This document shows, piece after piece, positions 1-64,000 of a DNA stretch of 64,000 nt. The DNA is taken from assembly GCA_964371155.1 (NCBI GenBank), contig CAYJLI010000005.1, positions 1,675 through 65,674 of the forward strand, in the 5' to 3' direction. Position numbers and translations under genes: made by a program. The notes beneath the pieces were generated by a model that did no database searches, was not told the origin of the DNA, and saw only the letters and a list, made by a program, of their open reading frames with translations. Position 1 is the stretch's first letter, and every line of letters begins with the position of its first letter. The DNA is from an uncultured Oscillospiraceae bacterium. GTDB taxonomy: Bacteria > Bacillota > Clostridia > Oscillospirales > Ruminococcaceae.

Positions 1-2
1 CC

Positions 3-3000
3 ACAGCTCCTGCAGGCTCGAGTAAATATTTATTTGTGGGTGGCATAGCTGGTATGAGTGGTGAAGTGAAAAACACATACAATCAAACCACACTTACCCA
101 TGAAGGCTTTGGAGCGGATCCAGATGTCTATTGGTCCGCTATAAGCAAAGAAATGGATTATGACAACACCTCAAACTACTGGATAAATGAAGATTTAAAG
201 GCATATAATAATATCTCGGTAAATATCGCAGACGATATTACAAGCCATGCTACATTTAATGCAGAGGGTAACCTCACCCCATATACATATGGCACACACA
301 CCCATACAATCATAGGCGGACATACCGATTTATTATCGGCACTGAACGAATATGTAGCACAAAATATCGAGGCAAACCCAATCTTATCCACATGGGGCGG
401 CACAGCAGCGGCACCTAATTTCGCCCCTGCCACAGGGCTTAGCGGTGTAGTAAGCGACGAAAGCGGTGTGCTTGCAGGAGTGTATGTCACTCTTTATGAT
501 GCTGGAGGCTCGGTAGTTGGCAAAGCTGTGACAAATGCGAGTGGTGAATATACTTTCAGCACAAAAACCGCAGGCGTATACCAGTTGCATGTAGCAAAAG
601 AGGGCAAACTCAGAACTACTAAACTCATTGACTTCCCTGTATCAGAAGGAAGCGATGTGGGCAACATCAAAATGATTACAATAGTACCATTTGATGACAA
701 TGAAATCAGCTCAATAGGTGAGCTTGCCTATTTCTCAGAGCAGGTAAGCACCTATGATGCTTATGCTGAGACAGGCGATAACTATGTGAACGAAACTATT
801 ACCCTAACTACTAACCTTGACCTAACAGGGTATAATTTCACCCCAATAGGAGATGGAGAGACCTATGATTTATGGGGTGGACGCTTCCAAGGTAATTTTG
901 ATGGTAACAACAAAACTATCACTGGGCTAAATATCAGCTCCATAAGCGAAAATGTAGGGCTTTTTGCCGAAGCAGGAAATGCTGGCAGTAGTAGTAATCC
1001 CGAAGCTGTAATCTACGCTATCTACGATTTAACACTTGAAAGCCCCGTTATCAGAGGTAATGCAAGGAGCTCCTCCTATGTGGGTAGCCTTATAGGTGTA
1101 GCCGTGGACAATCTTGGAATAAGCGATATCACGGTAAATAATCCAAATGTGAAAGGTACTGGAGCAGTTGGCGGTATAGTCGGTAATGGTACTTATCACA
1201 TTGAAGTGAGAAATGTAGAAGTAATAGGAGGAAGTGTTACTAATATTCCTTACGAGTACTCTGGTGCTGCAGGCGGTATAGTAGGTGGCAGTGTAACAAC
1301 TATTGACCATGCTACAAATACTTCCACTGTAACCTCGGCAGGTAATGCAGGGGGTATAGCAGGTGCAGGTGCAAGAGAAAAGATAACTAACTCTATAAAC
1401 ACAGGTAGCGTTACCTCTACATCCATAGATGGTGATGCAAGTAGCGGCACTGCATCTGGGATTGCCGCATCTGCGGGCAGTATAATTTCTGGTAATACAA
1501 ATAGTGGTATTATAAGCGCACCAAATGGCTATGCCGCAGGTATAGTGGCAGAAGCCGCTGCAAGTGCTAAAATTTATAACAATGAAAACTCGGGCAGCAT
1601 TATTTCGAGTGGGGAGAATATAGGCGGTATAGTGGCAAGGGCTGAGGGTGGCTCAAACAAAGCACCTGTGGAAATATACAATAATGTAAACACAGGCGAT
1701 ATTGAGTACTCCAGCGAAAAAGAAAATGAAGCAATCGGCGGTATACTCGGGTTTGCATGGAGCTTCTACGGTGAAGTACTTGTATATAATAACTACAATA
1801 CTGGCGATTTAGTAAACGCAAGCATCCACGATTATGGCAAAAATGCTTCATTTGGAGGTATAAGCGGTAGGGGCGGTAGCTTAAATAATAACTACAATAG
1901 TGGCGAACTACCCATACCATTCATCGACTCAACAGGAAGCAATTCAGACAATAATGTTGGTGGCTTAATGGGCTCGGTGGAGTCTTTAAACGACTATGTT
2001 AAAAACTCATACTTCTTCTCGCAGACATATACATTTGAGGGAGCAAACGACTTTGCAGGTATTGGAAATGCATATCATCATAGTGGCGATATAGTGTACA
2101 GCGGAAGCGGTAGCTTTGTCTCGGATGGTGCATTAACTGCGGTAGCGGGGCACACAATTTCGGCGAATACACTGCTTGAGGCACTCAATGCAAATGCAAT
2201 GACTATCACAGGTGCAAGACCTTGGGAAGCAGGCACAGGAGCGGACAGCTACCCTGTATTTGCACAACCTGTTACACTGAGCGGTACTATATATAGCAGT
2301 GATGCAATGCCAGCGGAGGGTGCTCTTGTAAGTCTAAGAGATCCTCACACTAATGGTGTTGTACAGGATACCATTGCTAATGCAGGCGGTGAATACAGCA
2401 TCACAGATGTAATCCAAGGCAATTATACCTTGGAAATAACAAAAGATGGCCATATGCCTGTAAGGATTTCATATCCTATAAATGCAACAGGCACAAAAAA
2501 TGTAACAATGCTAAAATATGAAGCCATCCCAGAAAGCAAGGTAATTACCACAGCAGGACAGCTTGCAACCCTTGCGAAATATGCACTTGATGGGGAGTAT
2601 ATTACGGAGTTTTCTTATAGTGAGAACACTGCATATAATAATTATATAGCAGAGCACAACTATACCCTCGGTGCTACCATAGACTTAAGTGATTATTACT
2701 GGACACCGATAGGCACAGAAGAAAACCCATTCTCTGGCGATTTAGATGGTAAGGGCAACACTATAACAGGGCTTACCATCGACAGTAACGACGATTACCA
2801 AGGCTTATTTGGGTATACTTCTGCGATAAATAGTGCAAGTTATGGCATTAAAAACAACGAAATTAAAAATATCAATTTAACAAATGTAAACATAGAAGCT
2901 AACCATTATGTAGGCACTTTAGCAGGCTATGTAAAAGAAACTCAAATTGATAGTGTCAATGTATCTTCGGCTACACTCACAGGCGAGCACGCCGTTGGCG

Positions 3001-6000
3001 GTATGGCAGGTATGCTATCGCAATATAGTTCATATATTAGGAACAGTGTTAATGTGCTAAATTCCTCAATAAATGCGACTGTAACAGCTACAAACGGTGC
3101 TGCAGGCGGATTTGCTGGAAGAGCTTATGCATACAATGGATATGGTGGTAGCAGTTCCACCCCTGTTCTTAACTCTGTTAATATCACCGACTCCACCATG
3201 AAAGGCAGTGTAAGTGGTACTTATGCAGGTGGCTTCTTAGGCTACTTGAGCAGTTCATATCAGGCACATGATGGCTCCTCCGAAACCACTGAAAGCGGTG
3301 CGAGAATGACAAATCTTGTCAACGAAGCCACTGTTACAGGTGTAAACGGTGCAGGTGGTATATATGGATATGTATATGACAGATACGGTTTTGATGACGA
3401 CGAAATTACCAACCAAGTGCTGAGTATAAACTGTGAAAATAAAGGTGCTGTAACAGCTAATAACACAAATGTAAGCGGTTCGCTTGGTGCAGAAGCTTAT
3501 GGTATAGGCGGTAACATAGTATTTAACAGTAAAAATACCGCACCTGTAACTGCGACATCACCATCAGGTACCTCTTATGCTTACGGTATAGCTCTTGATA
3601 GAGTATACAACAGCTACAACTCCTCCACAGTAACAGCCACATCGAAAAACACGGCTACGGCGTATATCATAAGCAGACCTGACGAAAGCACAGAAAATAG
3701 TAACGACAGCGGAGCAAGAATAGTTTATGGAACTGACAATACAGAGCTCCCTACAACAAACTACTATCTCACTTCTGCACTGGGTAGTGCACAAACTGTT
3801 TCATATGATGAAGCTATAACCACACCCGAAGCACTGCAAATAGCGTTAAACGATTGGGTGAATGAATATAAAATAGTGGAGCTTAACAACTCACTTATTA
3901 GCATGAGTGCCCTTGCAAACTGGCAAAATAACCCGACAGCAGGCGGCTACCCAATATATGCAATCCCAGCCACGGTAACCTACCATGCAAATGGTGCCAC
4001 AAGTGGTACTGTGCCGGTATACTCTGGGGCACAGGAATACACAGGCGGTGAGCATGTAATTCTTGCAAACAGCGGTAACCTCGCTAAAACAAATGCAATA
4101 CTCTCAGGTTGGAGCACAAGCCCTACCGATACCACAAATGTATATGCTGAGGGTGAGAAAGTTCCACTAACAAGCAGTGCGGTAAACTTATACGCAGTAT
4201 GGGGAATGGATATTTCCGATGCAGATGTAAGGGTAACAGAAACCTACACCTATAATGGCACTGTGCAGAATATAGACTACGCAGTATACGCAAATGGTGC
4301 ACTCCTCACAAAAGATACCCACTACACAGTGGAGAGTATTCACCTAAAAGGAGCTACCACAAATCTTTCCAGTATAATCGATGCAGGTAGCTATGAAATC
4401 ACCCTTAAAGGTAAAGGCATTTACACTGGTACACATACATTTGATTTAGTTACAGTAAATCAGCAGCTACTCACAGTGGATAGTGATTCCTATGGAACCC
4501 TAACAAAAATGTATGATGGCACCACAAATCCACCGACTAATTATGGCACTACAATAGATACCAATAACCCAGACTGTACAGTGGATGTAGATTCACTCAG
4601 CAATTACACGAGAGCCGATGTGGATTATGATTACAACCAAATTACCCTAACATTTGGCGATATCAATGTTCCAGCAGGGGAAAAGGCTTCAAACTACAAA
4701 ATAAGCTCAAATACCCTAACTCTACCGGCTGAGATTACACCTTACCTAATTAAATCGGTAGGTGCAGGCACAGTTAAAGTGACCAAGACATATGATAAAA
4801 CCAACACAGCAGGAGCGGCAACAGGAGCACTAACTCCATATGGCGCAAGCGGTGCAGCTACACCGACGGACGATGTGATAGTTAACTTTACAATAGGAAA
4901 CTATGACTCAGCAAATGTTGGAAGCGGTATTACTCTAACAGTAACTCCTACAACTTTAGGTGGCTCAGGAGCGGCAAACTACGCACTCGATTTAACCGAA
5001 GCAAGCACTACACTTGCAGTGGGTATCATTACAGCCGCACCATATCAGGTGAATATTTCACCTCAAACACCATCCATAAAAGCTGGTAGTGATGTGCAGG
5101 ATGTTAAAGATGCGATTACTGTTTCCACAGTGGGTGTTGATGGTGAAGAACCTATTGGTAGCATTGTTTACTACACAGATGCAAGCCGTGAAACAGTGCT
5201 AAATGATGCATTCATGCAGGCAGTTCGTGCAGGCGATACCGAAACTATCTACTGGACATATACACTGAGCAGTTCTCCAATCAATGCAAACTACAATACC
5301 ACCCCAAGAGAGGGCTCGTTTGTAATGAGTATCGTGGACGGTGACCCACAGATAGTTACTTTCGCTGACACAAGCTTAGTTAAAACATACGGCGATGGTG
5401 CATTTACAAACACAGCAACTGTTAAGGTAAATAACGCCCCAGTAAACGCTTCTGCAAGAACACGCTACACAAGCTCTGTTCCAAGCGTGGCAACTGTTGA
5501 TGCAAGCAGTGGCGAAGTTACAATAGTTGGTGCAGGTAGCACGGTAATCACTGCAGATGTATCGGCAGTACCCGGCGAATATGTGGCAGGTAGCGGAAAC
5601 TACGCTCTCACAGTCAATGAAAAGGATATATCCATCACAATGGATAATGCAGAACGTGAATTTGGAAAAGCAAATCCGTCCTTTACATTCACAGTGGATG
5701 ACCCCACATTATTTGTTGCAAGCGATGATGAAGCAGATTTAGCGGTTACCCCGTCCACCACAGCAGTAGCTACTTCAAATGTAGGTACTTATCCAATCAC
5801 AGCGGTTTCGGGAGCGACTAACTACAATGTAACCGTTAATGACGGTACACTCTCGGTTACTAAAACAGCACATACCAATGCACAAACAGCTAAACTTGTA
5901 AAATTCAGCATGACGGATGAGCAAGTAGTTGATTTAATGCCATATATTCCTACAAATGCAGGAACTATAACCGCCATGGATGTAGTGGAAACAGATACTC

Positions 6001-7790
6001 AGAACATAGTAAATACTTTAAGCGCTGATATAACCAACAGAGAAGCTAAATTCACACTTGAAACGCTAACAGAAGCAAATGTAGGCAACACAGCAACACT
6101 TAAAGTAACTATTACAACTGAGAACTATCGAGATATAGTGGTTACAATTAATCTAACGATAGTAGAAAAAGACATTCAGACAAACTTTGCATTTGTGGTA
6201 GCCGATAAAACTGTAAGCTATGGGGATGCAAACTTTACCGAAACCGCAAGCGGTCAGGTAGAGGGCAGTAGCGTGAGCTATGAAAGTAGCAATCAGGATG
6301 TAGCAACAGTAAATGCTACAACTGGAGAAGTTACCATCAAGGGAGCAGGTAATACAACTATTACAGCTACCGCAAGCACAACTGTTGACTACGCAGAAGC
6401 TACCGACAGCTATGCACTTACAGTTGAGCAGGTACCACTCGAGCTTAAAGCCGAAAGCCTTGCAATCTACCTTGGCGATAGTGTACCAAGCACATTTGAA
6501 ATAACCTACACAGGATTTATTACAGGTGAGGACAGCTCAGTACTCGGAGCAAATGCGTACACAGCGAGCACAGTCGCAGACGGAAGCACAGCAGGAGAGT
6601 TTGTAATTGAAATAACTGGAGCAACCACAAATAATAACTATGCGATTACCATAGTACATGGTGAGCTAAAAGTACTTGCGCCGGTTACCTCCCCAACACT
6701 TCCAGACCCAATTCCAGATGATATTGATGTCCCAGACCCAGTGCTTCATGTTCCAGCCGATGTAGTGCTCGAGCGTGAAGACGGCTATCAGGTAGCTCCT
6801 GATACAGCAAAACTTTCGGTTACTTCGGGAGTTTCCACAGTACAGGAAGACAAACTCACAGAAGAAGCACCGGAAAATGCTATCAGAACAGTATTCCTTG
6901 AAATCAGCTTAGTGGACGGCAGTGGAAATAAACTGCAACCAAATGGCATGATAGAAATATTCATCCCATACGAAGACTTAGCCGATTTAACACAGAGCAG
7001 TAACATCAGAGTACTTCATTTAAGAGATGATGGCAGCTTTGAAACACTCACACCAACCAGACTTCTAAACGGTATTAAGTTTGAAGTATCAAGCCTATCA
7101 CCATTTATGATTTACGAAGTTGAGAGAAATTCTACTTCGAGTAGTTCGGGCGGTGGAAGCTCCTACGACCCAGTAATGGAAGAGTATGAGTTCTGGGAAG
7201 CTGTGAAAGAAGCAATAAGAGAGGCTGAAGAAGGCGATACAATCACGGTTAAGGCAGAAGATTACGACAGAATGCCTTGGACAGCAATGGAGCTTCTAAA
7301 CGAATACCATGTAAATCTAATTATCCAGTGGGACGGCGGAGAAGATGTATTAATCCCTGCCGGTGAAGCTCAAGAAAAGGTATATGGCAGAATTTACTGG
7401 CCACTTTCAAAACTTGTAGAGCTCTATGAAGGCGCAAGCATTGACGAAGATGCAATGCCCGAGGAAGCACCTGAGCAGGTAAATCCACAGACGGGTGGAA
7501 CACTTCCAAGCGGAGGAGCACATCACATTGTTGCCGCTGTGAGCACACCAGTAACACAGCCTGCAAGTGAAAATGGCACAAGCGAAGAAGTAAAAGAAGT
7601 AACACCTCCGACAGCAGGCTTTGAAGCAAGTGCATATATCGGCACACAGGATGCTATAATAGCACTTGAGGAGCAGTCTGACAGCAGAATGCAGCTGATT
7701 ATCAATAGCATTGCAATAGGAATCATTGCCATATCTGCGGCAGGAGCGTTCTTCTACTCCAAGCATAAAAAACTACCTAAGGTAGATTAG
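3..7790 (+). CDS. Giant cell-surface/adhesin-like protein, 5'-truncated by the window edge (>2590 aa). Two GLUG-motif repeat blocks, each preceded by a CarboxypepD_reg-like beta-sandwich; one Listeria-Bacteroides (Flg_new) repeat; a long run of MBG/YDG-type and Big_2 Ig-like repeats; Pro/Asp linker; C-terminal TM helix with basic tail
   Basis: Frame 3 is open from nt 3 with no stop upstream of the GTG at 36, so the N-terminus lies outside the window. Motifs read from the translation: repeated GGIAG/GGIVG/GGLMG units at nt ~700-2260 and ~2540-3900; SGVVSDESGVLAGVYVTLYDAGGSVVGKAVTNASGEYTF (nt ~440-680) and LSGTIYSSDAMPAEGALVSLRD..GGEYSITDV (nt ~2280-2530); VTYHANGATSGTVP..LSGWSTSP..LYAVW (nt ~3970-4205); YTSSVPSVATVDASSGEVTIVGAGSTVITA and YESSNQDVATVNATTGEVTIKGAGNTTITA (Big_2-like). 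Hydrophobic LIINSIAIGIIAISAAGAFFY plus SKHKK at the C-terminus; TAG stop at 7788-7790. Confidence 0.85.
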   Translation, partial: TAPAGSSKYLFVGGIAGMSGEVKNTYNQTTLTHEGFGADPDVYWSAISKEMDYDNTSNYWINEDLKAYNNISVNIADDITSHATFNAEGNLTPYTYGTHTHTIIGGHTDLLSALNEYVAQNIEANPILSTWGGTAAAPNFAPATGLSGVVSDESGVLAGVYVTLYDAGGSVVGKAVTNASGEYTFSTKTAGVYQLHVAKEGKLRTTKLIDFPVSEGSDVGNIKMITIVPFDDNEISSIGELAYFSEQVSTYDAYAETGDNYVNETITLTTNLDLTGYNFTPIGDGETYDLWGGRFQGNFDGNNKTITGLNISSISENVGLFAEAGNAGSSSNPEAVIYAIYDLTLESPVIRGNARSSSYVGSLIGVAVDNLGISDITVNNPNVKGTGAVGGIVGNGTYHIEVRNVEVIGGSVTNIPYEYSGAAGGIVGGSVTTIDHATNTSTVTSAGNAGGIAGAGAREKITNSINTGSVTSTSIDGDASSGTASGIAASAGSIISGNTNSGIISAPNGYAAGIVAEAAASAKIYNNENSGSIISSGENIGGIVARAEGGSNKAPVEIYNNVNTGDIEYSSEKENEAIGGILGFAWSFYGEVLVYNNYNTGDLVNASIHDYGKNASFGGISGRGGSLNNNYNSGELPIPFIDSTGSNSDNNVGGLMGSVESLNDYVKNSYFFSQTYTFEGANDFAGIGNAYHHSGDIVYSGSGSFVSDGALTAVAGHTISANTLLEALNANAMTITGARPWEAGTGADSYPVFAQPVTLSGTIYSSDAMPAEGALVSLRDPHTNGVVQDTIANAGGEYSITDVIQGNYTLEITKDGHMPVRISYPINATGTKNVTMLKYEAIPESKVITTAGQLATLAKYALDGEYITEFSYSENTAYNNYIAEHNYTLGATIDLSDYYWTPIGTEENPFSGDLDGKGNTITGLTIDSNDDYQGLFGYTSAINSASYGIKNNEIKNINLTNVNIEANHYVGTLAGYVKETQIDSVNVSSATLTGEHAVGGMAGMLSQYSSYIRNSVNVLNSSINATVTATNGAAGGFAGRAYAYNGYGGSSSTPVLNSVNITDSTMKGSVSGTYAGGFLGYLSSSYQAHDGSSETTESGARMTNLVNEATVTGVNGAGGIYGYVYDRYGFDDDEITNQVLSINCENKGAVTANNTNVSGSLGAEAYGIGGNIVFNSKNTAPVTATSPSGTSYAYGIALDRVYNSYNSSTVTATSKNTATAYIISRPDESTENSNDSGARIVYGTDNTELPTTNYYLTSALGSAQTVSYDEAITTPEALQIALNDWVNEYKIVELNNSLISMSALANWQNNPTAGGYPIYAIPATVTYHANGATSGTVPVYSGAQEYTGGEHVILANSGNLAKTNAILSGWSTSPTDTTNVYAEGEKVPLTSSAVNLYAVWGMDISDADVRVTETYTYNGTVQNIDYAVYANGALLTKDTHYTVESIHLKGATTNLSSIIDAGSYEITLKGKGIYTGTHTFDLVTVNQQLLTVDSDSYGTLTKMYDGTTNPPTNYGTTIDTNNPDCTVDVDSLSNYTRADVDYDYNQITLTFGDINVPAGEKASNYKISSNTLTLPAEITPYLIKSVGAGTVKVTKTYDKTNTAGAATGALTPYGASGAATPTDDVIVNFTIGNYDSANVGSGITLTVTPTTLGGSGAANYALDLTEASTTLAVGIITAAPYQVNISPQTPSIKAGSDVQDVKDAITVSTVGVDGEEPIGSIVYYTDASRETVLNDAFMQAVRAGDTETIYWTYTLSSSPINANYNTTPREGSFVMSIVDGDPQIVTFADTSLVKTYGDGAFTNTATVKVNNAPVNASARTRYTSSVPSVATVDASSGEVTIVGAGSTVITADVSAVPGEYVAGSGNYALTVNEKDISITMDNAEREFGKANPSFTFTVDDPTLFVASDDEADLAVTPSTTAVATSNVGTYPITAVSGATNYNVTVNDGTLSVTKTAHTNAQTAKLVKFSMTDEQVVDLMPYIPTNAGTITAMDVVETDTQNIVNTLSADITNREAKFTLETLTEANVGNTATLKVTITTENYRDIVVTINLTIVEKDIQTNFAFVVADKTVSYGDANFTETASGQVEGSSVSYESSNQDVATVNATTGEVTIKGAGNTTITATASTTVDYAEATDSYALTVEQVPLELKAESLAIYLGDSVPSTFEITYTGFITGEDSSVLGANAYTASTVADGSTAGEFVIEITGATTNNNYAITIVHGELKVLAPVTSPTLPDPIPDDIDVPDPVLHVPADVVLEREDGYQVAPDTAKLSVTSGVSTVQEDKLTEEAPENAIRTVFLEISLVDGSGNKLQPNGMIEIFIPYEDLADLTQSSNIRVLHLRDDGSFETLTPTRLLNGIKFEVSSLSPFMIYEVERNSTSSSSGGGSSYDPVMEEYEFWEAVKEAIREAEEGDTITVKAEDYDRMPWTAMELLNEYHVNLIIQWDGGEDVLIPAGEAQEKVYGRIYWPLSKLVELYEGASIDEDAMPEEAPEQVNPQTGGTLPSGGAHHIVAAVSTPVTQPASENGTSEEVKEVTPPTAGFEASAYIGTQDAIIALEEQSDSRMQLIINSIAIGIIAISAAGAFFYSKHKKLPKVD

Positions 7791-7827
7791 TCTTAAATTA
7801 TTATTAAACAGGTAATCAAAGTATAAA

Positions 7828-7878
7828 CCGCCCCCCAATGCTTAGACCTTAAATCTAAGTATTGGGGGGCGGTTATAT
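7828..7878 (+). terminator. Hairpin terminator after the giant surface-protein gene
   Basis: ccgccccccaat (7828-7839) pairs perfectly with attggggggcgg (7861-7872) across a 21-nt loop. The downstream U-tract is short (ttatatgt), so strength is uncertain. Confidence 0.6.
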
Positions 7879-7890
7879 GTGTCTTATGCT

Positions 7891-8012
7891 ATTCATTTTT
7901 CAGGCTCCGCTTACTTATTTATGGGGCTTTGCCCCATACCCCACGATTTTTTGAAAAAAATCGAGTAAAACTTTATTTTTCGCTATTTTGCGTACCCCAC
8001 GGCTATCCCCTC
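7891..8012 (-). repeat. Mosaic intergenic repeat, copy 1 (B-end fragment + module A + tail), reverse orientation relative to the 51-kb and 57-kb copies
   Basis: 7921-7971 atggggctttgccccataccccacgattttttgaaaaaaatcgagtaaaac is the reverse complement of the 51-nt module at 51113-51163 and 57650-57700, and is co-oriented with 25504-25554. Flanks (ggctccgcttacttattt; ttcgctattttgcg) resemble module B pieces. It fills the gap between two convergent genes. Confidence 0.85.
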
Positions 8013-8013
8013 T

Positions 8014-8601
8014 TTACAGCTGCACATAAGCGTCGGGGCGGATATTTTCAGCCTCTGCTTTGTCGTGCGTTATATATATAATAGTTTTCCCCTTTGCCTC
8101 ATTTCTCACAAAATCAATTGTTTTAGCCTTTATATCGTCGTCAAGCCCTTTAAATGGCTCGTCCAAGATTAAAATATCATATTCTGCATAGAGCGCTCGC
8201 AAAATTGCTGTGCGCCTTTTCATACCACCCGATAGCGTGCCTGCTTTTTTCTCTCCAAAACTTAATAATCCCACCGCCGAAAGCCCGTAGTCCATCCTTG
8301 CTTTGCTCATGCCTTCAAGGCTGTCTTTTCTAAGGTGGGGCAATAATAGATTGGCATACACATCAAGGTGCTCGCATAATCTGTCTTCTTGGAAAACTGC
8401 GCTTATCCTTAAATTTTCAAGCCCTGTTATACTACCTTCGTCGGGCATTTGAAGCCCCATTAGCATTCTTATCAAGGTGGTTTTCCCGCTCCCCGATTGC
8501 CCCATAATACAGGTGAGTTTGTTTTTTTGAAAGGATAAATTTAGCTTATCAAAAACTACTACATCTCCATATTTTTTTGATACATCACTTAGTACAATCA
8601 T
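8014..8601 (-). CDS. ABC transporter ATP-binding protein (NitT/TauT-like importer)
   Basis: 195-aa ORF with Walker A GQSGSGKTT, signature LSGGMKRR and Walker B ILILDEP; 4-nt overlap with the upstream permease gene. Confidence 0.9.
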   Translation of the reverse strand: MIVLSDVSKKYGDVVVFDKLNLSFQKNKLTCIMGQSGSGKTTLIRMLMGLQMPDEGSITGLENLRISAVFQEDRLCEHLDVYANLLLPHLRKDSLEGMSKARMDYGLSAVGLLSFGEKKAGTLSGGMKRRTAILRALYAEYDILILDEPFKGLDDDIKAKTIDFVRNEAKGKTIIYITHDKAEAENIRPDAYVQL

Positions 8602-9404
8602 TGTATATTAACCCTCCCAAGCCTTTTATTTATAGCTTCTATGAGTGCTGTAAATGTTTTTTCAAATACAAAGCTTATGATTATAATAACAATAGTCCAA
8701 GCGAAAAGTCTGGGAGTATCAAGGAAAATTTTCGCTTCGTAAAGGTTTTCCCCTATCGAATTATCGGGCAATCCAATTACCTCTGCGGCAATTCCGGCTT
8801 TAAAACACATTCCAAGCCCCACCGTGGATGCAGATTTAAAAAAGGGCATTATCTGTGGGATTATAATATATCTAATCTTTGTTTTTGCCGATATATTAAA
8901 AATGCTTGCCATCTCATTTAGTTGCCTATCAAGGCTATTAATGCCCATTAATACATTTGTGTAGACTATTGGCATTACCATAATAAAGCTTATGAAAACT
9001 GAAATATTATCGGCGGAAATCCATATTAAAATTAGTATAATTATCGAAGCCACCGGTACTGATTTTGAAACCAAAATAAATGGGCTGATAATCTGCTTAA
9101 ATATTTCTGATTTATGCGATATTGCCGCTGAGAGAACCCCAAGGGACACAGCAAGCAAAAAGCCTAAAGTTATTTTTAGCATGGAGTGCAGGAGGGATTG
9201 CCAAAAATAAGCTTCCCCCAGCAGAGCAAACAATTCACCAAACACCAATAACGGCGACGGCAATAATATCCGTGAATTCACTATCATGCTAAAAAACTGC
9301 CAAAGGGCTATCCAAAACAGGATAACCCAAATAGGCAGGTATTGTTTTTTTATATTGTCGCCATTTTTATTCATAATAGAAGGCATCATTTGGTAAAGCA
9401 CCAC
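8598..9404 (-). CDS. ABC transporter permease (binding-protein-dependent, TauC/SsuC-like)
   Basis: 268-aa hydrophobic ORF with an EAA-like loop (DRQLNEMASIFNISAKTKIRYIIIPQIMPF). The start is uncertain (9404, 9389 or 9374); the longest form overlaps the SBP gene end. Confidence 0.85.
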   Translation of the reverse strand: MVLYQMMPSIMNKNGDNIKKQYLPIWVILFWIALWQFFSMIVNSRILLPSPLLVFGELFALLGEAYFWQSLLHSMLKITLGFLLAVSLGVLSAAISHKSEIFKQIISPFILVSKSVPVASIIILILIWISADNISVFISFIMVMPIVYTNVLMGINSLDRQLNEMASIFNISAKTKIRYIIIPQIMPFFKSASTVGLGMCFKAGIAAEVIGLPDNSIGENLYEAKIFLDTPRLFAWTIVIIIISFVFEKTFTALIEAINKRLGRVNIQ

Positions 9405-10416
9405 CTATTGCCGCAGGATTTAGTTCAAATAGTACATTAAGGTAGCCTGAAAGCATATCTTTCATTTCAGCCCCGTCCACATATGTTATATTGCACTCAG
9501 GAATTGCTTTTGCCGCCACTGCTTCGGGCACAATTCCATATCCGCCAACTAAAGCCGCCGCTTCAGCAACATTTGTGTTTACATAGTTTACACTTTCCTC
9601 GTAATTAGCCATAAAATCGGCTACCGCTTCGGGGTTTGCCTCAGCAAAAGCTGTGTTTGCTACTACAACTCCAGTGATAAGGGTTCCATCTATTTCGGAA
9701 CTATCCCAAACTTCTGTTAAATCAAGTGCAATGCGGATATTTTCGTTTTGGGTTTGTGCAGTTGTTGCAAAAGGTTGTGGAAGCATTGCTATTGCATTTG
9801 CCTCAGCCGATAGCGCCGCAACTACCTCGGCTTGCTCACTCTTCCACTCTATTGTAACAGAATCAGTGAGTCCATTTGCCTCTAAAATTTTAGTTAGTGC
9901 ATACTCGGGAGTTGCACCTTTTCCGCTTGCATAAATAGTTTTTCCTGCTAAATCTTCTATCGACTGCACTGTGTCACCGCTCTCGGCGATATATAGCACT
10001 CCAAGTGTGTTGATAGCGAGCACCTTTACTCCGCCATCGCTATTGTTGTGCAAAACACTTGCTACATTTGCAGGTACTGCCGCAATATCAACTTCACCCT
10101 TTACAATCATCGGTGTAACAACATCAATGGCTGTTTCAATCGAGAAAGTGTAGTTATTGCTTGTGATAGCGCCACTTTCAGCGTCGCTCATGAATTTAAC
10201 CATGCCCATTGCAGTAGGCCCATTAAGCGCAACCGCAGACACATCCACTGGCTCTGCCATAGGCTCTTCTGATTGTGGTTGCTCTTCGGATGGTGCCTCA
10301 CTTGCTTCGCTTATAGGCTCAGAAGATGAGGTATCGCCCTCTGTTTCACTCGCACAACCTGTAAAGCCGAATAAGCCCATTGTGCAAACCATCATTAAAA
10401 TAAGTAATTTTTTCAT
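9367..10416 (-). CDS. ABC transporter substrate-binding lipoprotein (NMT1/SsuA-like, family assigned by eye)
   Basis: Lipobox MKKLLILMMVCTMGLFGFTG|C; GGAGG lies 5 nt upstream of the ATG at 10416 (the ORF track start at 10446 is probably too long); acidic Ser/Glu linker followed by a periplasmic-binding-type sequence. Confidence 0.8.
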   Translation of the reverse strand: MKKLLILMMVCTMGLFGFTGCASETEGDTSSSEPISEASEAPSEEQPQSEEPMAEPVDVSAVALNGPTAMGMVKFMSDAESGAITSNNYTFSIETAIDVVTPMIVKGEVDIAAVPANVASVLHNNSDGGVKVLAINTLGVLYIAESGDTVQSIEDLAGKTIYASGKGATPEYALTKILEANGLTDSVTIEWKSEQAEVVAALSAEANAIAMLPQPFATTAQTQNENIRIALDLTEVWDSSEIDGTLITGVVVANTAFAEANPEAVADFMANYEESVNYVNTNVAEAAALVGGYGIVPEAVAAKAIPECNITYVDGAEMKDMLSGYLNVLFELNPAAIGGALPNDAFYYE

Positions 10417-10584
10417 ATTTCCTCCATTTTTTCGCTCTTGGCGCAAACTGATAAAAAGACTTTTAGCAGTTCTAAATTTACTGTGATACTCTTAAAAAAT
10501 TAGCTATAAAGCCGTTTTTAAAAGACTAGCACTTAGATATTCCATGCCCTAAACAAAAAGTTAGCACCTGCTAACTTCTGGTAA

Positions 10585-10613
10585 ATTATATCACAAAATG
10601 GCAAAAAGGTCAA
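10585..10613 (-). promoter_or_regulatory. Putative sigma-A promoter of the ABC importer operon
   Basis: Minus strand TTGACC (10613-10608), 17-nt spacer, TATAAT (10590-10585), preceded by TGa (extended -10). Confidence 0.5.
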
Positions 10614-10669
10614 GTTCATTTGAAAAATCGTAGTGTTGTGAATTTCTTTTAAAAAAACTCAGCTAAAAA

Positions 10670-10698
10670 TTGACTTATTGTTCATATTTTGATATAAT
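10670..10698 (+). promoter_or_regulatory. Putative sigma-A promoter of the GGDEF gene
   Basis: TTGACT (10670-10675), 17-nt spacer, TATAAT (10693-10698) with TGa extended -10. Confidence 0.5.
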
Positions 10699-10846
10699 AA
10701 GTTTAAAATATTATATTATTTTCACTAATAAAACTAATACTTTATATATATTACTTAAATAATATTAAATCTAAAATTTTACCAGTATTTTTCATCTAAA
10801 AATAGCGATGAAAGTACTGTATCCTATTGATATGAGGAGCTTAGTT

Positions 10847-12145
10847 ATGAAAAAATTCGTCAATTGGCTCAATAATGCCACGATAAGGAAAAAGTTCCTT
10901 CCTTTGCAGCTTGTTTTGATTATAAATGTTTTAATACTCACTTCATTTTCTTTTGTTGCGATTTCAATGATAAATAGTTCTTCGCAAAATATTATTGATA
11001 CCAATGTAAGGCACAAAGAAGAGCTGAGCAGTATTATTAGAAATATGTATGTTTGCCGAGTGCTTGGCAGGGATATTCTTTTCGCTGTTGATGAGGATGT
11101 TAAAAACGATTATTACGATGATTATGTTGCAGCGTTTGACTCCCTCGACTACAAAATGGATGAGTATGCAAAATATCTATCCGGCTCACAACTTGAAGAA
11201 TTTACACAAATTATCGAGGAAAAAAACACATATAAAGAGAGCATGATTCTCTCCGCTGATATTTGGATTAACGGCGGCGATTATGACGATGCTCTATATG
11301 CCCTGCAAGTGGTAACTCCGATAGCAACTGAATTTTTCGGCAGTATCGACGAATATTCAGCGGCAGAAGAAGCGATAATGAATGAAGCCCTCGAAATGAA
11401 TGACAGGTTGGTGCTTTCCATCTTAATTGTAGGGGTGGTTATTAGTGTGGCTGTTATATCGGGCGTTGTATTTTTCACAAGGTTTTTCTCAAAAAGCATG
11501 AGTGGTAGCCTTATCAAGCTTGAAAAATCAATGTCGCTCATCGCTGAAACAGGCAATATGAAAATTGAAATACCCAAAGAGCTTTATACCGATGACGAAG
11601 TTGGTAAAATAGCTAATGTGGCAAATAAAATGAAAACCATGCTGCTTGAATATTCATTTAATGATACTCTCACAGGTGGTTATAATGCAAAGGCATACCA
11701 CGAAGAGCTAAATGATCTCTTTGAAAACGAAAGCGAAGATCATGAGGTTTGGTGTGTGATTGCCGATATGAACAATTTAAAGCTCATCAACGACCATTTA
11801 GGCCATATGGAGGGCGATAATGCTCTGAGAAACTGCTACTATGCACTCAATGGCAATTTCGGCAAATTTGGCAAGACTTTTAGAATTGGTGGGGATGAAT
11901 TTGTTTCACTTCTTTCAGGATGCACAAAAGAAGAGCTTGATTTGCTGATAGCCGAAGCGGTAGCTCAAATTAATAAAGCCAACAAAAATGCCGTGCACAA
12001 ATATTCGCTCGCCATAGGCGTGGACCGCTTTGTAGGCAAATCTTTGCTTGAATATAATGATTTCTTTAAAATTGTAGATAAAAAGATGTATGATAATAAG
12101 ATTAATAGCAAGCAGTCGAGGATGACTTCAAGGGTAACGGAATAA
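10847..12145 (+). CDS. Membrane-bound diguanylate cyclase (two TM helices flanking a four-helix-bundle-like extracytoplasmic sensor, HAMP-like linker, GGDEF domain)
   Basis: RIGGDEF active-site motif. Start chosen at ATG 10847 (MKKFVNWL), which has GAGGAG 8 nt upstream. TM segments are LQLVLIINVLILTSFSFVAISMI and LSILIVGVVISVAVISGVVFF. Confidence 0.85.
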   Translation: MKKFVNWLNNATIRKKFLPLQLVLIINVLILTSFSFVAISMINSSSQNIIDTNVRHKEELSSIIRNMYVCRVLGRDILFAVDEDVKNDYYDDYVAAFDSLDYKMDEYAKYLSGSQLEEFTQIIEEKNTYKESMILSADIWINGGDYDDALYALQVVTPIATEFFGSIDEYSAAEEAIMNEALEMNDRLVLSILIVGVVISVAVISGVVFFTRFFSKSMSGSLIKLEKSMSLIAETGNMKIEIPKELYTDDEVGKIANVANKMKTMLLEYSFNDTLTGGYNAKAYHEELNDLFENESEDHEVWCVIADMNNLKLINDHLGHMEGDNALRNCYYALNGNFGKFGKTFRIGGDEFVSLLSGCTKEELDLLIAEAVAQINKANKNAVHKYSLAIGVDRFVGKSLLEYNDFFKIVDKKMYDNKINSKQSRMTSRVTE

Positions 12146-12212
12146 AATTGATGTAAGTGCTATACAGGAAATAGTCACTTAATTAGATACTTTAAAACCT
12201 AATAACCAAAAT

Positions 12213-12256
12213 ATGCTCTTATCACCGCTTTAGGCGGAGATAAGAGCATATTTTTA
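12213..12256. terminator. Bidirectional hairpin between the convergent GGDEF and phoR genes
   Basis: atgctcttatc (12213-12223) pairs with gataagagcat (12239-12249); followed by attttt on the plus strand and preceded by aaaat (a T-run when read on the minus strand). Confidence 0.65.
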
Positions 12257-12331
12257 GTGAATTTTGTGCAGGCCACCCCTTTGGGGTGAATTTCACTAAT
12301 GATATTATTTAATTTAAATTTGCGTGATTTT

Positions 12332-14002
12332 CTAACGACTAATCGGCAGATAAATTTTTATCTCCGTGCCTTTTTCACTGCTTTTTAGCTGTATTTTTCC
12401 ACCCAGTCGTTCCACACCATGCTTTACTATTGAAAGGCCAAGACCCGTGCCGCCAGTTTCTTTAGAATGGCTTTTGTCCACTCGGTAAAACCTTTCAAAT
12501 ACACGCTTTTGGCTTGCCACAGGTATGCCTATCCCCGTGTCTTTCACGGTGAGTACGGCGAGGTCATTTTCCTTTGATGTTTTAACCATCACACTGCCTT
12601 TTGGCTTATTATACTTTATGGCATTGTCCACTATATTGCTTATGATTTCCTCTATTATCTGTGGGAAAACCGCAACAGTGACTTCACTTAGCTCGGTTTT
12701 AAGCTCTACCCCTGCTTGCTCCGCCGCTGCCATAAATCTTTCTGCTACATCGCTTGCCACATCGGCTAAATTAATTTTCACCGTTTCGGCTGTAATTTTT
12801 TCTTCGTCAAGTCTTGATATATAGATTATATCCTGTATCAGATTAATTAGCCTTGTGGATTCAGTGTAGATTTTTTCTGCAAAAGGAACTACATCCTCCG
12901 AGGAAACCATGCCATTTTTCATAATTTCCGCATAGCCCGATATTGAGGTGAGTGGGGTTTTAAGTTCATGGGAAACATTTGCTGAGAATTCTCGTCTGAG
13001 CTGTTCGCTCTCTCTTTTTTCGGTTATATCCACTAAAATTAGCACTGCGCCGTCTATTGTGTTATTAAGGCTTACAGGATTTGCCGCCACCGAATATTCC
13101 CTGCCTTTGTGTGCGAGGATGTATTCGCTTTTTACTCCGCTTAGTGCTTTGTCCACCACTTCTTTTAGCTCGAGTGAACGATTTAGCTCAAGGACGGGTT
13201 TATTTATATAATCCGCTTCTGAATATAGCCCTAAAAAGGCGGTAGCAGAGGAATTCATAAACAGTATATCGCCCTTTTTATCTGTGAGTATAAGCCCTTC
13301 CCCCATGTTTTCAACAATGGTAGAAAACTGCTGTTGGCTTTTACTTAAATCCACAAGTTGGCTTGAAATAAGCTCGTTTTGCTTTCTGATTTTGGTAACA
13401 AATGGGGAGAGCTCTGGATAAATGTCAGTGATTTTATAGTCTTCCGGTGCCATGGTATTGAGCGGTGTTACTATCCTTTTTGTAGCTAAGCGTGCCACAA
13501 GAAATGCTATTATTAGCACCACTAAAACTACAACCACCATATATGGGTATACCATGCCAAGTATAATAGCTACTACACTTTCATCGGTAACAGCTATTCT
13601 AAGTATATCCCCCGAGGGTAGTTTTGTGGCGTAGTAGTATGTTTGAAGGCCTATTGTGTCGGAAAATCTGGTGGATTCACCCCTACCAAAGCTTAGAGCA
13701 TTTTGTATTTCGGGGCGGTCGCCATGGTTTTCCATCGCCGAGGCATCCTCCATATTGTCATAGAGCACCACACCCGATGGGTCGATTATCGTTACCCTTT
13801 CTTTAGTGAGAAGTGTGCTCGCCTCCTTGATGGGGTCTTCAGCGTTATTTAGGATGTTTGAGATATACTGGATATTGTATATCATGTCTTCTTTTGTGTT
13901 TTGGTAAAATCTATTATATGCCACAAAAGACATAAGGATTGTGGTGAGAATTGTGGCAAGTACTGCCACTGTTCCCACGCTTATAAGTATTCTTTTTCTC
14001 AT
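12332..14002 (-). CDS. phoR: Phosphate-sensing histidine kinase PhoR
   Basis: 556 aa with two TM helices, a PAS-like region, H-box SHELKTPLTSI and ATPase G-boxes (DTGIGIP, GGTGLGLSIV). It is the last gene of the pst-pho operon. Confidence 0.85.
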   Translation of the reverse strand: MRKRILISVGTVAVLATILTTILMSFVAYNRFYQNTKEDMIYNIQYISNILNNAEDPIKEASTLLTKERVTIIDPSGVVLYDNMEDASAMENHGDRPEIQNALSFGRGESTRFSDTIGLQTYYYATKLPSGDILRIAVTDESVVAIILGMVYPYMVVVVLVVLIIAFLVARLATKRIVTPLNTMAPEDYKITDIYPELSPFVTKIRKQNELISSQLVDLSKSQQQFSTIVENMGEGLILTDKKGDILFMNSSATAFLGLYSEADYINKPVLELNRSLELKEVVDKALSGVKSEYILAHKGREYSVAANPVSLNNTIDGAVLILVDITEKRESEQLRREFSANVSHELKTPLTSISGYAEIMKNGMVSSEDVVPFAEKIYTESTRLINLIQDIIYISRLDEEKITAETVKINLADVASDVAERFMAAAEQAGVELKTELSEVTVAVFPQIIEEIISNIVDNAIKYNKPKGSVMVKTSKENDLAVLTVKDTGIGIPVASQKRVFERFYRVDKSHSKETGGTGLGLSIVKHGVERLGGKIQLKSSEKGTEIKIYLPISR

Positions 14003-14102
14003 ATATTTACGATTATTCCTTTCCGAGCAGAGCGAAAAATCGATATTTGTGCCATGAAAAATCCGCCCTCTTTAAAGTTTGGGCATAGTTTATGAAGAGG
14101 GA

Positions 14103-14777
14103 TTATGCTTCCGCCCCTATTCTGTACCCCACACCCCTGACTGTGGAAATCAAATTGCCATGGACACCGAGCTTCTGCCTGAGTGTCCTTATATGAACAT
14201 CCACGGTACGGGTTTCGCCGTCGAAATCATAGCCCCAAATGCGCTCTAATAGGTGGTCTCGAGTGAGAACTATACCGCTGTTTTGCATAAGTATTCTAAG
14301 CAGCTCAAACTCTTTAAAGGTGAGCAGCACCTCTTCATTAGCGGTGTGCACTGTATGCCTTTTTACATCGAGCACTATGTCCCCACAGTGAAAGAGTGTT
14401 TTTTCCTCCTGTGGCGCACTTCTCCTAAGCACCGCTTTAACCCTTGATACCATTTCCATCATTCCAAAGGGTTTGGCAATATAGTCGTCAGCACCTGTGT
14501 CAAGCCCTATTACCTTATCGAATTCACTGCCCTTTGCAGTAACAAGTATAACTGGCACATGCTTGGTGCTCGGTGCGGATTTTAGCTTTTTGAGTATTTG
14601 AAGTCCGTCCTGTCCGGGTAGCATTATGTCGAGCAATATTAGTTGTGGAGTTGTGGTTTGGAGTTTTGCAAAGAGCTCATCCCCGTCCCCCACACCAACC
14701 GACTCAAATCCAGTCGATTTAAGTGTGTAAACTATTAGCTCCCTTATACTGCTATCGTCTTCTACGCAAAATATCAC
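14103..14777 (-). CDS. phoB: OmpR/PhoB-family response regulator (PhoB; PhoP in Bacillus nomenclature)
   Basis: 224 aa with a receiver domain (DDSSIREL..LLDIMLPG..) and a winged-helix C-terminus (RTVDVHIRTLRQKL..VRGVGYR). The position between phoU and phoR supports the assignment. Confidence 0.8.
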   Translation of the reverse strand: MIFCVEDDSSIRELIVYTLKSTGFESVGVGDGDELFAKLQTTTPQLILLDIMLPGQDGLQILKKLKSAPSTKHVPVILVTAKGSEFDKVIGLDTGADDYIAKPFGMMEMVSRVKAVLRRSAPQEEKTLFHCGDIVLDVKRHTVHTANEEVLLTFKEFELLRILMQNSGIVLTRDHLLERIWGYDFDGETRTVDVHIRTLRQKLGVHGNLISTVRGVGYRIGAEA

Positions 14778-14779
14778 GG

Positions 14780-15439
14780 CTATTCCCCCTCATTCTCATG
14801 CTTTCCTGTTATTGAGAATATTACCCACTCGGCAATATTTACCGCATGGTCGCCTATTCTTTCAAAATACTTTGCAATCATTAATAGATAAACTGCCGAT
14901 TCCGCCTTGCTTTCGTTTACCTGTATGAGGTCTATAAGCTCTTTTTTAATATTTGTGAAGTATTCGTCCACAATGTCATCCTCTTTAATAACATCGTGAG
15001 CCATCTCTAAATTATTGCTTACATAGGCATTAAGACTGTGCGCAAGCATCTTTTTAGTGGCATCCGCCATGCCAGTTATGCTCACCCTTCTCTTGCAGTC
15101 GCTAAAGTCTATTTCGGATACAATTCTTGCTATATCCCTTGCTTGGTCGCCTATTCTCTCAAGGTCTGTTATCATTTTAAGTGCGGAGGATATCTGCCTT
15201 AAATCCTTTGCCACTGGCTGTTGTTGCAAAAGTAGTTTTAGGCAGAGCTTTTCTATATTCCTCTCCATACTGTTTACATTTTTATCAGCCTGTATTGCTT
15301 TTTCGGCGGCTTCCATGTCATTGTCTATGAGTGCTTTTGTCGCATTGCTTATCGATGTTTCCACCATTGCACCCATTTCGAGCAATTCGTCATGTAGCTC
15401 TTTTAGTTGCATGTCAAACTTTGATCTCATATTATTCAC
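14780..15439 (-). CDS. phoU: Phosphate signalling complex protein PhoU
   Basis: 219 aa with the duplicated PhoU motif (DLERIGDQARDIA and YFERIGDHAVNIAE). Confidence 0.9.
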   Translation of the reverse strand: MNNMRSKFDMQLKELHDELLEMGAMVETSISNATKALIDNDMEAAEKAIQADKNVNSMERNIEKLCLKLLLQQQPVAKDLRQISSALKMITDLERIGDQARDIARIVSEIDFSDCKRRVSITGMADATKKMLAHSLNAYVSNNLEMAHDVIKEDDIVDEYFTNIKKELIDLIQVNESKAESAVYLLMIAKYFERIGDHAVNIAEWVIFSITGKHENEGE

Positions 15440-15561
15440 CCTGCTCCTTTTGCATTAATTATATATAACTGAAACTATAATCTATATTTAGCTTATTTTA
15501 AACAGCGACTTCTTTTCTCTGCTTTTTCCTTCATCGGGAAGAAATATGCATGGGAACTATC

Positions 15562-16311
15562 TTACCCAAATCTACCTGTTATATAATCTTCTGTGCGTTG
15601 ATCAGTCGGGGTGGAGAAGAGGTTTTCAGTAGTGTTCATCTCAACAACTTCACCGAGTAGGAAAAACGCTGTTTTATCCGATATACGCACTGCTTGCTGC
15701 ATATTATGTGTAACGATAACAATAGTATAGTCCTTTTTAAGCTCGAGTGCAAGCTCTTCGATTTTCACGGTGGAAATCGGGTCGAGCGCCGAGGTTGGCT
15801 CATCCATGAGCAGTACTTCTGGCTCTACTGCAAGTGCTCTGGCAATGCAAAGCCTTTGCTGTTGTCCGCCTGAGAGGCCTATTGCGGATTTTTTAAGCCT
15901 ATCCTTTGTTTCTTCCCAAATTGCCGCACCTTTAAGGCTTCTTTCAACTATTTCATCAAGTTCGGCTCTGTTTTTAATTCCATGTGTTCTTGGGCCGTAT
16001 GCAACATTGTCGTATATACTCATTGGGAATGGGTTTGGCTTTTGGAATACCATGCCCACTCTTTTTCTGAGGAGGTTGGTGTCCATATTTCCGTATATGT
16101 CCTCGCCGTCAAGCAGGAAATTCCCCGTGATTTTACAACCCTCTATTAGGTCGTTCATTCTATTAAGGCTTTTTAGCAAAGTGGATTTACCACAACCCGA
16201 TGGGCCTATAAATGCAGTTATTTCCTTTTCCTTTACTTTTAAGTCTATGTTTTTCAGTGCATGAAAATCACTGTAATATAAATTGACATTACTCAGCTGA
16301 AATTTTTCCAT
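15562..16311 (-). CDS. pstB: Phosphate ABC transporter ATP-binding protein PstB
   Basis: 249 aa with [18 protein letters not shown] and [12 protein letters not shown]; typical PstB N- and C-termini. Confidence 0.92.
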
Positions 16312-16383
16312 TTTCTACTCCCTCTAACGCCATGCGGCGGAAATTTTAGTGTGGATAATAACATCCATTTTTTTATACTTCGC

Positions 16384-17307
16384 CTATGCCTTTAATAGCT
16401 TTTTAGCGATTACACCCGATATCCAGTTGATAAACAGCACCACTGCAAGCAGTACCACCGCTGTGGCATATGCTTGATTAAAGTGCAGTCCCTCTCCACT
16501 TAGCATGTACATATGCACCGAGAGTGTTCTCCCTGCACTGTCGAGCGTTGTGGCAAGCCTTGAGGAAGTTCCCGAGGTGTATAGCAGTGCGGCTGTTTCG
16601 CCGATTACCCTGCCTATTGCAAGGATAATGCCCGCAAGTATCCCAGGCACCGCCGCTGGAAGCACTATGGTGAACACTGTGCGAAGTTTCCCTGCTCCAA
16701 GCCCAAAGCTTGCTTCTCGATAACTGTCGGGCACTGATTTAAGCGCCTCTTCGGTCGAGCGCATTATTAGTGGAAGTATCATGATGGATACAGTCCACAT
16801 CCCCGACATAAGCGATATCCCCATGTCCAAAAACTGCACAAAGAATATCATCCCGAATAGCCCATATACTATCGAGGGTATCCCCGAGAGAGTTTCGGCG
16901 GTAATTCTTATTATTCCCACCACTTTATTGTCTTTTTTTGCATACTCCACAAGATATACAGCGGTAAATATACCAAAGAGTGCGGAAAGTCCCACTGCGC
17001 TTGCTGTAAGGAGTAATGTATTAAATATCGAGGGGACAAGCGATACATTGTCGGTATTATATTTCCAGTCGAAAAGTGAGGGAAGCCCTGAAAGAAGCTT
17101 GCTCACTTCGGTGATTAGATGGGGAATGCCCTGTGCAAGGATGAATATTAAGAGATAGAGCAGCATTCCGATAGTAGCTATCGTGCAAATTATTACTGCA
17201 AGATAGATTAAAAAGCTTGCAGGATTTTGCCTATATTCCGACATTCTTCGCTTAAAGCTTTTATTATTAATTCCCTTTTCGGTCGGGATAGATTTCACAT
17301 TCGTCAT
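16384..17307 (-). CDS. pstA: Phosphate ABC transporter permease PstA
   Basis: Start placed at ATG 17307 (MTNVKS..), which overlaps the pstC stop as TAATG (translational coupling). The ORF track start at 17346 would overlap pstC by 40 nt. Confidence 0.85.
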   Translation of the reverse strand: MTNVKSIPTEKGINNKSFKRRMSEYRQNPASFLIYLAVIICTIATIGMLLYLLIFILAQGIPHLITEVSKLLSGLPSLFDWKYNTDNVSLVPSIFNTLLLTASAVGLSALFGIFTAVYLVEYAKKDNKVVGIIRITAETLSGIPSIVYGLFGMIFFVQFLDMGISLMSGMWTVSIMILPLIMRSTEEALKSVPDSYREASFGLGAGKLRTVFTIVLPAAVPGILAGIILAIGRVIGETAALLYTSGTSSRLATTLDSAGRTLSVHMYMLSGEGLHFNQAYATAVVLLAVVLFINWISGVIAKKLLKA

Positions 17308-18158
17308 TACACTTTTTCCATCCTTCGTTTTAGTATGGAGAAACATAAATTAATTATCAAAATGAATACAAATAGCACCACACCGGTGGCTATTAATGCG
17401 TCTTCATGGAGGTCGGCGGCATATTTCATCTCCATAACCACATTTGCGGTCATTGTGCGTATGCCTGAGAGGATATCGCCTGTAATTCTCGGCTGATTTC
17501 CTGCAACCATTACCACCGCCATTGTTTCGCCTATTGCCCTGCCTATGCCAAGCACTACCGCCGCAAGCACGCCCGAGCGTGCCGCTGGAAGCACTACTGC
17601 AAAGACAGTGCGTTCATGTGTTGCACCGAGTGCAAGTGAACCCTCATAATAGGACTCCGGCACTGCGTTTATCGCCGATTCGCTAATTCCTATAATGGTG
17701 GGCAGTATCATTAGCCCGAGGAGTAGGGAAGCGGTGAGTATGCTGTTTCCATCTCCTCCTACATTGTCCCTAATAAGCGGGATAAGTGCCATCATTCCAA
17801 AGAAGCCGTATATGATTGAGGGTATGCCTGCGAGTAGGTTTATGCCCGGCTTTATGTATTTGTAAACCGCTTTAGGGCAAAATTTAGACATAAATACCGC
17901 TGTCATAATACCTATTGGCACACCTACCACTATTGCACCACCTGTGATATAGATACTTCCCACTATCATTGGAAGTATGCCGAACACGCCGTTTGAGGGT
18001 CTCCATTCTGTGCCGAATATAAAGTTTAAAAAGCCTATTTCTTGCATTGCAGGCACTCCACGCATAAATAGGAATAGACATATTACTATTACCGCAAAAA
18101 TTGAGCAAAGCGCTGTGAGCAAAAAGAGTATTTCAAATAATTTTTCTTTTAATTTCAT
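17307..18158 (-). CDS. pstC: Phosphate ABC transporter permease PstC
   Basis: Hydrophobic permease. ATG 18158 (MKLKEKLF) has GGGAG 8 nt upstream; the alternative ATG at 18173 lacks an SD. Confidence 0.88.
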   Translation of the reverse strand: MKLKEKLFEILFLLTALCSIFAVIVICLFLFMRGVPAMQEIGFLNFIFGTEWRPSNGVFGILPMIVGSIYITGGAIVVGVPIGIMTAVFMSKFCPKAVYKYIKPGINLLAGIPSIIYGFFGMMALIPLIRDNVGGDGNSILTASLLLGLMILPTIIGISESAINAVPESYYEGSLALGATHERTVFAVVLPAARSGVLAAVVLGIGRAIGETMAVVMVAGNQPRITGDILSGIRTMTANVVMEMKYAADLHEDALIATGVVLFVFILIINLCFSILKRRMEKV

Positions 18159-18255
18159 TAGAAAAGCTCCCATTTGTGATTTAACTTACATTTTACATTG
18201 ATGTTATAAAAAAAACGCCGAGCCGATTTCATCTAAACCTCTTACTTTGACATTC

Positions 18256-18284
18256 ATGATGCACACCCCATTGATGTGCATCAT
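18256..18284 (-). promoter_or_regulatory. Intercistronic stem-loop between pstS and pstC
   Basis: atgatgcaca (18256-18265) pairs with tgtgcatcat (18275-18284) across a 9-nt loop, with no U-tract. This is the position where SBP-gene transcripts are commonly stabilised or partly terminated in ABC operons (inference). Confidence 0.4.
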
Positions 18285-18351
18285 AAATACTGTCAAAAAA
18301 TATATTTCGGAAGATGAATGTTGTTATGCTCTGCGTGAAGTTTTATTTATC

Positions 18352-19269
18352 TTACTTAACTTCGGACCAATCTGTGATAGCGCCTGTGTAGATATCTCTT
18401 ACTTGGTCAAGTGTTAGCTCTGCAAGGTCGTTAGCATTATTTACTACTACTGCGATACCGTCCTGAGCTATTGGTAGGTAGTAAGCGAGTTCAGCCATTT
18501 CGGAGTCTTTTAGGTTACGGCTTGCCATACCTATATCGTATGTGCCATTTATTGCGCCAGTCATACCTGCGCTTGAACCACTGCCTTCAACGGAGATGTT
18601 GGCATTTGGGTTAATTGCAGCATAAGCTTCTACAAGTTTTTCCATGATAGGTGTTACAGATGTGGAACCACCGATGATTAAATCGCCTTCTGGCATTGTG
18701 CTTGTGAATGCTACGCCTTCAAGAGGGATATATCCTTCAGCTTCTACGATAGCCTGTGCTTCTGGGCTTAGGATGTAGCCGATAAGGTCTGCTGCTACGC
18801 CTGTTGGCTCTTCTAAAGTAGCGATGTTAAATGGTCTTGCAACAGGGTATGAACCGTTTAGTACATTTTCGGAAGTAGCTTCTGCGCCGTCAATTTTTAA
18901 AGCCTTAACTGTTTCGTCCATTGAACCCATTGAGATGTAGCCGATTGAAGCAGGTGCTTCTGCAACAGCTGTTTTAACTTTACCTGTGCCGTCATGTACA
19001 ATAGCTTCTACATATGTGTTGTCGATATCGTCAGCCATAACGCCTGTGATTTCTACAAATGCACCCCTTGTGCCCGAGCCGTCTTCTCTTGTGATAACGC
19101 TGATTGTACCAGAAACGCCTTCAGCTGGTGCTTCTTCGGAAGCTGGTGCTTCACTGCTTGCTGGTGTTTCTTCGGAAGCTGGTGCTTCGGAGAAAGCTGG
19201 TTCGGAAGAACATCCTGTGATAGTTGCCATCATTGATAGTGCTAAAATAGCTGTAAGTATTTTTTTCAT
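18352..19269 (-). CDS. pstS: Phosphate-binding lipoprotein PstS
   Basis: Lipobox LALSMMATITG|C; repeated SEAPASEE linker; PBP-like core (GSGTRG, GSGSSAG). Confidence 0.9.
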   Translation of the reverse strand: MKKILTAILALSMMATITGCSSEPAFSEAPASEETPASSEAPASEEAPAEGVSGTISVITREDGSGTRGAFVEITGVMADDIDNTYVEAIVHDGTGKVKTAVAEAPASIGYISMGSMDETVKALKIDGAEATSENVLNGSYPVARPFNIATLEEPTGVAADLIGYILSPEAQAIVEAEGYIPLEGVAFTSTMPEGDLIIGGSTSVTPIMEKLVEAYAAINPNANISVEGSGSSAGMTGAINGTYDIGMASRNLKDSEMAELAYYLPIAQDGIAVVVNNANDLAELTLDQVRDIYTGAITDWSEVK

Positions 19270-19381
19270 TTTTTTCTTCTCCTTAAAATTAAAGCGATTT
19301 TGTTTTTTGATTTAGGCATTTTGTAAATGCAATGTGTTTTGATTTGTGCTACATGTCGTATTCTATAACTGCAAAGTAAAA

Positions 19382-19414
19382 TATAAACACTTTTTTATGT
19401 TAAATATATGTAAA
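19382..19414 (-). promoter_or_regulatory. Candidate Pho box (three TTWACA-like direct repeats at 11-bp phasing) upstream of pstS
   Basis: Minus strand: TTTACA (19414-19409), TTAACA (19403-19398), TTTATA (19387-19382), 113-145 nt upstream of the pstS ATG. The pattern matches Firmicute PhoP-box logic; no experimental support. Confidence 0.35.
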
Positions 19415-19696
19415 GTTCATTTTTGATGCTTATATTCCCCTAAAAGCACAGCGTTCTTTAGACATTATATCTTTAAAGAAGAGTGGATTATTAGTAGTGA
19501 TGAGCATGAATATGTTTACTAAAAGTGGGTGATGTGCTATAATAAACACAATATAAGAGTACTAAAAGCTATTGGTAAAATATGTGTTTATTATATTTTA
19601 TGCCCACTTTCTCGCCATTTCATGGCAACCGAAAGCGATGGCTGATTATATTATAAGCATCACCCTTATTCTAACCATCTAAGGAATTGATTAATT

Positions 19697-20062
19697 ATGA
19701 AGCATATCTTTACTGTGTTGGGGTTTATTTCGCTATCCGTTGGGAGTGTGGGAATAATAGTCCCAATGCTTCCCACCACACCTTTTTTATTGTTATCGGC
19801 TTTGTGCTTTGCTAAGTCTTCCGATAAAATAAATAATTGGTTTAAGGGCACAAAGATTTATAGAGAAAATTTAGAAACCCTCGCAAAAAAGCAAGGCATG
19901 ACAAAAATTGCAAAGCTGAGGGTGATAAGCACAATTACTTTGCTTTTTGCGATAGCCGCTTTTTTTATGAGGGAAAGTGTTGTTGGTTTGATTGTAATCG
20001 GTGCCATTTGGATGGCGCATTTTATTGTGTTTGTTTTTATTGTGGGTACAATTAAGGAGTAG
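19697..20062 (+). CDS. DUF454/YbaN-family inner membrane protein
   Basis: 121 aa; the N-terminus LGFISLSVGSVGIIVPMLPTTPFLLLSALCFAKSS is characteristic of YbaN-like proteins. Confidence 0.8.
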   Translation: MKHIFTVLGFISLSVGSVGIIVPMLPTTPFLLLSALCFAKSSDKINNWFKGTKIYRENLETLAKKQGMTKIAKLRVISTITLLFAIAAFFMRESVVGLIVIGAIWMAHFIVFVFIVGTIKE

Positions 20063-20091
20063 AATGTGCAATTACTTCTTTGCTAAATATT

Positions 20092-20172
20092 ATAGGGGCT
20101 CACCCTATGTGACTGTCTGAAATCATTGGAAAAATCCAAGACTTCGGAGAGTTGCATAGGGTGAGCCCCTAT
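20092..20172. terminator. 18-bp perfect inverted repeat with a 45-nt spacer between convergent genes
   Basis: ataggggctcaccctatg (20092-20109) and catagggtgagcccctat (20155-20172), with A/T-rich flanks on both sides. Confidence 0.55.
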
Positions 20173-20188
20173 TTATAAATTATTCTTA

Positions 20189-21493
20189 TTACACGCAGCT
20201 GCTGAGCATGATTGCAAGAATTTCTTTGTCGGTCTGCTTCATACCCTGACTTGCAAGACGACCAACACTCGCTATGGTATTTTCTACACCTTTTTTAACA
20301 ATACCATCTTCGCCGTAGAACTGCTGACCCTGTGTATACATTTCATATCCTAAAATACCACAGTCAACTGCAACAGCTATTTTACCAGCACATGACGCCT
20401 TTGCCCCATCGCATATAACGCCTGAATCAATTGCAAGTGTATTTACAAGTGCATGGGAAAGAACTTCAAGGTCCGCACCTTTTAGATAGGCTATTGCACA
20501 ACCTGCCGCCGCTCCTGCACTTACAGCACCACAGAATGCCGAAAGCCTGCCTATCGGTGTTTTTTGGTGTATTGAGAGTAAATTGGAGAACACAAGTGCT
20601 CTGTATATTTCCTCTTCGCTATGTCCCATATGCCTGCCATAAGTGATTACAGGCACCGAAACAGTGATGCCTTGGTTTCCACTGCCCGAGTTTATCACAA
20701 CGGGAAGCTCACATCCATTCATTCTCGCATCGCTTCCAGCCGCCGCCATAGCACGGGCGTAGAGCTTCGCCGTGGTCTCTTTACTGTCCTCTGGATTGCT
20801 TCTCGTTGCTAAAAGCACGCTACCTATATTTGCTCCGTATTCCCCATCAAGACCTTCTTGAGAGATTGCCATATTGTAGGATATTTGGCGGTCTAAAAGT
20901 TCCTTTACATCGCTTATATCAACCACATTGGCAAATTCATATATTTTTTCAACCGTAATAAAACTGCGGTCGGTAAGATTCTCGCTCTCTACTGTATCAA
21001 GCTGTTTTGTGCTTAAGGCTTCGCCATTTTTCTCTATGAGCACAATATTTGTATGATTTCCCACCACACGCACTTTAGCGTAATTTTCCCCTTTGTAAAC
21101 ACTAACAGCCAAATCAAGCACATAGGGAGAGCTTGCAATTTCAATTTGGATTTCGTTATTATTTAAAAAGTCCTTTATCTCTTGCTGTTTTTCCTTTGGC
21201 ACAAGCGATATAACCTCTAATTTTTTAGAGGCATCTCCTGCCACCACACCCACAGCAACAGAAGCTGGAATTCCCCTTAACTGTTCTGTATTTGGCACAA
21301 ACACGCTCTTTACATTTTTTATAATATTCCCACTCGCTTCTACTAAAACTCTATCGGGCATCTCGCCTAAGGTTTCCCTCGCAACCGCAGAAACATAGGC
21401 TATGGCAATTGGTTCAGTACAGCCCATTGCAGGCAAAAGCTCTTCTTTTAGCACCTCAACAAATTTTTGGTATTCGTTTCTTGTAATTGGCAT
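20189..21493 (-). CDS. UPF0597 / YhaM(CyuA)-family L-cysteine desulfidase-like protein
   Basis: 434 aa. The N-terminal GCTEPIAIAY motif and the Cys-rich C-terminal half (VICDGAKASCAGK) are typical of the serine-dehydratase-alpha-like YhaM family. Confidence 0.75.
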   Translation of the reverse strand: MPITRNEYQKFVEVLKEELLPAMGCTEPIAIAYVSAVARETLGEMPDRVLVEASGNIIKNVKSVFVPNTEQLRGIPASVAVGVVAGDASKKLEVISLVPKEKQQEIKDFLNNNEIQIEIASSPYVLDLAVSVYKGENYAKVRVVGNHTNIVLIEKNGEALSTKQLDTVESENLTDRSFITVEKIYEFANVVDISDVKELLDRQISYNMAISQEGLDGEYGANIGSVLLATRSNPEDSKETTAKLYARAMAAAGSDARMNGCELPVVINSGSGNQGITVSVPVITYGRHMGHSEEEIYRALVFSNLLSIHQKTPIGRLSAFCGAVSAGAAAGCAIAYLKGADLEVLSHALVNTLAIDSGVICDGAKASCAGKIAVAVDCGILGYEMYTQGQQFYGEDGIVKKGVENTIASVGRLASQGMKQTDKEILAIMLSSCV

Positions 21494-21558
21494 AGATAAA
21501 CTCTCCTTATATTTTATTTGTCAGTGCAGCATCGAATTTAATAACCAGTCTAAATTTA

Positions 21559-21587
21559 ATTATATATTAATAGCTCCACTTTTTCAA
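21559..21587 (-). promoter_or_regulatory. Putative sigma-A promoter of the cysteine-desulfidase-like gene
   Basis: Minus strand TTGAAA (21587-21582), 17-nt spacer, TATAAT (21564-21559). Confidence 0.5.
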
Positions 21588-21796
21588 GGTATTATTGGAA
21601 TTTGTATTTCGGTGATATACTCATCCGCTACATCTGTAATTGTTTGGTGTACAAGTGCTGTTTCAATACTGTTCCCACAGATTTTGTATTTGCTACATTT
21701 TTTTATTGTAAAATACATGTTCATATACCATCGTATTACTCACTTATTTGCACATTTTGTTTCTTGCCCCAGAAATTTTTTTGATAGCCTAACAGC

Positions 21797-21873
21797 GTGT
21801 TCAAAAAAGCAAGAGCTTTTTCGAACACACTTAAATGCCAATACCATCGCTTTCAGCGGTGGTATTGGCATTT
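21797..21873 (-). terminator. Two tandem hairpins downstream of the M24 peptidase gene
   Basis: Hairpin 1: aaatgccaatacca (21833-21846) pairs with tggtattggcattt (21860-21873). Hairpin 2: gtgttcaaaaaagc (21797-21810) pairs with gctttttcgaacac (21815-21828) with one mismatch. U-tracts are weak on the minus strand. Confidence 0.5.
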
Positions 21874-21891
21874 AATTTTATCTAATCATTA

Positions 21892-23055
21892 TTAAAATAG
21901 CTCAAAGAGCTCTCTATCGAATTTTGTGAGCGATTCACAGCCGTTTTCGGTTATCAGTATCATGTCTTCAACTCGTAGGTAGGCTAAATCGGGCAACCAC
22001 ACCTTTGGCTCTATGCACATTATCATGCCTTTTGTAAAATCGGTATCGCATTCATAGAACAGCCATGGACGCTCATGCACTTCTATGCCTATTTGGTGTC
22101 CTATATGGCCGCCATCGCCGTATTTGCGCATGTTTTTACCAAAACCATGCTCTTGTAGGCGTTCGTTTAGGAAGTCAAATGTTGGGCCCATTGGCACACC
22201 GGGTTTAATCATTTTTAGCATCTCGGTCTGTGCGTACTGGAGTGCTACATATGCCCTTTTCATTTCGTCGGGAGCTTTGCCACAGCAGAATGAACGCCCA
22301 AAGTCCGAGCAGTAGCCGTCTATAACATATCCAAAGTCGAAGCTTATGGCAGTACCTTCCACGATGGGCTCAGTTGTGGACACTGCATTTATATCACCTG
22401 CGCTCGCCATTGATGGATGCACTGTATGTGCAGTGGGGCTAAAAGCCAAATCCTGCACTCCACGCTCCACACCGTACTGAATGAGCAGATGCTCTATCTG
22501 TCTTGCAGTGGTGCCGGGCACTATATGCGGTATAACAAATTTTAGTGCGTCGTCGGTAAAGCTTGCCGCTCTGCGCATTATTTCTATTTCTTTTTCATCT
22601 TTTATCATTCGCATTTCATCGATTAGTTCCTCGGCGAATAATAGTTTTACGCCTTTGTTAATACTGGTTAACATCTCAGCTATTGCCGCACCACAGCTTT
22701 CACCATAGGCTATGAAGTTTCCGCTTATATCCATATTAAGGCGCTTTGCAAATTCTTCAAAGAAACAAACTACTTTTCTAATCTTAATATGCTCTACATT
22801 TTTCTCTTCTGCATATGTCACATAAAGTGTTGGCTCGCCGTCGGTGGGTATGTATAAAAGCATGTTGGGGTATTTGTGGAGATGCACATCACTGTTTGGG
22901 TCTGCTTTTTCTGGGCCCCCACTGCGGGATGTCCTCTGCCATCTGTATTTGCTATCTTCAAGTAGGTAGTGCATAGCGCCGCTTGTGGCTATCACCATTC
23001 CGTCGGCACCTTCGGTTTTCAGTTTCGCTTTAAGCTTGTTAATTCTTTCAAACAT
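21892..23055 (-). CDS. M24-family metallopeptidase (Xaa-Pro peptidase-like)
   Basis: 387 aa with a pita-bread-fold signature (DFGYVIDGYCSDFGR, HGFGKN..GHQIGIEVHE, IEPKVW, RVEDMILIT). Confidence 0.85.
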   Translation of the reverse strand: MFERINKLKAKLKTEGADGMVIATSGAMHYLLEDSKYRWQRTSRSGGPEKADPNSDVHLHKYPNMLLYIPTDGEPTLYVTYAEEKNVEHIKIRKVVCFFEEFAKRLNMDISGNFIAYGESCGAAIAEMLTSINKGVKLLFAEELIDEMRMIKDEKEIEIMRRAASFTDDALKFVIPHIVPGTTARQIEHLLIQYGVERGVQDLAFSPTAHTVHPSMASAGDINAVSTTEPIVEGTAISFDFGYVIDGYCSDFGRSFCCGKAPDEMKRAYVALQYAQTEMLKMIKPGVPMGPTFDFLNERLQEHGFGKNMRKYGDGGHIGHQIGIEVHERPWLFYECDTDFTKGMIMCIEPKVWLPDLAYLRVEDMILITENGCESLTKFDRELFELF

Positions 23056-23276
23056 TTTCTCACTCCATTTCTTAATTTAGTAGCCATGGACAAAGCCAAG
23101 CTTTTATATTTTATTTGCTTTACTAATTGCGGATACCATGTATTTTTCTATCTTTTCCACCCCCATGTGATATGGGGTAAATATTAAAATGATGGCTTTG
23201 GTTATCTCTAAAAGTTTATATACGTTTAGCCTTAATTTAGCGTATTTAATATGTTAAAATTATGGTTTAAATTAAT

Positions 23277-23642
23277 CTAATCTAACAGCTTTTCTCTCCA
23301 CTCGTCCTCATTAAATCCTGCGAGTACGAAGTCCTCCGATATTAATAGAGGGCGTCTTACAAGCATACCGTCCGACGCAAGGAGCTCTATTTTTTCTTCG
23401 TCGGTCATGGTGGGGAGTTTATCGGCGAGCTTCATTGTTCTATAAAGTATTCCACTTGTGCTGTAAAACTTTTTAATCGGCAGTCCGCTTTTTTCATGCC
23501 ACACTTTCAGCTCGTCATAGCTTGCTTTTTCCTGCTTTATATGCCTTTCGGTGTAGCTGATATTATTTTCCTCTAAAAAAAGTTTCGCCTTTTGGCAGGT
23601 ACTGCATTTTGGATAACAAATAAAGGTCATATTGATGTCCAT
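23277..23642 (-). CDS. ArsC/Spx/YffB-family thioredoxin-fold protein
   Basis: 121 aa with an N-terminal CxxC-type motif (YPKCSTCQKA) and C-terminal RRPLL. The start may be ATG 23630 (MTFICYP) rather than 23642. Confidence 0.8.
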   Translation of the reverse strand: MDINMTFICYPKCSTCQKAKLFLEENNISYTERHIKQEKASYDELKVWHEKSGLPIKKFYSTSGILYRTMKLADKLPTMTDEEKIELLASDGMLVRRPLLISEDFVLAGFNEDEWREKLLD

Positions 23643-23750
23643 TCCTTTCTGTTAACGGCACAAAACAACCATACAAAAGGTCATTAATGCGCCATGTTTC
23701 TCGGTAGAGTAAGTTTGAAATAGTGATTATTGGTGCTCTTTTCATATTCC

Positions 23751-25106
23751 CTAAGATGCCTTTTGAGCAAATCTATTATACTTTTTATATGTTCCTCTTT
23801 TGTAGCGAAAATATGCGGCTATCGAGCAAACAATCCATGTAAATGGCATACAATACCAAACAGCATTAATCCCTATAAAAGGTATCGGTGCAAGCAGATA
23901 TGCAAAAGCAACACGAATGATAATTTGCGAAGTGGTGATAGCCATTGCACCCTTAACATCGCCATAGCCCCTAAAAAAGCTGATATATGCATTTAGCACT
24001 GCCGACATTACAAAAGGCACTGCAAGCACTCTCAGGCAATCCGAGCCAAGGCGTATTATTTCGGGCTGGGTAGCATCTACAAATATACCCATCAACCATT
24101 CAGCAAAGACAAATATTAAAAATGATGATATGGCACAAAAAATTACCGAAACTTTCATCACTGCAAAAAGCCCTTCGCTCGCCCTTTCTTCCTGCTTTGC
24201 ACCTATATTTTGCCCTACGAAATTTGCAAGCGCAAGGCTTAGGCTCATAATCGGAAGCACTATGAAATTATCTATTCTGTAAGCGGCTGAATAAGCACTT
24301 ATAGCGTAGTCCCCAAAGCCATTTACCACCCCTTGTAAAAACATCATTCCAAGCGAATTTACAATCTGCTGTATCGAGGAGGGTACACCGTATTTTATTA
24401 TTAAACTAAATAGCGGCTTATCAAAGACCATGTTTTTAGGTGTAATCTTTAGTATGTCGTATTTTCTAAATGTGTATATCACACAGCAAATAGCCGCTAC
24501 CGCTTGGGCGATGAATGTGGCTACTGCTACTGCCACCACCCCATTTTCAAACATCATAACAAAAGCTACATCGAGTATAATGTTTAGCACGCTCGACATT
24601 ATTAAAAAGTAAAGTGGTGTTTTAGAATCGCCTATTGCTCTGAGCACCCCTGCATAATACTGATAAAGGCACTGAAAGGGTATACTTGCGGAGAAAATTT
24701 GCAGATATATTTTAGCGAGTGGGAGAATATTATCGGGTGTGTTTAGCATTTTCAGGATGAACTCCGCTCCAAAAACACCACAGACCGTCATCAAAAATGC
24801 CAGAGCAAATACCACGATGAAGGAGGTGGATAGTCCCTTGTGGAAGTTCTTATCATCCTTAGCACCGAAATTTTGCGAAATAATTACCGATGATCCCATG
24901 ATAAACCCTGCTAAAATCGCTGTGAGGAAAAATGATATGGGGGTAGAAGTGCCTGCCGCCGCCTGAGCTTGATAGCTCACCATTTTTCCAAGCACCGCCG
25001 TATCTACAAGCTGATACATCTGCTGGAACATATTGCCTATCAGAAGTGGAATTGTAAATATCCAAATCTGCTTTACTATACTGCCTTTTGTAAAATCTAT
25101 ATTCAT
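23751..25106 (-). CDS. MATE-family efflux transporter
   Basis: 451 aa with 12 predicted TM helices and the typical N-terminus IWIFTIPLLIGNMFQQMYQLVDTAVLG. Confidence 0.9.
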   Translation of the reverse strand: MNIDFTKGSIVKQIWIFTIPLLIGNMFQQMYQLVDTAVLGKMVSYQAQAAAGTSTPISFFLTAILAGFIMGSSVIISQNFGAKDDKNFHKGLSTSFIVVFALAFLMTVCGVFGAEFILKMLNTPDNILPLAKIYLQIFSASIPFQCLYQYYAGVLRAIGDSKTPLYFLIMSSVLNIILDVAFVMMFENGVVAVAVATFIAQAVAAICCVIYTFRKYDILKITPKNMVFDKPLFSLIIKYGVPSSIQQIVNSLGMMFLQGVVNGFGDYAISAYSAAYRIDNFIVLPIMSLSLALANFVGQNIGAKQEERASEGLFAVMKVSVIFCAISSFLIFVFAEWLMGIFVDATQPEIIRLGSDCLRVLAVPFVMSAVLNAYISFFRGYGDVKGAMAITTSQIIIRVAFAYLLAPIPFIGINAVWYCMPFTWIVCSIAAYFRYKRGTYKKYNRFAQKAS

Positions 25107-25156
25107 TTATTACCTGCTTTTCATTGTTTTGGTTGTGCGTACCCGACGAGCATGAA

Positions 25157-25584
25157 GTAGGGGCGAACCTATGTGTTCGCCCGAAAATCACCTGCAATTT
25201 TAAATAATGCAAAACCTCTGAACAGGCGATTACAGGTCGCCCCTACAACTATCTTTTTTGATAGTGTGTGCCATACTGGCGGTCATGGCAAGCCATGCCC
25301 CTACAATGGGATTTCGATTTATTTTAGATTATGCGTAACCCTCGGGCATAGCTCGCCATGCCCCTACAATTTAAAATCTGTTTCTCCTAATGCGAAACTC
25401 ATTAACTTTTCACTATTCATTTTTAATTTTTCACTCAAAAAAATCTCCGCTCTTTTGCTTCGCAAAATTTGCTACATTTTTTCTTAGCTTCGCTTTTTCT
25501 TTCATGGGGCTTTGCCCCACACCCCATAATTTTTTGAAAAAAATTAAGTAAAACTTTAGTTTTGGCTCCACTGTGGGATGGGGA
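25157..25584 (-). repeat. Mosaic intergenic repeat, copy 2 (largest): D, D-inverted, C, C, H, B, A, tail
   Basis: Module coordinates: D 25158-25184 and inverted D 25223-25249; C 25279-25311 and 25339-25372; H 25405-25436; B 25442-25493; A 25504-25554. All recur at other sites in the window (see findings). There is no credible ORF. Confidence 0.9.
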
Positions 25585-27504
25585 TTATTTTAAATAGCTC
25601 TCAAACCATTTCACGATTTCATACATCCTTTTTATCCTCTGTATCGGTCTGCCATTTCGTGATAAATCATGGTTTTCACCGTCTATTAGGCACACCCTCG
25701 AGTCTACACCATGGAACTTAAGGGCGGTAAACATCTGCATTGCCTCGATATAATGGCAACGATAATCCTCCCTCGCATGGATGAATAATGTAGGTGTCTT
25801 TACATTGTTTGCATATTTAAGTGGGGACTGCGCCCAAAGTCTTTCGGTGTTTTCCCATGGGGTGGAATCCATCTGCTCCGCCACGAAATTATACCCATTA
25901 TCGGCAGCTCCAAAGGCGGTGAACATATTGCTAATACCCCTTTGCACACATGCACATTTAAATCTATCGGTATGGCCGATGATCCAGTTTGTCATTATTC
26001 CACCATATGAGCCACCTGCCACGCCGAGATTTTCCCTATCAATCTGTGGGTATCTTTCGCATGCAGTGTCGATAGCTTTCATTAGGTCGGAGTAATCTGG
26101 CTCGCCATAATGCCCCATCAGCTTTGCAAACTCACTGCCCTGTCCATCGCTTCCCCTCGGGTTGCCATAAACCACAAAAAATCCCCTGCTTGCAAGCAGC
26201 TGCATTTCATGGAAGAATACATCTGTGTAAAGTGTTTTCGCTCCGCCGTGGATGTAGAGTATTGCAGGATATTTTTTCTCTTCCTCAAATCCAAGAGGTT
26301 TTACCACCACATATTGAACATCATAGCCGTTATTTTTAAAATACATAAGCTCGGGAGTGCTCACATCCTCAGCTTTTAATGTGTTTTCATTTATCTCGGT
26401 TATTTTTATTTCTTCGCCGTTTTCTATGCAGTAAATCTCTGTGAGTGCAGTGCCCCTCACGCCGTTAAAATAAATTTTGCCATCGGGGGTGATATCATAC
26501 CCCTCCACGCATCCATTTGGTTTTGTTAGCACTGTGATATTGCCATTTAAGTCGATCTTTTTAATCTGCGAGCTCACACCCTCGGTGGAAATAAAGTAAA
26601 ACTCAGAGCCAAACACCTTGTATTCACGGTTTGAGCCATATTTAAAGTCGTAGAGGACTGTGTTTGTAAAGCTTGTGTCCGCTTTGCTAATTTTGCTACA
26701 TTTGCCCTCTTCCACTATGTAAAGACTGCTGTTGTCGGTCATTAGGCTCTCACTCATCTTCGCCCCTACAAAAGCACATTTGCCCTCGATAATATCCACA
26801 TTCAGTATGCGGTAAAGCCCCTCTTTTACTACTTCTTCGGTGGTTTTTGTGGCGATGTCATAGCGATAAATTCCAGGGGTAGTCCTTTTATCCTCAAAGG
26901 TAACTGCTGAGTAAATCACCGATTTTTCATCAGCGGCAAAGCTTAGCACCTCGCTGTAATCACCTGTAATTTTAACGGCATTTTCTCCATCTTTTATGAA
27001 AAGGGAGTTTCTCTTTCTATTTGTAAAGCCCCTGCCATTGCTCCAAAAAGGGATTTCTTCGAGTATGTGAAACTCTCCGTCGGACTCTTTTAAGAAGCTG
27101 AGCTCCTCGGGATATTCTTCACTCTCGCAGTTCGATTCGGCAGTAAATAGTATTTCACCATTTTTTAAAAGTGCAAATTTATTCGCCTCATATTCTGTGG
27201 AAAAACATTCGCTTTTCTCCCCCGTTAAAGGATTAAGTCTATAAAAAAGCGTTTTATCCTCACATTTTTCTTTTAGCAGCATATCACCATTTTCGTCCCA
27301 TATAAATGAGGTATTATCAGCGCCTGCAATCCTTTTAGTGGTATTATCCGCTAAATTCATCAGATATGCTTCGCTTTTATAGCAGTTTTCAGTGAGGGAG
27401 GGTAATGTCACATTAAATGCAAGTGTTTCACCTTTTTTATCCACTGATAAGCTGTTTATCGATTTGTAATTTAAAAAATCTTTGATATTTATCATTTTAT
27501 TCAC
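25585..27504 (-). CDS. S9-family serine peptidase (N-terminal beta-propeller + prolyl oligopeptidase/acylaminoacyl-peptidase-type catalytic domain)
   Basis: 639 aa with nucleophile motif GGSYGG, downstream D and H (GENHDL). The start may be ATG 27495 rather than GTG 27504. Confidence 0.88.
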   Translation of the reverse strand: MNKMINIKDFLNYKSINSLSVDKKGETLAFNVTLPSLTENCYKSEAYLMNLADNTTKRIAGADNTSFIWDENGDMLLKEKCEDKTLFYRLNPLTGEKSECFSTEYEANKFALLKNGEILFTAESNCESEEYPEELSFLKESDGEFHILEEIPFWSNGRGFTNRKRNSLFIKDGENAVKITGDYSEVLSFAADEKSVIYSAVTFEDKRTTPGIYRYDIATKTTEEVVKEGLYRILNVDIIEGKCAFVGAKMSESLMTDNSSLYIVEEGKCSKISKADTSFTNTVLYDFKYGSNREYKVFGSEFYFISTEGVSSQIKKIDLNGNITVLTKPNGCVEGYDITPDGKIYFNGVRGTALTEIYCIENGEEIKITEINENTLKAEDVSTPELMYFKNNGYDVQYVVVKPLGFEEEKKYPAILYIHGGAKTLYTDVFFHEMQLLASRGFFVVYGNPRGSDGQGSEFAKLMGHYGEPDYSDLMKAIDTACERYPQIDRENLGVAGGSYGGIMTNWIIGHTDRFKCACVQRGISNMFTAFGAADNGYNFVAEQMDSTPWENTERLWAQSPLKYANNVKTPTLFIHAREDYRCHYIEAMQMFTALKFHGVDSRVCLIDGENHDLSRNGRPIQRIKRMYEIVKWFESYLK

Positions 27505-27507
27505 TCT

Positions 27508-28572
27508 CTAATCTATAATTATTTTTTTAGGTGCCAAAGTTACTACTTCAGTGCTGTCCCCATGCAAAATCACTATATCCTCGGTTCTCACTCCGCCGTA
27601 ATTTGGAATGTATAGCCCCGGCTCTATCGTGAATATCATGTTTTCCTCTAAGGCGTCTTCGTTGTTCATTACCACTCTCGGCCACTCGTGTATATCAAGT
27701 CCCACTCCATGCCCAAGGCCACGAAGGCTGTACTGCTCCAAATCGTGCTCTAAAAAGACATTTCTATGCACCGCATCTATATCCTTGCAAATCGCACCTA
27801 CTTTTATCGCTTTTACCGCTTCTTCCTGCGCTTTTACTACGATGTCGAATATCTCTTGCATGCGTCGCTCAGGCTCGCCAAACCAAAGTGTTCGGGTTAT
27901 GTCGGAATGATAGCCATTATGTTTCGCACCGAAATCGAGGGTTAGCATATCGCCTTTCTCGATTTTCTTGCTCGTAGGGCTTCCATGAGGGAGGGAGGTT
28001 CGCACACCCGATACCGCTATGGTGTCAAACGCTTCTTTTTCACTGCCAAGCTTCTTCATAAGGTATTCAAGCTCTATTGCCACTTCACGCTCAGTCATCC
28101 CTGCTACAAGTGTTTTGGAGAGCTCTATTATCGCTTGGTCGGATATGTTTATTGCTTTTCTTAGGTAGTTAAGCTCGGTTTCGCTCTTTACCTTTCTGAT
28201 GTCGAGCAAAACATCGCAGGTAGGGATAAACTCTGCATCTTCGCATTTTTCCTTAATACTGCGCAGGGTGAAATCGGTGAGGTAATTGCTTTCATAGCCA
28301 ACTTTCTTCGCACCCACCTTTTTAAGGTATTCTTTTATAGTGTCAAAAGAAGAGAGATTATATACTATCACTTCAAAGTCGGGTGCCTCTATTTGCGCCT
28401 GCTCTACATATCTTGAATCGGTGATTAAATAACGGCTGTCGCCATTTATTATCACTATGCCATTGCTTCCTGTGAAATTTGTTAAATATCGGCGGTTTGC
28501 ATCGGAGAGGACTAAAAAAGTGTCCACCCCAAGCTTTTGCATCTTTTTATTTAGTTTTAAAAGCTTGTCCAT
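27508..28572 (-). CDS. M24B Xaa-Pro aminopeptidase/dipeptidase
   Basis: Creatinase_N-like N-domain plus a pita-bread domain (DFGAKHNGYHSDITRT, GHGVGLDIHE, TIEPGLY, RTEDIV). Start placed at ATG 28572 (MDKLLKL); the ORF track start at 28593 is TTG. Confidence 0.88.
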   Translation of the reverse strand: MDKLLKLNKKMQKLGVDTFLVLSDANRRYLTNFTGSNGIVIINGDSRYLITDSRYVEQAQIEAPDFEVIVYNLSSFDTIKEYLKKVGAKKVGYESNYLTDFTLRSIKEKCEDAEFIPTCDVLLDIRKVKSETELNYLRKAINISDQAIIELSKTLVAGMTEREVAIELEYLMKKLGSEKEAFDTIAVSGVRTSLPHGSPTSKKIEKGDMLTLDFGAKHNGYHSDITRTLWFGEPERRMQEIFDIVVKAQEEAVKAIKVGAICKDIDAVHRNVFLEHDLEQYSLRGLGHGVGLDIHEWPRVVMNNEDALEENMIFTIEPGLYIPNYGGVRTEDIVILHGDSTEVVTLAPKKIIID

Positions 28573-28617
28573 ATTTATGACCATTCCTTTCAAGTGCCAA
28601 GCACTTTAGCTGGTAAA

Positions 28618-30381
28618 CTATCTCCCCATAAGCCCTTTAAACTCTTCTATCTGCTCTTTTAGGGATTTCATTGCCCCTTGCCAAAACTCTATATTATTAG
28701 GATTTATCCCCATGAGTGCGCAGAGGTCACCTACATGCAGTTTGCCCGAATTTTGCAGGAAGGCGGAGTAATCCTTTATGAAATTTTCTTTGTTTTCCTT
28801 GTACATGCGGTGAAAGCCCACCGAAAGCAAAAATCCAAAGGCATAGGAGAAATTATAATAGCTTCTGTCCACATAGTAGTAATGCTCTTTATTAAGCCAT
28901 GCGTAGGGGTGGAGGAGCTCTTCATTTAGGCAGTCGCCAAAGCTTTTCTTTTGTGCGTCCACCATGAACTTCTTAATTTCATCGACATTTAGCTCTCTTA
29001 CTTCCCTCGCTTCAAACACATAGCTTTCAAAATAATATCTCGAAAGTATGTCGAGTGTGAGCTGGGATGCCCTTGTGATGTCGTTACCCATGACGATTTT
29101 TTTGGTGTTTTCATCCTGTGTTTTATATATGTAGTCCATTAAAACCATCTCGGCAAATGTAGAGGCTATTTCCGCTACTGGGATTGGGTATCTGCTGTTT
29201 ATATACTCTTCCCTGCATGATAAATGGCTATGGTATGCGTGCCCAAGCTCATGGGCGATGGTTATAACATCGTTAAAATTGCCATTAAAATTTACAAGTA
29301 TGCGGCTTTCCTTTATGCTGTGCACCGAGGCACAAAATCCACCGTACACCTTGCCGGCTCTTGGTGTAAAGTCAATCCAGTCTTCATCAAAAGCTTTTTT
29401 TGCGAGGTCGCCAAGCTCTTTATTGTAGCCATAAAATGCCGCTGTTACAAGCTCTTTTGCTTCTTCTATGCTGTATTTTTCGCTCTTTTCCCCCATTTGG
29501 GTGGGGATTTCATAGAAGGGCAGTCCTTTATTGTAGCCAAGTGATTTCGCTTTAATCTGCAAAAACTCCCTCACACTCGGGGCGTACTCTTCTATTGCAG
29601 AGAAAAGTGCTTCTATTGTTTCACTCTCCATTCTGCAATCGGAAAGGGATTTGTGCATTGGGGAAGTGTATCCCCTTATTTTTGCGATGCTTATCGCTTC
29701 GCCTTTTATATTGTTTATGCAAGCCGCCGAGATGGTTTCATGCTTTTTATATGCCTCAAGCTCGATTTCAAAGAGCTTTTGCTTTTCGTCGCTATCTTTA
29801 CCCTGCTGCATATTTCTAAATACTGTCATCGGGTAGCTTTCACCCTCGAAATCCACGCTAAGCTCGGAGGACACTCTATTTTGAAGATTTTGCCATGCTT
29901 TTGAGCCTGTAATGCTCATTAGTGCAAGGGCATTTTCTGTTTTATCGTCACATTTATATTTTTCGTTTTCCGCCATCTCGCTAAGTATGAATTCATATTT
30001 TTTAAGGAGTTGGTCGGATTTAATAATCTCATTTATATCGGCTATCCTGCCTATGTATTTTTGTAAAGTAGCCACCGCCGCTTGCAGTTCACCTGCGATA
30101 CAGCTAACAGTGTAGTCGCAGCTATGTGCCGCAGTATCATTTGTGTTTACCGACATGCTAAGCTTATTATATACATTTAGCTTCTGCCTTATCTGCTCAC
30201 AGTCATTTATTTTTACAATCGCAGTAGCAAGTACTTCTTTTGCATTGTTTATATTATTAGTATTTTCTTCTATGTAGTATTTTAGTGCGTCTATTTCTCG
30301 CTGTAAGTATTTAATGTCGTCATTTAATTTCTTGTCATCATAGCCCTTGTATATATTATCTAAATTCCAGTAATTACTCAT
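28618..30381 (-). CDS. pepF: M3B oligoendopeptidase F
   Basis: 587 aa with zinc motif HELGHAYH; AGGAG lies 7 nt upstream of the ATG. Confidence 0.88.
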   Translation of the reverse strand: MSNYWNLDNIYKGYDDKKLNDDIKYLQREIDALKYYIEENTNNINNAKEVLATAIVKINDCEQIRQKLNVYNKLSMSVNTNDTAAHSCDYTVSCIAGELQAAVATLQKYIGRIADINEIIKSDQLLKKYEFILSEMAENEKYKCDDKTENALALMSITGSKAWQNLQNRVSSELSVDFEGESYPMTVFRNMQQGKDSDEKQKLFEIELEAYKKHETISAACINNIKGEAISIAKIRGYTSPMHKSLSDCRMESETIEALFSAIEEYAPSVREFLQIKAKSLGYNKGLPFYEIPTQMGEKSEKYSIEEAKELVTAAFYGYNKELGDLAKKAFDEDWIDFTPRAGKVYGGFCASVHSIKESRILVNFNGNFNDVITIAHELGHAYHSHLSCREEYINSRYPIPVAEIASTFAEMVLMDYIYKTQDENTKKIVMGNDITRASQLTLDILSRYYFESYVFEAREVRELNVDEIKKFMVDAQKKSFGDCLNEELLHPYAWLNKEHYYYVDRSYYNFSYAFGFLLSVGFHRMYKENKENFIKDYSAFLQNSGKLHVGDLCALMGINPNNIEFWQGAMKSLKEQIEEFKGLMGR

Positions 30382-30502
30382 TTTAAGGCTCCTAAAATCA
30401 AATTTGGCCGAGCTTATTTATTAACTGATAAATAAGGCTTATATAAAATATTTTACCCCTATATGGCTTTTATTTTCCACCATAATTTTTCTCTAAACTG
30501 TA

Positions 30503-30535
30503 ACTATATCCATGCCTAAATGGCATGGATATAGT
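30503..30535 (-). terminator. 14-bp hairpin downstream of the peptide SBP gene
   Basis: actatatccatgcc (30503-30516) pairs with ggcatggatatagt (30522-30535) across a 5-nt loop; the U-tract is weak. Confidence 0.45.
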
Positions 30536-30642
30536 CGATAGATACTATCTTCCGATAGTGTTAATACTTTTTAAATTAAGGGTGTGGAGAAGAGTAGCTA
30601 ATTATTACGGATAATTTCATCTCTAAATTGCCACTCCCTAAA

Positions 30643-32190
30643 TTAAGCAGCAGGCTCTTCTACAAAGTGAGCTGTTCTGAAGTCCTGTACGCTTGTTGGG
30701 TTTGGTGCAAATCCTGCAACATCGCTACCAACAGCAACGATTTCTTCTTTTTCATAGAAAGGTACCCAAGCAGCTTCTTGGTTCATTCTGTTTTGGATTT
30801 CTACAAGCATATCAAAACGAGCTTCTGTGTCGATTTCTACACGTTGAGCGTCGAGCATCGCATCAACTTCAGCGTTCTGGAAGAATGCTGTGTTGCCTGA
30901 GAAGTGGCTTGTGGAGTAGAAGTTGTCGTATAGGGAGTCGCCGTCAGCACTTGAACCTTTACCGAGGATGTAGATTTCAAGCTCTTGGTTTTCAACAGCT
31001 TCGAGGTATGCGCCCCACTCTAAAACCTTGATTTCAGTAGTGATGCCAACTTCGCTTAGGAAAGCTTGTAGGATTTCAGCTGTTTCAACATTTGCTTGGC
31101 TATCACTTACCCAGATGTTTGTTGTTAGGCCATCAGCATAACCTGCTTCTGTAAGAAGCTCTTTGGATTTTTCTGGGTTGTAATCAAGTGCTACAACTTC
31201 GTCGCTATAGCCCCATGTGGAAGATGGTATTGTGCTGTTTGCAACTTTACCAAAACCGCCATAAACTGCGTTTACGATAGCTTGTGAGTCGATAGCATGA
31301 CCAACAGCCTGTCTTACAAGTTGGTTGGAAAGAACTTCATCTGTGCAGTTCATACCAACATAGCTGATGGAAAGGCTTGGGCCACGAAGCACTGTAACGC
31401 CTTCAGTTGTTTCGAGTCTTTCAACATCGTTTGTAGCGATGGAAAGTGCAATGTCAACACCGTCAACTTCAACTTCGATAGCTCTGTTAGCTGTTTCAGT
31501 GATTGTACGGATGATGATGTGGTCAACGCCTGTTTCTTCGCCCCAGAAATCTTCAAATCTCTGATATTCGATTCTGTCGCCTGCTACCCATTCTGTAACT
31601 GTGTAAGGGCCTGTACCAACAGGGTTTGTGGATAGGTATTCTTCGCCATGCTCTACTACTACTGCTTCTGGAACGATTGCAGCAGCTTCGTCAGAAAGGT
31701 TTGAGATGATAGGTGCGAATGGGTATAGTAGTACCATTTTGTAGTTGTAGTCATCCACTGCCACGGACTGTTCAAAGTCAATCATACCAAGTGCATTTTT
31801 AGCGTAGCCGATGTCATGTGCTCTCTTTAGGGAGAATGCAACATCGCTTGCTTTTAACTCTGTTCCGTTGTGGAACATAACGCCTTCACGGATTTTGAAA
31901 TTGATTGTTGTTTCATTTTCGTATTCCCAGCTCTCAGCAAGGTGTGGAATTGGTGCTAAATTTTCGTCGAGCGCAACGAGGTTATCGTAGAGAAGTGCTC
32001 TCGACTGGATGGATGCAACGTCATTTTTGCCGTTTCCATCAAGGGATGTAGCTTCGCTGTTGATTGCAACGATAAGTGGTCTTGATTCCGCACCTTCTTC
32101 GCCACCTGCTGTTGGCTCATCACTGGATGAGCATGCGGATAATGTTCCGGCAAGCATTATTGCTGCCAATAGTAAACTTAACTTTTTCAT
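30643..32190 (-). CDS. Peptide/nickel ABC transporter substrate-binding lipoprotein (family 5, OppA/DppA-like)
   Basis: Lipobox LLAAIMLAGTLSA|C; GGAGG 6 nt upstream of the ATG; 515 aa, a typical SBP_bac_5 length and sequence. Confidence 0.88.
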   Translation of the reverse strand: MKKLSLLLAAIMLAGTLSACSSSDEPTAGGEEGAESRPLIVAINSEATSLDGNGKNDVASIQSRALLYDNLVALDENLAPIPHLAESWEYENETTINFKIREGVMFHNGTELKASDVAFSLKRAHDIGYAKNALGMIDFEQSVAVDDYNYKMVLLYPFAPIISNLSDEAAAIVPEAVVVEHGEEYLSTNPVGTGPYTVTEWVAGDRIEYQRFEDFWGEETGVDHIIIRTITETANRAIEVEVDGVDIALSIATNDVERLETTEGVTVLRGPSLSISYVGMNCTDEVLSNQLVRQAVGHAIDSQAIVNAVYGGFGKVANSTIPSSTWGYSDEVVALDYNPEKSKELLTEAGYADGLTTNIWVSDSQANVETAEILQAFLSEVGITTEIKVLEWGAYLEAVENQELEIYILGKGSSADGDSLYDNFYSTSHFSGNTAFFQNAEVDAMLDAQRVEIDTEARFDMLVEIQNRMNQEAAWVPFYEKEEIVAVGSDVAGFAPNPTSVQDFRTAHFVEEPAA

Positions 32191-32273
32191 TTTCTACCTC
32201 CAAAATATTATATATGAATACAGCTTTAGCTGTTATCCAACAAAATGTTATGCGCAAGAATTGTGTGAAAGAT

Positions 32274-32299
32274 TTATGCGAAGTTTTTAAGAAAAACTT
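32274..32299 (-). repeat. 26-nt direct repeat, copy 1 (contains the 19-nt palindrome aagtttttaagaaaaactt)
   Basis: ttatgcGaagtttttaagaaaaactt matches 32479-32504 at 25 of 26 positions. It lies 84-109 nt upstream of the SBP ATG. Confidence 0.85.
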
Positions 32300-32478
32300 G
32301 CTTTACCATATATAAAAAGATGAAACCACAAAATCTTCTTCGCTGATTTTGTTTGCTGTGTCGCTTGTCAAACTGCAAATTTCGGTTTCATACAATAAGT
32401 ATGCGCCCTTATTTACAATTTGCCGCTTCGTGCCTTTCATCATTTTCTATATGCTACATAATAAAGACAAAATCTTTA

Positions 32479-32504
32479 TTATGCAAAGTTTTTAAGAAAA
32501 ACTT
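32479..32504 (-). repeat. 26-nt direct repeat, copy 2 (forms the last 8 codons + stop of the orphan M24 N-domain gene)
   Basis: ttatgcAaagtttttaagaaaaactt; on the minus strand it encodes ..VFLKNFA*. Confidence 0.85.
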
Positions 32505-32922
32505 CGGATGATACAAGCTTTTGTGTGAATTCTTCGCCAATAGCTTCTTTAAGCCATTTAAATCTGCCCACTGTAAGCCCATCGCAGAAAGCGCTGTCCT
32601 TTGAATAGTTTACAGCTATGCTATTTGGTGCAAGCTTTGTAAGGGTTTCTTTTAGGGTAGCCCCTGCGTCGTCACCATATTCTATAACTTCATCAAAAAG
32701 TCCGCTGTTTTTGCTCTCTAAGGAGTCTATTCTATTGGCAATCGCAAATGCTTTGCCCTCTTTTGTAATTATAAAAAATGTCTTCCCTATTGTTCTAATG
32801 CCTGTGATGGCAGTGTTTGCCTTATCGCTTCCCTCGCTTGAATATATTAGCCATAAATCGATATTATTCTCGACAAGATAGTTTGCTACTTTATTCATTT
32901 TCTCTTTATTATTCTTAGCCAT
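32479..32922 (-). CDS. Stand-alone Creatinase/Prolidase N-terminal-domain protein (M24 paralogue lacking the catalytic domain; possible gene remnant)
   Basis: 147 aa from ATG 32922 (GGAGG 5 nt upstream). It aligns by eye with the N-domain of the M24 gene at 34254-35437 (NIDLWLIYS vs NIDALLIMS; IAVNYSKDSAFCDGLTVG..LKEAIGEE vs LALNISVDENLCDGLTQG..LKLAVGEE) and stops where the pita-bread domain should begin. Confidence 0.7.
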   Translation of the reverse strand: MAKNNKEKMNKVANYLVENNIDLWLIYSSEGSDKANTAITGIRTIGKTFFIITKEGKAFAIANRIDSLESKNSGLFDEVIEYGDDAGATLKETLTKLAPNSIAVNYSKDSAFCDGLTVGRFKWLKEAIGEEFTQKLVSSEVFLKNFA

Positions 32923-33013
32923 AATAGCCTCCATTTCATTTTGCAATGTCAAAACTTTAATAGTCAGGGAAAATTATATGGGAAAATTTCTTTAAATCGC
33001 TCGAATTGTTTGG

Positions 33014-34249
33014 CTATTTGCTCTCGCATGCGAGCTTGAGTGTGGTGTGAAGTATTACCTTTGCGCCGTAATAGAGCGAGTTTTCGGTAATGCATTCATT
33101 GTGTCCATGCACTTTTTTAAGCACTTCGCTTAAGGGAATATCCCCTAAAGTAGGTGAATATCCATAGACATTATGCGCTATAAATCTGCCATCGGTATTG
33201 CCTAAGGCTACCATTGGGAGAAGTATTGCAGGCTCGTCATATTCGTCCGAGGTTTCGGCTAATACTTTTACAAAATCATCGTCTATTTCGCTTTCATACC
33301 CCAAGGTGAGCTTTGTGATTTCATACTCTATCTGAAATCCGCTCAAAATCTCTTCTACAATTTTAAGCACTTCTTCCTTGGTGTAATTTGGAATATATCT
33401 AAAGTTTAGCTTTAGCTTTGGCGTTTCACTGGGGTTTAAATCAAATTTATTCACTGTAATGGTGTTATTAGCCGAGTATTCAAGTAGGTTTTTAAGGGTT
33501 GCGTCAAGCTCTGTATATCCCTTTGTTAGCTCCTCAAAACGCTCGGTCACACGGCAAAGTCTTTTGCCAAAGCTATGTGAAGCCACTTTGTTTATAAATT
33601 CGCACGCCTCTATAAAAGCCTTATTCGTATCGGGGTTTATAAAGCTTATATCAGCCTCGCAAACACCTTTTTCGGCGGAGGCACAGATGCGAAAACGCTT
33701 ATCCCCAGCATTTATTATAAAGCCCCCACCCTCGTTAAACACATATCCTTTAGGTATTAAATCGGGGTGATTTTCGGCTAAATACTCCATGCCGTATTTA
33801 CTGCCCATCTCTTCGTCGGCAGTTGCGATTAAAATTAAATCACGATTTAATTTTAGATTGTTTCGCTTTACTAAAATTAGGGTGAGCATCTGCATAACGG
33901 TGAGGTGCTTTGTATCGAGCGTACCCCTGCCATATATGGTGCCATCAATATTTTGCGCTTCAAAGGGTGGGTAATCCCATTTGCTCTCGTCAGCCGCTAC
34001 AACATCAATATGCGATATGTAGACAAGTGGTGGCTCATTTCCCTGCCCCTCAATCTTTGCAATTAAATTGCCCCTACCGGGTGCTGATTCTATAATCCTG
34101 CTCTCGATGCCTTCTTTTGCAAGCACTTCTTTAATATACTCCACAGCCAAAGTTTCGCATTTATCCTCGGTGATGGTTTTGATTTTAATGAGGTCTGTGA
34201 GCATATCCAGTGTAAGCTGTTCTATCTCGCTATTCCATATATTATTCAT
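33014..34249 (-). CDS. M20-family metallopeptidase (ArgE/DapE/CPG2-like)
   Basis: 411 aa with motifs SHIDVV, RGTLDTKH, ADEEMGS and NEGGG. Confidence 0.85.
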   Translation of the reverse strand: MNNIWNSEIEQLTLDMLTDLIKIKTITEDKCETLAVEYIKEVLAKEGIESRIIESAPGRGNLIAKIEGQGNEPPLVYISHIDVVAADESKWDYPPFEAQNIDGTIYGRGTLDTKHLTVMQMLTLILVKRNNLKLNRDLILIATADEEMGSKYGMEYLAENHPDLIPKGYVFNEGGGFIINAGDKRFRICASAEKGVCEADISFINPDTNKAFIEACEFINKVASHSFGKRLCRVTERFEELTKGYTELDATLKNLLEYSANNTITVNKFDLNPSETPKLKLNFRYIPNYTKEEVLKIVEEILSGFQIEYEITKLTLGYESEIDDDFVKVLAETSDEYDEPAILLPMVALGNTDGRFIAHNVYGYSPTLGDIPLSEVLKKVHGHNECITENSLYYGAKVILHTTLKLACESK

Positions 34250-34253
34250 ATGA

Positions 34254-35437
34254 TTACCCTATAAGCACAAGCTCATCCTGACGCACGCTGAGTAGCTCTG
34301 CGCCATGCTCTCTTATTACAACATCCTCTTCAACTAACATGCAAGGCAGGCCGCCGTCCTGTATTACAGTTGGCTCTATTGCATAGGTTTCCCTTGTTCT
34401 TATATATGTTATCGACTGTGGACGCTCGGGGGAGAGCCTTGTGCCTGTTTCGTGGCATTCGAGTCCTATTTGATGCCCTACCGAGTGGCGCACTGTGGGG
34501 TATCCACCCTGCTCGATAACAGTCCTTGCCGCTAAATCCACATCGCATCCACGCAGTGAAGTGCCTATCACTTCGATTGCTTTGGTGATAGCATTGTGTG
34601 CGGTTTCAAATGCGTGCTGTACATCCGCAGGCGCTTTTGTTTCGCCCTCTTTTAGGAAGTAGGCAGTTCTTGCAATGTCGGAAACATATCCACAGTATCT
34701 CACGCTGAAATCGCAAATGAGAATATCGCCCGGTATCGACTTTGTTTCCCCAGGGCCTCTGTGGGCAAGTCCTGCACGCACTAAGCAAACTATCGGATAG
34801 TCGTAATCGCCACCGATGCCATTTACTACATTATATCTTTTAAGGCCATCTATAAATAAATCGGCAATCTCGATTTCGGTCATACCGCATTTAATGCTAC
34901 TGAACACATCTGCATAAATCATCTGTGTATATTTTACCGCTTCTCTTAGGCAGAGAATTTCGGTGTCCGATTTTTGGCTTCTAATTTCCATTAAAATAGG
35001 CTCGGAGGAAGTTTCGATTTCGCTGAGTTTCTCTTCGCCGACAGCAAGCTTTAAAGTCTCGTAAAGACCCTGTGTTAAGCCGTCGCAAAGATTTTCATCC
35101 ACCGATATATTGAGCGCTAATTTGGATATATTCCTTTTAGCGAGTTCTTCTTTTAACACTGGGAGAATGTCCTCAGCATAAGAAACTATATTGCTTTTAA
35201 ACAGCGGTGAATCCTCAAAAAGATGCTTTTCGCTCTCATGCACTATCGCAAGATGGTCATTATTTGCATCAATTATAGCCACGCAGGTTTTCTCACTTCT
35301 GTTGCCCGTGATAAAGGGCAGATTGCCATCGGTATTATCACGTGACATAATCAGCAGTGCATCGATATTTTTATCTTTTAGTAAATTAACTACTTGTGCC
35401 GTTTTTTCCATTGGAATATCGTATTTATTTAGTTGCA
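34254..35437 (-). CDS. M24-family Xaa-Pro peptidase
   Basis: Start at ATG 35437 (MQLNKY). Its SD GAGGTG overlaps the TGA of the upstream 101-aa gene. Catalytic motifs: DFSVRYCGYVSDIART, GHQIGLECHE, IEPTV. Confidence 0.85.
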
Positions 35438-35443
35438 TAGCTA

Positions 35444-35749
35444 TCACCTCTTAATCATTATTTTCACAGAATATGGGCTAAAATAATTTGCTAAAACTTC
35501 CTGTATTTGCTCTTCTTTTGCCTCGGATGCAGAGTTTACCTCAATATCGAATTCGCATTCATTTATGAGTCCACTGCGGTTGCCACCACGAAATGAAGTG
35601 ATTTTAATCTCTTCGGCGTCTATCGGGCTGTTTTCACTGTTGAGCTTTTTTATAATTGCGGTCGCATTTTTTAGCCCCTCGTTTTGGGTGTAGTAGGGAT
35701 TTGCCGATTTACTGCGCTCGTAATAGGCGGTAAAATTATAGCTTGTCAT
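35444..35749 (-). CDS. Hypothetical 101-aa protein, function unknown
   Basis: GAGAGGA SD 6 nt upstream of the ATG; the stop is embedded in the SD of the next gene. No TM segment, no signal peptide, no motif I recognise. Confidence 0.6.
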   Translation of the reverse strand: MTSYNFTAYYERSKSANPYYTQNEGLKNATAIIKKLNSENSPIDAEEIKITSFRGGNRSGLINECEFDIEVNSASEAKEEQIQEVLANYFSPYSVKIMIKR

Positions 35750-35801
35750 TCTCTATTCCTCTCTTTTAAGCAATATTTAAAGCTAATAAATAATGCCTAA
35801 A

Positions 35802-36746
35802 TTACACATTATGGCATGCCACAAAATGCCCCTCGCCCATATCTTTGAGCTGTGGTTGCTCATTTCTGCAAATATCGGTGGTCATTGGGCATCTCGGTGC
35901 AAACCTACATCCCGGCTTTGGATCTATCGGGGATGAAATTTCACCTTTTAGTATAATTCTATTTTTCTCTTTTTTAATTTTAGGCACGGGAATAGCCGAT
36001 AAAAGTGCTTTTGTATATGGGTGAATTGGGTTTTTAAACAACTCTCTCGACGAGCAGTTTTCCACCAAATTCCCAAGATACATAACGCAGATTTCATCGG
36101 AAATATGTTTAACAACGCTTAAGTCGTGGGTGATAAATACAAATGTGAGATTTCTCTGCGCTTGTAAATCCTGCATGAGGTTTAGTATCTGCGCCTGAAT
36201 GGAAACATCGAGCGCACTAACAGGCTCATCGCAAACGATGAATTTCGGATTTAGCGCAAGCGCACGAGCTATGCCTACACGCTGACGACGACCACCGTCG
36301 AGCTCATGTGGATAGACATGTTCAAGCCTTCTTGCAAGACCAACAGTCTCCATTATTTCGGAAACTTTTTGATTGTATTCATCCTTGCTATTGCAAATGT
36401 TAAAAGTTTTTAGTGGCTCCACTATAATCTGGCTTATGGATTTTCTCGGATTGAGCGAAGAAAAGGGATCTTGGAATATCATCTGCATATTGCGTCTTAA
36501 ATCTTTTAGCTCGGCATTTTTAAGGTTGGTTACATCCCTGCCCTCAAAATAAATGCTCCCTGCTGTGGGCTCAAGTAGATGGAGTATTACTTTTCCGAGT
36601 GTGGATTTACCACAACCCGACTCACCTACTACGCCAAGGGTTTTTCCTGCTTCAAGTTTAAAGCTAACACCATCAACGGCATGAAGTGTGCCCTTTGGTG
36701 TGTAAAAATGTTTTTTAAGGTCTTTAATTTCTAATAAGGTACTCAC
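35802..36746 (-). CDS. Oligopeptide/dipeptide ABC transporter ATP-binding protein (OppF/DppF-type)
   Basis: 314 aa with GESGCGKST, signature-equivalent LDGGRRQRV, Walker [13 protein letters not shown] and the C-terminal oligopeptide-type extension with Cys residues. Confidence 0.9.
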
Positions 36747-37741
36747 TCTTTACCTCCGCTAAGCTCTTCTTCAAACAAAAAGCATTTTATTTTATGTGTT
36801 TCGCTTGCATTAATAAGCGCTGGAATTTCATTGTGACATTTCTCGATTGCATGTGGACATCTCGGTGCGAAATTACATCCCTCTGGCAGTGCTGTTGGGT
36901 CGGGCATAAGTCCTTCGATAGGAGTTAGTCTGCTCACCTCTTCTTCGAGGTTTGGTATTGAACCAAAAAGGCCTACTGTATATGGGTGTTTTGTTCTTTC
37001 GTATATGTCCTCAAGTGTTCCACTCTCCACTATTTCACCAGCATACATAATTGCCACTTTATCGCACACCTCAGCCACAACGCCAAGGTCATGAGTTATC
37101 AGTATCATCGCTGTATTAAGCTCGCTTTTAAGATTGCTCATCAAATCGAGCACCTGCGCCTGTATGGTAACATCGAGTGCAGTTGTAGGCTCATCCGCTA
37201 TGATAAGTGATGGGGTACAAGCAAGTGCAATCGCAATAACCACCCTCTGCTTCATACCGCCCGAGAACTGATGTGGGTATTCGCTGTAACGCTCCCCAGG
37301 TATACCAACCAATTGGAGAAGCTCCACCGCTTTTGCGCTCGCATCCATTTTGCTAAGCTGCTCATGAAGTCTTATAACTTCGGCAATTTGATCTCCCACT
37401 GTTACAACAGGGTTTAGGGAGGTCATAGGGTCTTGGAAAATCATGCTGATTTTATTACCCCTAATTGCACGGATATCTTTTTTACCCAGCTTTAAAACAT
37501 CTTCTCCCTCGAAGAATATTTCGCCGTTTATTATTTTCCCCGGTGGGTCTGGCACAAGATTTAATATGCCGAGTGCTGTGGTGGTTTTTCCTGCACCTGT
37601 TTCGCCAACAAGCCCGAGTGTTTCCCCTTTAGCTACCTCAAGGCTTATATTATTAACTGCTTTCACAGTTCCATCATCCGTAACATAATGGATGATTAAG
37701 TCTTTAATTTCAAGTATCTTTTCGCTCACAGTTAGCTCCAT
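36743..37741 (-). CDS. Oligopeptide/dipeptide ABC transporter ATP-binding protein (OppD/DppD-type)
   Basis: 332 aa with [18 protein letters not shown] and [11 protein letters not shown]; 4-nt overlap with the next gene. Confidence 0.9.
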
Positions 37742-37837
37742 TCTACCGCTTTGTATTACTGATATATTTTAGATAAAATCTCCGTATAGCGGCTACTTAG
37801 AGATTATTATTTAGTATTAATGTTTATAAATTATCGC

Positions 37838-38713
37838 TTAGTCTTTAAGCCTTGGGTCGAGTGCATCCCTTAGTCCGTCGCCAAATATATTGAGTGCGTA
37901 AATTGTAAGCATTATGGCAAGACCTGGGAAGGTAGCCATGTACCAATCACTGCGCAGATACTGTCTCGCTGAGGAGAGCATTGCGCCCCATTCCGGCTCT
38001 GGAGGTGTGATACCAAGACCTAAGAAGCTAAGCGCCGACGCCGATAGAATAGCCCCCGCCACACCGAGTGTAGCCTGTACTATAATAGGTGCCATTGCAT
38101 TTGGCAGAATGTGCTCTATGATAATTCTTCTATCGCTTACACCAATACTCTTTGCCGCTTCTATGTATTCCTGCTCTTTAACGGTGAGCACTGAAGCCCT
38201 TACAATTCTCGCATAGGAGGGAATAGAGCCAAATCCTATTGCAATCATCATATTATTAAGACCTGGGCCGAGTGCAGAAGCAAGTGCTATTGCCAAAAGC
38301 ATCCCTGGGATTGCAAGCATTATATCCATGAAACGCATGATGATATTATCAGTTCTTTTTCCATAGAACGCCGCAATAGCTCCCAGTGTACCGCCTATGA
38401 GAGCCGCTACACCAACAGCGATAAATCCAACAGTCAGCGATACTCTACTTCCATATATAACACGGCTGAGTATGTCACGCCCTGAGCTGTCCGTACCAAA
38501 TGGATGCTCCCAGCTTGGCGGATTGCGCACTATTTGAAGATTTTGCTCGTCATAGGGATATGGTGCAATAAAATCTGCAAAAATTGCAATGAAAACCAAT
38601 GCAACAATTACATAAAACCCGAACATAGCCATTTTATTTTTATTTAGTCTGCGCCATACATCCAGCCACAGACTGCGTCTTTTATATGTGTTTTGTTGAT
38701 TATTCTTCGCCAT
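37838..38713 (-). CDS. Oligopeptide/dipeptide ABC transporter permease (OppC/DppC-type)
   Basis: 291 aa with an N-terminal OppC_N-like segment and an EAA loop (YIEAAKSIGVSDRRIIIEHILPN). Confidence 0.9.
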   Translation of the reverse strand: MAKNNQQNTYKRRSLWLDVWRRLNKNKMAMFGFYVIVALVFIAIFADFIAPYPYDEQNLQIVRNPPSWEHPFGTDSSGRDILSRVIYGSRVSLTVGFIAVGVAALIGGTLGAIAAFYGKRTDNIIMRFMDIMLAIPGMLLAIALASALGPGLNNMMIAIGFGSIPSYARIVRASVLTVKEQEYIEAAKSIGVSDRRIIIEHILPNAMAPIIVQATLGVAGAILSASALSFLGLGITPPEPEWGAMLSSARQYLRSDWYMATFPGLAIMLTIYALNIFGDGLRDALDPRLKD

Positions 38714-39682
38714 TTATTTACCCTCCGCTACTGCAACTTTTTTCACTCTATCATTTTTGTACTGGGATTTAATTCGTGGATCGATATAGCTGTACAAAAT
38801 ATCTATGAGTAGGTTTACACAGCAGAAAAGAAGTGCTAAGAATAATACTCCGCCCTGTACTACTGGGAAATCCCTATTTTTAATTGAGTCGATCATGAAT
38901 TTGCCAAGCCCTGGGATTGCGAAAACTGATTCAACAAGCACCGAGCCGCCGAGCATTGCGCCAAACTGCATACCTACTACTGTGATTATCGGCATGAGCG
39001 CATTTTTAAGTGCGTGATGCAGTATTATAACTCTTTCGGATTGTCCTTTGGCACGAGCTGTTCTTATATAGTCCTGCCTTACAACTTCAAGCATGCTTGA
39101 GCGTGTCATACGCATTATTGATGCCGCCGCACTTGTGCCCGTTGTAAATGCAGGGAGCACCCAATATTCCCAACCATAGGAGCCTGAAGCGGGGAACCAT
39201 CCAAGCCATACCGAAAATACAATGATGCTCATTAGTCCCTGCCAGAAGTTTGGCATCGACACCCCAGCAAGTGCAACACCTGTGGAGATTTTATCAAACA
39301 TCGAGTACTGCCTTGTGGCGGATATAACTCCGAGCAGTATACCCATTGTAACCGATATACTCGCACTGAGCACCGCAAGTGTGAAAGTGGTGGGGAAGCG
39401 CTCAAGAATAACTTCTGTTACTGAGGCTTTTGATTGGAAAGAAATTCCGAAGTCAAATCTTGTTACAACGCCTATAACATAATTAAAAAATCTCACGAAA
39501 AATGGGTCATTAAGCCCAAGCTCTTCTTCCATCGTGGCAACAGCCTCTGCGGTTGCGGATTCTCCGAGCATTATTTCCGCAGGGTTTCCTGGGGTGATTT
39601 CAATGATGCAAAACACTATGAACAATACCCCAAGCAATACGGGGATCATCATAAGGAGTCTTTTAAAAATATACTTGTGCAT
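38714..39682 (-). CDS. Oligopeptide/dipeptide ABC transporter permease (OppB/DppB-type)
   Basis: 322 aa with the typical N-terminus MHKYIFKRLLMMIPVLLGV and an EAA loop (YIRTARAKGQSERVIILHHALKN). Confidence 0.9.
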   Translation of the reverse strand: MHKYIFKRLLMMIPVLLGVLFIVFCIIEITPGNPAEIMLGESATAEAVATMEEELGLNDPFFVRFFNYVIGVVTRFDFGISFQSKASVTEVILERFPTTFTLAVLSASISVTMGILLGVISATRQYSMFDKISTGVALAGVSMPNFWQGLMSIIVFSVWLGWFPASGSYGWEYWVLPAFTTGTSAAASIMRMTRSSMLEVVRQDYIRTARAKGQSERVIILHHALKNALMPIITVVGMQFGAMLGGSVLVESVFAIPGLGKFMIDSIKNRDFPVVQGGVLFLALLFCCVNLLIDILYSYIDPRIKSQYKNDRVKKVAVAEGK

Positions 39683-39951
39683 TTAGTTTCGCCTTTCTCT
39701 TAAATAGTTGTAAATTTGGCATACTTATAGACAGTATTTTACTACTTAATGAATTAAAAATCAATTAAAATGTGTAATATTTACAATTTAATGGGAAAAT
39801 GCATAATTTATGACTAAAAATGTGTGTAAAATATTAATTTTTGAACTATCTTTGTGAATAATATAACAATGTTTATACATTTTTTTATTATAGTTTAATA
39901 AAATTGGATGTCTTTCCTAATTTTAAATTTCATGATACGCTTAAAATGTTC

Positions 39952-39980
39952 TTTACAAAGTGCGCAATGAAAGCTATAAT
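39952..39980 (+). promoter_or_regulatory. Putative sigma-A promoter of the C-S lyase gene
   Basis: TTTACA (39952-39957), 17-nt spacer, TATAAT (39975-39980). Confidence 0.5.
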
Positions 39981-40048
39981 TAACATATATTAGGCGAAAT
40001 CGCAAATAATTTTGCCTAAATTTTATAAGTCGAAAGGAAAAAAACTTT

Positions 40049-41233
40049 ATGAGCCATTTTTCCCATGAAAATGTAAATTTTGATGTCTTAAAAAAGAAAG
40101 CTTTTAATTACAGATGGGCGGAGATACCGGAGGGTGTTATTCCTCTTACCGCCGCTGATTCAGACTTCCCTGCAGCTCCGGAAATCATAGAGGATATTAT
40201 CAATTATGTTAAGGATGGTTACCTTTCTTATACGCCTAAGCTCGGCTTGCAAGAGTTTAGAGAAAGCATTGCAGAAAGCATTAACCGCAGAAAAGATGAA
40301 CATATTAACCCTGAATTTGTGCTTCCGATAGACAGCGCCGCAAGAGGAATGTATATTATTGCACAGGCTATGCTTGCTGAAGGCGACGAAATGATTATCT
40401 TCGACCCCGTTGATTATCTCTTTAAGCAGTCGGCACTATCCGCTAAGGCTACCCCCGTATACTTCCCATCGGTGCTCGACGAAGAGGGCTATATTGACTT
40501 ATCAGGACTTGAAGCGCTCATCACTCCAAAAACAAAGATGATAGGTCTTTGCAATCCTCACAACCCACTCGGCACACTCTACCGCAAAGAGGATTTACTA
40601 CATATATTAAATCTTGCCGAAAAATATAACCTCTATATAATGAACGACGAAATATGGTCGGATATTGTATACCCAGAGCGTGATTTCATCTCGATACTTT
40701 CGGTAAATCCCGAGCTTAATAAGAGAGTGCTCTCGGTGTACGGATTTTCAAAATGCTACGGTGTGGCTGGGCTTAGAATTGGCTGTATTTACGCACACGA
40801 CGCAGAAATTTTTGATAAACTCGTAGCCGCTTCCGATGTAATGACAACCGCAGGCGGTATCGCCTCCATTTCACAAATAGCGGGCATATCCTGCCTAAAT
40901 AAAGCCGATTACATGGTTAAAAACTATGTGGAGCATCTCACAAAAAACCGTGATATGGTTTGCGAGAGAATAAATGCAATGCCGATGCTTTCTTGCAGAA
41001 GACCTGAGGCTACATTTGTGGTGTTTATAGATGTGAGAGAAACAGGGCTTTCCTCCACCGAGTTTACCGACTTCATGATGGAAAAGGCAAAACTTGCGCT
41101 TGTACCAGGCAGTGAGCAGTTCTTTGGCAAGGGCGCCGAAGGCTTTGTAAGGCTTTGCTTTGCTACGAGCAGGGAAATTTTATCCGAGGGACTCGATAGA
41201 CTTGAAAAAGGCATTATGATGCTTAAGAAATAA
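40049..41233 (+). CDS. PLP-dependent C-S lyase / aminotransferase class I-II (PatB/MalY-like)
   Basis: 394 aa. The N-terminus FNYRWAEIPEGVIPLTAADSDFPAAPEI and the SKCYGVAGLRIG PLP-lysine region are typical of MalY/PatB cystathionine beta-lyases. Confidence 0.82.
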   Translation: MSHFSHENVNFDVLKKKAFNYRWAEIPEGVIPLTAADSDFPAAPEIIEDIINYVKDGYLSYTPKLGLQEFRESIAESINRRKDEHINPEFVLPIDSAARGMYIIAQAMLAEGDEMIIFDPVDYLFKQSALSAKATPVYFPSVLDEEGYIDLSGLEALITPKTKMIGLCNPHNPLGTLYRKEDLLHILNLAEKYNLYIMNDEIWSDIVYPERDFISILSVNPELNKRVLSVYGFSKCYGVAGLRIGCIYAHDAEIFDKLVAASDVMTTAGGIASISQIAGISCLNKADYMVKNYVEHLTKNRDMVCERINAMPMLSCRRPEATFVVFIDVRETGLSSTEFTDFMMEKAKLALVPGSEQFFGKGAEGFVRLCFATSREILSEGLDRLEKGIMMLKK

Positions 41234-41239
41234 TAATTT

Positions 41240-41270
41240 TATATCCCCCCGCCTTTGGCGGGGGGATATA
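41240..41270 (+). terminator. Perfect 14-bp GC-core hairpin after the C-S lyase gene
   Basis: tatatccccccgcc (41240-41253), loop ttt, ggcggggggatata (41257-41270). Confidence 0.7.
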
Positions 41271-41323
41271 TAACTTAAATGCTAATACTTAAAGACCATG
41301 GACTTAGGATTGGGGGATCATTT

Positions 41324-42571
41324 ATGTTAGAATATTTTGTGTTATTGTTAACGGTATTGGTAGGTGTATCCTTTTTAAATGAAAAGCTATTTAAATTGCC
41401 GAATGAAATATTACTGTTAATTGCTTCAATTTTGATAGCGCTTATTTACAGTGGGATATCCGCTTTCTCAGATGCTCTGCCACCTAATCCTTTGCCGACT
41501 CATTTTCTCGATGATTTTTTAGTAAAGGGTGTACTCTGCTTTATTTTATTTGCAGGCTCTTGCACCTTTAGCTTTAAAAAGGTAAAAAAATCTGTGAAGA
41601 CAATTTTCACAATGTCGATAGTGACAACTCTTTTAGCGGCAATTTTTTATGGAACATTAAGCTATTTAGTTTTTAGTTTAATTCCACTTGTAGAGATCGA
41701 TTTCTTACATCATTTATTAATAGGTTGTATAATTTCACCAACCGACCCAATAGCAGCTATGAGTATTTTACGAAAAATAGGAATATCCGAAGAAATCGAA
41801 ACAGTAATTGAGGGTGAATCTTTATTTAATGATGGTGTTGGGATTTCTTTGTTTATCATTGTTGGTTCGGCGATAAAAAGTGGCTCAAACCAAATAAATA
41901 TAGGTGAGTTTTTTTCGACTCTAACCTATGAAATATGTTTTGCAGTGGCGATTGCGTTGGCAATTTCTTTTGCACTATTTAAGCTCTTTAGCAAAACAAA
42001 TGATTGTAATTTACAAATATTCACGAGCATTTTAGCTGTTTCTACTTGTTATGTTATATGCGAAGCAATCGGCTGTTCAAGCGCCATTGCAAGTGTTATT
42101 TGTGGAATGTATTTTGCAAGCAAAACCACAATGGAAGAGGATCAAGCACACCTATCAAACTATTTTGTCTTTTGGAATATAGCGGACAACCTTTTAAATG
42201 GGCTTTTATACATAATATTAGGACTTACATTTATAAATCTGTTTGTTTATATAAATCATAATATTTTAGCAATTGTATTTACTGTTATAATAAGTATTTT
42301 GGCAAGGTATTTGAGTGTGTTTATATCCACACCTTTATTAAGACCGTTGCCCGAAAAACTACCCCCTATAAAATTCACTAATTTAATGACATATTCCGGT
42401 ATAAAAGGGGCACTTAGCTTAGCACTTGTATTAAGTGCAATCGAGTATTTTACTACAGATGGCTTTAATACAGCGGTTATATCAGTCGCTGGTGTTGTGC
42501 TATTTACAACTCTTATACAGGGACTATCAATAGGCAAATTTTACAAACGCTTTTATATGGCATCCACTTAA
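41324..42571 (+). CDS. Na+/H+ (cation/proton) antiporter, CPA1/NhaP-like
   Basis: Start at ATG 41324 (MLEYFVLL) with GGGGGA 7 nt upstream. About 11-12 TM helices; motifs ISPTDPIA and SLFNDGVGI are typical of Na_H_Exchanger proteins. The gene is clearly more AT-rich than its neighbours. Confidence 0.85.
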   Translation: MLEYFVLLLTVLVGVSFLNEKLFKLPNEILLLIASILIALIYSGISAFSDALPPNPLPTHFLDDFLVKGVLCFILFAGSCTFSFKKVKKSVKTIFTMSIVTTLLAAIFYGTLSYLVFSLIPLVEIDFLHHLLIGCIISPTDPIAAMSILRKIGISEEIETVIEGESLFNDGVGISLFIIVGSAIKSGSNQINIGEFFSTLTYEICFAVAIALAISFALFKLFSKTNDCNLQIFTSILAVSTCYVICEAIGCSSAIASVICGMYFASKTTMEEDQAHLSNYFVFWNIADNLLNGLLYIILGLTFINLFVYINHNILAIVFTVIISILARYLSVFISTPLLRPLPEKLPPIKFTNLMTYSGIKGALSLALVLSAIEYFTTDGFNTAVISVAGVVLFTTLIQGLSIGKFYKRFYMAST

Positions 42572-42593
42572 ATTAATTTATAATAAAACAAAT

Positions 42594-42634
42594 AATGATA
42601 TATCCCCCCGCCATAAGCGGGGGGATATATCATT
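42594..42634. terminator. Perfect 18-bp hairpin shared by the convergent antiporter and trpS genes
   Basis: aatgatatatccccccgc (42594-42611), loop cataa, gcggggggatatatcatt (42617-42634). The core atatccccccgc is identical to the hairpin at 41240-41270. Confidence 0.75.
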
Positions 42635-42653
42635 AAAGTGTATTGGGATTATT

Positions 42654-43661
42654 TTACAGCACAAACCCAACTTTTTTATACATCTTCTCAACTGTGCGCC
42701 CTGCAATATTTCCAGCCTTTTGCGCACCGCTTTGATATAGCGATTTTAGGTATTCTTTATCAGCCATTATCGCATTATATTTATCCCTAATCGGGGCAAT
42801 TTCCGCTATAACAGCCTCGCCCACAGCTATTTTAAAATCGCCGTAGCCTTTGCCCTCAAAACGCTTTTCTATCGCCTCAAAGCTCTCGCCAGTAATGGCG
42901 CTGAGTATCGACATTAAATTATTTATCCCCGCTTTGTCCTCACCGTAGCACACCTTTGTGTCGGAGTCGGTCACTGCCCTTTTAAACTTATTCATAATCT
43001 GGGCGTCGGTGTCGGTAAGTGTGACATATGCATTGCTATTCTCATCGGATTTCGACATCTTCTTCGTAGGCTCTTGCAGTGACATCACCCTTGCGCCAAC
43101 TTTATTATAATAACCCTCGGGCACGGTGAACACCTTGCCGTGGTTGTGGTTAAACCTGTTTGCAATGTCCCTTGAAAGCTCTAAATGCTGTCTTTGGTCG
43201 TCGCCCACGGGTACAAAATTTGCCTGATATAGCAAAATATCCGCCGCCATTAGTGTTGGGTAGGTGAAAAGCCCTGCGTTGATGTTTTCGGGGTGCCTGT
43301 CGGACTTATCTTTAAACTGGGTCATCCTTGAGAGCTCGCCATACTGGGTGTAGCAGTTTAGCACCCATGCACCCTGAGCGTGCGCCGGCACATGGCTTTG
43401 GATAAACACCACCGATTTTTCAGGGTCAACACCGCAGGCAAGCAGCATTGCATAGGCTTCTATTGTTTTTTGCCTGAGTTGTGCTGGCTCTTGGCGAACA
43501 GTTATTGCATGCTGATCCACCACGCAGTATACACAGCGGTAATCGTCCTGCATTTTAACCCAGTTTTTAAGTGCTCCAAGATAATTTCCGAGAGTGAAGC
43601 TTCCCGTGGGCTGTATCCCTGAAAAAACTATCGGTTTTTTCACCTGTGTATTTTCCTGCAT
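42654..43661 (-). CDS. trpS: Tryptophan--tRNA ligase
   Basis: 335 aa with class-I motifs (GIQPTGSFTLGNYLGA, KMSKS) and TrpRS-typical length and sequence. Confidence 0.93.
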   Translation of the reverse strand: MQENTQVKKPIVFSGIQPTGSFTLGNYLGALKNWVKMQDDYRCVYCVVDQHAITVRQEPAQLRQKTIEAYAMLLACGVDPEKSVVFIQSHVPAHAQGAWVLNCYTQYGELSRMTQFKDKSDRHPENINAGLFTYPTLMAADILLYQANFVPVGDDQRQHLELSRDIANRFNHNHGKVFTVPEGYYNKVGARVMSLQEPTKKMSKSDENSNAYVTLTDTDAQIMNKFKRAVTDSDTKVCYGEDKAGINNLMSILSAITGESFEAIEKRFEGKGYGDFKIAVGEAVIAEIAPIRDKYNAIMADKEYLKSLYQSGAQKAGNIAGRTVEKMYKKVGFVL

Positions 43662-43757
43662 AATGTAATCATTCCTTTTTTGTGTATTTAAGGTTAGCTA
43701 ATGGCAGAGCCATCTGGCTACTCAATTTCGTCTTATTTTGTATTGCCCTTAATTTCT

Positions 43758-43803
43758 TGGTTTCTCATAGGGTCACGGGTTGCCATGCCCCTACAAGAAA
43801 CCA
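43758..43803 (+). repeat. Mosaic repeat fragment (module C) enclosed by an 8-bp inverted repeat
   Basis: cacgggttgccatgcccctacaag (43774-43797) matches module C at 25339-25372 and, reverse-complemented, 51255-51283. Flanked by tggtttct (43758-43765) and agaaacca (43796-43803). Confidence 0.7.
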
Positions 43804-43824
43804 TTTCAAATTGTGAAAATACTA

Positions 43825-45009
43825 TTATAGGCTTTCTCTTAGTATCTTGCCCACTATTTTTACACCCTCTACTATCTGCTCGTCGCTTGGGGTGGAATAG
43901 TTCATTCTAAAGCATTGTGTGCTTATCTTTGTGTCTGCAAGGAAGGTGCTTCCAGGCACTGTTGCCACTTTATTATCAAGCATTTTTTCGCAGAGCGCTG
44001 GCATGTCTGCACCTTCGGGGAGTGTTACCCAAATGAACATACCGCCCTCGGGCTTTGTATACTCCACTTCTGGGAAATGCTCTTTTATTGTGTCCATCAT
44101 CAGTTTGCATTTTCTGCCGTAGATTTTGCTGATGCGGCTTATATGATCATCAAAACTGTCACTGCTCATTATGCTGTGGCAGATATGCTGTGCAAGTGTA
44201 TTTGTATGTACATCTCCGCACTGCTTTGCAACTACAATTTTAGATATAATTTCATTGTGCGCACAAACAAAACCAACTCTAAGCGCTGGGGATACCATCT
44301 TAGAGTAGCTTCCACAATAGATTACGATGTCTTCTGTGTCGAAGCTCTTTATGCATGGAAGTGGCTCGCCTGCAAAGCGAAGTACACCGTATGGGTTGTC
44401 TTCTATGATAATAATATTGTTTTCTTTAGCGATTTCGTATAGTGCTTTTCTTTTTTCTAAGCTCATTGTGATACCTGTTGGGTTTTGGAAATTTGGTATT
44501 ACATAGATTAGCTTAATTCTTTTATTTTCAGCAATAGCTTTTTTTACACCCTCAATGGAGATACCGTCATTTTCGATTGGTACGCCGATTAAGTTTGCAC
44601 CATAGGTTCTAAAGGAGTTTAGCGAGCCGATGAAGGACACACTATCGCAAATAATGCTGTCGCCTGGCTCACAGAACACTTGGCAAGCGAGCTGTATAGC
44701 CTGCTGCGCACCGGAAACTGTGATTAATTCATCATTTGCACCACCAATATTTTCTTTTTCTTTAAGATATTTTTTTAGTGTTTCCCTAAGAGGTGCGTAG
44801 CCCTCTGTTGCAGAATACTGAAGCATTGAAATTGGGTTTTCTTCCATAATTTCAGTCATTGCGCCTTTTACCATATCTGTTGGGAATGCGTCTATTGCTG
44901 GATTTCCCGAAGCAAATGGGATGATGCCCGGTTGGCTGGCACGCTTTAGCATTTCACGGATTAGGGAGGGTTTTAGCTCGTCAAAATGGGAGGAAAACTG
45001 ATAATTCAT
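43825..45009 (-). CDS. PLP-dependent aminotransferase (class I/II, 2-aminoadipate/aromatic aminotransferase-like)
   Basis: 394 aa with N-terminal LKPSLIREML..FASGNP and the SYSKMVSPALRVG PLP-lysine region. Confidence 0.82.
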   Translation of the reverse strand: MNYQFSSHFDELKPSLIREMLKRASQPGIIPFASGNPAIDAFPTDMVKGAMTEIMEENPISMLQYSATEGYAPLRETLKKYLKEKENIGGANDELITVSGAQQAIQLACQVFCEPGDSIICDSVSFIGSLNSFRTYGANLIGVPIENDGISIEGVKKAIAENKRIKLIYVIPNFQNPTGITMSLEKRKALYEIAKENNIIIIEDNPYGVLRFAGEPLPCIKSFDTEDIVIYCGSYSKMVSPALRVGFVCAHNEIISKIVVAKQCGDVHTNTLAQHICHSIMSSDSFDDHISRISKIYGRKCKLMMDTIKEHFPEVEYTKPEGGMFIWVTLPEGADMPALCEKMLDNKVATVPGSTFLADTKISTQCFRMNYSTPSDEQIVEGVKIVGKILRESL

Positions 45010-45183
45010 AATATTCTCTACCTTTCAATTTTTTGTTTTTTTATTTAATATACATAATGTATACATCTGCAAATTGAGTTCAGAAGCTCGTAGCCCGATG
45101 GGGTTTGGAGCTTCTTATTTAATTGATATTTATTTTAATAGTTAACTCAAATGGGGGCATATTTTAAAAAATGCACTCCACCA

Positions 45184-46551
45184 CTATCCCACAATAATCT
45201 GTGCATCGGGTATAATTTCCATCTTGTTTTTCACACTGCGCATAGCAAGCGAAAGTGCAAATGAAACAGGGCCTACTCGTCCTAAAAACATAAGTAGTAT
45301 AAATATTATCTTAGCAGGACTATTTGCAAGGGAAGTAACCCCCACTGAGAGCCCGACCGTTGCAAAGGCGGACACCGATTCAAAGAAGCTGTCTATTCCG
45401 CTCACACCCTGAGAGGATAGCATTACATTCACAATCCCTGCCGAAACCGATACCGCTACTATACCTATAACAAGCACTGAAAGCGCTTTGTAAACTTGGT
45501 TTTTATTCACCTGTCTTTTTAAAATGATGGTGTCGTCATATCCTCTTACTACCGAGACTATTGTCATCACAATAATTGTTGCGGTGGTAATTTTTATACC
45601 GCCCCCAGTGGAGCCGGGTGCCGCACCTATAAACATTAGTATGGAGCAAAACACCTTTGTAAAGCCATTAAAGGATGCGATGTCCACCGTGTTAAACCCT
45701 GCTGTACGGGTGGTTATCGACTGAAACATTGCCGCACCGAATTTTGAAGGTGTTGAGAGAGATCCAAGGGTGTAGGGATTATTCCACTCTAAAATGAGTA
45801 TCCCTAAAAAGCCCGATATAATTAAAAAGGCTGTTACGCTCAGCACTATTTTAGTGTGAAGGAGCAGCTTTTTTCTCTTTGGATAATTTATTAAATCATT
45901 CCACACCACAAATCCCAAACCACCTATGATAATTAGCATGCTTATTGTAAAATTCACATTGAAGCTATCGGCGTAATTTACTAAGGAAATATATGCAGTT
46001 TCCCTGCCCAGTATATCAAAACCTGCATTGCAGAAAGCGGAAATAGCTAAAAATATCGAAATAAATATTCCCTCTCTGCCATATATCGGCACAAAGGTAA
46101 AGCTCAGCATTACAGCGCCTATAAGCTCTATGCATATTGAGGCGGTAACCACAAATCGTATAATTCTGCTCACATCGGCTATCGAAATTGAGTTTATCGA
46201 CTCCTGTGCAAGCTTCATTCCACGAAGCCCTAATTTCTTGCCCATTGCTACTGAGAAGAATGTAGTTAATGTTACGAGTCCGAGGCCTCCTATTTGTATT
46301 AAGGCGAGGATAACCACCTGCCCGAACACCGTCCATTTTGCATAAGTGTCAAACACCACAAGCCCTGTCACGCAGGTTGCTGAAGTGGCGGTAAAAAGTG
46401 CGTCTAAAAAATTTGTAAAATTGCCGTCTTTAGAAGATATCGGCAGAGTGAGAAGTATTGTTCCCACTAAAATAACCATCATAAAACTCAGGGCTATCAT
46501 TCGTGCAGGAAAAGATAGAAAGCCCTTGTTTTCTTGCTTTTTAATCGGCAT
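45184..46551 (-). CDS. TrkH/KtrB-family potassium uptake membrane subunit
   Basis: 455 aa, polytopic, with repeated selectivity-filter-like segments (TATCVTGL, NAGFD, TRTAGFNT, TVGLSVG). No trkA/ktrA partner is present in the window. Confidence 0.88.
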   Translation of the reverse strand: MPIKKQENKGFLSFPARMIALSFMMVILVGTILLTLPISSKDGNFTNFLDALFTATSATCVTGLVVFDTYAKWTVFGQVVILALIQIGGLGLVTLTTFFSVAMGKKLGLRGMKLAQESINSISIADVSRIIRFVVTASICIELIGAVMLSFTFVPIYGREGIFISIFLAISAFCNAGFDILGRETAYISLVNYADSFNVNFTISMLIIIGGLGFVVWNDLINYPKRKKLLLHTKIVLSVTAFLIISGFLGILILEWNNPYTLGSLSTPSKFGAAMFQSITTRTAGFNTVDIASFNGFTKVFCSILMFIGAAPGSTGGGIKITTATIIVMTIVSVVRGYDDTIILKRQVNKNQVYKALSVLVIGIVAVSVSAGIVNVMLSSQGVSGIDSFFESVSAFATVGLSVGVTSLANSPAKIIFILLMFLGRVGPVSFALSLAMRSVKNKMEIIPDAQIIVG

Positions 46552-46593
46552 AAATTTTCTCCGTTGTTTCCATCATTTGTAAAGCACAAAAAA

Positions 46594-47016
46594 TTAAATT
46601 CCACCAATTGCCTTTAGATGTGTTCTTGCTTTGTTGATTAGAAATTTATCGTTTCTGAAAGTAACAACTTTATGTGCATCGACAAACGGTACCCAGCGTA
46701 TCTCGCTTATCTCTTCTTCTTGCATTTTTGTATTTCCATCATGGGTGTATCCAAAAAAATATACGACTTGTTTTCTCACATTGGGCTTTGGGAAGTATTC
46801 CACGCTCTGCCTAAATCCGTCAAAAAGCTCTATTGAAAGCCCTGTTTCTTCCTTAACTTCCCTCAGTGCGGTCTGCACTTCGGTTTCGCCTTCTTCAACA
46901 TGCCCTTTCGGAAATGACCAATGCCCACCATATTTATGTTTTAATAGAAGCATTTCATAGTCTTCGCCACTTTTGCGCACTATGAGTGCCCCACATGATT
47001 TTTCAAATTTCATCAT
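46594..47016 (-). CDS. NUDIX hydrolase (Ap4A hydrolase-like)
   Basis: 140 aa with the Nudix box GHWSFPKGHVEEGETEVQTALREVKEETG. Confidence 0.88.
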   Translation of the reverse strand: MMKFEKSCGALIVRKSGEDYEMLLLKHKYGGHWSFPKGHVEEGETEVQTALREVKEETGLSIELFDGFRQSVEYFPKPNVRKQVVYFFGYTHDGNTKMQEEEISEIRWVPFVDAHKVVTFRNDKFLINKARTHLKAIGGI

Positions 47017-47313
47017 TCACCTCACTGTTTTGACCTATCCTGACAGCATTTACCCTTAAAAGGTGGCTGCCAAACATCTTAAAGGCAAGATAGCCTTCTT
47101 AATTCTAAGTAGTAGTATACCACCTTTGGTTAAATTTTAAAAGAGGTAAAATTTAATTTAATGCATTTAATGGGTATATTTACATTAATATTCAATAGCG
47201 TTTTGTATATCACGGCAAAAATATTACTTTTTGTATATTTAATTACATCGAAATGTCCCAAAATGGCGCAATGGAATTGGGCGCCATTATCCACACTCGG
47301 CAATCAAAACTGC

Positions 47314-47342
47314 TTGACAATTTTAGCCAATAATATTATAAT
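47314..47342 (+). promoter_or_regulatory. Consensus sigma-A promoter driving the TPP riboswitch-thiT transcript
   Basis: TTGACA (47314-47319), 17-nt spacer, TATAAT (47337-47342). Confidence 0.65.
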
Positions 47343-47349
47343 GGCAGTG

Positions 47350-47498
47350 GATAAAAGATGGGGAGCTGAGTTTAACTTGGCTGAGAGTCACCGTGAATAT
47401 CGGTGTAACCCTTAGACCTGATCCGGGTAATGCCGGCGTAGGAAGAATATTTAGTGTATCTTTCTTTGCTGTTGTGTATTGCCTACACAACTTTTTTT
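47350..47498 (+). promoter_or_regulatory. TPP (THI-box) riboswitch with an intrinsic-terminator expression platform
   Basis: Aptamer hallmarks: ggggagc, ctgagag, accctt and gacctgatccgggtaatgccggcgtaggaa (47360-47445). Terminator: gttgtgta (47471-47478) pairs with tacacaac (47484-47491), followed by TTTTTTT (47492-47498). Confidence 0.9.
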
Positions 47499-47520
47499 AT
47501 TTTACGGAGGAATTTTACAG

Positions 47521-48093
47521 ATGACACAAAAAGCAAAAAACAGAAGACTCACCGAAAGTGCTATGATGATTGCACTTGCAACTGTACTAAGCTTTGTGCA
47601 GTTTGCCGCACCTTGGGCTAATGGTGGCTCAATAACACTCTTTTCGATGGTACCAATTGCCCTCGTCGCCTATAAATATGGCGTAACTTGGGGAATTTTC
47701 ACCGGTATGACACATGGACTTTTGCAGATGCTAATAGGCATTGGTGGCCTCAGAGGAATTGATCTCACCACATTTATTGCGGCGGTTTTCCTCGATTATA
47801 TCATTGCATTTGGCGCTTTAGGCCTTGCAGGCATCACAAAAAATAGCAAAAACCCCAGCGCTTTGGGATTTGCAGCAGGTGCATTTATAGGCGGACTTGG
47901 CAGATTTGTTTGCCATTTTCTTTCTGGATTTTTACTCTGGGGCTCTATTGCAAACGACGGCTTTGCCGCAGTGGCATTCTCATTCACATACAATGTGAGC
48001 TACATGGGGCCTGAGATTTTTATCACCACACTCGGTGCAGTTTTATGCGCACCAATATTAAAATCTGCTATGGCAAAAACACAGCTTGCATAG
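47521..48093 (+). CDS. thiT: Thiamine ECF-transporter S component ThiT
   Basis: Start at ATG 47521 (MTQKAKNRRLTE) with GGAGG 9 nt upstream; 190 aa, ~6 TM helices, N-terminus typical of ThiT (LTESAMMIALATVLS). Sits directly behind a TPP riboswitch. Confidence 0.85.
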   Translation: MTQKAKNRRLTESAMMIALATVLSFVQFAAPWANGGSITLFSMVPIALVAYKYGVTWGIFTGMTHGLLQMLIGIGGLRGIDLTTFIAAVFLDYIIAFGALGLAGITKNSKNPSALGFAAGAFIGGLGRFVCHFLSGFLLWGSIANDGFAAVAFSFTYNVSYMGPEIFITTLGAVLCAPILKSAMAKTQLA

Positions 48094-48124
48094 CACTTAA
48101 ATTTGATTATTTCTTTCTTCCTTC

Positions 48125-48166
48125 GGGGTGCTCGGTACTTAAACGCCGAGTGCCCCTTCCTATTTT
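48125..48166 (+). terminator. Hairpin after thiT
   Basis: ggggtgctcgg (48125-48135) pairs with ccgagtgcccc (48146-48156), with two G-U pairs, followed by ttcctattttt. Confidence 0.5.
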
Positions 48167-48240
48167 TCTGCGCTTTGTGTAGGATATTCTATGGGCTTGC
48201 CCCATCCCAAAGCATCAAATTTTATTGCATAGCCACAGCA

Positions 48241-48289
48241 AAAAACCTCGAATTTACGCACTAATTGCAATGCATAAATTCGAGGTTTT
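48241..48289 (-). terminator. Intrinsic terminator of the cysteine desulfurase gene
   Basis: aacctcgaattta pairs with taaattcgaggtt (13-bp stem). On the minus strand it is followed by TTTTTT (plus-strand aaaaa at 48236-48242). Confidence 0.75.
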
Positions 48290-48303
48290 AATTTAATCTT
48301 ATC

Positions 48304-49491
48304 TTATTCGTAGCTCTCTCCTGCCACTATCTTCTCCCAGATAGGTGACATAGATCTTAGCTTTTCTATTATCTCAGGAAGTGTTTTTATAACATAGTCA
48401 ATTTCTTCTTCGGTGTTGTATTTGCCCACCGATAGTCTGAGTGAACCATGCGCCACGGTGTGTGTTCTACCTATTGCCATGAGTACATGGCTTGGGTCGA
48501 GTGAGCCGGAGGTGCAAGCAGAGCCGGAAGATGCTGCTATTCCCTTCATGTCGAGCATTAGAAGAAGTGCTTCTCCCTCAACTCCCTCAAAGGATAGATT
48601 GCAAATTGTGGGTAATCTATGTTCACGGCTTCCGTTTAAATAGCTGTGTGGGATTTGCGTGAGCGAGTCTATCAGCTTATCGGTTAGGGCTTTTTTGGCT
48701 GCGTAGCTCTCTTCAAAGTTTTCATACGCATCTTCCATAGCCTGTCCAAGTGCAACGATACTTGCCACATTTTCAGTGCCTGCACGCTTGCTCATTTCCT
48801 GTGCGCCACCGTCCATAAATGTATCGATTCTCACACCTTTTCTGATGTAGAGCGCCCCAACGCCCTTTGGTGCATGAATTTTATGGCCTGTGAGTGCAAG
48901 CATATCAATATTTTGCTCTTGTACATCGATTTTTACATTGCCTATCGCCTGTACTGCATCGGTGTGAAATAGCACGCCTTTTTCTCTGCACACCTTGCCT
49001 ATTTCGGCAATTGGAAGCACTGTGCCTATTTCATTATTTGCATATATTAAAGAAACAAGTGCTGTTTTATCCGTTATTGCATTTGCCACATCTTCAGCGG
49101 TTATTAGTCCCTCGGAGTTTACAGGCAGGTATGTTACCTCAAAACCCTGCTTTTCAAGTGCTTCCATTGTGTGGGACACTGCATGGTGCTCAAAATTTGT
49201 GGTGATGAGATGGGTTTTGCCTTTTTTGCGCATCGCATATGCGCCGCCTTTAATCGCCCAGTTGTCCGACTCTGTTCCGCATCCTGTAAAATATATTTCA
49301 GATGGCTGTGCACCCAAAGCTTTTGCAACTTTAGCCCTTGCTTTTTCAAGCTCTACTTTTGATTCTCTGCCTAATTTATAAACGCTCGACGCATTTCCAT
49401 ACGCTTCAGCATAGAATGGCAACATTGCATTTAGCACTGACTGAGAAACTTTCGTGGTTGCTGAGTTGTCTAAGTAAACAAGTTTATCCAT
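48304..49491 (-). CDS. Cysteine desulfurase (NifS/IscS family, class V aminotransferase)
   Basis: Start at ATG 49491 ([13 protein letters not shown]) with GGAG 8 nt upstream; PLP-lysine region [11 protein letters not shown]; active-site loop SSGSACTSG. Confidence 0.9.
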
Positions 49492-49640
49492 TTTTTTACT
49501 CCATTCCGCCATATTGGCATGGCTTTATTAATTCTCAAGAGATTTTTTGTTATTTTCCCTTTTTCAACTGATATTATACACTCTTTTCGTATACTTTTCA
49601 ATAGGGAAATTAATTTTTTAGAAAATATAATAAAAACCGC

Positions 49641-51008
49641 TTATATCTTCATTAAATTTTCTACCGCAGTAATTATAATTTCCAGTCCATTAAGGAGTGT
49701 ATCTTTTCTCACACCCTCATTTGCACCATGTGCTGTACCAACAAAATCGGGATGGGTTATATCCCTAACATCGGGGCCAAATGCCACCGCTTTTGGGAAA
49801 TGCCTTGCATATGTGCCGCCGCTAATTGTATATGGGGTGCCGTCCTTGCCGGTGATGTCGGTGTAGGCTTTTGTGAGTGCTGCAATTTCGGGGAGTGTTG
49901 GCTCTAAATAAAATGGCTCGTCCATCATGATGCAGGCAGATTTTGCACCAACTTCCGCCACCGCTTTTTCTATTTTTTCTCCAACCCATGCGCCGTTTAC
50001 CTTTGCGGGGAAACGGATATTTACATTTTGGCTTATTTTTTTACCATCGGTTTTTATCATACAACCAACACAGCTAAGTGGTGTAAATACATCGTCCACG
50101 CAGTCCATGCCAATGAGTTTACCGCTTGTATCTGAATGTATTCTGCCCAGTAGGTCAAAATAGGCTTCGTCCTCTTTCTTTATCAGCTTATTATCTATTA
50201 AATATGCCACAAGTTTTGCAATGGCGTTCACAGTATTATCGGGGAATGCCGCATGTCCGCCCTTTCCGCTCGCCATAAGTTTTATGCCGTCGGCGGTTTT
50301 GCTTACTTTTACATACTCGGTATCTAAAAGATTTTCTGCCTCCGCCTTTATTACTGCCTCGGCTCTGTCCGGCACTAAATTTGCGGCTGTGCCTGCGTTT
50401 ATGCTGATGATATTGCTGTTTGGAGAGAGCTCTCCTATCAAATCAAATCCTGCAATCCCCTTTTCACCACAGCAGACGGGGAAGCTTGAGTCGGGTGAAA
50501 AAGCGAAATCCGGCGCTTTATTATTTTTTAAATAATGCACTATATCACTCATTCCCCTCTCTTCGTCGGTACCAAAGAGTGCTTTTAATGTGTGGGGGAG
50601 TTTTTCGCCTTTTTCTTTAAAATATTTCATCAGGTAAAGGCAGATTATCGAGGGGCCTTTATTGTCGATTACACCCCTGCCCAAGAGATAACCCTCTCTT
50701 TCGGTGAGGAGGAATGGGTCATTGTCCCAACCATTGCCTACGGGCACTATATCCAAATGGGTAATGGTGGCTATTTCCTTTTCGCTTTCACCCTCTATAT
50801 ATGCATAACAAACACGATTATCGCAGTTTCCCACTGAGAGCCCCATTTCCTGTGCCCTTTTCATCATGAAGTCAATCGCTTTTTTATTGCCCTCTCCATA
50901 GGGTGCATCAGCGGTGGCTTCACTTGCCACGCTGTCTATCGCTATCAGTGATTTTAAATCTGCTAAAAAACCTGCTTCGTTTGCCTTTATAAATTCTTTT
51001 ATGTTCAT
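49641..51008 (-). CDS. M20A dipeptidase (PepV/Sapep-like)
   Basis: 455 aa with motifs HLDIVPVGNGWDNDPF, RGVIDNKGP and GTDEERG, and a PepV-type C-terminal half. Confidence 0.85.
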   Translation of the reverse strand: MNIKEFIKANEAGFLADLKSLIAIDSVASEATADAPYGEGNKKAIDFMMKRAQEMGLSVGNCDNRVCYAYIEGESEKEIATITHLDIVPVGNGWDNDPFLLTEREGYLLGRGVIDNKGPSIICLYLMKYFKEKGEKLPHTLKALFGTDEERGMSDIVHYLKNNKAPDFAFSPDSSFPVCCGEKGIAGFDLIGELSPNSNIISINAGTAANLVPDRAEAVIKAEAENLLDTEYVKVSKTADGIKLMASGKGGHAAFPDNTVNAIAKLVAYLIDNKLIKKEDEAYFDLLGRIHSDTSGKLIGMDCVDDVFTPLSCVGCMIKTDGKKISQNVNIRFPAKVNGAWVGEKIEKAVAEVGAKSACIMMDEPFYLEPTLPEIAALTKAYTDITGKDGTPYTISGGTYARHFPKAVAFGPDVRDITHPDFVGTAHGANEGVRKDTLLNGLEIIITAVENLMKI

Positions 51009-51046
51009 ATGAGTATCCTCCTTTTTTTATGATTATAACATAGAAT

Positions 51047-51283
51047 ATAGTGAAAAGTGAATAGTGAAAAATGAAAAGTTATGGGGTTTCGCCGCCTGCG
51101 AAACAAAATAAAGTTTTACTCGATTTTTTACAAAAAATCGTGGGGCGTGGGGCAAAGCCCCATAAATGGAAAGGCGAAGCCGAGAAAAGAATATAGCGAT
51201 TTTTGCAAAGCAAAAGAGCGGAGATTATATAGAATTTTAAATGCTGTGGGAAATCCCATTGTAGGGACATGGGTTGCCCGAGG
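51047..51283 (+). repeat. Mosaic intergenic repeat, copy 3: H, small hairpin, A, B, C
   Basis: H 51047-51080 (atagtgaaaagtgaatagtgaaaaatgaaaagtt); hairpin gtttcgc/gcgaaac 51087-51105; A 51113-51163; B 51173-51232; C (reverse complement of the 25-kb C) 51255-51283. Confidence 0.9.
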
Positions 51284-51334
51284 ATTAAGCAGAATTTAAA
51301 ACAACATAAAAACATTTCCCGAAAAACAAAACAT

Positions 51335-51366
51335 CCCCCAACAAAGGCTTTCGCCGATGTCGGGGG
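51335..51366 (-). terminator. Intrinsic terminator of the beta-propeller gene
   Basis: Minus strand cccccgaca pairs with tgttggggg (one G-U pair), followed by atgttttgttttt. Confidence 0.65.
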
Positions 51367-51398
51367 TGCTTTGAAAAAAAATGTTTAAGAAATTAGCA

Positions 51399-53882
51399 TT
51401 AATAAATAAGTGAGGCTATATACTCAAAATCCTCTAAGCTGTATTTGTGTAGGTCTTCCTGTGAAGAGGTGAAAAAATACTCCCCTATATGCAGTGCTCT
51501 GTCGGGGGATATATAGCTGTTTTGCGAGCTAATTCTCGCTACTTCTTCAAATCCGCCCTCTTTATCAAACGCTACTACCACATATCCCATAAAGTATTCA
51601 TTGCTACCGCCGCTTGGATTGGGGTTTGGGGCAGTTGAGGTGGGTGGGCTTACTTGTACAGTCGCTTCATCGCTCGGTGTAGGTTTTACAGGAGCTATCT
51701 CTAATTCTTCATCGCTCTGTATAGGATTTACAGTTAGTTCCTCTTCGGCATATTCGCCGTCGGTGCGTGGAGCTAAAGTGTCCTCTTCGGGGTCGTCAGT
51801 ATTTGGGTTTTCCTTTGCAGGCATAGCCATTGTAGACGCTACTGCCTCCCCTATATTTGACGCCGTAGTGGTCGCTATTATATCATCCCCTACGCTGTAA
51901 TCCTCAAATGGGAATGCTATTATTCCCTTATCGGCATTGTAGTAAAATGCCTTGTGGTCATACATTGCGTAGCTGTAAGTATTATCCCCGAATAGGTATT
52001 TATGGCTTTCGGTGGGGTTTTCAGGGTCGCTCACATCAAAGAGTGAAAGCTTGAGCCCAAGCCCTATCACATTGCCGTATACATCCACCATTGTTTCCTC
52101 GCCTATGCCGATTAGGGTTTCATCATCAATCGGGTGCATATACTCGGAAAATCCTGGGATTTTAAGCTCGCCTAAAACCTGTGGGTTTTTAGGGTCGGAT
52201 AAATCTATTGCGAAGAGTGGATCGGTCTCCCTAAAGGTGACAATATATCCCATGTCCCCCATAAATCGCACCGAATAAATTCTCTCGCCCCTCGCCATAT
52301 TCTCAATTTCACCTATTGTGGTGAGTGTTTCATCGAGTATATATAGATTATTCGAGGTGTTGCCCATCATATCCCTTGAGGTGGTGGCAATTCTAAAATT
52401 ACCCTCGTGCTCATCCATTGAGAACTGGCTTTCGGTGTAGCCCTCTACTGTACCATTTGCCACTGGCATTATATTAACACCATCAAGTGATACCTTTGTG
52501 ATATTCGCTTCATCACTATAACGGGCGGAAACTAAATATAGATTATCTTCCGACATATATATTTCAGAGTAGCTTCCCAAAAATCCTTTTACAGAAGTTT
52601 CACCGCTACTGAGTGAGACAGCCGTCACACTTGTAAACACATCCAAAAACTGCTCTGGCAGTATGAACATATCGCTGAGTGAAATTGGCATTACTCCATC
52701 TTTGCCACCAAAGTATGGCAGAATATCCTCTGGTAAAATAGTGCCAAAATCATCTATCCAAGGCAGAAAATCGGAGGTTATCATATAAATAGTGTCGCCT
52801 ACCATCCTTGAATTGTTGTAACCACCGCTTATATAGTGGTGATTTTTTAGTTTTGGTGTGGTAATGTCGCTTATATCAAAAACCATCACCCCAGTTACTG
52901 AATTATAATCATATTCATTTTCTACATGCCCATTATATATAAGGGCTAAATTATCGCCGTTTACGAATATGTCGATGGTGTATGGATTGTGGTCTGCGGC
53001 ATGCTCAAATGGGTCTATCCATGATACCATCTGCATGCTATCAGGATCGCTTATCACAACCATGCCTTCGAAGTCCACACGGTAGATATATCTGCCGTCG
53101 GTCTTAACTATATCCCCTTCGTCAACCGCTTCTTCTTGGTTGTTGGTGGTGGAGAAGTCCTCGGCAGTTGCACCGCCGCCTATTGATGGGTTGGGTTTGC
53201 TTTCTGTTACTATGTCTTCCATAACAGCACCGTCATCCATACCGCCGCCAGTGCCTGGGTTTGGCGCTCCCTCGGTGCCTTCAAATAGTGGCTCTTCATA
53301 CATATATGAATATTCGCTATTTTCCTCTATATGTGCCATAAACTCTTCAAAGCTTTCGGCAACTACTATTTCAGGCGGAACACTCATGCGTGGTGAAGCG
53401 GCATATGCCTGTGGGGGTTCTTGCTCACCGCCTGCTTCTTCGTTGGTTTCGGCTTCTTCGGTGGGCACAGCTTCTTTCTCCATTTCTGGGCTATCAGTTG
53501 CAAGCTGTGGCGGTGCTTCTTCCATTGTTGCCGCAGAGCTTAGATTATCGTCCGAAGCGCTCTCGCTCACCATATCAAATGGATTTGTGGCAAGCATATA
53601 TGCACTGCCAATAACCGCTGCGAATGCCGCCGCATATGCAAAGGGGGCGTATTTCTTCCAAGGTGTTTTTGCAGATTTGCTCAGTTCTACCACCTTGGGC
53701 TGTTCTTCTATTTTTTCATTTTCGATTTCGCTGTTTTCTTCCTTTAAAGCGTCCTGCTCTACATTTTCAATTAGCGAGAGCAAGCTTTTGCCCATAAGTT
53801 TTTCGGGCAATTCTACTGAGGAAAGCTCTTTTGTAATTAATTCGTCGATAAAATCTTTATCTTTGATGTCATTTATATCCAT
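51399..53882 (-). CDS. Single-pass membrane protein with a large extracytoplasmic beta-propeller domain (Beta_propel family); candidate anti-sigma/sensor partner of the upstream ECF sigma factor
   Basis: 827 aa; GAGGAGG 8 nt upstream of ATG 53882; a ~75-aa cytoplasmic N-terminus, TM YAPFAYAAAFAAVIGSAYMLA, acidic linker, then sequence typical of secreted beta-propeller-domain proteins (DIVKTDGRYIY, RFMGDMGYIVTFRETDPLFAIDLSDP, PGFSEYMHP). The gene begins 16 nt after the sigma gene stop. Confidence 0.75.
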   Translation of the reverse strand: MDINDIKDKDFIDELITKELSSVELPEKLMGKSLLSLIENVEQDALKEENSEIENEKIEEQPKVVELSKSAKTPWKKYAPFAYAAAFAAVIGSAYMLATNPFDMVSESASDDNLSSAATMEEAPPQLATDSPEMEKEAVPTEEAETNEEAGGEQEPPQAYAASPRMSVPPEIVVAESFEEFMAHIEENSEYSYMYEEPLFEGTEGAPNPGTGGGMDDGAVMEDIVTESKPNPSIGGGATAEDFSTTNNQEEAVDEGDIVKTDGRYIYRVDFEGMVVISDPDSMQMVSWIDPFEHAADHNPYTIDIFVNGDNLALIYNGHVENEYDYNSVTGVMVFDISDITTPKLKNHHYISGGYNNSRMVGDTIYMITSDFLPWIDDFGTILPEDILPYFGGKDGVMPISLSDMFILPEQFLDVFTSVTAVSLSSGETSVKGFLGSYSEIYMSEDNLYLVSARYSDEANITKVSLDGVNIMPVANGTVEGYTESQFSMDEHEGNFRIATTSRDMMGNTSNNLYILDETLTTIGEIENMARGERIYSVRFMGDMGYIVTFRETDPLFAIDLSDPKNPQVLGELKIPGFSEYMHPIDDETLIGIGEETMVDVYGNVIGLGLKLSLFDVSDPENPTESHKYLFGDNTYSYAMYDHKAFYYNADKGIIAFPFEDYSVGDDIIATTTASNIGEAVASTMAMPAKENPNTDDPEEDTLAPRTDGEYAEEELTVNPIQSDEELEIAPVKPTPSDEATVQVSPPTSTAPNPNPSGGSNEYFMGYVVVAFDKEGGFEEVARISSQNSYISPDRALHIGEYFFTSSQEDLHKYSLEDFEYIASLIY

Positions 53883-53898
53883 TCGCTTTTCCTCCTCT

Positions 53899-54432
53899 CT
53901 ACGGCCTTTCGCCGATTATGACTCTCAGCTTTGAATAAGCTCTGTGCAGTTTTGAGCTTACTGTGCCGTGCGGCATGCTGAGTATTTCGCCTATTTCTTT
54001 TGTGGTATATCCATTTAGCACCGATAAAATTATTATACTGCGCTCATCTTCGCCTAATTTTTCCATCGCTGTTTGCACAGTCACCTTCACCGAAGTGGAC
54101 TGCTCTACCGAGGAGGCAGTATCCGATATGTCTAAATGCTCCTCAATGTCGTCGGTGGCTCGATCCTTTATATAATCCCCGACTTTTCGCTTGCAGCGTA
54201 TGTATAGTATTCTCATAATCCAAGGCTTGAAACTGCTTTCTTCCCTCAGATTTTTTATCCCCTTATAGGCTTCTATGAATGTTTCGCTAACTATGTCTTC
54301 GGCGTCAAAGCTATTGCCCAAATTGTGCAGTGCCATACGGTATAAATCCGTCGAGACACTGTCATAGAGCTCGGCAAAAGCATTTTTATCGCCTGTTTTG
54401 GCAAGTTTTACTTTTTCGATATCGATTTTCAT
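53899..54432 (-). CDS. ECF-type RNA polymerase sigma-70 family factor
   Basis: 177 aa from ATG 54432 (GAGGTG 6 nt upstream); region 2 (DAEDIVSETFIEAYKGIKNL..FKPWIMRI) and region 4 HTH (YTTKEIGEILSMPHGTVSSKLHRA). Confidence 0.88.
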   Translation of the reverse strand: MKIDIEKVKLAKTGDKNAFAELYDSVSTDLYRMALHNLGNSFDAEDIVSETFIEAYKGIKNLREESSFKPWIMRILYIRCKRKVGDYIKDRATDDIEEHLDISDTASSVEQSTSVKVTVQTAMEKLGEDERSIIILSVLNGYTTKEIGEILSMPHGTVSSKLHRAYSKLRVIIGERP

Positions 54433-54685
54433 TTTAACCACCTCATTTTCGGTGCCATCTATTTAGTGTAGTATGTGTGGCACTTTATTGCATGTATTCG
54501 ATTTTTTTTATGATGTAGTAGTAAATATGAAGATTATTATATATCAAAATAATGTAAAATACAACAGCATTTGGATTTAAGGTGTGATAATAGTGCAAGA
54601 TTATTTTTTATGTGGCTGATAAGCTTAATTTATAAGGGCTTTTTAATTACAAAATTGTTAATTATTAGATATGGGGTAATATAGC

Positions 54686-54714
54686 TTGAAAAAAACGCCT
54701 ATAAATTGTATAAT
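54686..54714 (+). promoter_or_regulatory. Putative sigma-A promoter of the SEDS gene
   Basis: TTGAAA (54686-54691), 17-nt spacer, TATAAT (54709-54714). Confidence 0.45.
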
Positions 54715-54835
54715 AAGCTTCATATGGCAACCGCAAATTTAAAGCCTACAAAAAGCAAAATTCTAATAGTTATAAATGATAAATTAAATCTACTTTCACA
54801 TTTTTGATTGTATGGTTAAAATAAAGGACTTGATT

Positions 54836-55966
54836 ATGAAAAAGTTTTTTTCCGCAGTGGCAAATTTCGTTAAAACAAGCGATTATATAACAATCCTCTT
54901 AGTGCTGATTATTTCGGCATTCGGGGTGATTTCGCTGATGAGCATGAGGGTGTCCGGCCTTGCTACCGAGAGGCAGGTATTAGTGCAGATTTTAGCCACA
55001 GCACTCGGCATAGTTGGTGCACTTATTATGTCTAAGATAGACTATAATTTCATGGCGAAATTTTGGAAACCCATCTGTGGTATAGCATACGCCCTTGTAC
55101 TGCTCACATTTGTGATAGGCATCAGGGTGGGCGATGTGGTTGACGACAGAGCATGGCTTCAGCTTCCATTCGGGCTTACATTACAGCCCTCAGAGATACT
55201 AAAAGCGGCATTTATACTCACCTTTGCACTACATCTTCAAAGGGTGAGTGCGGCTATAAACCGACCCAAAACCCTCCTTGTACTCTGTGCACATGGGGCA
55301 GTTCCAATAATGCTTGTAGTGCTTCAAGGGGACGATGGCACGGCGCTTATTTTCACAAGCATATTTGCCTGTATGCTCTTTGGTGCAGGGCTTAGCTTTA
55401 AATACATAGCGGCTGGAGTTGGAGCGGCGGCGGCATCACTGCCGATACTCTGGTATTTCATACTTAGCGACTATCAAAAGCTGAGGGTACTCACCGTGCT
55501 AAACCCAGAGCTTGACCCACAGGGGATTGGATGGCAGCAGCTAAATGGACTGCTTGCACTCGGCTCAGGACAGCTTTGGGGCAAGGGGCTTTTTAGAGAA
55601 GATCATCACCCCGTGCCGATGATATACAACGACTTTATATTCACTTTTGTAGGCGAAGCAATGGGGTTTATAGGATGCTTTGCGCTAATTTTGCTCATAG
55701 GAAGCCTTTGTGGAAGAATGCTTTACACTGGCTTTAAAATAAAGGACGACATGGGCAAATTCATCTGCATAGGAGTGTTTGCAATGTTTGCTTCACAGAC
55801 AATACTCAATGTGGGGATGTGCCTTAGTGTGCTTCCGGTTATCGGGATTACACTGCCGTTTGTTTCCGCAGGGGGGACATCCGTGGCGGTGTCCTACATA
55901 GGAATTGGGCTGGTGCTCAGCGTATATTCGCATAATAGAAAGGCTCTTTTTGAAGTGAGCAGGTAG
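54836..55966 (+). CDS. SEDS-family peptidoglycan glycosyltransferase (FtsW/RodA/SpoVE)
   Basis: Start at ATG 54836 (MKKFFSAV) with AAAGGA upstream; 376 aa, ~10 TM helices; conserved stretches (LQPSEILK, NDFIFTFVGEAMGF, LPFVSAGGTS). Confidence 0.88.
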   Translation: MKKFFSAVANFVKTSDYITILLVLIISAFGVISLMSMRVSGLATERQVLVQILATALGIVGALIMSKIDYNFMAKFWKPICGIAYALVLLTFVIGIRVGDVVDDRAWLQLPFGLTLQPSEILKAAFILTFALHLQRVSAAINRPKTLLVLCAHGAVPIMLVVLQGDDGTALIFTSIFACMLFGAGLSFKYIAAGVGAAAASLPILWYFILSDYQKLRVLTVLNPELDPQGIGWQQLNGLLALGSGQLWGKGLFREDHHPVPMIYNDFIFTFVGEAMGFIGCFALILLIGSLCGRMLYTGFKIKDDMGKFICIGVFAMFASQTILNVGMCLSVLPVIGITLPFVSAGGTSVAVSYIGIGLVLSVYSHNRKALFEVSR

Positions 55967-55982
55967 GTTTTTATTATGATTA

Positions 55983-56061
55983 CCCTGCATGGCAAGGCGA
56001 GGGCAATAATTATAATCATTTTTAAATTTCGCAAAATCTTCTGACATGGCAACCCATGTCC
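55983..56061. repeat. Two mosaic-repeat fragments (module C-like) in the SEDS-glmU spacer
   Basis: ccctgcatggcaaggcgagggc (55983-56004) shares catggcaag with 25285-25293. gacatggcaacccatgtcc (56043-56061) is the reverse complement of ggacatgggttgcc in 51265-51278. Confidence 0.55.
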
Positions 56062-56189
56062 AAAATAATACTTAAGTCTATTAAAAAGCAGTTTTTCTCC
56101 CCACCCAAAGATGATGAGAAAAACATGGCACAAACATGGCAGTTTTATAGTTATGTTTGTGCTTTTTAGAGAAAGGAATGGTCATATTT

Positions 56190-57587
56190 ATGGATAAAAA
56201 GGTAGCGATACTGCTCGCAGCTGGGGATGGAACAAGGATGAATTCAAAGGGCTCAAAGGTGCTTTGCAAAGTGCTCTTTAAGCCGATGGTGGACTGGGTT
56301 ATCTCGGCTTGTCAAAATGCAGAGCTCGATGAAATATGTGCCGTAGTTGCAGATTTAAATAGCGATGTGGCAGAGCATCTAAAGGAAGATATCACACTTG
56401 CGGTGCAGGCTGAGAGGCTTGGCACTGCCCATGCGGTAGGGTGTGCCCATGATTTTATTGTAGCTAATAAAGAAGCGGATATACTGATACTCAATGGCGA
56501 CGCACCATTCATTGACGCCCATGCGATAAACGCCGCCCACACCACCCACCAAAGCGAGGGCAATGCGATAACCATTGTTTCGGCGAGGGTTAAAAACCCA
56601 TATGGCTATGGCAGGATAGTGCGTGAGGGGAGAAAGTTTACCTCGATTGTGGAGCAGAGCGAATGTGACGAAGCCACCGCCAAAATAGACGAGATTAATT
56701 CGGGGGTATATTGGTTTAAAGGGGAGCTTTTAAGCAAGCTTTTAGAGGGCGTGGAAAACAAAAACTCAAAGGGCGAATACTATCTGACCGACACTGTCTC
56801 AGTAGCAGTTTCGGCAGGGCTTTTTGTTGGGGTGCATGTTGCAGAGGATGAAAGTGCGGTGCTTGGCGCAAACAATAGAAAGGCTCTCGCCGAGCTAAAC
56901 GAAATCGCAAGACAGCGTGTTTTTGAGGAGCTCTATGCCAAAGGGGTGGACATTCCAATTACTGACGGTGTAATAATCTCCCCAGATGCTGTGATAGGCA
57001 GGGATACAGTGATACTCCCCGGCAGTATAATAAAGGGTGCAAGTGTTATCGGTGAGGGCTGTGAAATAGGGCCAAACACCGTGATAGAAGAAAGTATCAT
57101 AGGCGACTATACCAAGGTAATTTCTTCACAGGTGGAAGAAAGCAAAATAGCGAGTGCGGTGCGGATAGGGCCTTTTGCGAGAATTCGCCCGAAAAGCGAT
57201 ATAGCCGACAATGCCAAGATAGGCAATTTTGTTGAAGTGAAGAGCAGTAGCATAGGAGAGCACACCTCAATTGCACATCTATCATATTTTGGCGACAGCG
57301 AAGTTGGCAAATATGTAAATGTGGGTTGTGGGGTTGTAACTGCAAACTACGACGGAGCTAAAAAGCATAAAACTGTGGTTGGTGATGGCGTGTTTATAGG
57401 ATGCAACACTAATTTAATAGCACCTGTTACTTTAGAAAAAGGCTCAAATGTGGCGGCAGGGAGCACAATAACAAAAGATGTGCCCGAATACAGCCTTGCA
57501 GTGGAAAGAGCTACCCAGAAAAATATTGAGGGTTGGGCGAAGAGTAAGGGGAAGTATAAAAAGCTTGATTTGGTTGAGGGGGAATAG
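56190..57587 (+). CDS. glmU: Bifunctional UDP-N-acetylglucosamine pyrophosphorylase / glucosamine-1-phosphate N-acetyltransferase
   Basis: Start at ATG 56190 (MDKKVAILLAAGDGTRM); nucleotidyltransferase N-domain plus left-handed beta-helix hexapeptide repeats in the C-terminal half. Confidence 0.92.
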   Translation: MDKKVAILLAAGDGTRMNSKGSKVLCKVLFKPMVDWVISACQNAELDEICAVVADLNSDVAEHLKEDITLAVQAERLGTAHAVGCAHDFIVANKEADILILNGDAPFIDAHAINAAHTTHQSEGNAITIVSARVKNPYGYGRIVREGRKFTSIVEQSECDEATAKIDEINSGVYWFKGELLSKLLEGVENKNSKGEYYLTDTVSVAVSAGLFVGVHVAEDESAVLGANNRKALAELNEIARQRVFEELYAKGVDIPITDGVIISPDAVIGRDTVILPGSIIKGASVIGEGCEIGPNTVIEESIIGDYTKVISSQVEESKIASAVRIGPFARIRPKSDIADNAKIGNFVEVKSSSIGEHTSIAHLSYFGDSEVGKYVNVGCGVVTANYDGAKKHKTVVGDGVFIGCNTNLIAPVTLEKGSNVAAGSTITKDVPEYSLAVERATQKNIEGWAKSKGKYKKLDLVEGE

Positions 57588-57629
57588 TTTTTTCTGCGAG
57601 GAGTGTAAATCATCGGAGTGGGATTATTT

Positions 57630-57764
57630 AGTGAAAAGTGAAAAATGAAGTTTTACTCGATTTTTTGAAAAAAATCGTGGGGTATGGGGTGAAACCCCAT
57701 AAATAGAATGGCGAAGCCAAAAAACAATGTAGCAATTTTTGCGAAGCAAAAGAACGGAGATTAT
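57630..57764 (+). repeat. Mosaic intergenic repeat, copy 4: H, A, B; abuts a start codon
   Basis: H 57630-57649; A 57650-57700; B 57710-57762. Module B ends ..gaacGGAGattat immediately before ATG 57765. Confidence 0.9.
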
Positions 57765-58463
57765 ATGGAAAAAAATTTAAAAAAGCAATTAGATAATGAT
57801 TTATGGATTATTGTAATATTATCATTACTTTCACTGGGAGTTTATATTGTTTTTAACTCGCAAATTATGAGCATCGCAAAAGATAATACAAATCCTATTT
57901 TATTGCGAGTATTGTTGTTTGCGGCATTGCAGTTTGGAGTAGCAGGATTTGGTATAACTACAGTTGCAATAATACGAAAAGAAAACTTCTGCTCTTATGG
58001 GCTAAAAAAAGATAATGCTCTTATATCAATTTTACTCACAGCCCTTTGCTATATTCCATATTTAATATTTTCATTTACAACTGGAGCAATAACAAGTTAT
58101 CTACCTTTTCAGCAAGTAATAACAACAAATGAAGTACTCGGGGCCGCTTTTCCTATAAATGTTTTAGGTATTTTGATTACAATATTTTCGTGGGGTTTTT
58201 TTGAAGGTTTTAACTATGTTGTTATAAGTGATAAAATAAATAAATTGTATCCAAGCAGAAATCATTGGGTTAATTGGGGGGCTATAAGTTGTAGTATTCT
58301 GTGTATTTTAATTCACGGAATGGTGGGTGTCACCTCCGATGCACTGATTGAAATGTTTACAATTATATTCTTTATTTATGGAATGCTAATTGTTAAAGAG
58401 CGAACTGGTAATGCTTGGGGAAGTGTTTTTGTGTTTATCTTTTTGTGGAATGCATTCAAGTAG
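57765..58463 (+). CDS. Hypothetical polytopic membrane protein (about 6-7 TM helices), very AT-rich
   Basis: Start at ATG 57765 (MEKNLKKQLD) with GGAG 5 nt upstream. The 57708 start of the ORF track would read through repeat module B. No family recognised with confidence. Confidence 0.65.
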   Translation: MEKNLKKQLDNDLWIIVILSLLSLGVYIVFNSQIMSIAKDNTNPILLRVLLFAALQFGVAGFGITTVAIIRKENFCSYGLKKDNALISILLTALCYIPYLIFSFTTGAITSYLPFQQVITTNEVLGAAFPINVLGILITIFSWGFFEGFNYVVISDKINKLYPSRNHWVNWGAISCSILCILIHGMVGVTSDALIEMFTIIFFIYGMLIVKERTGNAWGSVFVFIFLWNAFK

Positions 58464-58492
58464 CAAAATACCCCCCACCCCCTACAAACCAA

Positions 58493-58526
58493 AACAGCCA
58501 CTATCAATTTCTTGATAGTGGCTGTT
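58493..58526. terminator. Bidirectional hairpin between the membrane-protein gene and mfd
   Basis: aacagccactatcaa (58493-58507), loop tttc, ttgatagtggctgtt (58512-58526); A-run before and T-run after. Confidence 0.75.
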
Positions 58527-58583
58527 TATTAATTTTCGATGTTTTGTGGCGGCTTATTTAGTTGGATAAATTTATTAAAGCCG

Positions 58584-61500
58584 CTATTTATCCTTTGTTA
58601 TTTCAAGCACTTCCCTTATTGTTTCAAGAGGTTTTTCGCCTTTTTTAATCCTCACCGCAATATATGGCTTATTGCCCATGCTCACCATTGCTCTACCGCT
58701 GAGCTGTGAGGCTATTTTTGAAGCTATTTGCATGTTAAACTCGGTTGGGAAAAATAGCACTTTGTCCTCCCTTTGGGAAATTTCCTCCATCCCCATTGCG
58801 GCGGCGGCTCCCCTTATAAGTGCCACATCCACAAGGCCTTTTACCGAGTCGGGTGGATCTCCAAAGCGGTCTATCAGCTCATCTAAAATATCCATGGCGT
58901 CTTCATTGTTTGACACTGTGGCTATTTTTTTGTATATATCTATTCTCTGGGTGAGATTTTCTATATAGTCTTCGGGGATGTGCGCCTCTATGCTGATATC
59001 TATCATACATTCGGTGGAAGTTTTCACCTTTACTTCCCCTTTTTCTTCCGATATTGCCTCGGAGAGCAGTTTGAGATACATATCATATCCCACTGCTTCC
59101 ATATGCCCATGTTGCTTTGCACCTAAAATACTGCCCGCACCCCTTATTTCAAGGTCACGCATTGCAATCCTAAATCCTGAACCAAAAGAGGTGAACTCCT
59201 TAATGGCTGAGAGCCTTTTTGTGGCAATGTCGGTGAGGGATTTGCCCCTTGTGAATGTGAGGTAGGCAAAGGCACGCCTTGAGCTTCTGCCAACTCTCCC
59301 CCTGAGCTGATAGAGCTGTGAAAGCCCCATTTTGTCGGCATCTTCTATTATCAGGGTGTTGCAATTTGGCACATCCACCCCTGTTTCTATAATTGTAGTG
59401 CAGATGAGTATGTCTATTTCACCCTCCACAAGGCTCTGCCATATTGAGGAGAGTTTTTCCTCGCCCATTCTGCCATGTGCGGTGACTATCCTCGCTTCGG
59501 GGAGAAGGTCGGCGAGTCTTTTGGCACAGCTATCAATTGTTTCCACTCTGTTGTGAAGATAGAAAATCTGCCCTCCACGCCTTAGCTCCTTGCGAATTGC
59601 CTGCTCAATTACCCCCATGTCATGCTCTACAACATAGGTCTGAACAGGGTGTCTGTCCTGCGGTGCTTCTTCTATTAGCGACATATCCCTTATTCCGCTC
59701 ATCGCCATATTTAGCGTCCTCGGTATCGGAGTAGCGGAGAGAGTGAGCACATCCACCGAATTTCTAAGCTCTTTAAAGCGCTCCTTATGTGTTACGCCGA
59801 AACGCTGTTCTTCATCTATTACGCAAAGCCCCAAATCCTTAAACTCCACATCTTTTTGGATAATGCGATGTGTGCCTATAACAATATCCACTTCACCTTT
59901 TTTAAGGCGTTTTATTACCTCTTCCTGCTGTTTTGGCGTGCGGAAGCGTGAGAGAAGCTCAACCTTTATCGGGTAGCCCTCCATCCTTTGGGTGAATGTT
60001 TTAAAATGTTGCCATGCGAGTATTGTGGTGGGGACGAGCACGGCGCATTGCTTTCCCCCCATCACGCATTTAAACGCACCCCTTATAGCCACCTCTGTTT
60101 TACCAAAGCCAACATCCCCACAGAGAAGTCTGTCCATCGGGGAGGGGCGGTGCATATCGCCTTTAATTTCATCTATACAGCGGAGCTGATCATCCGTTTC
60201 CTCGTATGGGAACCTCGCTTCAAACTCTCTTTGCCAATCGTCGTCCTCCCCAAAGGAGTGACCCACCGCTTTAAGTCGCTTTGAATAGAGCTCGATAAGC
60301 TCTTTCGCCATCTCGGCAACCGCTTTTTTAACCCTCTTTCGAGTATTGCTCCACTCTACCGAATTAAGCTTATTGAGCCTTACCGATTTATCTTCCGCCG
60401 CACCGATGTATTTGCTCACTAAATCAAGCTGAGTGACGGGTACAAAAAGAGTGTCGGTGCCTGCATATCCAATTTTTATATAATCCTTGGTAACTCCATG
60501 CACTTCCCTTTTTACAATTCCGTTAAACACACCTATTCCATGTGCGGTATGCACTACATAATCCCCCTGTGTGAGGTCGGAGAGTGCTTTTATTTTGTCC
60601 CCCATTTTTGGGGTTTTTTTGCGTTTTGAGAGTGGGGAGCCTGTTTTTCCATGTGCCTTTACTGTCAGCTTTAGTGCAGGGTATTCAAATCCTGAGGGAA
60701 GTGGTATACCTATTACAAACACCTGTCCACCAACGATTTTTGGGATATCGCTTACATACACCGCTGGGATGTCATCCCTTAAAAAATCGCTCACTAAAGC
60801 CTTTGCACCCCTCTCGGTGCCTGCGGCTATCACACAGCAGTATTTGTGCGCTATAAGCTCCTGCACTTCGTCACATATCACCCTATATTCACCACTCCAT
60901 GGGGAGAGCTGTATCGCTTCGGGGGTTAGGGTGTTTGTTATTTCAAAGTCATAGCTATTTCTTATGAAAGTCTCAAATGCTATGCTTGGATGGGTTTCCA
61001 CTTTTTTAAGCAGATATGTGTAGTCCGCCGAGAAAGTGTCGCACCCTTTAAATAGTACACCCTCATCCAAAAGCTCCACAATATCCTCGTTATAGGTGGC
61101 GGATATTGCTCTCAGTGCTTCTTTTACCCCCACTGGGTCGCTTATTATCAGCGCACTTTCTTTGCAATAATCAAATAATGTGGCTGGGGTTTTATAGATT
61201 ATCGGGAGGTATCTGTCGGCATTTTCGATATCCATGCCGTTTTGAAGCTCCAATATATGGCTACTTAGCTGCTCGCACGCCTTTTTATGCTTTGCCTTTT
61301 CGGCGGCGTCCTCGAGAAGCTTAATAAATGTCTTATCGTCGGAGTAGAGCACCTCTTTTGCAGGGGTTATGTCAACGCTGTCGCAGAGGTCGTATCTGCG
61401 CTGAGTGTCCGCCTTAAAGTGGGCAATGCTGTCCACCTCATCCCCCCAGAACTCTATGCGGTAGGGGTCTTCGCTGTGTGAGGGGAATAAATCAAGTATC

Positions 61501-62036
61501 CCGCCACGCCTTGCAAACTGGCAAATACCATCCACCTGCTCGCTGTGTTTATAGCCTGCTCTTATAAGCTTTAGGCAGATTTCATCCATGTCGTAGCTTT
61601 CGCCGCTTTTAATCACCGAGGTGTTTTCCTTTAAAACTTCGGGGGGGATGGTGTATTGAAGTGCGGCTTCGGCACTCGATACCACTATTTTTAGTTTTCC
61701 CACTCGTAAATCATTTAGCACAGCCAGCCTTATATGCTCATACTCTCTTGAGATACTTTGTGCATCGGTGTAGATAAAATCCCTTGTGGGATAAAGTGCT
61801 GAAAAATCTTCACCACAAAGAGAATTTATCTCAAAGACAAGCTTTGCCGCAGATTGTTCATCGGGGGTAATTATGATTTGGGAAATATTTTTATCGAGCA
61901 AAAAATTATAGGCGAAATGAGCCTTGTGTATCGACGCAAGACCACCTATAAGTAGGGTGTTATTTTTTTCTTTTAGGGAGTTTACCGCCGTGCGATATTC
62001 GGGAAGTTCATTAAGAACATCTGCAAATTGCCTCAT
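58584..62036 (-). CDS. mfd: Transcription-repair coupling factor Mfd
   Basis: 1150 aa with a UvrB-homology N-terminus, a CarD-like RNAP-interacting domain (GDYVVHTAHGIGVF), a superfamily-2 translocase (GDVGFGKTEV, DEEQRFG) and a TRCF C-terminal domain. Confidence 0.95.
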   Translation of the reverse strand: MRQFADVLNELPEYRTAVNSLKEKNNTLLIGGLASIHKAHFAYNFLLDKNISQIIITPDEQSAAKLVFEINSLCGEDFSALYPTRDFIYTDAQSISREYEHIRLAVLNDLRVGKLKIVVSSAEAALQYTIPPEVLKENTSVIKSGESYDMDEICLKLIRAGYKHSEQVDGICQFARRGGILDLFPSHSEDPYRIEFWGDEVDSIAHFKADTQRRYDLCDSVDITPAKEVLYSDDKTFIKLLEDAAEKAKHKKACEQLSSHILELQNGMDIENADRYLPIIYKTPATLFDYCKESALIISDPVGVKEALRAISATYNEDIVELLDEGVLFKGCDTFSADYTYLLKKVETHPSIAFETFIRNSYDFEITNTLTPEAIQLSPWSGEYRVICDEVQELIAHKYCCVIAAGTERGAKALVSDFLRDDIPAVYVSDIPKIVGGQVFVIGIPLPSGFEYPALKLTVKAHGKTGSPLSKRKKTPKMGDKIKALSDLTQGDYVVHTAHGIGVFNGIVKREVHGVTKDYIKIGYAGTDTLFVPVTQLDLVSKYIGAAEDKSVRLNKLNSVEWSNTRKRVKKAVAEMAKELIELYSKRLKAVGHSFGEDDDWQREFEARFPYEETDDQLRCIDEIKGDMHRPSPMDRLLCGDVGFGKTEVAIRGAFKCVMGGKQCAVLVPTTILAWQHFKTFTQRMEGYPIKVELLSRFRTPKQQEEVIKRLKKGEVDIVIGTHRIIQKDVEFKDLGLCVIDEEQRFGVTHKERFKELRNSVDVLTLSATPIPRTLNMAMSGIRDMSLIEEAPQDRHPVQTYVVEHDMGVIEQAIRKELRRGGQIFYLHNRVETIDSCAKRLADLLPEARIVTAHGRMGEEKLSSIWQSLVEGEIDILICTTIIETGVDVPNCNTLIIEDADKMGLSQLYQLRGRVGRSSRRAFAYLTFTRGKSLTDIATKRLSAIKEFTSFGSGFRIAMRDLEIRGAGSILGAKQHGHMEAVGYDMYLKLLSEAISEEKGEVKVKTSTECMIDISIEAHIPEDYIENLTQRIDIYKKIATVSNNEDAMDILDELIDRFGDPPDSVKGLVDVALIRGAAAAMGMEEISQREDKVLFFPTEFNMQIASKIASQLSGRAMVSMGNKPYIAVRIKKGEKPLETIREVLEITKDK

Positions 62037-62309
62037 GTTTCACCTCAAAAATTGCAATTAAATAGTATATATTTACTTTATATGGATACTAATCACATTA
62101 TATCATACTTTTTTTAAAAAAAATAAAATTTAATTGAAAATGGATATGGATTTACTTTTCGTTATAATTCCCCATGGTTTTTCACGCTTTATGTATAATA
62201 TTGCATTTTAATGTATAAAACCATAGTGAATTGCGTGTAAATTTATTGCAATTTTAGCAAATATGTTAATTTTATCAATAAATTATCGAATTTAATCGAA
62301 CGATTTTTG

Positions 62310-62338
62310 TTGACATTACCAAAGAATTAGAATATAAT
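62310..62338 (+). promoter_or_regulatory. Perfect-consensus sigma-A promoter ~170 nt upstream of the 73-aa ORF
   Basis: TTGACA (62310-62315), exactly 17 nt, TATAAT (62333-62338). Confidence 0.6.
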
Positions 62339-62511
62339 GATGCCATAGACTAAATTTTTACTGTGGATTTCTCTCCGATTTCAATATCGTATTAATATAC
62401 ATAATATTACATATTTCCAATAAATCATCTTTACGATTTTTTATATATCTTGCAAACATTCCATCCTATACGCCGTAAACACCCCTTTAAACTGAAAGCA
62501 GGTGAAGATGA

Positions 62512-62733
62512 ATGTCTTATGAACTACTGACACAATCCTTTACAGAGGAAAATTCGCAAGTAATTATGTATGGGTTCTCATGCAAATCTGCTGAGAGCGT
62601 GGAGAGCTTTGTGTTTGAAAGCCTAAGTGCCGACAAAGACATTGTGTCTGAATTCGTCCGTCTTTGTGAAGACGGAGAAGTTGATGAAATTTCCATAGGT
62701 TATGTTGTAGAAGATTTTATAGCATACCTATAG
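62512..62733 (+). CDS. Hypothetical small acidic protein (73 aa)
   Basis: AGGTGA SD 6 nt upstream of the ATG; followed by a strong terminator; rich in E/D/S; no TM segment; family not recognised with certainty. Confidence 0.55.
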   Translation: MSYELLTQSFTEENSQVIMYGFSCKSAESVESFVFESLSADKDIVSEFVRLCEDGEVDEISIGYVVEDFIAYL

Positions 62734-62791
62734 TCATTTACCACTACCAATAGTCCTACTTTTCGTCTTAACAATAATCTTACTACACACT

Positions 62792-62820
62792 AAAGAGCAG
62801 AGGTTTTACCTCTGCTCTTT
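62792..62820. terminator. 12-bp hairpin between the convergent 73-aa ORF and cdd
   Basis: aaagagcagagg (62792-62803), loop tttta, cctctgctcttt (62809-62820), followed by agcttttt. Confidence 0.75.
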
Positions 62821-62876
62821 AGCTTTTTAATATCAGAGGTCTAAGTTTAAAAAGGCAGGAGGTTTTCTCTAAGCAT

Positions 62877-63299
62877 CTACACTAAGGACGATGGCGTAAA
62901 TGCTAACGGTAATAATTCGCACAATTTATACAATTTGTAATCATTTTCGTTTTTTGCAATGATAACTTCCATGCTGCCGTCGTTAAATTCATATAGCATT
63001 TGTCTGCAAACACCGCAGGGTGCGGCGAAGTCCTCGGGGTCTTTGCTTTTGTCAAGCCCACCAACCACTGCAATTGCAGCAAATTCACGCTCCCCTTCCT
63101 TGACCGCCGAAAAAAGTGCGGTGCGCTCGGCGCAGTTTGTGGGGGAGTAGGAGGCGCTTTCTATATTACAACCGGTGTAGACAGTGCCATTTTTCGCAAG
63201 CAATGCCGCCCCCACCGCAAATCCCGAATAGGGTATATAGGCATTTTGTCTTGCTTTGAGTGCTGTGTTAATTAGCTCTTTTATTTTAGTTTCAGTCAT
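62877..63299 (-). CDS. cdd: Cytidine deaminase
   Basis: Start at ATG 63299 (MTETKIKEL) with AAGGAG 7 nt upstream; zinc motifs CAERTA and PCGVCRQ; 140 aa. The ORF track start at 63419 adds an implausible 40-aa extension. Confidence 0.9.
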   Translation of the reverse strand: MTETKIKELINTALKARQNAYIPYSGFAVGAALLAKNGTVYTGCNIESASYSPTNCAERTALFSAVKEGEREFAAIAVVGGLDKSKDPEDFAAPCGVCRQMLYEFNDGSMEVIIAKNENDYKLYKLCELLPLAFTPSSLV

Positions 63300-63421
63300 T
63301 GTACTGCTCCTTTTAATGTGGTTTGATGCGGGTGAGGTTTGAGGTGAGTTTGGAATTTCAGGTTTCGCCATATGGAGACGATTTATAAGCATGGCAAAGG
63401 CACTGCTTAATTTCTTCACTA

Positions 63422-64000
63422 CTAACTCTTTGTAAGTAAATCCTTCGCCCTTGACTCTCCGTCGATATCCCCACTTACATCGAGATACTCCATCACTGTG
63501 CTCCCTATATCCGCAAAGGTTGGGAGGGTGCCTAAATTTGCCCCTGCTTTTACATTTTCACCGTAGAAAATCACTGGGATGTACTCCCTTGTGTGGTCGG
63601 TGCTATCATATCCAGGGTCGCAACCGTGGTCGGCGGTAATAATTAGCAAATCCTCCGCCTTTAGCAGTGGAAGAAAGTTCGTTAGTGCAGTGTCGAACTC
63701 CATTAGTGCATTCGCATAACCCTTTATATCATTTCTGTGGCCGTATAGCATGTCGAAATCCACTAAATTTACAAAACACAGTCCATCGAAGTCTGTCTTG
63801 GCTATTTCTACGAGTTTATTTACGCCGTCCATATTATTTTTAGTTTTGTGGGTGGAAGTAATGCCCACATCGGCAAATATATCGGAAATTTTACCCACTC
63901 CGATAACCTCTTTGCTCGAAGCTTTTATATGATCAAGCATGGTTTTCTTAGGTGGCTTCAGCGAGTAGTCGTGGCGGTTTGCTGTGCGTTTAAAATTTGG
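63422..64000 (-). CDS. deoB: Phosphopentomutase, C-terminal part (N-terminus outside the window)
   Basis: The frame stays open upstream of Met 63940 to the window edge (..FKRTANRHDYSLKPPKKTMLDHIK..). Motifs LVDFDMLYGHRND and ITADHGCDP are typical of DeoB. Confidence 0.88.
   Translation of the reverse strand, partial: PNFKRTANRHDYSLKPPKKTMLDHIKASSKEVIGVGKISDIFADVGITSTHKTKNNMDGVNKLVEIAKTDFDGLCFVNLVDFDMLYGHRNDIKGYANALMEFDTALTNFLPLLKAEDLLIITADHGCDPGYDSTDHTREYIPVIFYGENVKAGANLGTLPTFADIGSTVMEYLDVSGDIDGESRAKDLLTKS

Follow-up and report, generated by a model that had tools for sequence, protein, structure and literature searches.

Four copies of a structured sequence, module A, lie in the window, the whole 64,000-nucleotide stretch of DNA analysed here. 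They occupy the positions and strands that had been predicted for them, 7921-7971 and 25504-25554 on the plus strand and 51113-51163 and 57650-57700 on the minus strand, and a degenerate 51-mer matches the window at these four sites only, with 0 matches in 100 dinucleotide shuffles. Copy 1 (7921-7971), defined by position search, fold and family alignment, displays the architecture on the plus strand: hairpin 1 (7921-7937, ATGGGGC-TTT-GCCCCAT), a C-run spacer (7938-7943), hairpin 2 (7944-7963, CGATTTTTT-GA-AAAAAATCG) and a tail, AGTAAAAC, at 7964-7971 that continues to about 7979. Family similarity around this copy covers 7887-7984, and the B module upstream of it is merely vestigial. The other three copies belong to larger units. 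A full composite element on the plus strand (25415-25563) comprises an H-type heptad stretch, a B module at about 25444-25503 (TTTTGC-TTC-GCAAAA plus a GC mini-hairpin) and module A copy 2. Two full elements made of B and A lie on the minus strand at 51105-51242, which contains copy 3, and at 57641-57789, which contains copy 4. On the minus strand, copy 3 is followed by a private hairpin and an H module.

Both predicted hairpins are present in each copy, with energies of −11.9 to −16.5 kcal/mol and z-scores of −1.6 to −4.1 when folded alone and compared with shuffled sequences; the minimum-energy fold of the 51-kb copy instead pairs GGGG with the second C-run. The paired substitutions, too, match the description: hairpin 1 has C:G as its inner pair in three copies but T:A at 57 kb, and the base of hairpin 2, CGA/TCG in three copies, is TAA/TTA in the 25-kb copy. 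The four copies are thus real, but the claim that exactly 51 nt form the unit does not hold, as pairwise similarity between copies extends over 84-149 nt.

Two of the elements lie near gene starts. At the B end of the 57-kb element the plus strand reads CGGAGATTAT-ATG (57756-57767); the repeat supplies a Shine-Dalgarno GGAG (57756-57759) and a 5-nt spacer ahead of the ATG at 57765 of an ORF that ends at 58463, and the listed start at 57708, inside the repeat, is probably not the real one. Downstream of the 51-kb copy, a heptad module of TTTTCACT repeats (51032-51061, minus strand) contains a TTCACT −35-like hexamer 18 nt before a TG-extended TATAAT, ahead of a gene starting at 51008. Judged from these motifs, repeat modules may donate promoter parts to genes.

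Organisation and distribution of the repeat

Module A is the core of a modular, non-coding intergenic repeat of about 130 nt. Read from hairpin 1 towards the tail, as in copy 1 (below, the forward strand of the element), the unit consists of one to four tandem copies of the B module (CTCCGCTCTTTTGCTTCGCAAAAATTGCTACA), a GGCTTCGCC mini-hairpin, and module A with its tail, AGTAAAACTTTATTTT. Tandem B arrays of one to four units occur, for example, on contig C5 just past the window and on contigs C79 and C75; on C75, outside the window, a run of N at about 5400-5480 lies within such an array adjoining a module A copy. Extra modules stand on either side in variable order: a TTTTCAC heptad block, a GTTTCGCC/GGCGAAAC hairpin and GTAG-type REP units. 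The ends of the element, ATCTCCGCTC... and ...GTAAAACTTTATTTT, are not complementary. Most copies are solo or tandem, and inverted pairs are few (C37 12839/13170 and several in other genomes).

The family has a common layout: first a hairpin rich in GC, then a spacer with a C-run, a second hairpin whose apex is a T-run/A-run, and finally the tail AGTAAAACTTT. The unpaired features conserved across genera are a YTYT loop, the T-run/GA/A-run apex of hairpin 2, the C-run spacer and a tail of the form (A/G)AAACTTT. The length of the spacer C-run equals that of the hairpin 1 G-run/C-run in 35 of 54 distinct sequences (2:2, 3:3, 4:4 and 5:5), and across genera the spacer tracks the hairpin 1 G-run with a rho of 0.67 (A4/A5 alignments, loci L039-L110). 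An alternative pairing of GGGG with the second C-run was considered as a general switch and rejected; it works for homopolymer variants only, not for those of the GAGG/CTCC type.

In another genus (G074, loci L113-L123) the module A tail runs into a conserved TTTCTTGACA-18 nt-TACTGT promoter-like motif, followed by a GC-rich hairpin with a GTAA tetraloop, and TTCTAAC heptad repeats precede the element. From its sequence features this arrangement could be a lineage-specific transcribed cassette. A general outward promoter past the tail was rejected: the best −35/−10 score is 7.7 against a genomic background of 7.6, and the TTGACA-18-TACTGT tail is found in one genus (g61) only.

The genome to which the window belongs comprises 2.45 Mb in 118 contigs at 38.9% GC. 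A sequence-only profile (nhmmer) run over the 118 contigs gave 72 matches to the whole element and 63 to the core, many of them at contig ends. No copy lies inside a long ORF save for two marginal cases, so that copies are essentially all intergenic. An exact pattern scan of species genomes returned many copies in one "uncultured Oscillospiraceae" MAG and a few in three other Clostridial MAGs; the former is the sister genome, about 94% identical to the window's genome. Counted with a covariance model built from the family, there are 61 copies in the window's genome, 64 in the sister, a single copy in another genome of the same genus (G001), 55 in a genome of a different genus (G036) and none in most relatives of the same family or order. 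A second model, built from diverse copies, detects the layout in 58 of 401 genomes of the order and 39 of its 179 genera, usually in multiple copies. The element is also found on human-gut metagenome contigs; none of these matches is close to the window's genome, and exact-protein look-ups for neighbouring genes, intended for strain-level comparison, gave no match. The family is one of gut Clostridia of a single order.

Searches of reference collections place the element in no known family. At the gathering threshold, Rfam assigns no family to any element in the window, and a permissive Rfam scan of five diverse copies places nothing on the element. The one Rfam match in the window is elsewhere, a TPP riboswitch (RF00059, 59.6 bits) at 47349-47462 on the plus strand, upstream of an ORF at 47479-48093. 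Plasmid and phage collections hold no match to the element, and a literature search returned no description of it. Nor is module A an intrinsic terminator: no terminator-like site covers the 51-kb or the 57-kb copy on either strand, and what comes directly after hairpin 1 is not a U-tract but ACCCCA on one strand and AAATA on the other.

Maintenance of base pairing

The original prediction took the paired changes to suggest selection on a single-stranded fold, of RNA or single-stranded DNA, and not the decay of a dead repeat. This is supported both by 89 copies from the window's genome and its sister and by the stems of other genera. Within the family, pairing stands at 94.7%. Among the 89 copies, hairpin 1 has CG as its inner pair in 53 and UA in 30, and in none is this pair broken. 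At the outermost pair of hairpin 2, CG occurs 42 times, UA 19 times, and AU and UG three times each; the second pair is GC in 62 and AU in 17, and the two basal pairs together occur as five matched types. The main exception to pairing is a subfamily with AAAAAACCCTG in place of AAAAAATCGAG.

Copies from more than 30 other genomes extend this pattern. Their stem sequences are unrelated to one another, as in CAAGCTTTT/AAAAGCTTG, CCACCTTTT/AAAAGGTGG and AAAACTTTT/AAAAGTTTT for hairpin 2 and AAGAGGC/GCCTCTT and CAAAGGC/GCCTTTG for hairpin 1, yet pairing reaches 97.4% and 98.8% in two cross-genus sets, percentages that are inflated because the sets were gathered and aligned with a structure-aware model biased towards paired matches. 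In these sets 12 and 11 of 16 pairs have changed on both sides, and the palindromes are plain in the raw sequences too. Neither among the 89 copies nor across genera are non-compensatory stem changes as common as compensatory ones, so the refuting outcome named in the original prediction did not occur.

A comparison of 21 orthologous copy pairs between the window's genome and its sister reveals how variants arise at individual sites. Core identity (90.5%) is lower than flank identity (94.2%). At about nine of the 21 pairs hairpin 1 has switched between C:G and T:A, on both sides every time; the bases of hairpin 2 switch as matched sets, hairpin 1 and hairpin 2 variants are swapped as units, and whole modules have been deleted, gained or replaced. 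At about 6% divergence these double changes are too many to be independent mutations; the variants form a small shared pool, carried from locus to locus by short-tract ectopic conversion. The pattern seen in the four window copies is thus mostly a shuffling of ready-made hairpin variants. The reading of paired changes as a sign of selection stands, with the nuance that within the window's genome they are mostly existing variants moved by conversion and not fresh compensatory mutations.

Conversion also makes the family an unusually clean natural experiment on whether base pairing is selected for, because neighbouring sites are randomised and pairing partners remain linked. In copies collected by a sequence-only search, the arms of hairpin 2 are strongly associated across 19 nt (Cramér's V = 0.84, p = 5e-40). 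Closer sites that do not pair are not: spacer and 5' arm (7 nt), 5' arm and loop (9 nt), 3' arm and tail (12 nt) and hairpin 1 and hairpin 2 (14 nt) all give V between 0.20 and 0.28, none of it significant. With all but the pairing partners randomised by recombination, even at shorter distances, complementarity is specifically maintained. Rare one-arm recombinants exist (CGA/TCA, CAA/TCG and TAA/CCCT). Complementarity could be kept by selection on the fold or by repair in which one arm templates the other; either way, the hairpin must form in the cell. For the maintenance of base pairing itself the evidence is unusually strong.

Strand, gene context and competing explanations

A replication-strand bias, one of the points raised by the original prediction, is absent: orientation relative to local GC skew is 22:18 (p = 0.64). 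This argues against lagging-strand mobilisation as single-stranded DNA of the IS200/IS605 type. Orientation relative to genes is a different matter. Of 45 tail-side genes in the window's genome, 33 converge on the element (33:12, p = 0.002), the converging stop codon lying a median of roughly 50 nt from the tail end, and in co-directional contexts the complement of the forward strand is the sense strand by 15:4. Such a gene-relative orientation would suit a role at the RNA level. In other genomes, co-directional orientation is random (17:15), which speaks against that reading, and the sole consistent trend there is towards gene 3' ends (12 convergent versus three divergent contexts). Over two samples, the terminator of a converging gene adjoins the tail end in 13 cases and the hairpin 1 end in 3, and many copies sit just past an intrinsic terminator. 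One lineage on metagenome contigs (L156-L181) has solo module A copies with no B module; in each the tail is 3-10 nt away from a bidirectional terminator hairpin, a different one every time, and in two cases the hairpin 1 end is 15-25 nt from the ribosome-binding site of the next gene. This arrangement suggests insertion beside terminators.

The two strands differ in their capacity to fold. With RNA parameters the complement of the forward strand gives the better fold in 22 of 27 copies, and with DNA parameters it does so in 26 of 27. Mismatches on the forward strand are more often A.C than G.T (21 versus 7), and an A.C there is a G.U or G.T wobble on the complement. The complement also carries GCGAAGC twice along with GCAAAGC, both with purine triloops, and GCGNAGC triloop hairpins are exceptionally stable as DNA (PMC13037366). 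Together, the strand and orientation data favour, though not decisively, a DNA-level or orientation-tolerant role over a dedicated RNA.

The explanation that best fits these observations, to which we assign a probability of roughly 60%, is that the non-coding, modular intergenic repeats built around module A as their conserved core make up an undescribed family resembling REP, BIME and BOX. The element would multiply within genomes, and short-tract ectopic gene conversion would constantly reshuffle variants among its copies. Use, or repair, of the element as a folded single strand would be what keeps its two hairpins complementary. That strand is more likely DNA than RNA, on our inference, and might be extruded during replication, recombination or copying; the relevant one is probably the complement, with its GCGAAGC and GCAAAGC-type purine triloops.

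The strongest competitor, though clearly a minority view, is a cis-acting structured RNA, in which the two hairpins, together with the G-rich linker, would act on the stability, processing or regulation of a transcript from within the 3' or 5' UTR of an mRNA, as REP, ERIC and BOX elements can. The orientations in the window's genome (33:12 and 15:4), the proximity of the tail end to the converging stop codon, the better folding of the sense strand with its tolerance of G.U-type wobbles, the Shine-Dalgarno sequence that one copy places against a start codon, and published BOX and REP precedents (PMC3049150) all fit it. It is harder to reconcile with the random co-directional orientation elsewhere (17:15) and with the many copies lying just past an intrinsic terminator; moreover, the loops are triloops of 2-3 nt, whereas tetraloops are typical of RNA, there is no match to an Rfam family, and copy number ranges from 0 to more than 60 among close relatives. 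Somewhat less probable still are functionless palindromes that correct themselves through quasi-palindrome template switching and conversion between copies, with no selection on the fold. Double changes at about nine of 21 orthologous pairs, too frequent at about 6% divergence for independent point mutation, are what this process would generate, as are a small set of shared variants moving between loci and the occasional one-arm recombinant. Self-correction leaves unexplained, however, the repeated expansions and the unpaired motifs conserved in 39 genera (AGTAAAACTTT, the C-run spacer and the YTYT loop), and a subfamily of about 10 copies with AAAAAACCCTG persists with its arm uncorrected.

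Mobilisation as single-stranded DNA by a Y1 (HUH) transposase, which would make the element a true REP/REPIN or an IS200/IS605 derivative, is improbable. A hairpin beside conserved single-stranded motifs, the lack of terminal inverted repeats, the inverted doublets of some genomes and a RAYT-like gene in the genome are all expected of such elements; so is the TTAC in the module A tail, which we take to be the IS608 target. That single RAYT-like gene (C115:111-650, outside the window; 179-188 aa, with HxH and Y motifs and a Pfam Y1_Tnp score of 27 bits) has GTAG-type modules, not module A, on its flanks, as seen in the sister genome (L011:3850-4840), where GTAG-type hairpin modules precede it. 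The gene and the GTAG-type C/D modules, to go by this arrangement, are likely the REP-RAYT pair of the genus. No GTAG stands beside either hairpin in alignments of 89, 22 and 39 copies, the motif being confined to the C/D modules next to it, which are units of their own. The presence of a Y1 gene also fails to track the copy number of module A: the genome with 55 copies (G036) has no Y1_Tnp, while G001 has the gene and one copy. With the absence of replication-strand bias added, RAYT/Y1 mobilisation was rejected for module A. Two further results count against the preferred explanation itself, a family of multiplying intergenic repeats. Neither the Y1/RAYT search nor inspection of genes bracketed by inverted copies, which are housekeeping genes only, found an enzyme able to copy the element. 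Comparisons with the congener G001 and between G074 and G319 recovered no clean pair of filled and empty sites with defined ends. G001 flanks are 68-78% identical with synteny mostly lost (an orthologue is about 70% identical), and one locus there has a 45-nt spacer against 367 nt of mosaic in the window's genome, without exact ends; G074 and G319 differ by 717 nt in a complex rearrangement whose junction lies inside another repeat. No target-site duplication was seen in these site comparisons, limited as they are to the diverged G001 and the rearranged G074/G319.

Least credible of all is a double-stranded binding site, whether a palindromic operator or a nucleoid-protein site, or a small ORF (MGLCPIPHDFLKKIE). 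Hairpin 2 is indeed a perfect palindrome of 18-20 bp with an A/T-rich centre, but between genera its outer positions differ freely without losing complementarity, and operators do not evolve in that way. An ATG...TAA frame is present in three of the four window copies; the ORF is nevertheless largely refuted and was rejected, since a stop interrupts the frame in the 51-kb copy, the CCCT subfamily has 1-nt indels that break it, and in other genomes it is lost to changes in spacer length.

Returning to the family of intergenic repeats, a bolder and more tentative proposal concerns its function: the layout kept in at least 39 genera may mark the substrate of a strand-specific protein or RNP, a REP-like partnership without a RAYT, or else a new class of structured RNA. 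Were the RNA variant true, this class would be widespread in gut Clostridia and would sit by preference immediately downstream of intrinsic terminators. A dedicated partner protein or a role as RNA, if there is one, would constitute a widespread and unrecognised feature of gut-bacterial genome biology.

Relation to known repeat systems

Interspersed hairpin repeats are well studied in Proteobacteria and pneumococci. No description was found for the uncultured Clostridia of the gut, which are dominant in the human colon. There, a family such as this one has practical consequences: it breaks assemblies (many of the 118 contigs end in the element), reshapes intergenic regions and occasionally supplies translation or promoter signals.

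The element looks like an interspersed mosaic hairpin repeat akin to REP, BIME and BOX, and not like a new kind of system; as they do, it lies outside genes, is palindromic and modular, keeps to certain lineages and undergoes rearrangement. Like REP, BIME and REPIN, it consists of short extragenic palindromes in tens to hundreds of copies that form mosaics with other motifs, gather at the 3' ends of genes and between convergent genes, and stand in tandem or, in a few cases, as inverted pairs. It is likewise lineage-specific and inherited at orthologous sites of sister genomes, and with 61-63 core copies module A is a short, high-copy extragenic palindrome in the sense used for REP. The REP/BIME/REPIN-RAYT systems are known from Enterobacteria and Pseudomonas (PMC3116915, PMC3337134 and PMC3686654). 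Unlike REP, module A lacks a GTAG-type foot motif and has two different hairpins and a conserved tail; unlike REP-RAYT pairs, it flanks no RAYT, and the presence of a Y1 transposase does not vary with its copy number. GTAG-type REP modules do share mosaics with module A, but as separate units.

The element shares its modularity with the BOX (boxA-boxB(n)-boxC) and SPRITE repeats of Streptococcus pneumoniae, in which an internal module likewise varies in tandem number (PMC3049150), as module B does from one to four. As in those repeats, the predicted fold is tight, the sequence is non-coding, there is no transposase of its own, and copies are enriched downstream of genes. The ends of BOX are terminal inverted repeats that pair together, whereas those of the element are unrelated, and SPRITE is terminator-like while module A is not. 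The element consensus is not known to resemble boxA, boxB or boxC, and the likeness to BOX is one of functional analogy.

MITEs such as Correia/NEMIS, RUP and ERIC are comparable in being small, non-autonomous, structured and intergenic, and in their capacity to donate parts of promoters or Shine-Dalgarno sequences. They differ from the element in having terminal inverted repeats, and no parent IS with ends matching those of the element was found. IS200/IS605 derivatives differ in another respect, as the orientation of the element is not linked to the replication strand. The closest parallels remain REP, BIME and BOX: short extragenic hairpins, assembled into mosaics.

Follow-up and report, generated by a model that had tools for sequence, protein, structure and literature searches.

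The window, a 64,000-nt stretch of DNA from an uncultured Oscillospiraceae bacterium, contains a gene-free block (25107-25584) between the start codon of a MATE gene (25106) and the stop codon of an S9 peptidase gene (25585). The two flanking genes are co-directional, both lying on the minus strand. A preliminary description of the sequence had proposed that the block holds no credible ORF and is built entirely of short hairpin modules from one mosaic repeat family, of which it would be the largest copy. None of the ORFs inside or across the block (104, 117, 53 and 46 aa) gave a Pfam match, and we therefore rejected the block as coding DNA. In the sister genome CAYJIJ01, whose flanks are about 95% identical to those of the window's genome, the orthologous block differs by 1-, 2- and 3-nt indels and is spanned by no conserved ORF, in agreement with the first of these claims. 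A tRNA/tmRNA search returned none.

The block is made of modules that recur elsewhere in the window and in other genomes. These modules belong to two unrelated repeat families, GTAG REPs (modules C and D) and a composite element (modules A, B and H) with a far wider distribution, and the notion of a single family had to be given up. Nor is the block modular throughout: about 50 nt adjoining the MATE start, plus the spacers, are unique sequence. The module coordinates proposed earlier were correct to within 1-3 nt. With 478 nt the cluster is the window's largest, the one at 51 kb measuring 390 nt; a bigger cluster exists at the latter locus in the sister genome. Recurrence within the window was borne out at 7.9, 43.8, 51.1 and 57.6 kb and failed at 56.0 kb, where the candidate at 56042-56067 has a similarity of only 69%, carries no GTAG and does not count as a clear member. 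As had been suggested, small palindromic units make up a mosaic repeat cluster of the BIME/BOX-like type, with an inverted doublet and direct GTAG stem-loop REPs on the BIME-like side and modules A, B and H following a BOX-like logic. It adds a new case to an already known type of bacterial junk or regulatory DNA and is not a new kind of system.

A consensus scan for promoters and terminators on the gene strand of the block found no match, and hairpin 2 of the composite element has no U-run after it; a promoter or terminator role was rejected on these grounds. The -35/-10-like TTGCAA-N17-TATATA of module B was also discarded as a promoter, not being kept in the 25-kb copy.

GTAG REP units and a RAYT-like gene

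The C and D units of the window are as follows.

25157-25182, plus strand: REP unit D1 (GTAGGGGCGAACCTATGTGTTCGCCC), GTAG followed by an 8-bp stem (GGGCGAAC/GTTCGCCC) with loop CTATGT
25225-25246, minus strand: REP unit D2 (GTAGGGGCGACCTGTAATCGCC), the inverted partner of D1, with a 5-bp stem (-4.7 kcal/mol)
25157-25246, no strand assigned: REPIN-like inverted doublet D1/D2, 90 nt, with GTAG at both outer ends
25281-25304, minus strand: REP unit C1 (GTAGGGGCATGGCTTGCCATGACC), recognised by sequence, repeat family D8 and fold; identical in the sister genome
25344-25367, minus strand: REP unit C2 (GTAGGGGCATGGCGAGCTATGCCC), recognised by sequence and fold; unrelated sequence in its place in the sister genome
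43771-43794, minus strand: solitary type-C REP unit (GTAGGGGCATGGCAACCCGTGACC), recognised by sequence and fold; an inverted doublet at this site in the sister genome
51260-51282, plus strand: degenerate REP (TGTAGGGACATGGGTTGCCCGAG), abutting the 51-kb copy of the composite element

All four units of the block, and the solitary unit at 43771-43794, start with GTAG followed by a stem, and the GTAG stays unpaired in single-stranded DNA folds. Stems measure 5-8 bp, within the 5-13 bp known for REP palindromes of 20-40 nt, and loops 4-7 nt, with energies of -4.3 to -9.0 kcal/mol. Among the individual folds only that of D1 (-9.0 kcal/mol, z -4.7) lies far beyond shuffled sequences; the D1/D2 doublet folds into a single long hairpin (-16.6 kcal/mol, z -4.0). 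The three direct minus-strand units (D2, C1 and C2) carry CCCCTACAA ends spaced 58-63 nt apart. TGTAGGGRC occurs six times in the 64-kb window, against 0.43 expected. A generic counter of GTAG next to any hairpin did not rise above shuffles and was dropped as a statistic, and an intragenic TGTAGGGGC at 26762, which has no hairpin, was set aside as a chance match. Taken together, modules C and D can be placed among the GTAG REPs, a recognisable superfamily.

Loci of the sister genome hold dozens of REP copies, a count made on genome fragments. Eight C-type inverted doublets were found among these loci, seven of them with a start-to-start spacing of 86-87 nt. D-type REPs (loop CTRTGT), with compensated stems, are common to several Oscillospiraceae and Chakrabartyella.

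The window encodes no transposase or Y1 gene, in line with the preliminary description, which had advised looking elsewhere for a RAYT/IS200-like enzyme. A candidate lies in the sister genome: at L056 4314-4838 (CAYJIJ01) a 174-aa Y1/HUH protein is encoded directly behind an array of C-type REPs, at least six of them within 500 nt upstream and none downstream. The protein matches Pfam Y1_Tnp (2.3e-7) and NCBIfam NF047646 REP_Tyr_transpos ("REP-associated tyrosine transposase"; 1.6e-18, 67 bits, with a curated cutoff of 80), reaches 25.8 bits with the IS200 model and has TnpA_REP (4ER8) as its sole PDB match. The HUH motif (HIH) and an aligned Tyr motif are present in both alignments. A protein with 86% identity (P0123) is found on another NCBI contig, and a 59%-identical homologue encoded in another MAG is preceded, at about 55 nt, by GTAGAGGCG..CGCCTCTAC. 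No flanking REP was seen at a third homologue, part of whose locus is hidden by an N-run. Judged by its sequence, the L056 gene is likely a REP transposase, a RAYT-like gene adjoining its cognate REPs.

Known REP/BIME/REPIN-RAYT systems are those of Enterobacteria and Pseudomonas and of the GTAG superfamily (Di Nocera et al., 2013, PMC3733652; Bertels and Rainey, 2011, PMC3116915). The units described here share with them the unpaired GTAG beside a 5-8-bp stem with a short loop, the arrangement as single units, as inverted doublets with outward-facing GTAG and as clusters, the extragenic position, mostly downstream of genes, and G.T pairs in the stems. They also share, in the sister genome, the association of cognate REPs with a Y1/HUH gene that best matches the RAYT model and the TnpA_REP structure. 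The differences are the host, here a Clostridia (Oscillospiraceae) MAG, the score of the RAYT-like protein under the NCBIfam cutoff with REPs on one side only, and the sharing of the loop-CTRTGT type by different bacterial families, whereas described REP families are largely lineage-specific. In the 2013 catalogue, GTAG REPs are confined to Proteobacteria, Cyanobacteria, Chloroflexi and PVC (PMC3733652); RAYT Group 1 in Clostridia was noted in 2017. So far, work on REP/RAYT systems has been almost confined to Proteobacteria and Cyanobacteria. Uncultured gut Oscillospiraceae appear to have a full set, namely GTAG REPs with REPIN-like doublets and BIME-like clusters, and a RAYT-like gene beside its REPs. 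This widens the REP/RAYT host range and provides a model for the co-evolution of REPINs and RAYTs in a Gram-positive host.

The window and the sister genome differ in repeat content at four orthologous loci, which indicates rapid turnover. Replacement of C2 by unrelated sequence marks this unit as polymorphic. At 7.9 kb the sister genome carries a full A-B-H-hairpin 0 version of the composite element, and at 51 kb it has a D-type REP and about 480 nt of extra repeats, making that cluster bigger than the window's block. A clean empty site with a new insertion was found for neither family; the polymorphisms seen are replacements, truncations and changes in array size, which recombination alone could produce.

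The composite element and its conserved core

Between C2 and the peptidase gene lies the composite element, which recurs three times in the window. Scores are those of our covariance model of the core, R1.

25381-25567, minus strand: composite element, about 180 nt, with modules A, B, H and hairpin 0
25381-25401, minus strand: degenerate hairpin 0 (GAGTTTCGCATTAGGAGAAAC), equivalent to GGAGTTTCGCC..GGCGAAAC of other copies
25405-25436, minus strand: module H, a degenerate run of the heptad (A/G)TGAA(A/T)A (repeat family D15)
25437-25493, minus strand: module B, with hairpin TTTTGC-GAA-GCAAAA (25453-25467) and a second GCGAAGC motif
25488-25567, minus strand: module A, the conserved core, with AAAGTTTTACT, hairpin 1 (25527-25546), TGGGGT and hairpin 2 (25505-25519); 80.1 bits, E 1.4e-15
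7887-7987, minus strand: second copy, truncated past the core (7905-7984); 84.2 bits
51045-51242, plus strand: third copy, in the order H - hairpin 0 - A - B (core 51100-51179); 79.1 bits
57626-57770, plus strand: fourth copy, short H - A - B (core 57637-57716); 73.9 bits

The core follows a 65-nt plan: AAAGTTTTACT, an A/T-rich hairpin with apex CTTTTTCAAAAG, YGGGGT, and the hairpin GGGGC-AAA-GCCCC. R1 finds exactly four copies of it in the window (74-84 bits). In BLAST comparisons modules A and B match the loci at 51.1, 57.6 and 7.9 kb with 83-90% identity over 42-118 nt, the longest match per locus having an E value of 7e-15 to 7.5e-21. Module B on its own is 90% identical to 57711-57762 and also falls within an 86% match to 51109-51226. 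The recurrence of the modules is far beyond chance.

Module order and number differ between copies. In the window's lineage the core is followed by module B, (AGTGAAA)2-7 and hairpin 0, the heptad run of locus L070 reaching seven tandem AGTGAAA units; in Avoscillospira-like genomes it is followed by one to three CGCA-loop hairpins. The end of the 57-kb copy (GGAGATTATATG) abuts the following ORF.

Far from being a local duplication, the modules are widespread, with 175 R1 core matches in 683 kb from 24 assemblies; a fixed-pattern scan for the core gave, among the matches listed, at least 96 DNA stretches in 24 assemblies. Almost all core-bearing assemblies are Oscillospiraceae or other Clostridia, and the range covers many Oscillospiraceae genera and extends into Lachnospiraceae, at least two orders of Clostridia. 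Cultured carriers are Anaerotruncus sp. G3, Avoscillospira sp. LCP25S3_F1 and Chakrabartyella piscis BP5G. Small core-carrying contigs appear to have been mis-binned to other phyla.

At Rfam gathering scores only a TPP riboswitch passes in the window and the repeats give no match; the elements of 18 loci give none either. The core is absent from viral contigs (IMG/VR) and plasmids (PLSDB), and a literature string search for core sequences returned only chance Drosophila matches. The earlier impression of an unfamiliar family thus fails for the REP part, which is of the GTAG type, and stands for the A/B/H core, which has no match in these catalogues or in the literature searched. We conclude that the core is a previously uncatalogued multi-hairpin element of many gut Clostridia.

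Its closest parallel in organisation is the pneumococcal BOX element, boxA-(boxB)n-boxC (Croucher et al., 2011, PMC3049150). Both combine a conserved end module with a variable number of internal hairpin modules, fold strongly and encode nothing themselves. ORFs next to either can acquire start or stop signals from it, which for the core family can be ribosome-binding sites and stop codons, and neither has a known mobilising enzyme. The core is enriched between convergent genes (OR 2.46, p 0.002), as are BOX, RUP and SPRITE in pneumococcus (PMC3049150). Unlike BOX, the core is common to many genera in at least two orders of Clostridia, the attached modules being lineage-specific, and complementary ends like those of boxA and boxC were not seen in it. 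Since different consensus sequences are to be expected, the resemblance is one of logic only, and a relationship in sequence is not apparent.

With MITEs and PATEs the element shares being short, non-coding, structured, multi-copy and assembly-breaking. Terminal inverted repeats are lacking from about 100 core copies aligned with their flanks, and the copies in a Hadza MAG, which have sharp boundaries, show no duplicated flank. The core is therefore not a classical MITE, terminal inverted repeats and target-site duplications being absent. A conserved flanking tetra- or pentanucleotide is lacking in the aligned flanks, and no IS200-like ORF was found in 747 kb, leaving PATE status unsupported because both a matching autonomous IS200/IS605 and the flanking motif are missing. 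We also rejected the core as part of a larger mobile element, the adjacent or convergent ORFs being unrelated and a shared transposase family not found.

Origin and maintenance of the two families

We favour, with a probability of roughly 0.7, the reading of the block as a BIME/BOX-like cluster of two independent non-coding hairpin repeat families between co-directional genes. The REPs would be single-stranded DNA hairpins recognised through their GTAG foot. A single-copy RAYT (HUH/Y1) encoded elsewhere in the genome would cut and join REPs, presumably including those of the block, and so ensure their spread and upkeep; clusters would then expand and contract through local duplication, replacement and recombination. 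The 65-nt core is under strand-specific selection for structure, with lineage-specific hairpin modules attached in variable number and order. It may be mobile, dispersing apparently without terminal inverted repeats or target duplications and being tolerated mainly downstream of genes, and is most likely a non-autonomous BOX-like selfish element. The block may also influence read-through from the peptidase into the MATE gene.

What the core itself represents we can propose only tentatively, at somewhat less than even odds: present in many copies per genome and conserved in sequence across genera, it could be either the module recognised by a mobilisation system that depends on hairpins and is yet to be discovered (working without terminal inverted repeats, target duplications or an adjacent transposase) or a widespread host-used RNA/ssDNA motif of gut Clostridia. 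Covariation in its stems is almost perfect. All of 200 free cells of hairpin 1 are paired, and in 48 copies outside the search pattern about 98% of the stem cells of this hairpin are Watson-Crick, many stems being fully compensated. A likeness to CodY/LexA operators was rejected because a protein operator would not vary its stems with compensation. Wobble pairs in the core stems are one-stranded (G.T versus A.C 24:4 and about 13:1), despite the lack of a significant replication or gene-strand bias of the copies (50:38). Unpaired AAAGTTTTAC and YGGGGT are almost invariant in genomes from 40% to about 55% G+C; near-invariance across genera of a core folded in a strand-specific manner implies a conserved protein partner. 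Upstream of glmM, three species (L006, L065 and L069) share a core copy in synteny, and a host function would explain this copy and the near-invariant unpaired core at least as well. In one lineage the element lies between a stop codon and a terminator-like hairpin.

These observations speak for a composite element that functions as a structured RNA in many copies: either part of mRNAs, in 3'-UTRs or between genes, or a family of sRNAs, to which a conserved host protein binds. Selection would keep it, and it would act on how neighbouring transcripts (here those of the peptidase and MATE genes) are stabilised, processed or read through. We nevertheless regard this as unlikely. Core copies point either way with respect to the genes beside them (22 sense, 13 antisense, 20 convergent and 5 divergent), those genes are unrelated to one another, and a consistent promoter or terminator was not found. 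Many copies are truncated or degenerate, the variation in module order and number and the lack of an Rfam match point the same way, and the enrichment behind genes is what tolerated parasites typically show.

Still less probable is that one Y1/HUH enzyme moves both families, the core being an IS200/IS605-type PATE or a second RAYT substrate recognised via single-stranded DNA hairpins. The composite element contains GCGAAGC motifs and GNA/GAA-type triloops closed by C-G, both of which promote highly stable mini-hairpins in DNA. Its core has hairpin-rich ends free of terminal inverted repeats and target duplications, and the two families are often joined in the window's lineage, with ...GGAAATCCCATTGTAGGGGC after module B at several loci. 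However, the core has no GTAG tag and no leading/lagging bias by our proxy. In the Hadza MAG, 182 kb contain at least 39 core-like copies and the abundant repeats include no GTAG REP, and the L056 gene, the only Y1 gene found in the 683 kb and the window, has no core copy within 1.3 kb.

A dedicated cis-regulatory MATE leader (riboswitch or attenuator) or a decayed coding gene is hardly credible. In favour of such a reading, the block is strongly structured as a whole (z -3.7) and immediately precedes the MATE start on that gene's coding strand. Against it, the ORFs of the block have no Pfam match, all structured parts are found again, in either orientation, at unrelated loci and in other genomes, one whole unit is exchanged in the sister genome with its neighbours unaffected, and an Rfam search of the block at E up to 10 gave nothing meaningful, with no match below 0.005 and a plant microRNA model on the long REP doublet hairpin as the best.

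The core family has practical effects, in the form of MAG assembly breaks and spurious ORF calls. At least six contigs start inside a core element.

Two repeat families in an intergenic block

The block at 25107-25584 lies between two genes and carries four GTAG hairpin units and a composite element.

Features of the block and its flanking genes (window coordinates, strand, feature)
23751-25106, - strand: MATE transporter gene; strong Pfam match; its start codon bounds the block
25157-25182, + strand: GTAG hairpin unit D1, GTAGGGGCGAACCTATGTGTTCGCCC
25225-25246, - strand: GTAG hairpin unit D2, GTAGGGGCGACCTGTAATCGCC
25281-25304, - strand: GTAG hairpin unit C1, GTAGGGGCATGGCTTGCCATGACC
25344-25367, - strand: GTAG hairpin unit C2, GTAGGGGCATGGCGAGCTATGCCC
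25381-25567, - strand: composite element, in the order core (module A), module B, module H, degenerate hairpin (hairpin 0)
25585-27504, - strand: S9 peptidase gene; strong Pfam match; its stop codon bounds the block

We treated the block as non-coding because Pfam matches none of the mechanical ORFs in or across it (104, 117, 53 and 46 aa) and because indels of 1, 2 and 3 nt separate it from the orthologous gap in the sister genome (MAG CAYJIJ01, GCA_964370185.1), in agreement with the preliminary description, which saw no credible ORF here. The modules it described as recurring in the window were recovered by BLAST of the block against the window, with A and B found again at 51.1 kb (118 nt, 86%, E 7.5e-21), 57.6 kb (52 nt, 90%) and 7.9 kb (60 nt, 90%), and by BLAST and a repeat finder for the C unit, at 43.78 and 51.26 kb. 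A further copy proposed at 56.0 kb has only 69% similarity, lacks the GTAG and is in the same state in the sister genome, and was not counted; the other module coordinates were correct to within 1-3 nt. The motif TGTAGGGRC occurs six times in the window against 0.43 expected; one of the six, within the peptidase gene, is a chance match with no hairpin.

The mosaic of hairpin modules had been likened to BOX and BIME elements as a single family. The likeness holds, and the block is a BIME/BOX-like cluster; it contains two families, GTAG hairpins and the composite element. Module B of the latter comprises a hairpin (TTTTGC-GAA-GCAAAA) and a second GCGAAGC motif, and module H is a run of degenerate heptads. 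For the core, the conserved 65-nt part, a covariance model finds exactly four window copies (74-84 bits), and the four copies of the element vary in module order, as first noticed, and in completeness. An ORF at 57766-58463 that has no Pfam match takes a Shine-Dalgarno-like GGAG and its ATG from the end of module B (GGAGATTATATG, 57755-57768), and a longer mechanical ORF from 57708 runs through the repeat; the family can thus donate translation signals and inflate ORF calls.

GTAG hairpins and a RAYT-like gene in the sister genome

All four GTAG units fold as single-stranded DNA into a 5-8-bp stem with the GTAG unpaired. D1 and D2, inverted with GTAG outward, form one hairpin of 90 nt when folded jointly (-16.6 kcal/mol, z -4.0). 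This anatomy fits the GTAG REP superfamily, defined by unpaired GTAG, 5-13-bp stems and short loops, by occurrence as singletons, inverted dimers and clusters, and by association with RAYT genes, which encode REP-associated tyrosine transposases (Di Nocera et al., PMC3733652).

The preliminary description had suggested seeking a RAYT/IS200-like transposase elsewhere, and such a gene lies behind C-type REPs in the sister genome. Probing all ORFs of the window and fetched loci (747 kb) with IS200 and E. coli RayT sequences gave one match, then verified independently, a 174-aa protein at 4314-4838 of CAYJIJ01 locus L056. It matches Pfam Y1_Tnp (2.3e-7), and its top NCBIfam match is NF047646, 'REP-associated tyrosine transposase' (1.6e-18; 67 bits, below the curated cutoff of 80); the IS200 model gives only 25.8 bits. 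Its sole PDB match is 4ER8, TnpA_REP, with the HUH (HIH) and Tyr motifs both aligned. At least six C-type REPs lie within 500 nt 5' of the gene as inverted doublets, one of them ~70 nt from the start codon; L056 3800-4838 (CAYJIJ010000070.1) reads as three inverted doublets followed by the RAYT-like gene, and on the 3' side there is no REP and the next gene follows directly. Among 3,792 homologues, some are called 'REP element-mobilizing transposase RayT' by JGI. A 59%-identical one from another MAG has TTGTAGAGGCGGATATTGTTCGCCTCTACA ~55 nt upstream, and a third has no REP visible beside the gene. The RAYT-REP association is shown in relatives only, outside the window.

A REP/RAYT mechanism is the best-supported explanation for the GTAG units of the block. 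The REP hairpin would be recognised through its GTAG, and an HUH/Y1 enzyme would then cleave and join single strands. We infer this enzymology by analogy with the E. coli system (PDB 4ER8), reportedly described by Ton-Hoang and Messing in 2012. The 2013 catalogue lists no GTAG REPs in Firmicutes (PMC3733652), and RAYT Group 1 was already noted in Clostridia in 2017; the REP part of the block is a host-range extension of a known system.

Copies of the D-type REP (GTAG-GGGCGnAC-CTRTGT-GTnCGCCC) that have compensated stems are present in CAYJIJ01, in the Oscillospiraceae MAG CAYIYZ01, in Chakrabartyella and in the Avoscillospira group, where there are 20 in 100 kb. This REP was seen, with loop CTRTGT, in Chakrabartyella piscis (L077, NZ_CP092441, 2.184-2.192 Mb) and in Avoscillospira loci; sharing between Lachnospiraceae and several Oscillospiraceae is unusually wide for one REP type. 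In the gap where the DUF454 and serine dehydratase genes converge, window 20092-20172 forms a perfect hairpin of 81 nt whose 23-nt arms are ATAGGGGCTCACCCTATGTGACT and its complement (-31.3 kcal/mol, z -11). This hairpin resembles a REPIN, an inverted REP doublet, with the tag ATAG in place of GTAG, and has a CTATGTG loop-like motif in common with REP D.

Distribution and folding of the core

Scanned over GTDB species representatives, the core pattern TTTTACTNNATTTTTTNNAAAAAATNNTGGGG occurs in at least 96 stretches of DNA from 24 assemblies, and the covariance model finds 175 copies in 683 kb of fetched loci. Among the matches listed, nearly all are from Oscillospiraceae or other Clostridia, with carriers in Anaerotruncus, Avoscillospira, Acutalibacteraceae, Heritagella, Merdivicinus and Gallacutalibacter and in the Lachnospiraceae isolate Chakrabartyella piscis. 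Three listed matches in non-Clostridia bins (L002, L055 and L080; Muribaculaceae, Desulfovibrionaceae and Treponemataceae) are 1-3-kb contigs from study ERP123703. L055 and L080 have near-match copies in CAYIYZ01, and in L002 the composite element has the form found in the window's lineage; all three are probably mis-binned repeat-rich fragments. The core family has no match in Rfam 15, IMG/VR, PLSDB or the literature searched, and a check of the repeat modules, as earlier proposed, likewise found no Rfam 15 family.

Among 100 copies that match the pattern, pairing holds in 200/200 cells for the two free pairs of hairpin 1 (CG 89, UA 8, AU 2, UG 1; GC 68, AU 31, GU 1), and hairpin 2 is 97% paired. 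In the best 48 model matches outside the pattern, hairpin 1 is ~98% Watson-Crick. Many of these stems are wholly different yet compensated (TCAACTTTTT/AAAAAGTTG, GTCAAGCCTTTT/AAAGGCTTG, CTCCGGCTTTT/AAAAGCCGG); the apex CTTTTTCAAAAG is constant, as are AAAGTTT and YGGGGT, both unpaired. G.T mismatches exceed A.C mismatches 24:4 across hairpin 2 with its extension and ~13:1 among the pattern-matched copies, and core orientation is unbiased with respect to the majority gene strand (50:38, p 0.24). Taken together, this asymmetry and lack of strand bias point to selection on one folded strand, RNA or single-stranded DNA.

Core-bearing intergenic regions are enriched between convergent genes (24/82 versus 67/465; OR 2.46, p 0.002), a pattern also known for BOX, RUP, SPRITE and IS elements (Croucher et al., PMC3049150), and tend to be rarer between divergent genes (OR 0.53, not significant). 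Orientation relative to flanking genes is mixed, and the genes beside core copies are mutually unrelated, with no recurrent transposase family found among them. Neither a terminal inverted repeat nor a target duplication is visible at the copies. At least six contigs start within the element, which therefore breaks assemblies.

Within the overall explanation, we read the core element as a non-autonomous, BOX-like selfish repeat with a putative separate mobiliser (probability about 0.55). We consider its main rival, a structured RNA used by the host, unlikely. A double-stranded operator is ruled out by the compensated stem changes with fixed apex and unpaired parts. More broadly, we propose tentatively, at somewhat less than even odds, that in gut Clostridia the core marks either a hairpin-dependent mobilisation system yet to be discovered or a motif used by the host. 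In the block the core folds on the - strand, the strand of the genes, so co-transcription of the block with the peptidase gene is probable, and the block could attenuate or stabilise transcripts that continue into the MATE gene; a consensus scan found no promoter-like or terminator-like sites on the gene strand within it.

The modules 3' of the core vary by lineage: B, H and hairpin 0 in that of the window; one to three CGCA-loop hairpins and further modules in Avoscillospira-like and related genomes; and no attached modules in a Hadza gut MAG, where a covarying terminator-like hairpin with a T-run precedes the core and a convergent gene often has its stop codon directly against the core. Seven Avoscillospira-like loci (L005, L006, L022, L030, L074, L084 and L090) have a further conserved ~100-nt module (GGGCCTTTGGCCCTCTCACCGCAACAATGCGAAGCATGGATTGAG...) upstream of the core, making their composite element much longer than that of the window.

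Repeat turnover and other elements

CAYJIJ01 is the closest relative of the window's genome, and repeat content is unlike at four orthologous loci despite ~95% identity of the flanking genes. At the block, module order is kept in the sister, with an unrelated ~45-nt stretch in place of REP C2 and a degenerate core hairpin 1. At 51.2 kb the degenerate C-type REP of the window corresponds to a D-type REP in the sister, which also carries ~480 nt of additional REPs; at 7.9 kb the sister has a full A-B-H-hairpin 0 element where the window copy ends after the core; and at 43.8 kb the single REP of the window corresponds to an inverted doublet in the sister. These replacements and size changes, with no clean insertion, show rapid repeat turnover but on their own are no proof of transposition. 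Left of the M24 peptidase gene synteny breaks (L097 7276-9356 versus window 20189-21875), with a sodium:solute symporter and an M20 peptidase in the sister versus a serine dehydratase in the window.

An ordinary TPP riboswitch 5' of a ThiT-like transporter gene (window 47349-47462) and two skipping-rope RNAs in Avoscillospira locus L085 (5110-5189 and 6527-6605) have no relation to the repeats. Two 82%-identical G+C hairpins (ATATCCCCCCGCC...GGCGGGGGGATAT) at window 41232-41281 and 42591-42640, after two consecutive + strand genes, form a third small repeat family resembling a reused terminator.
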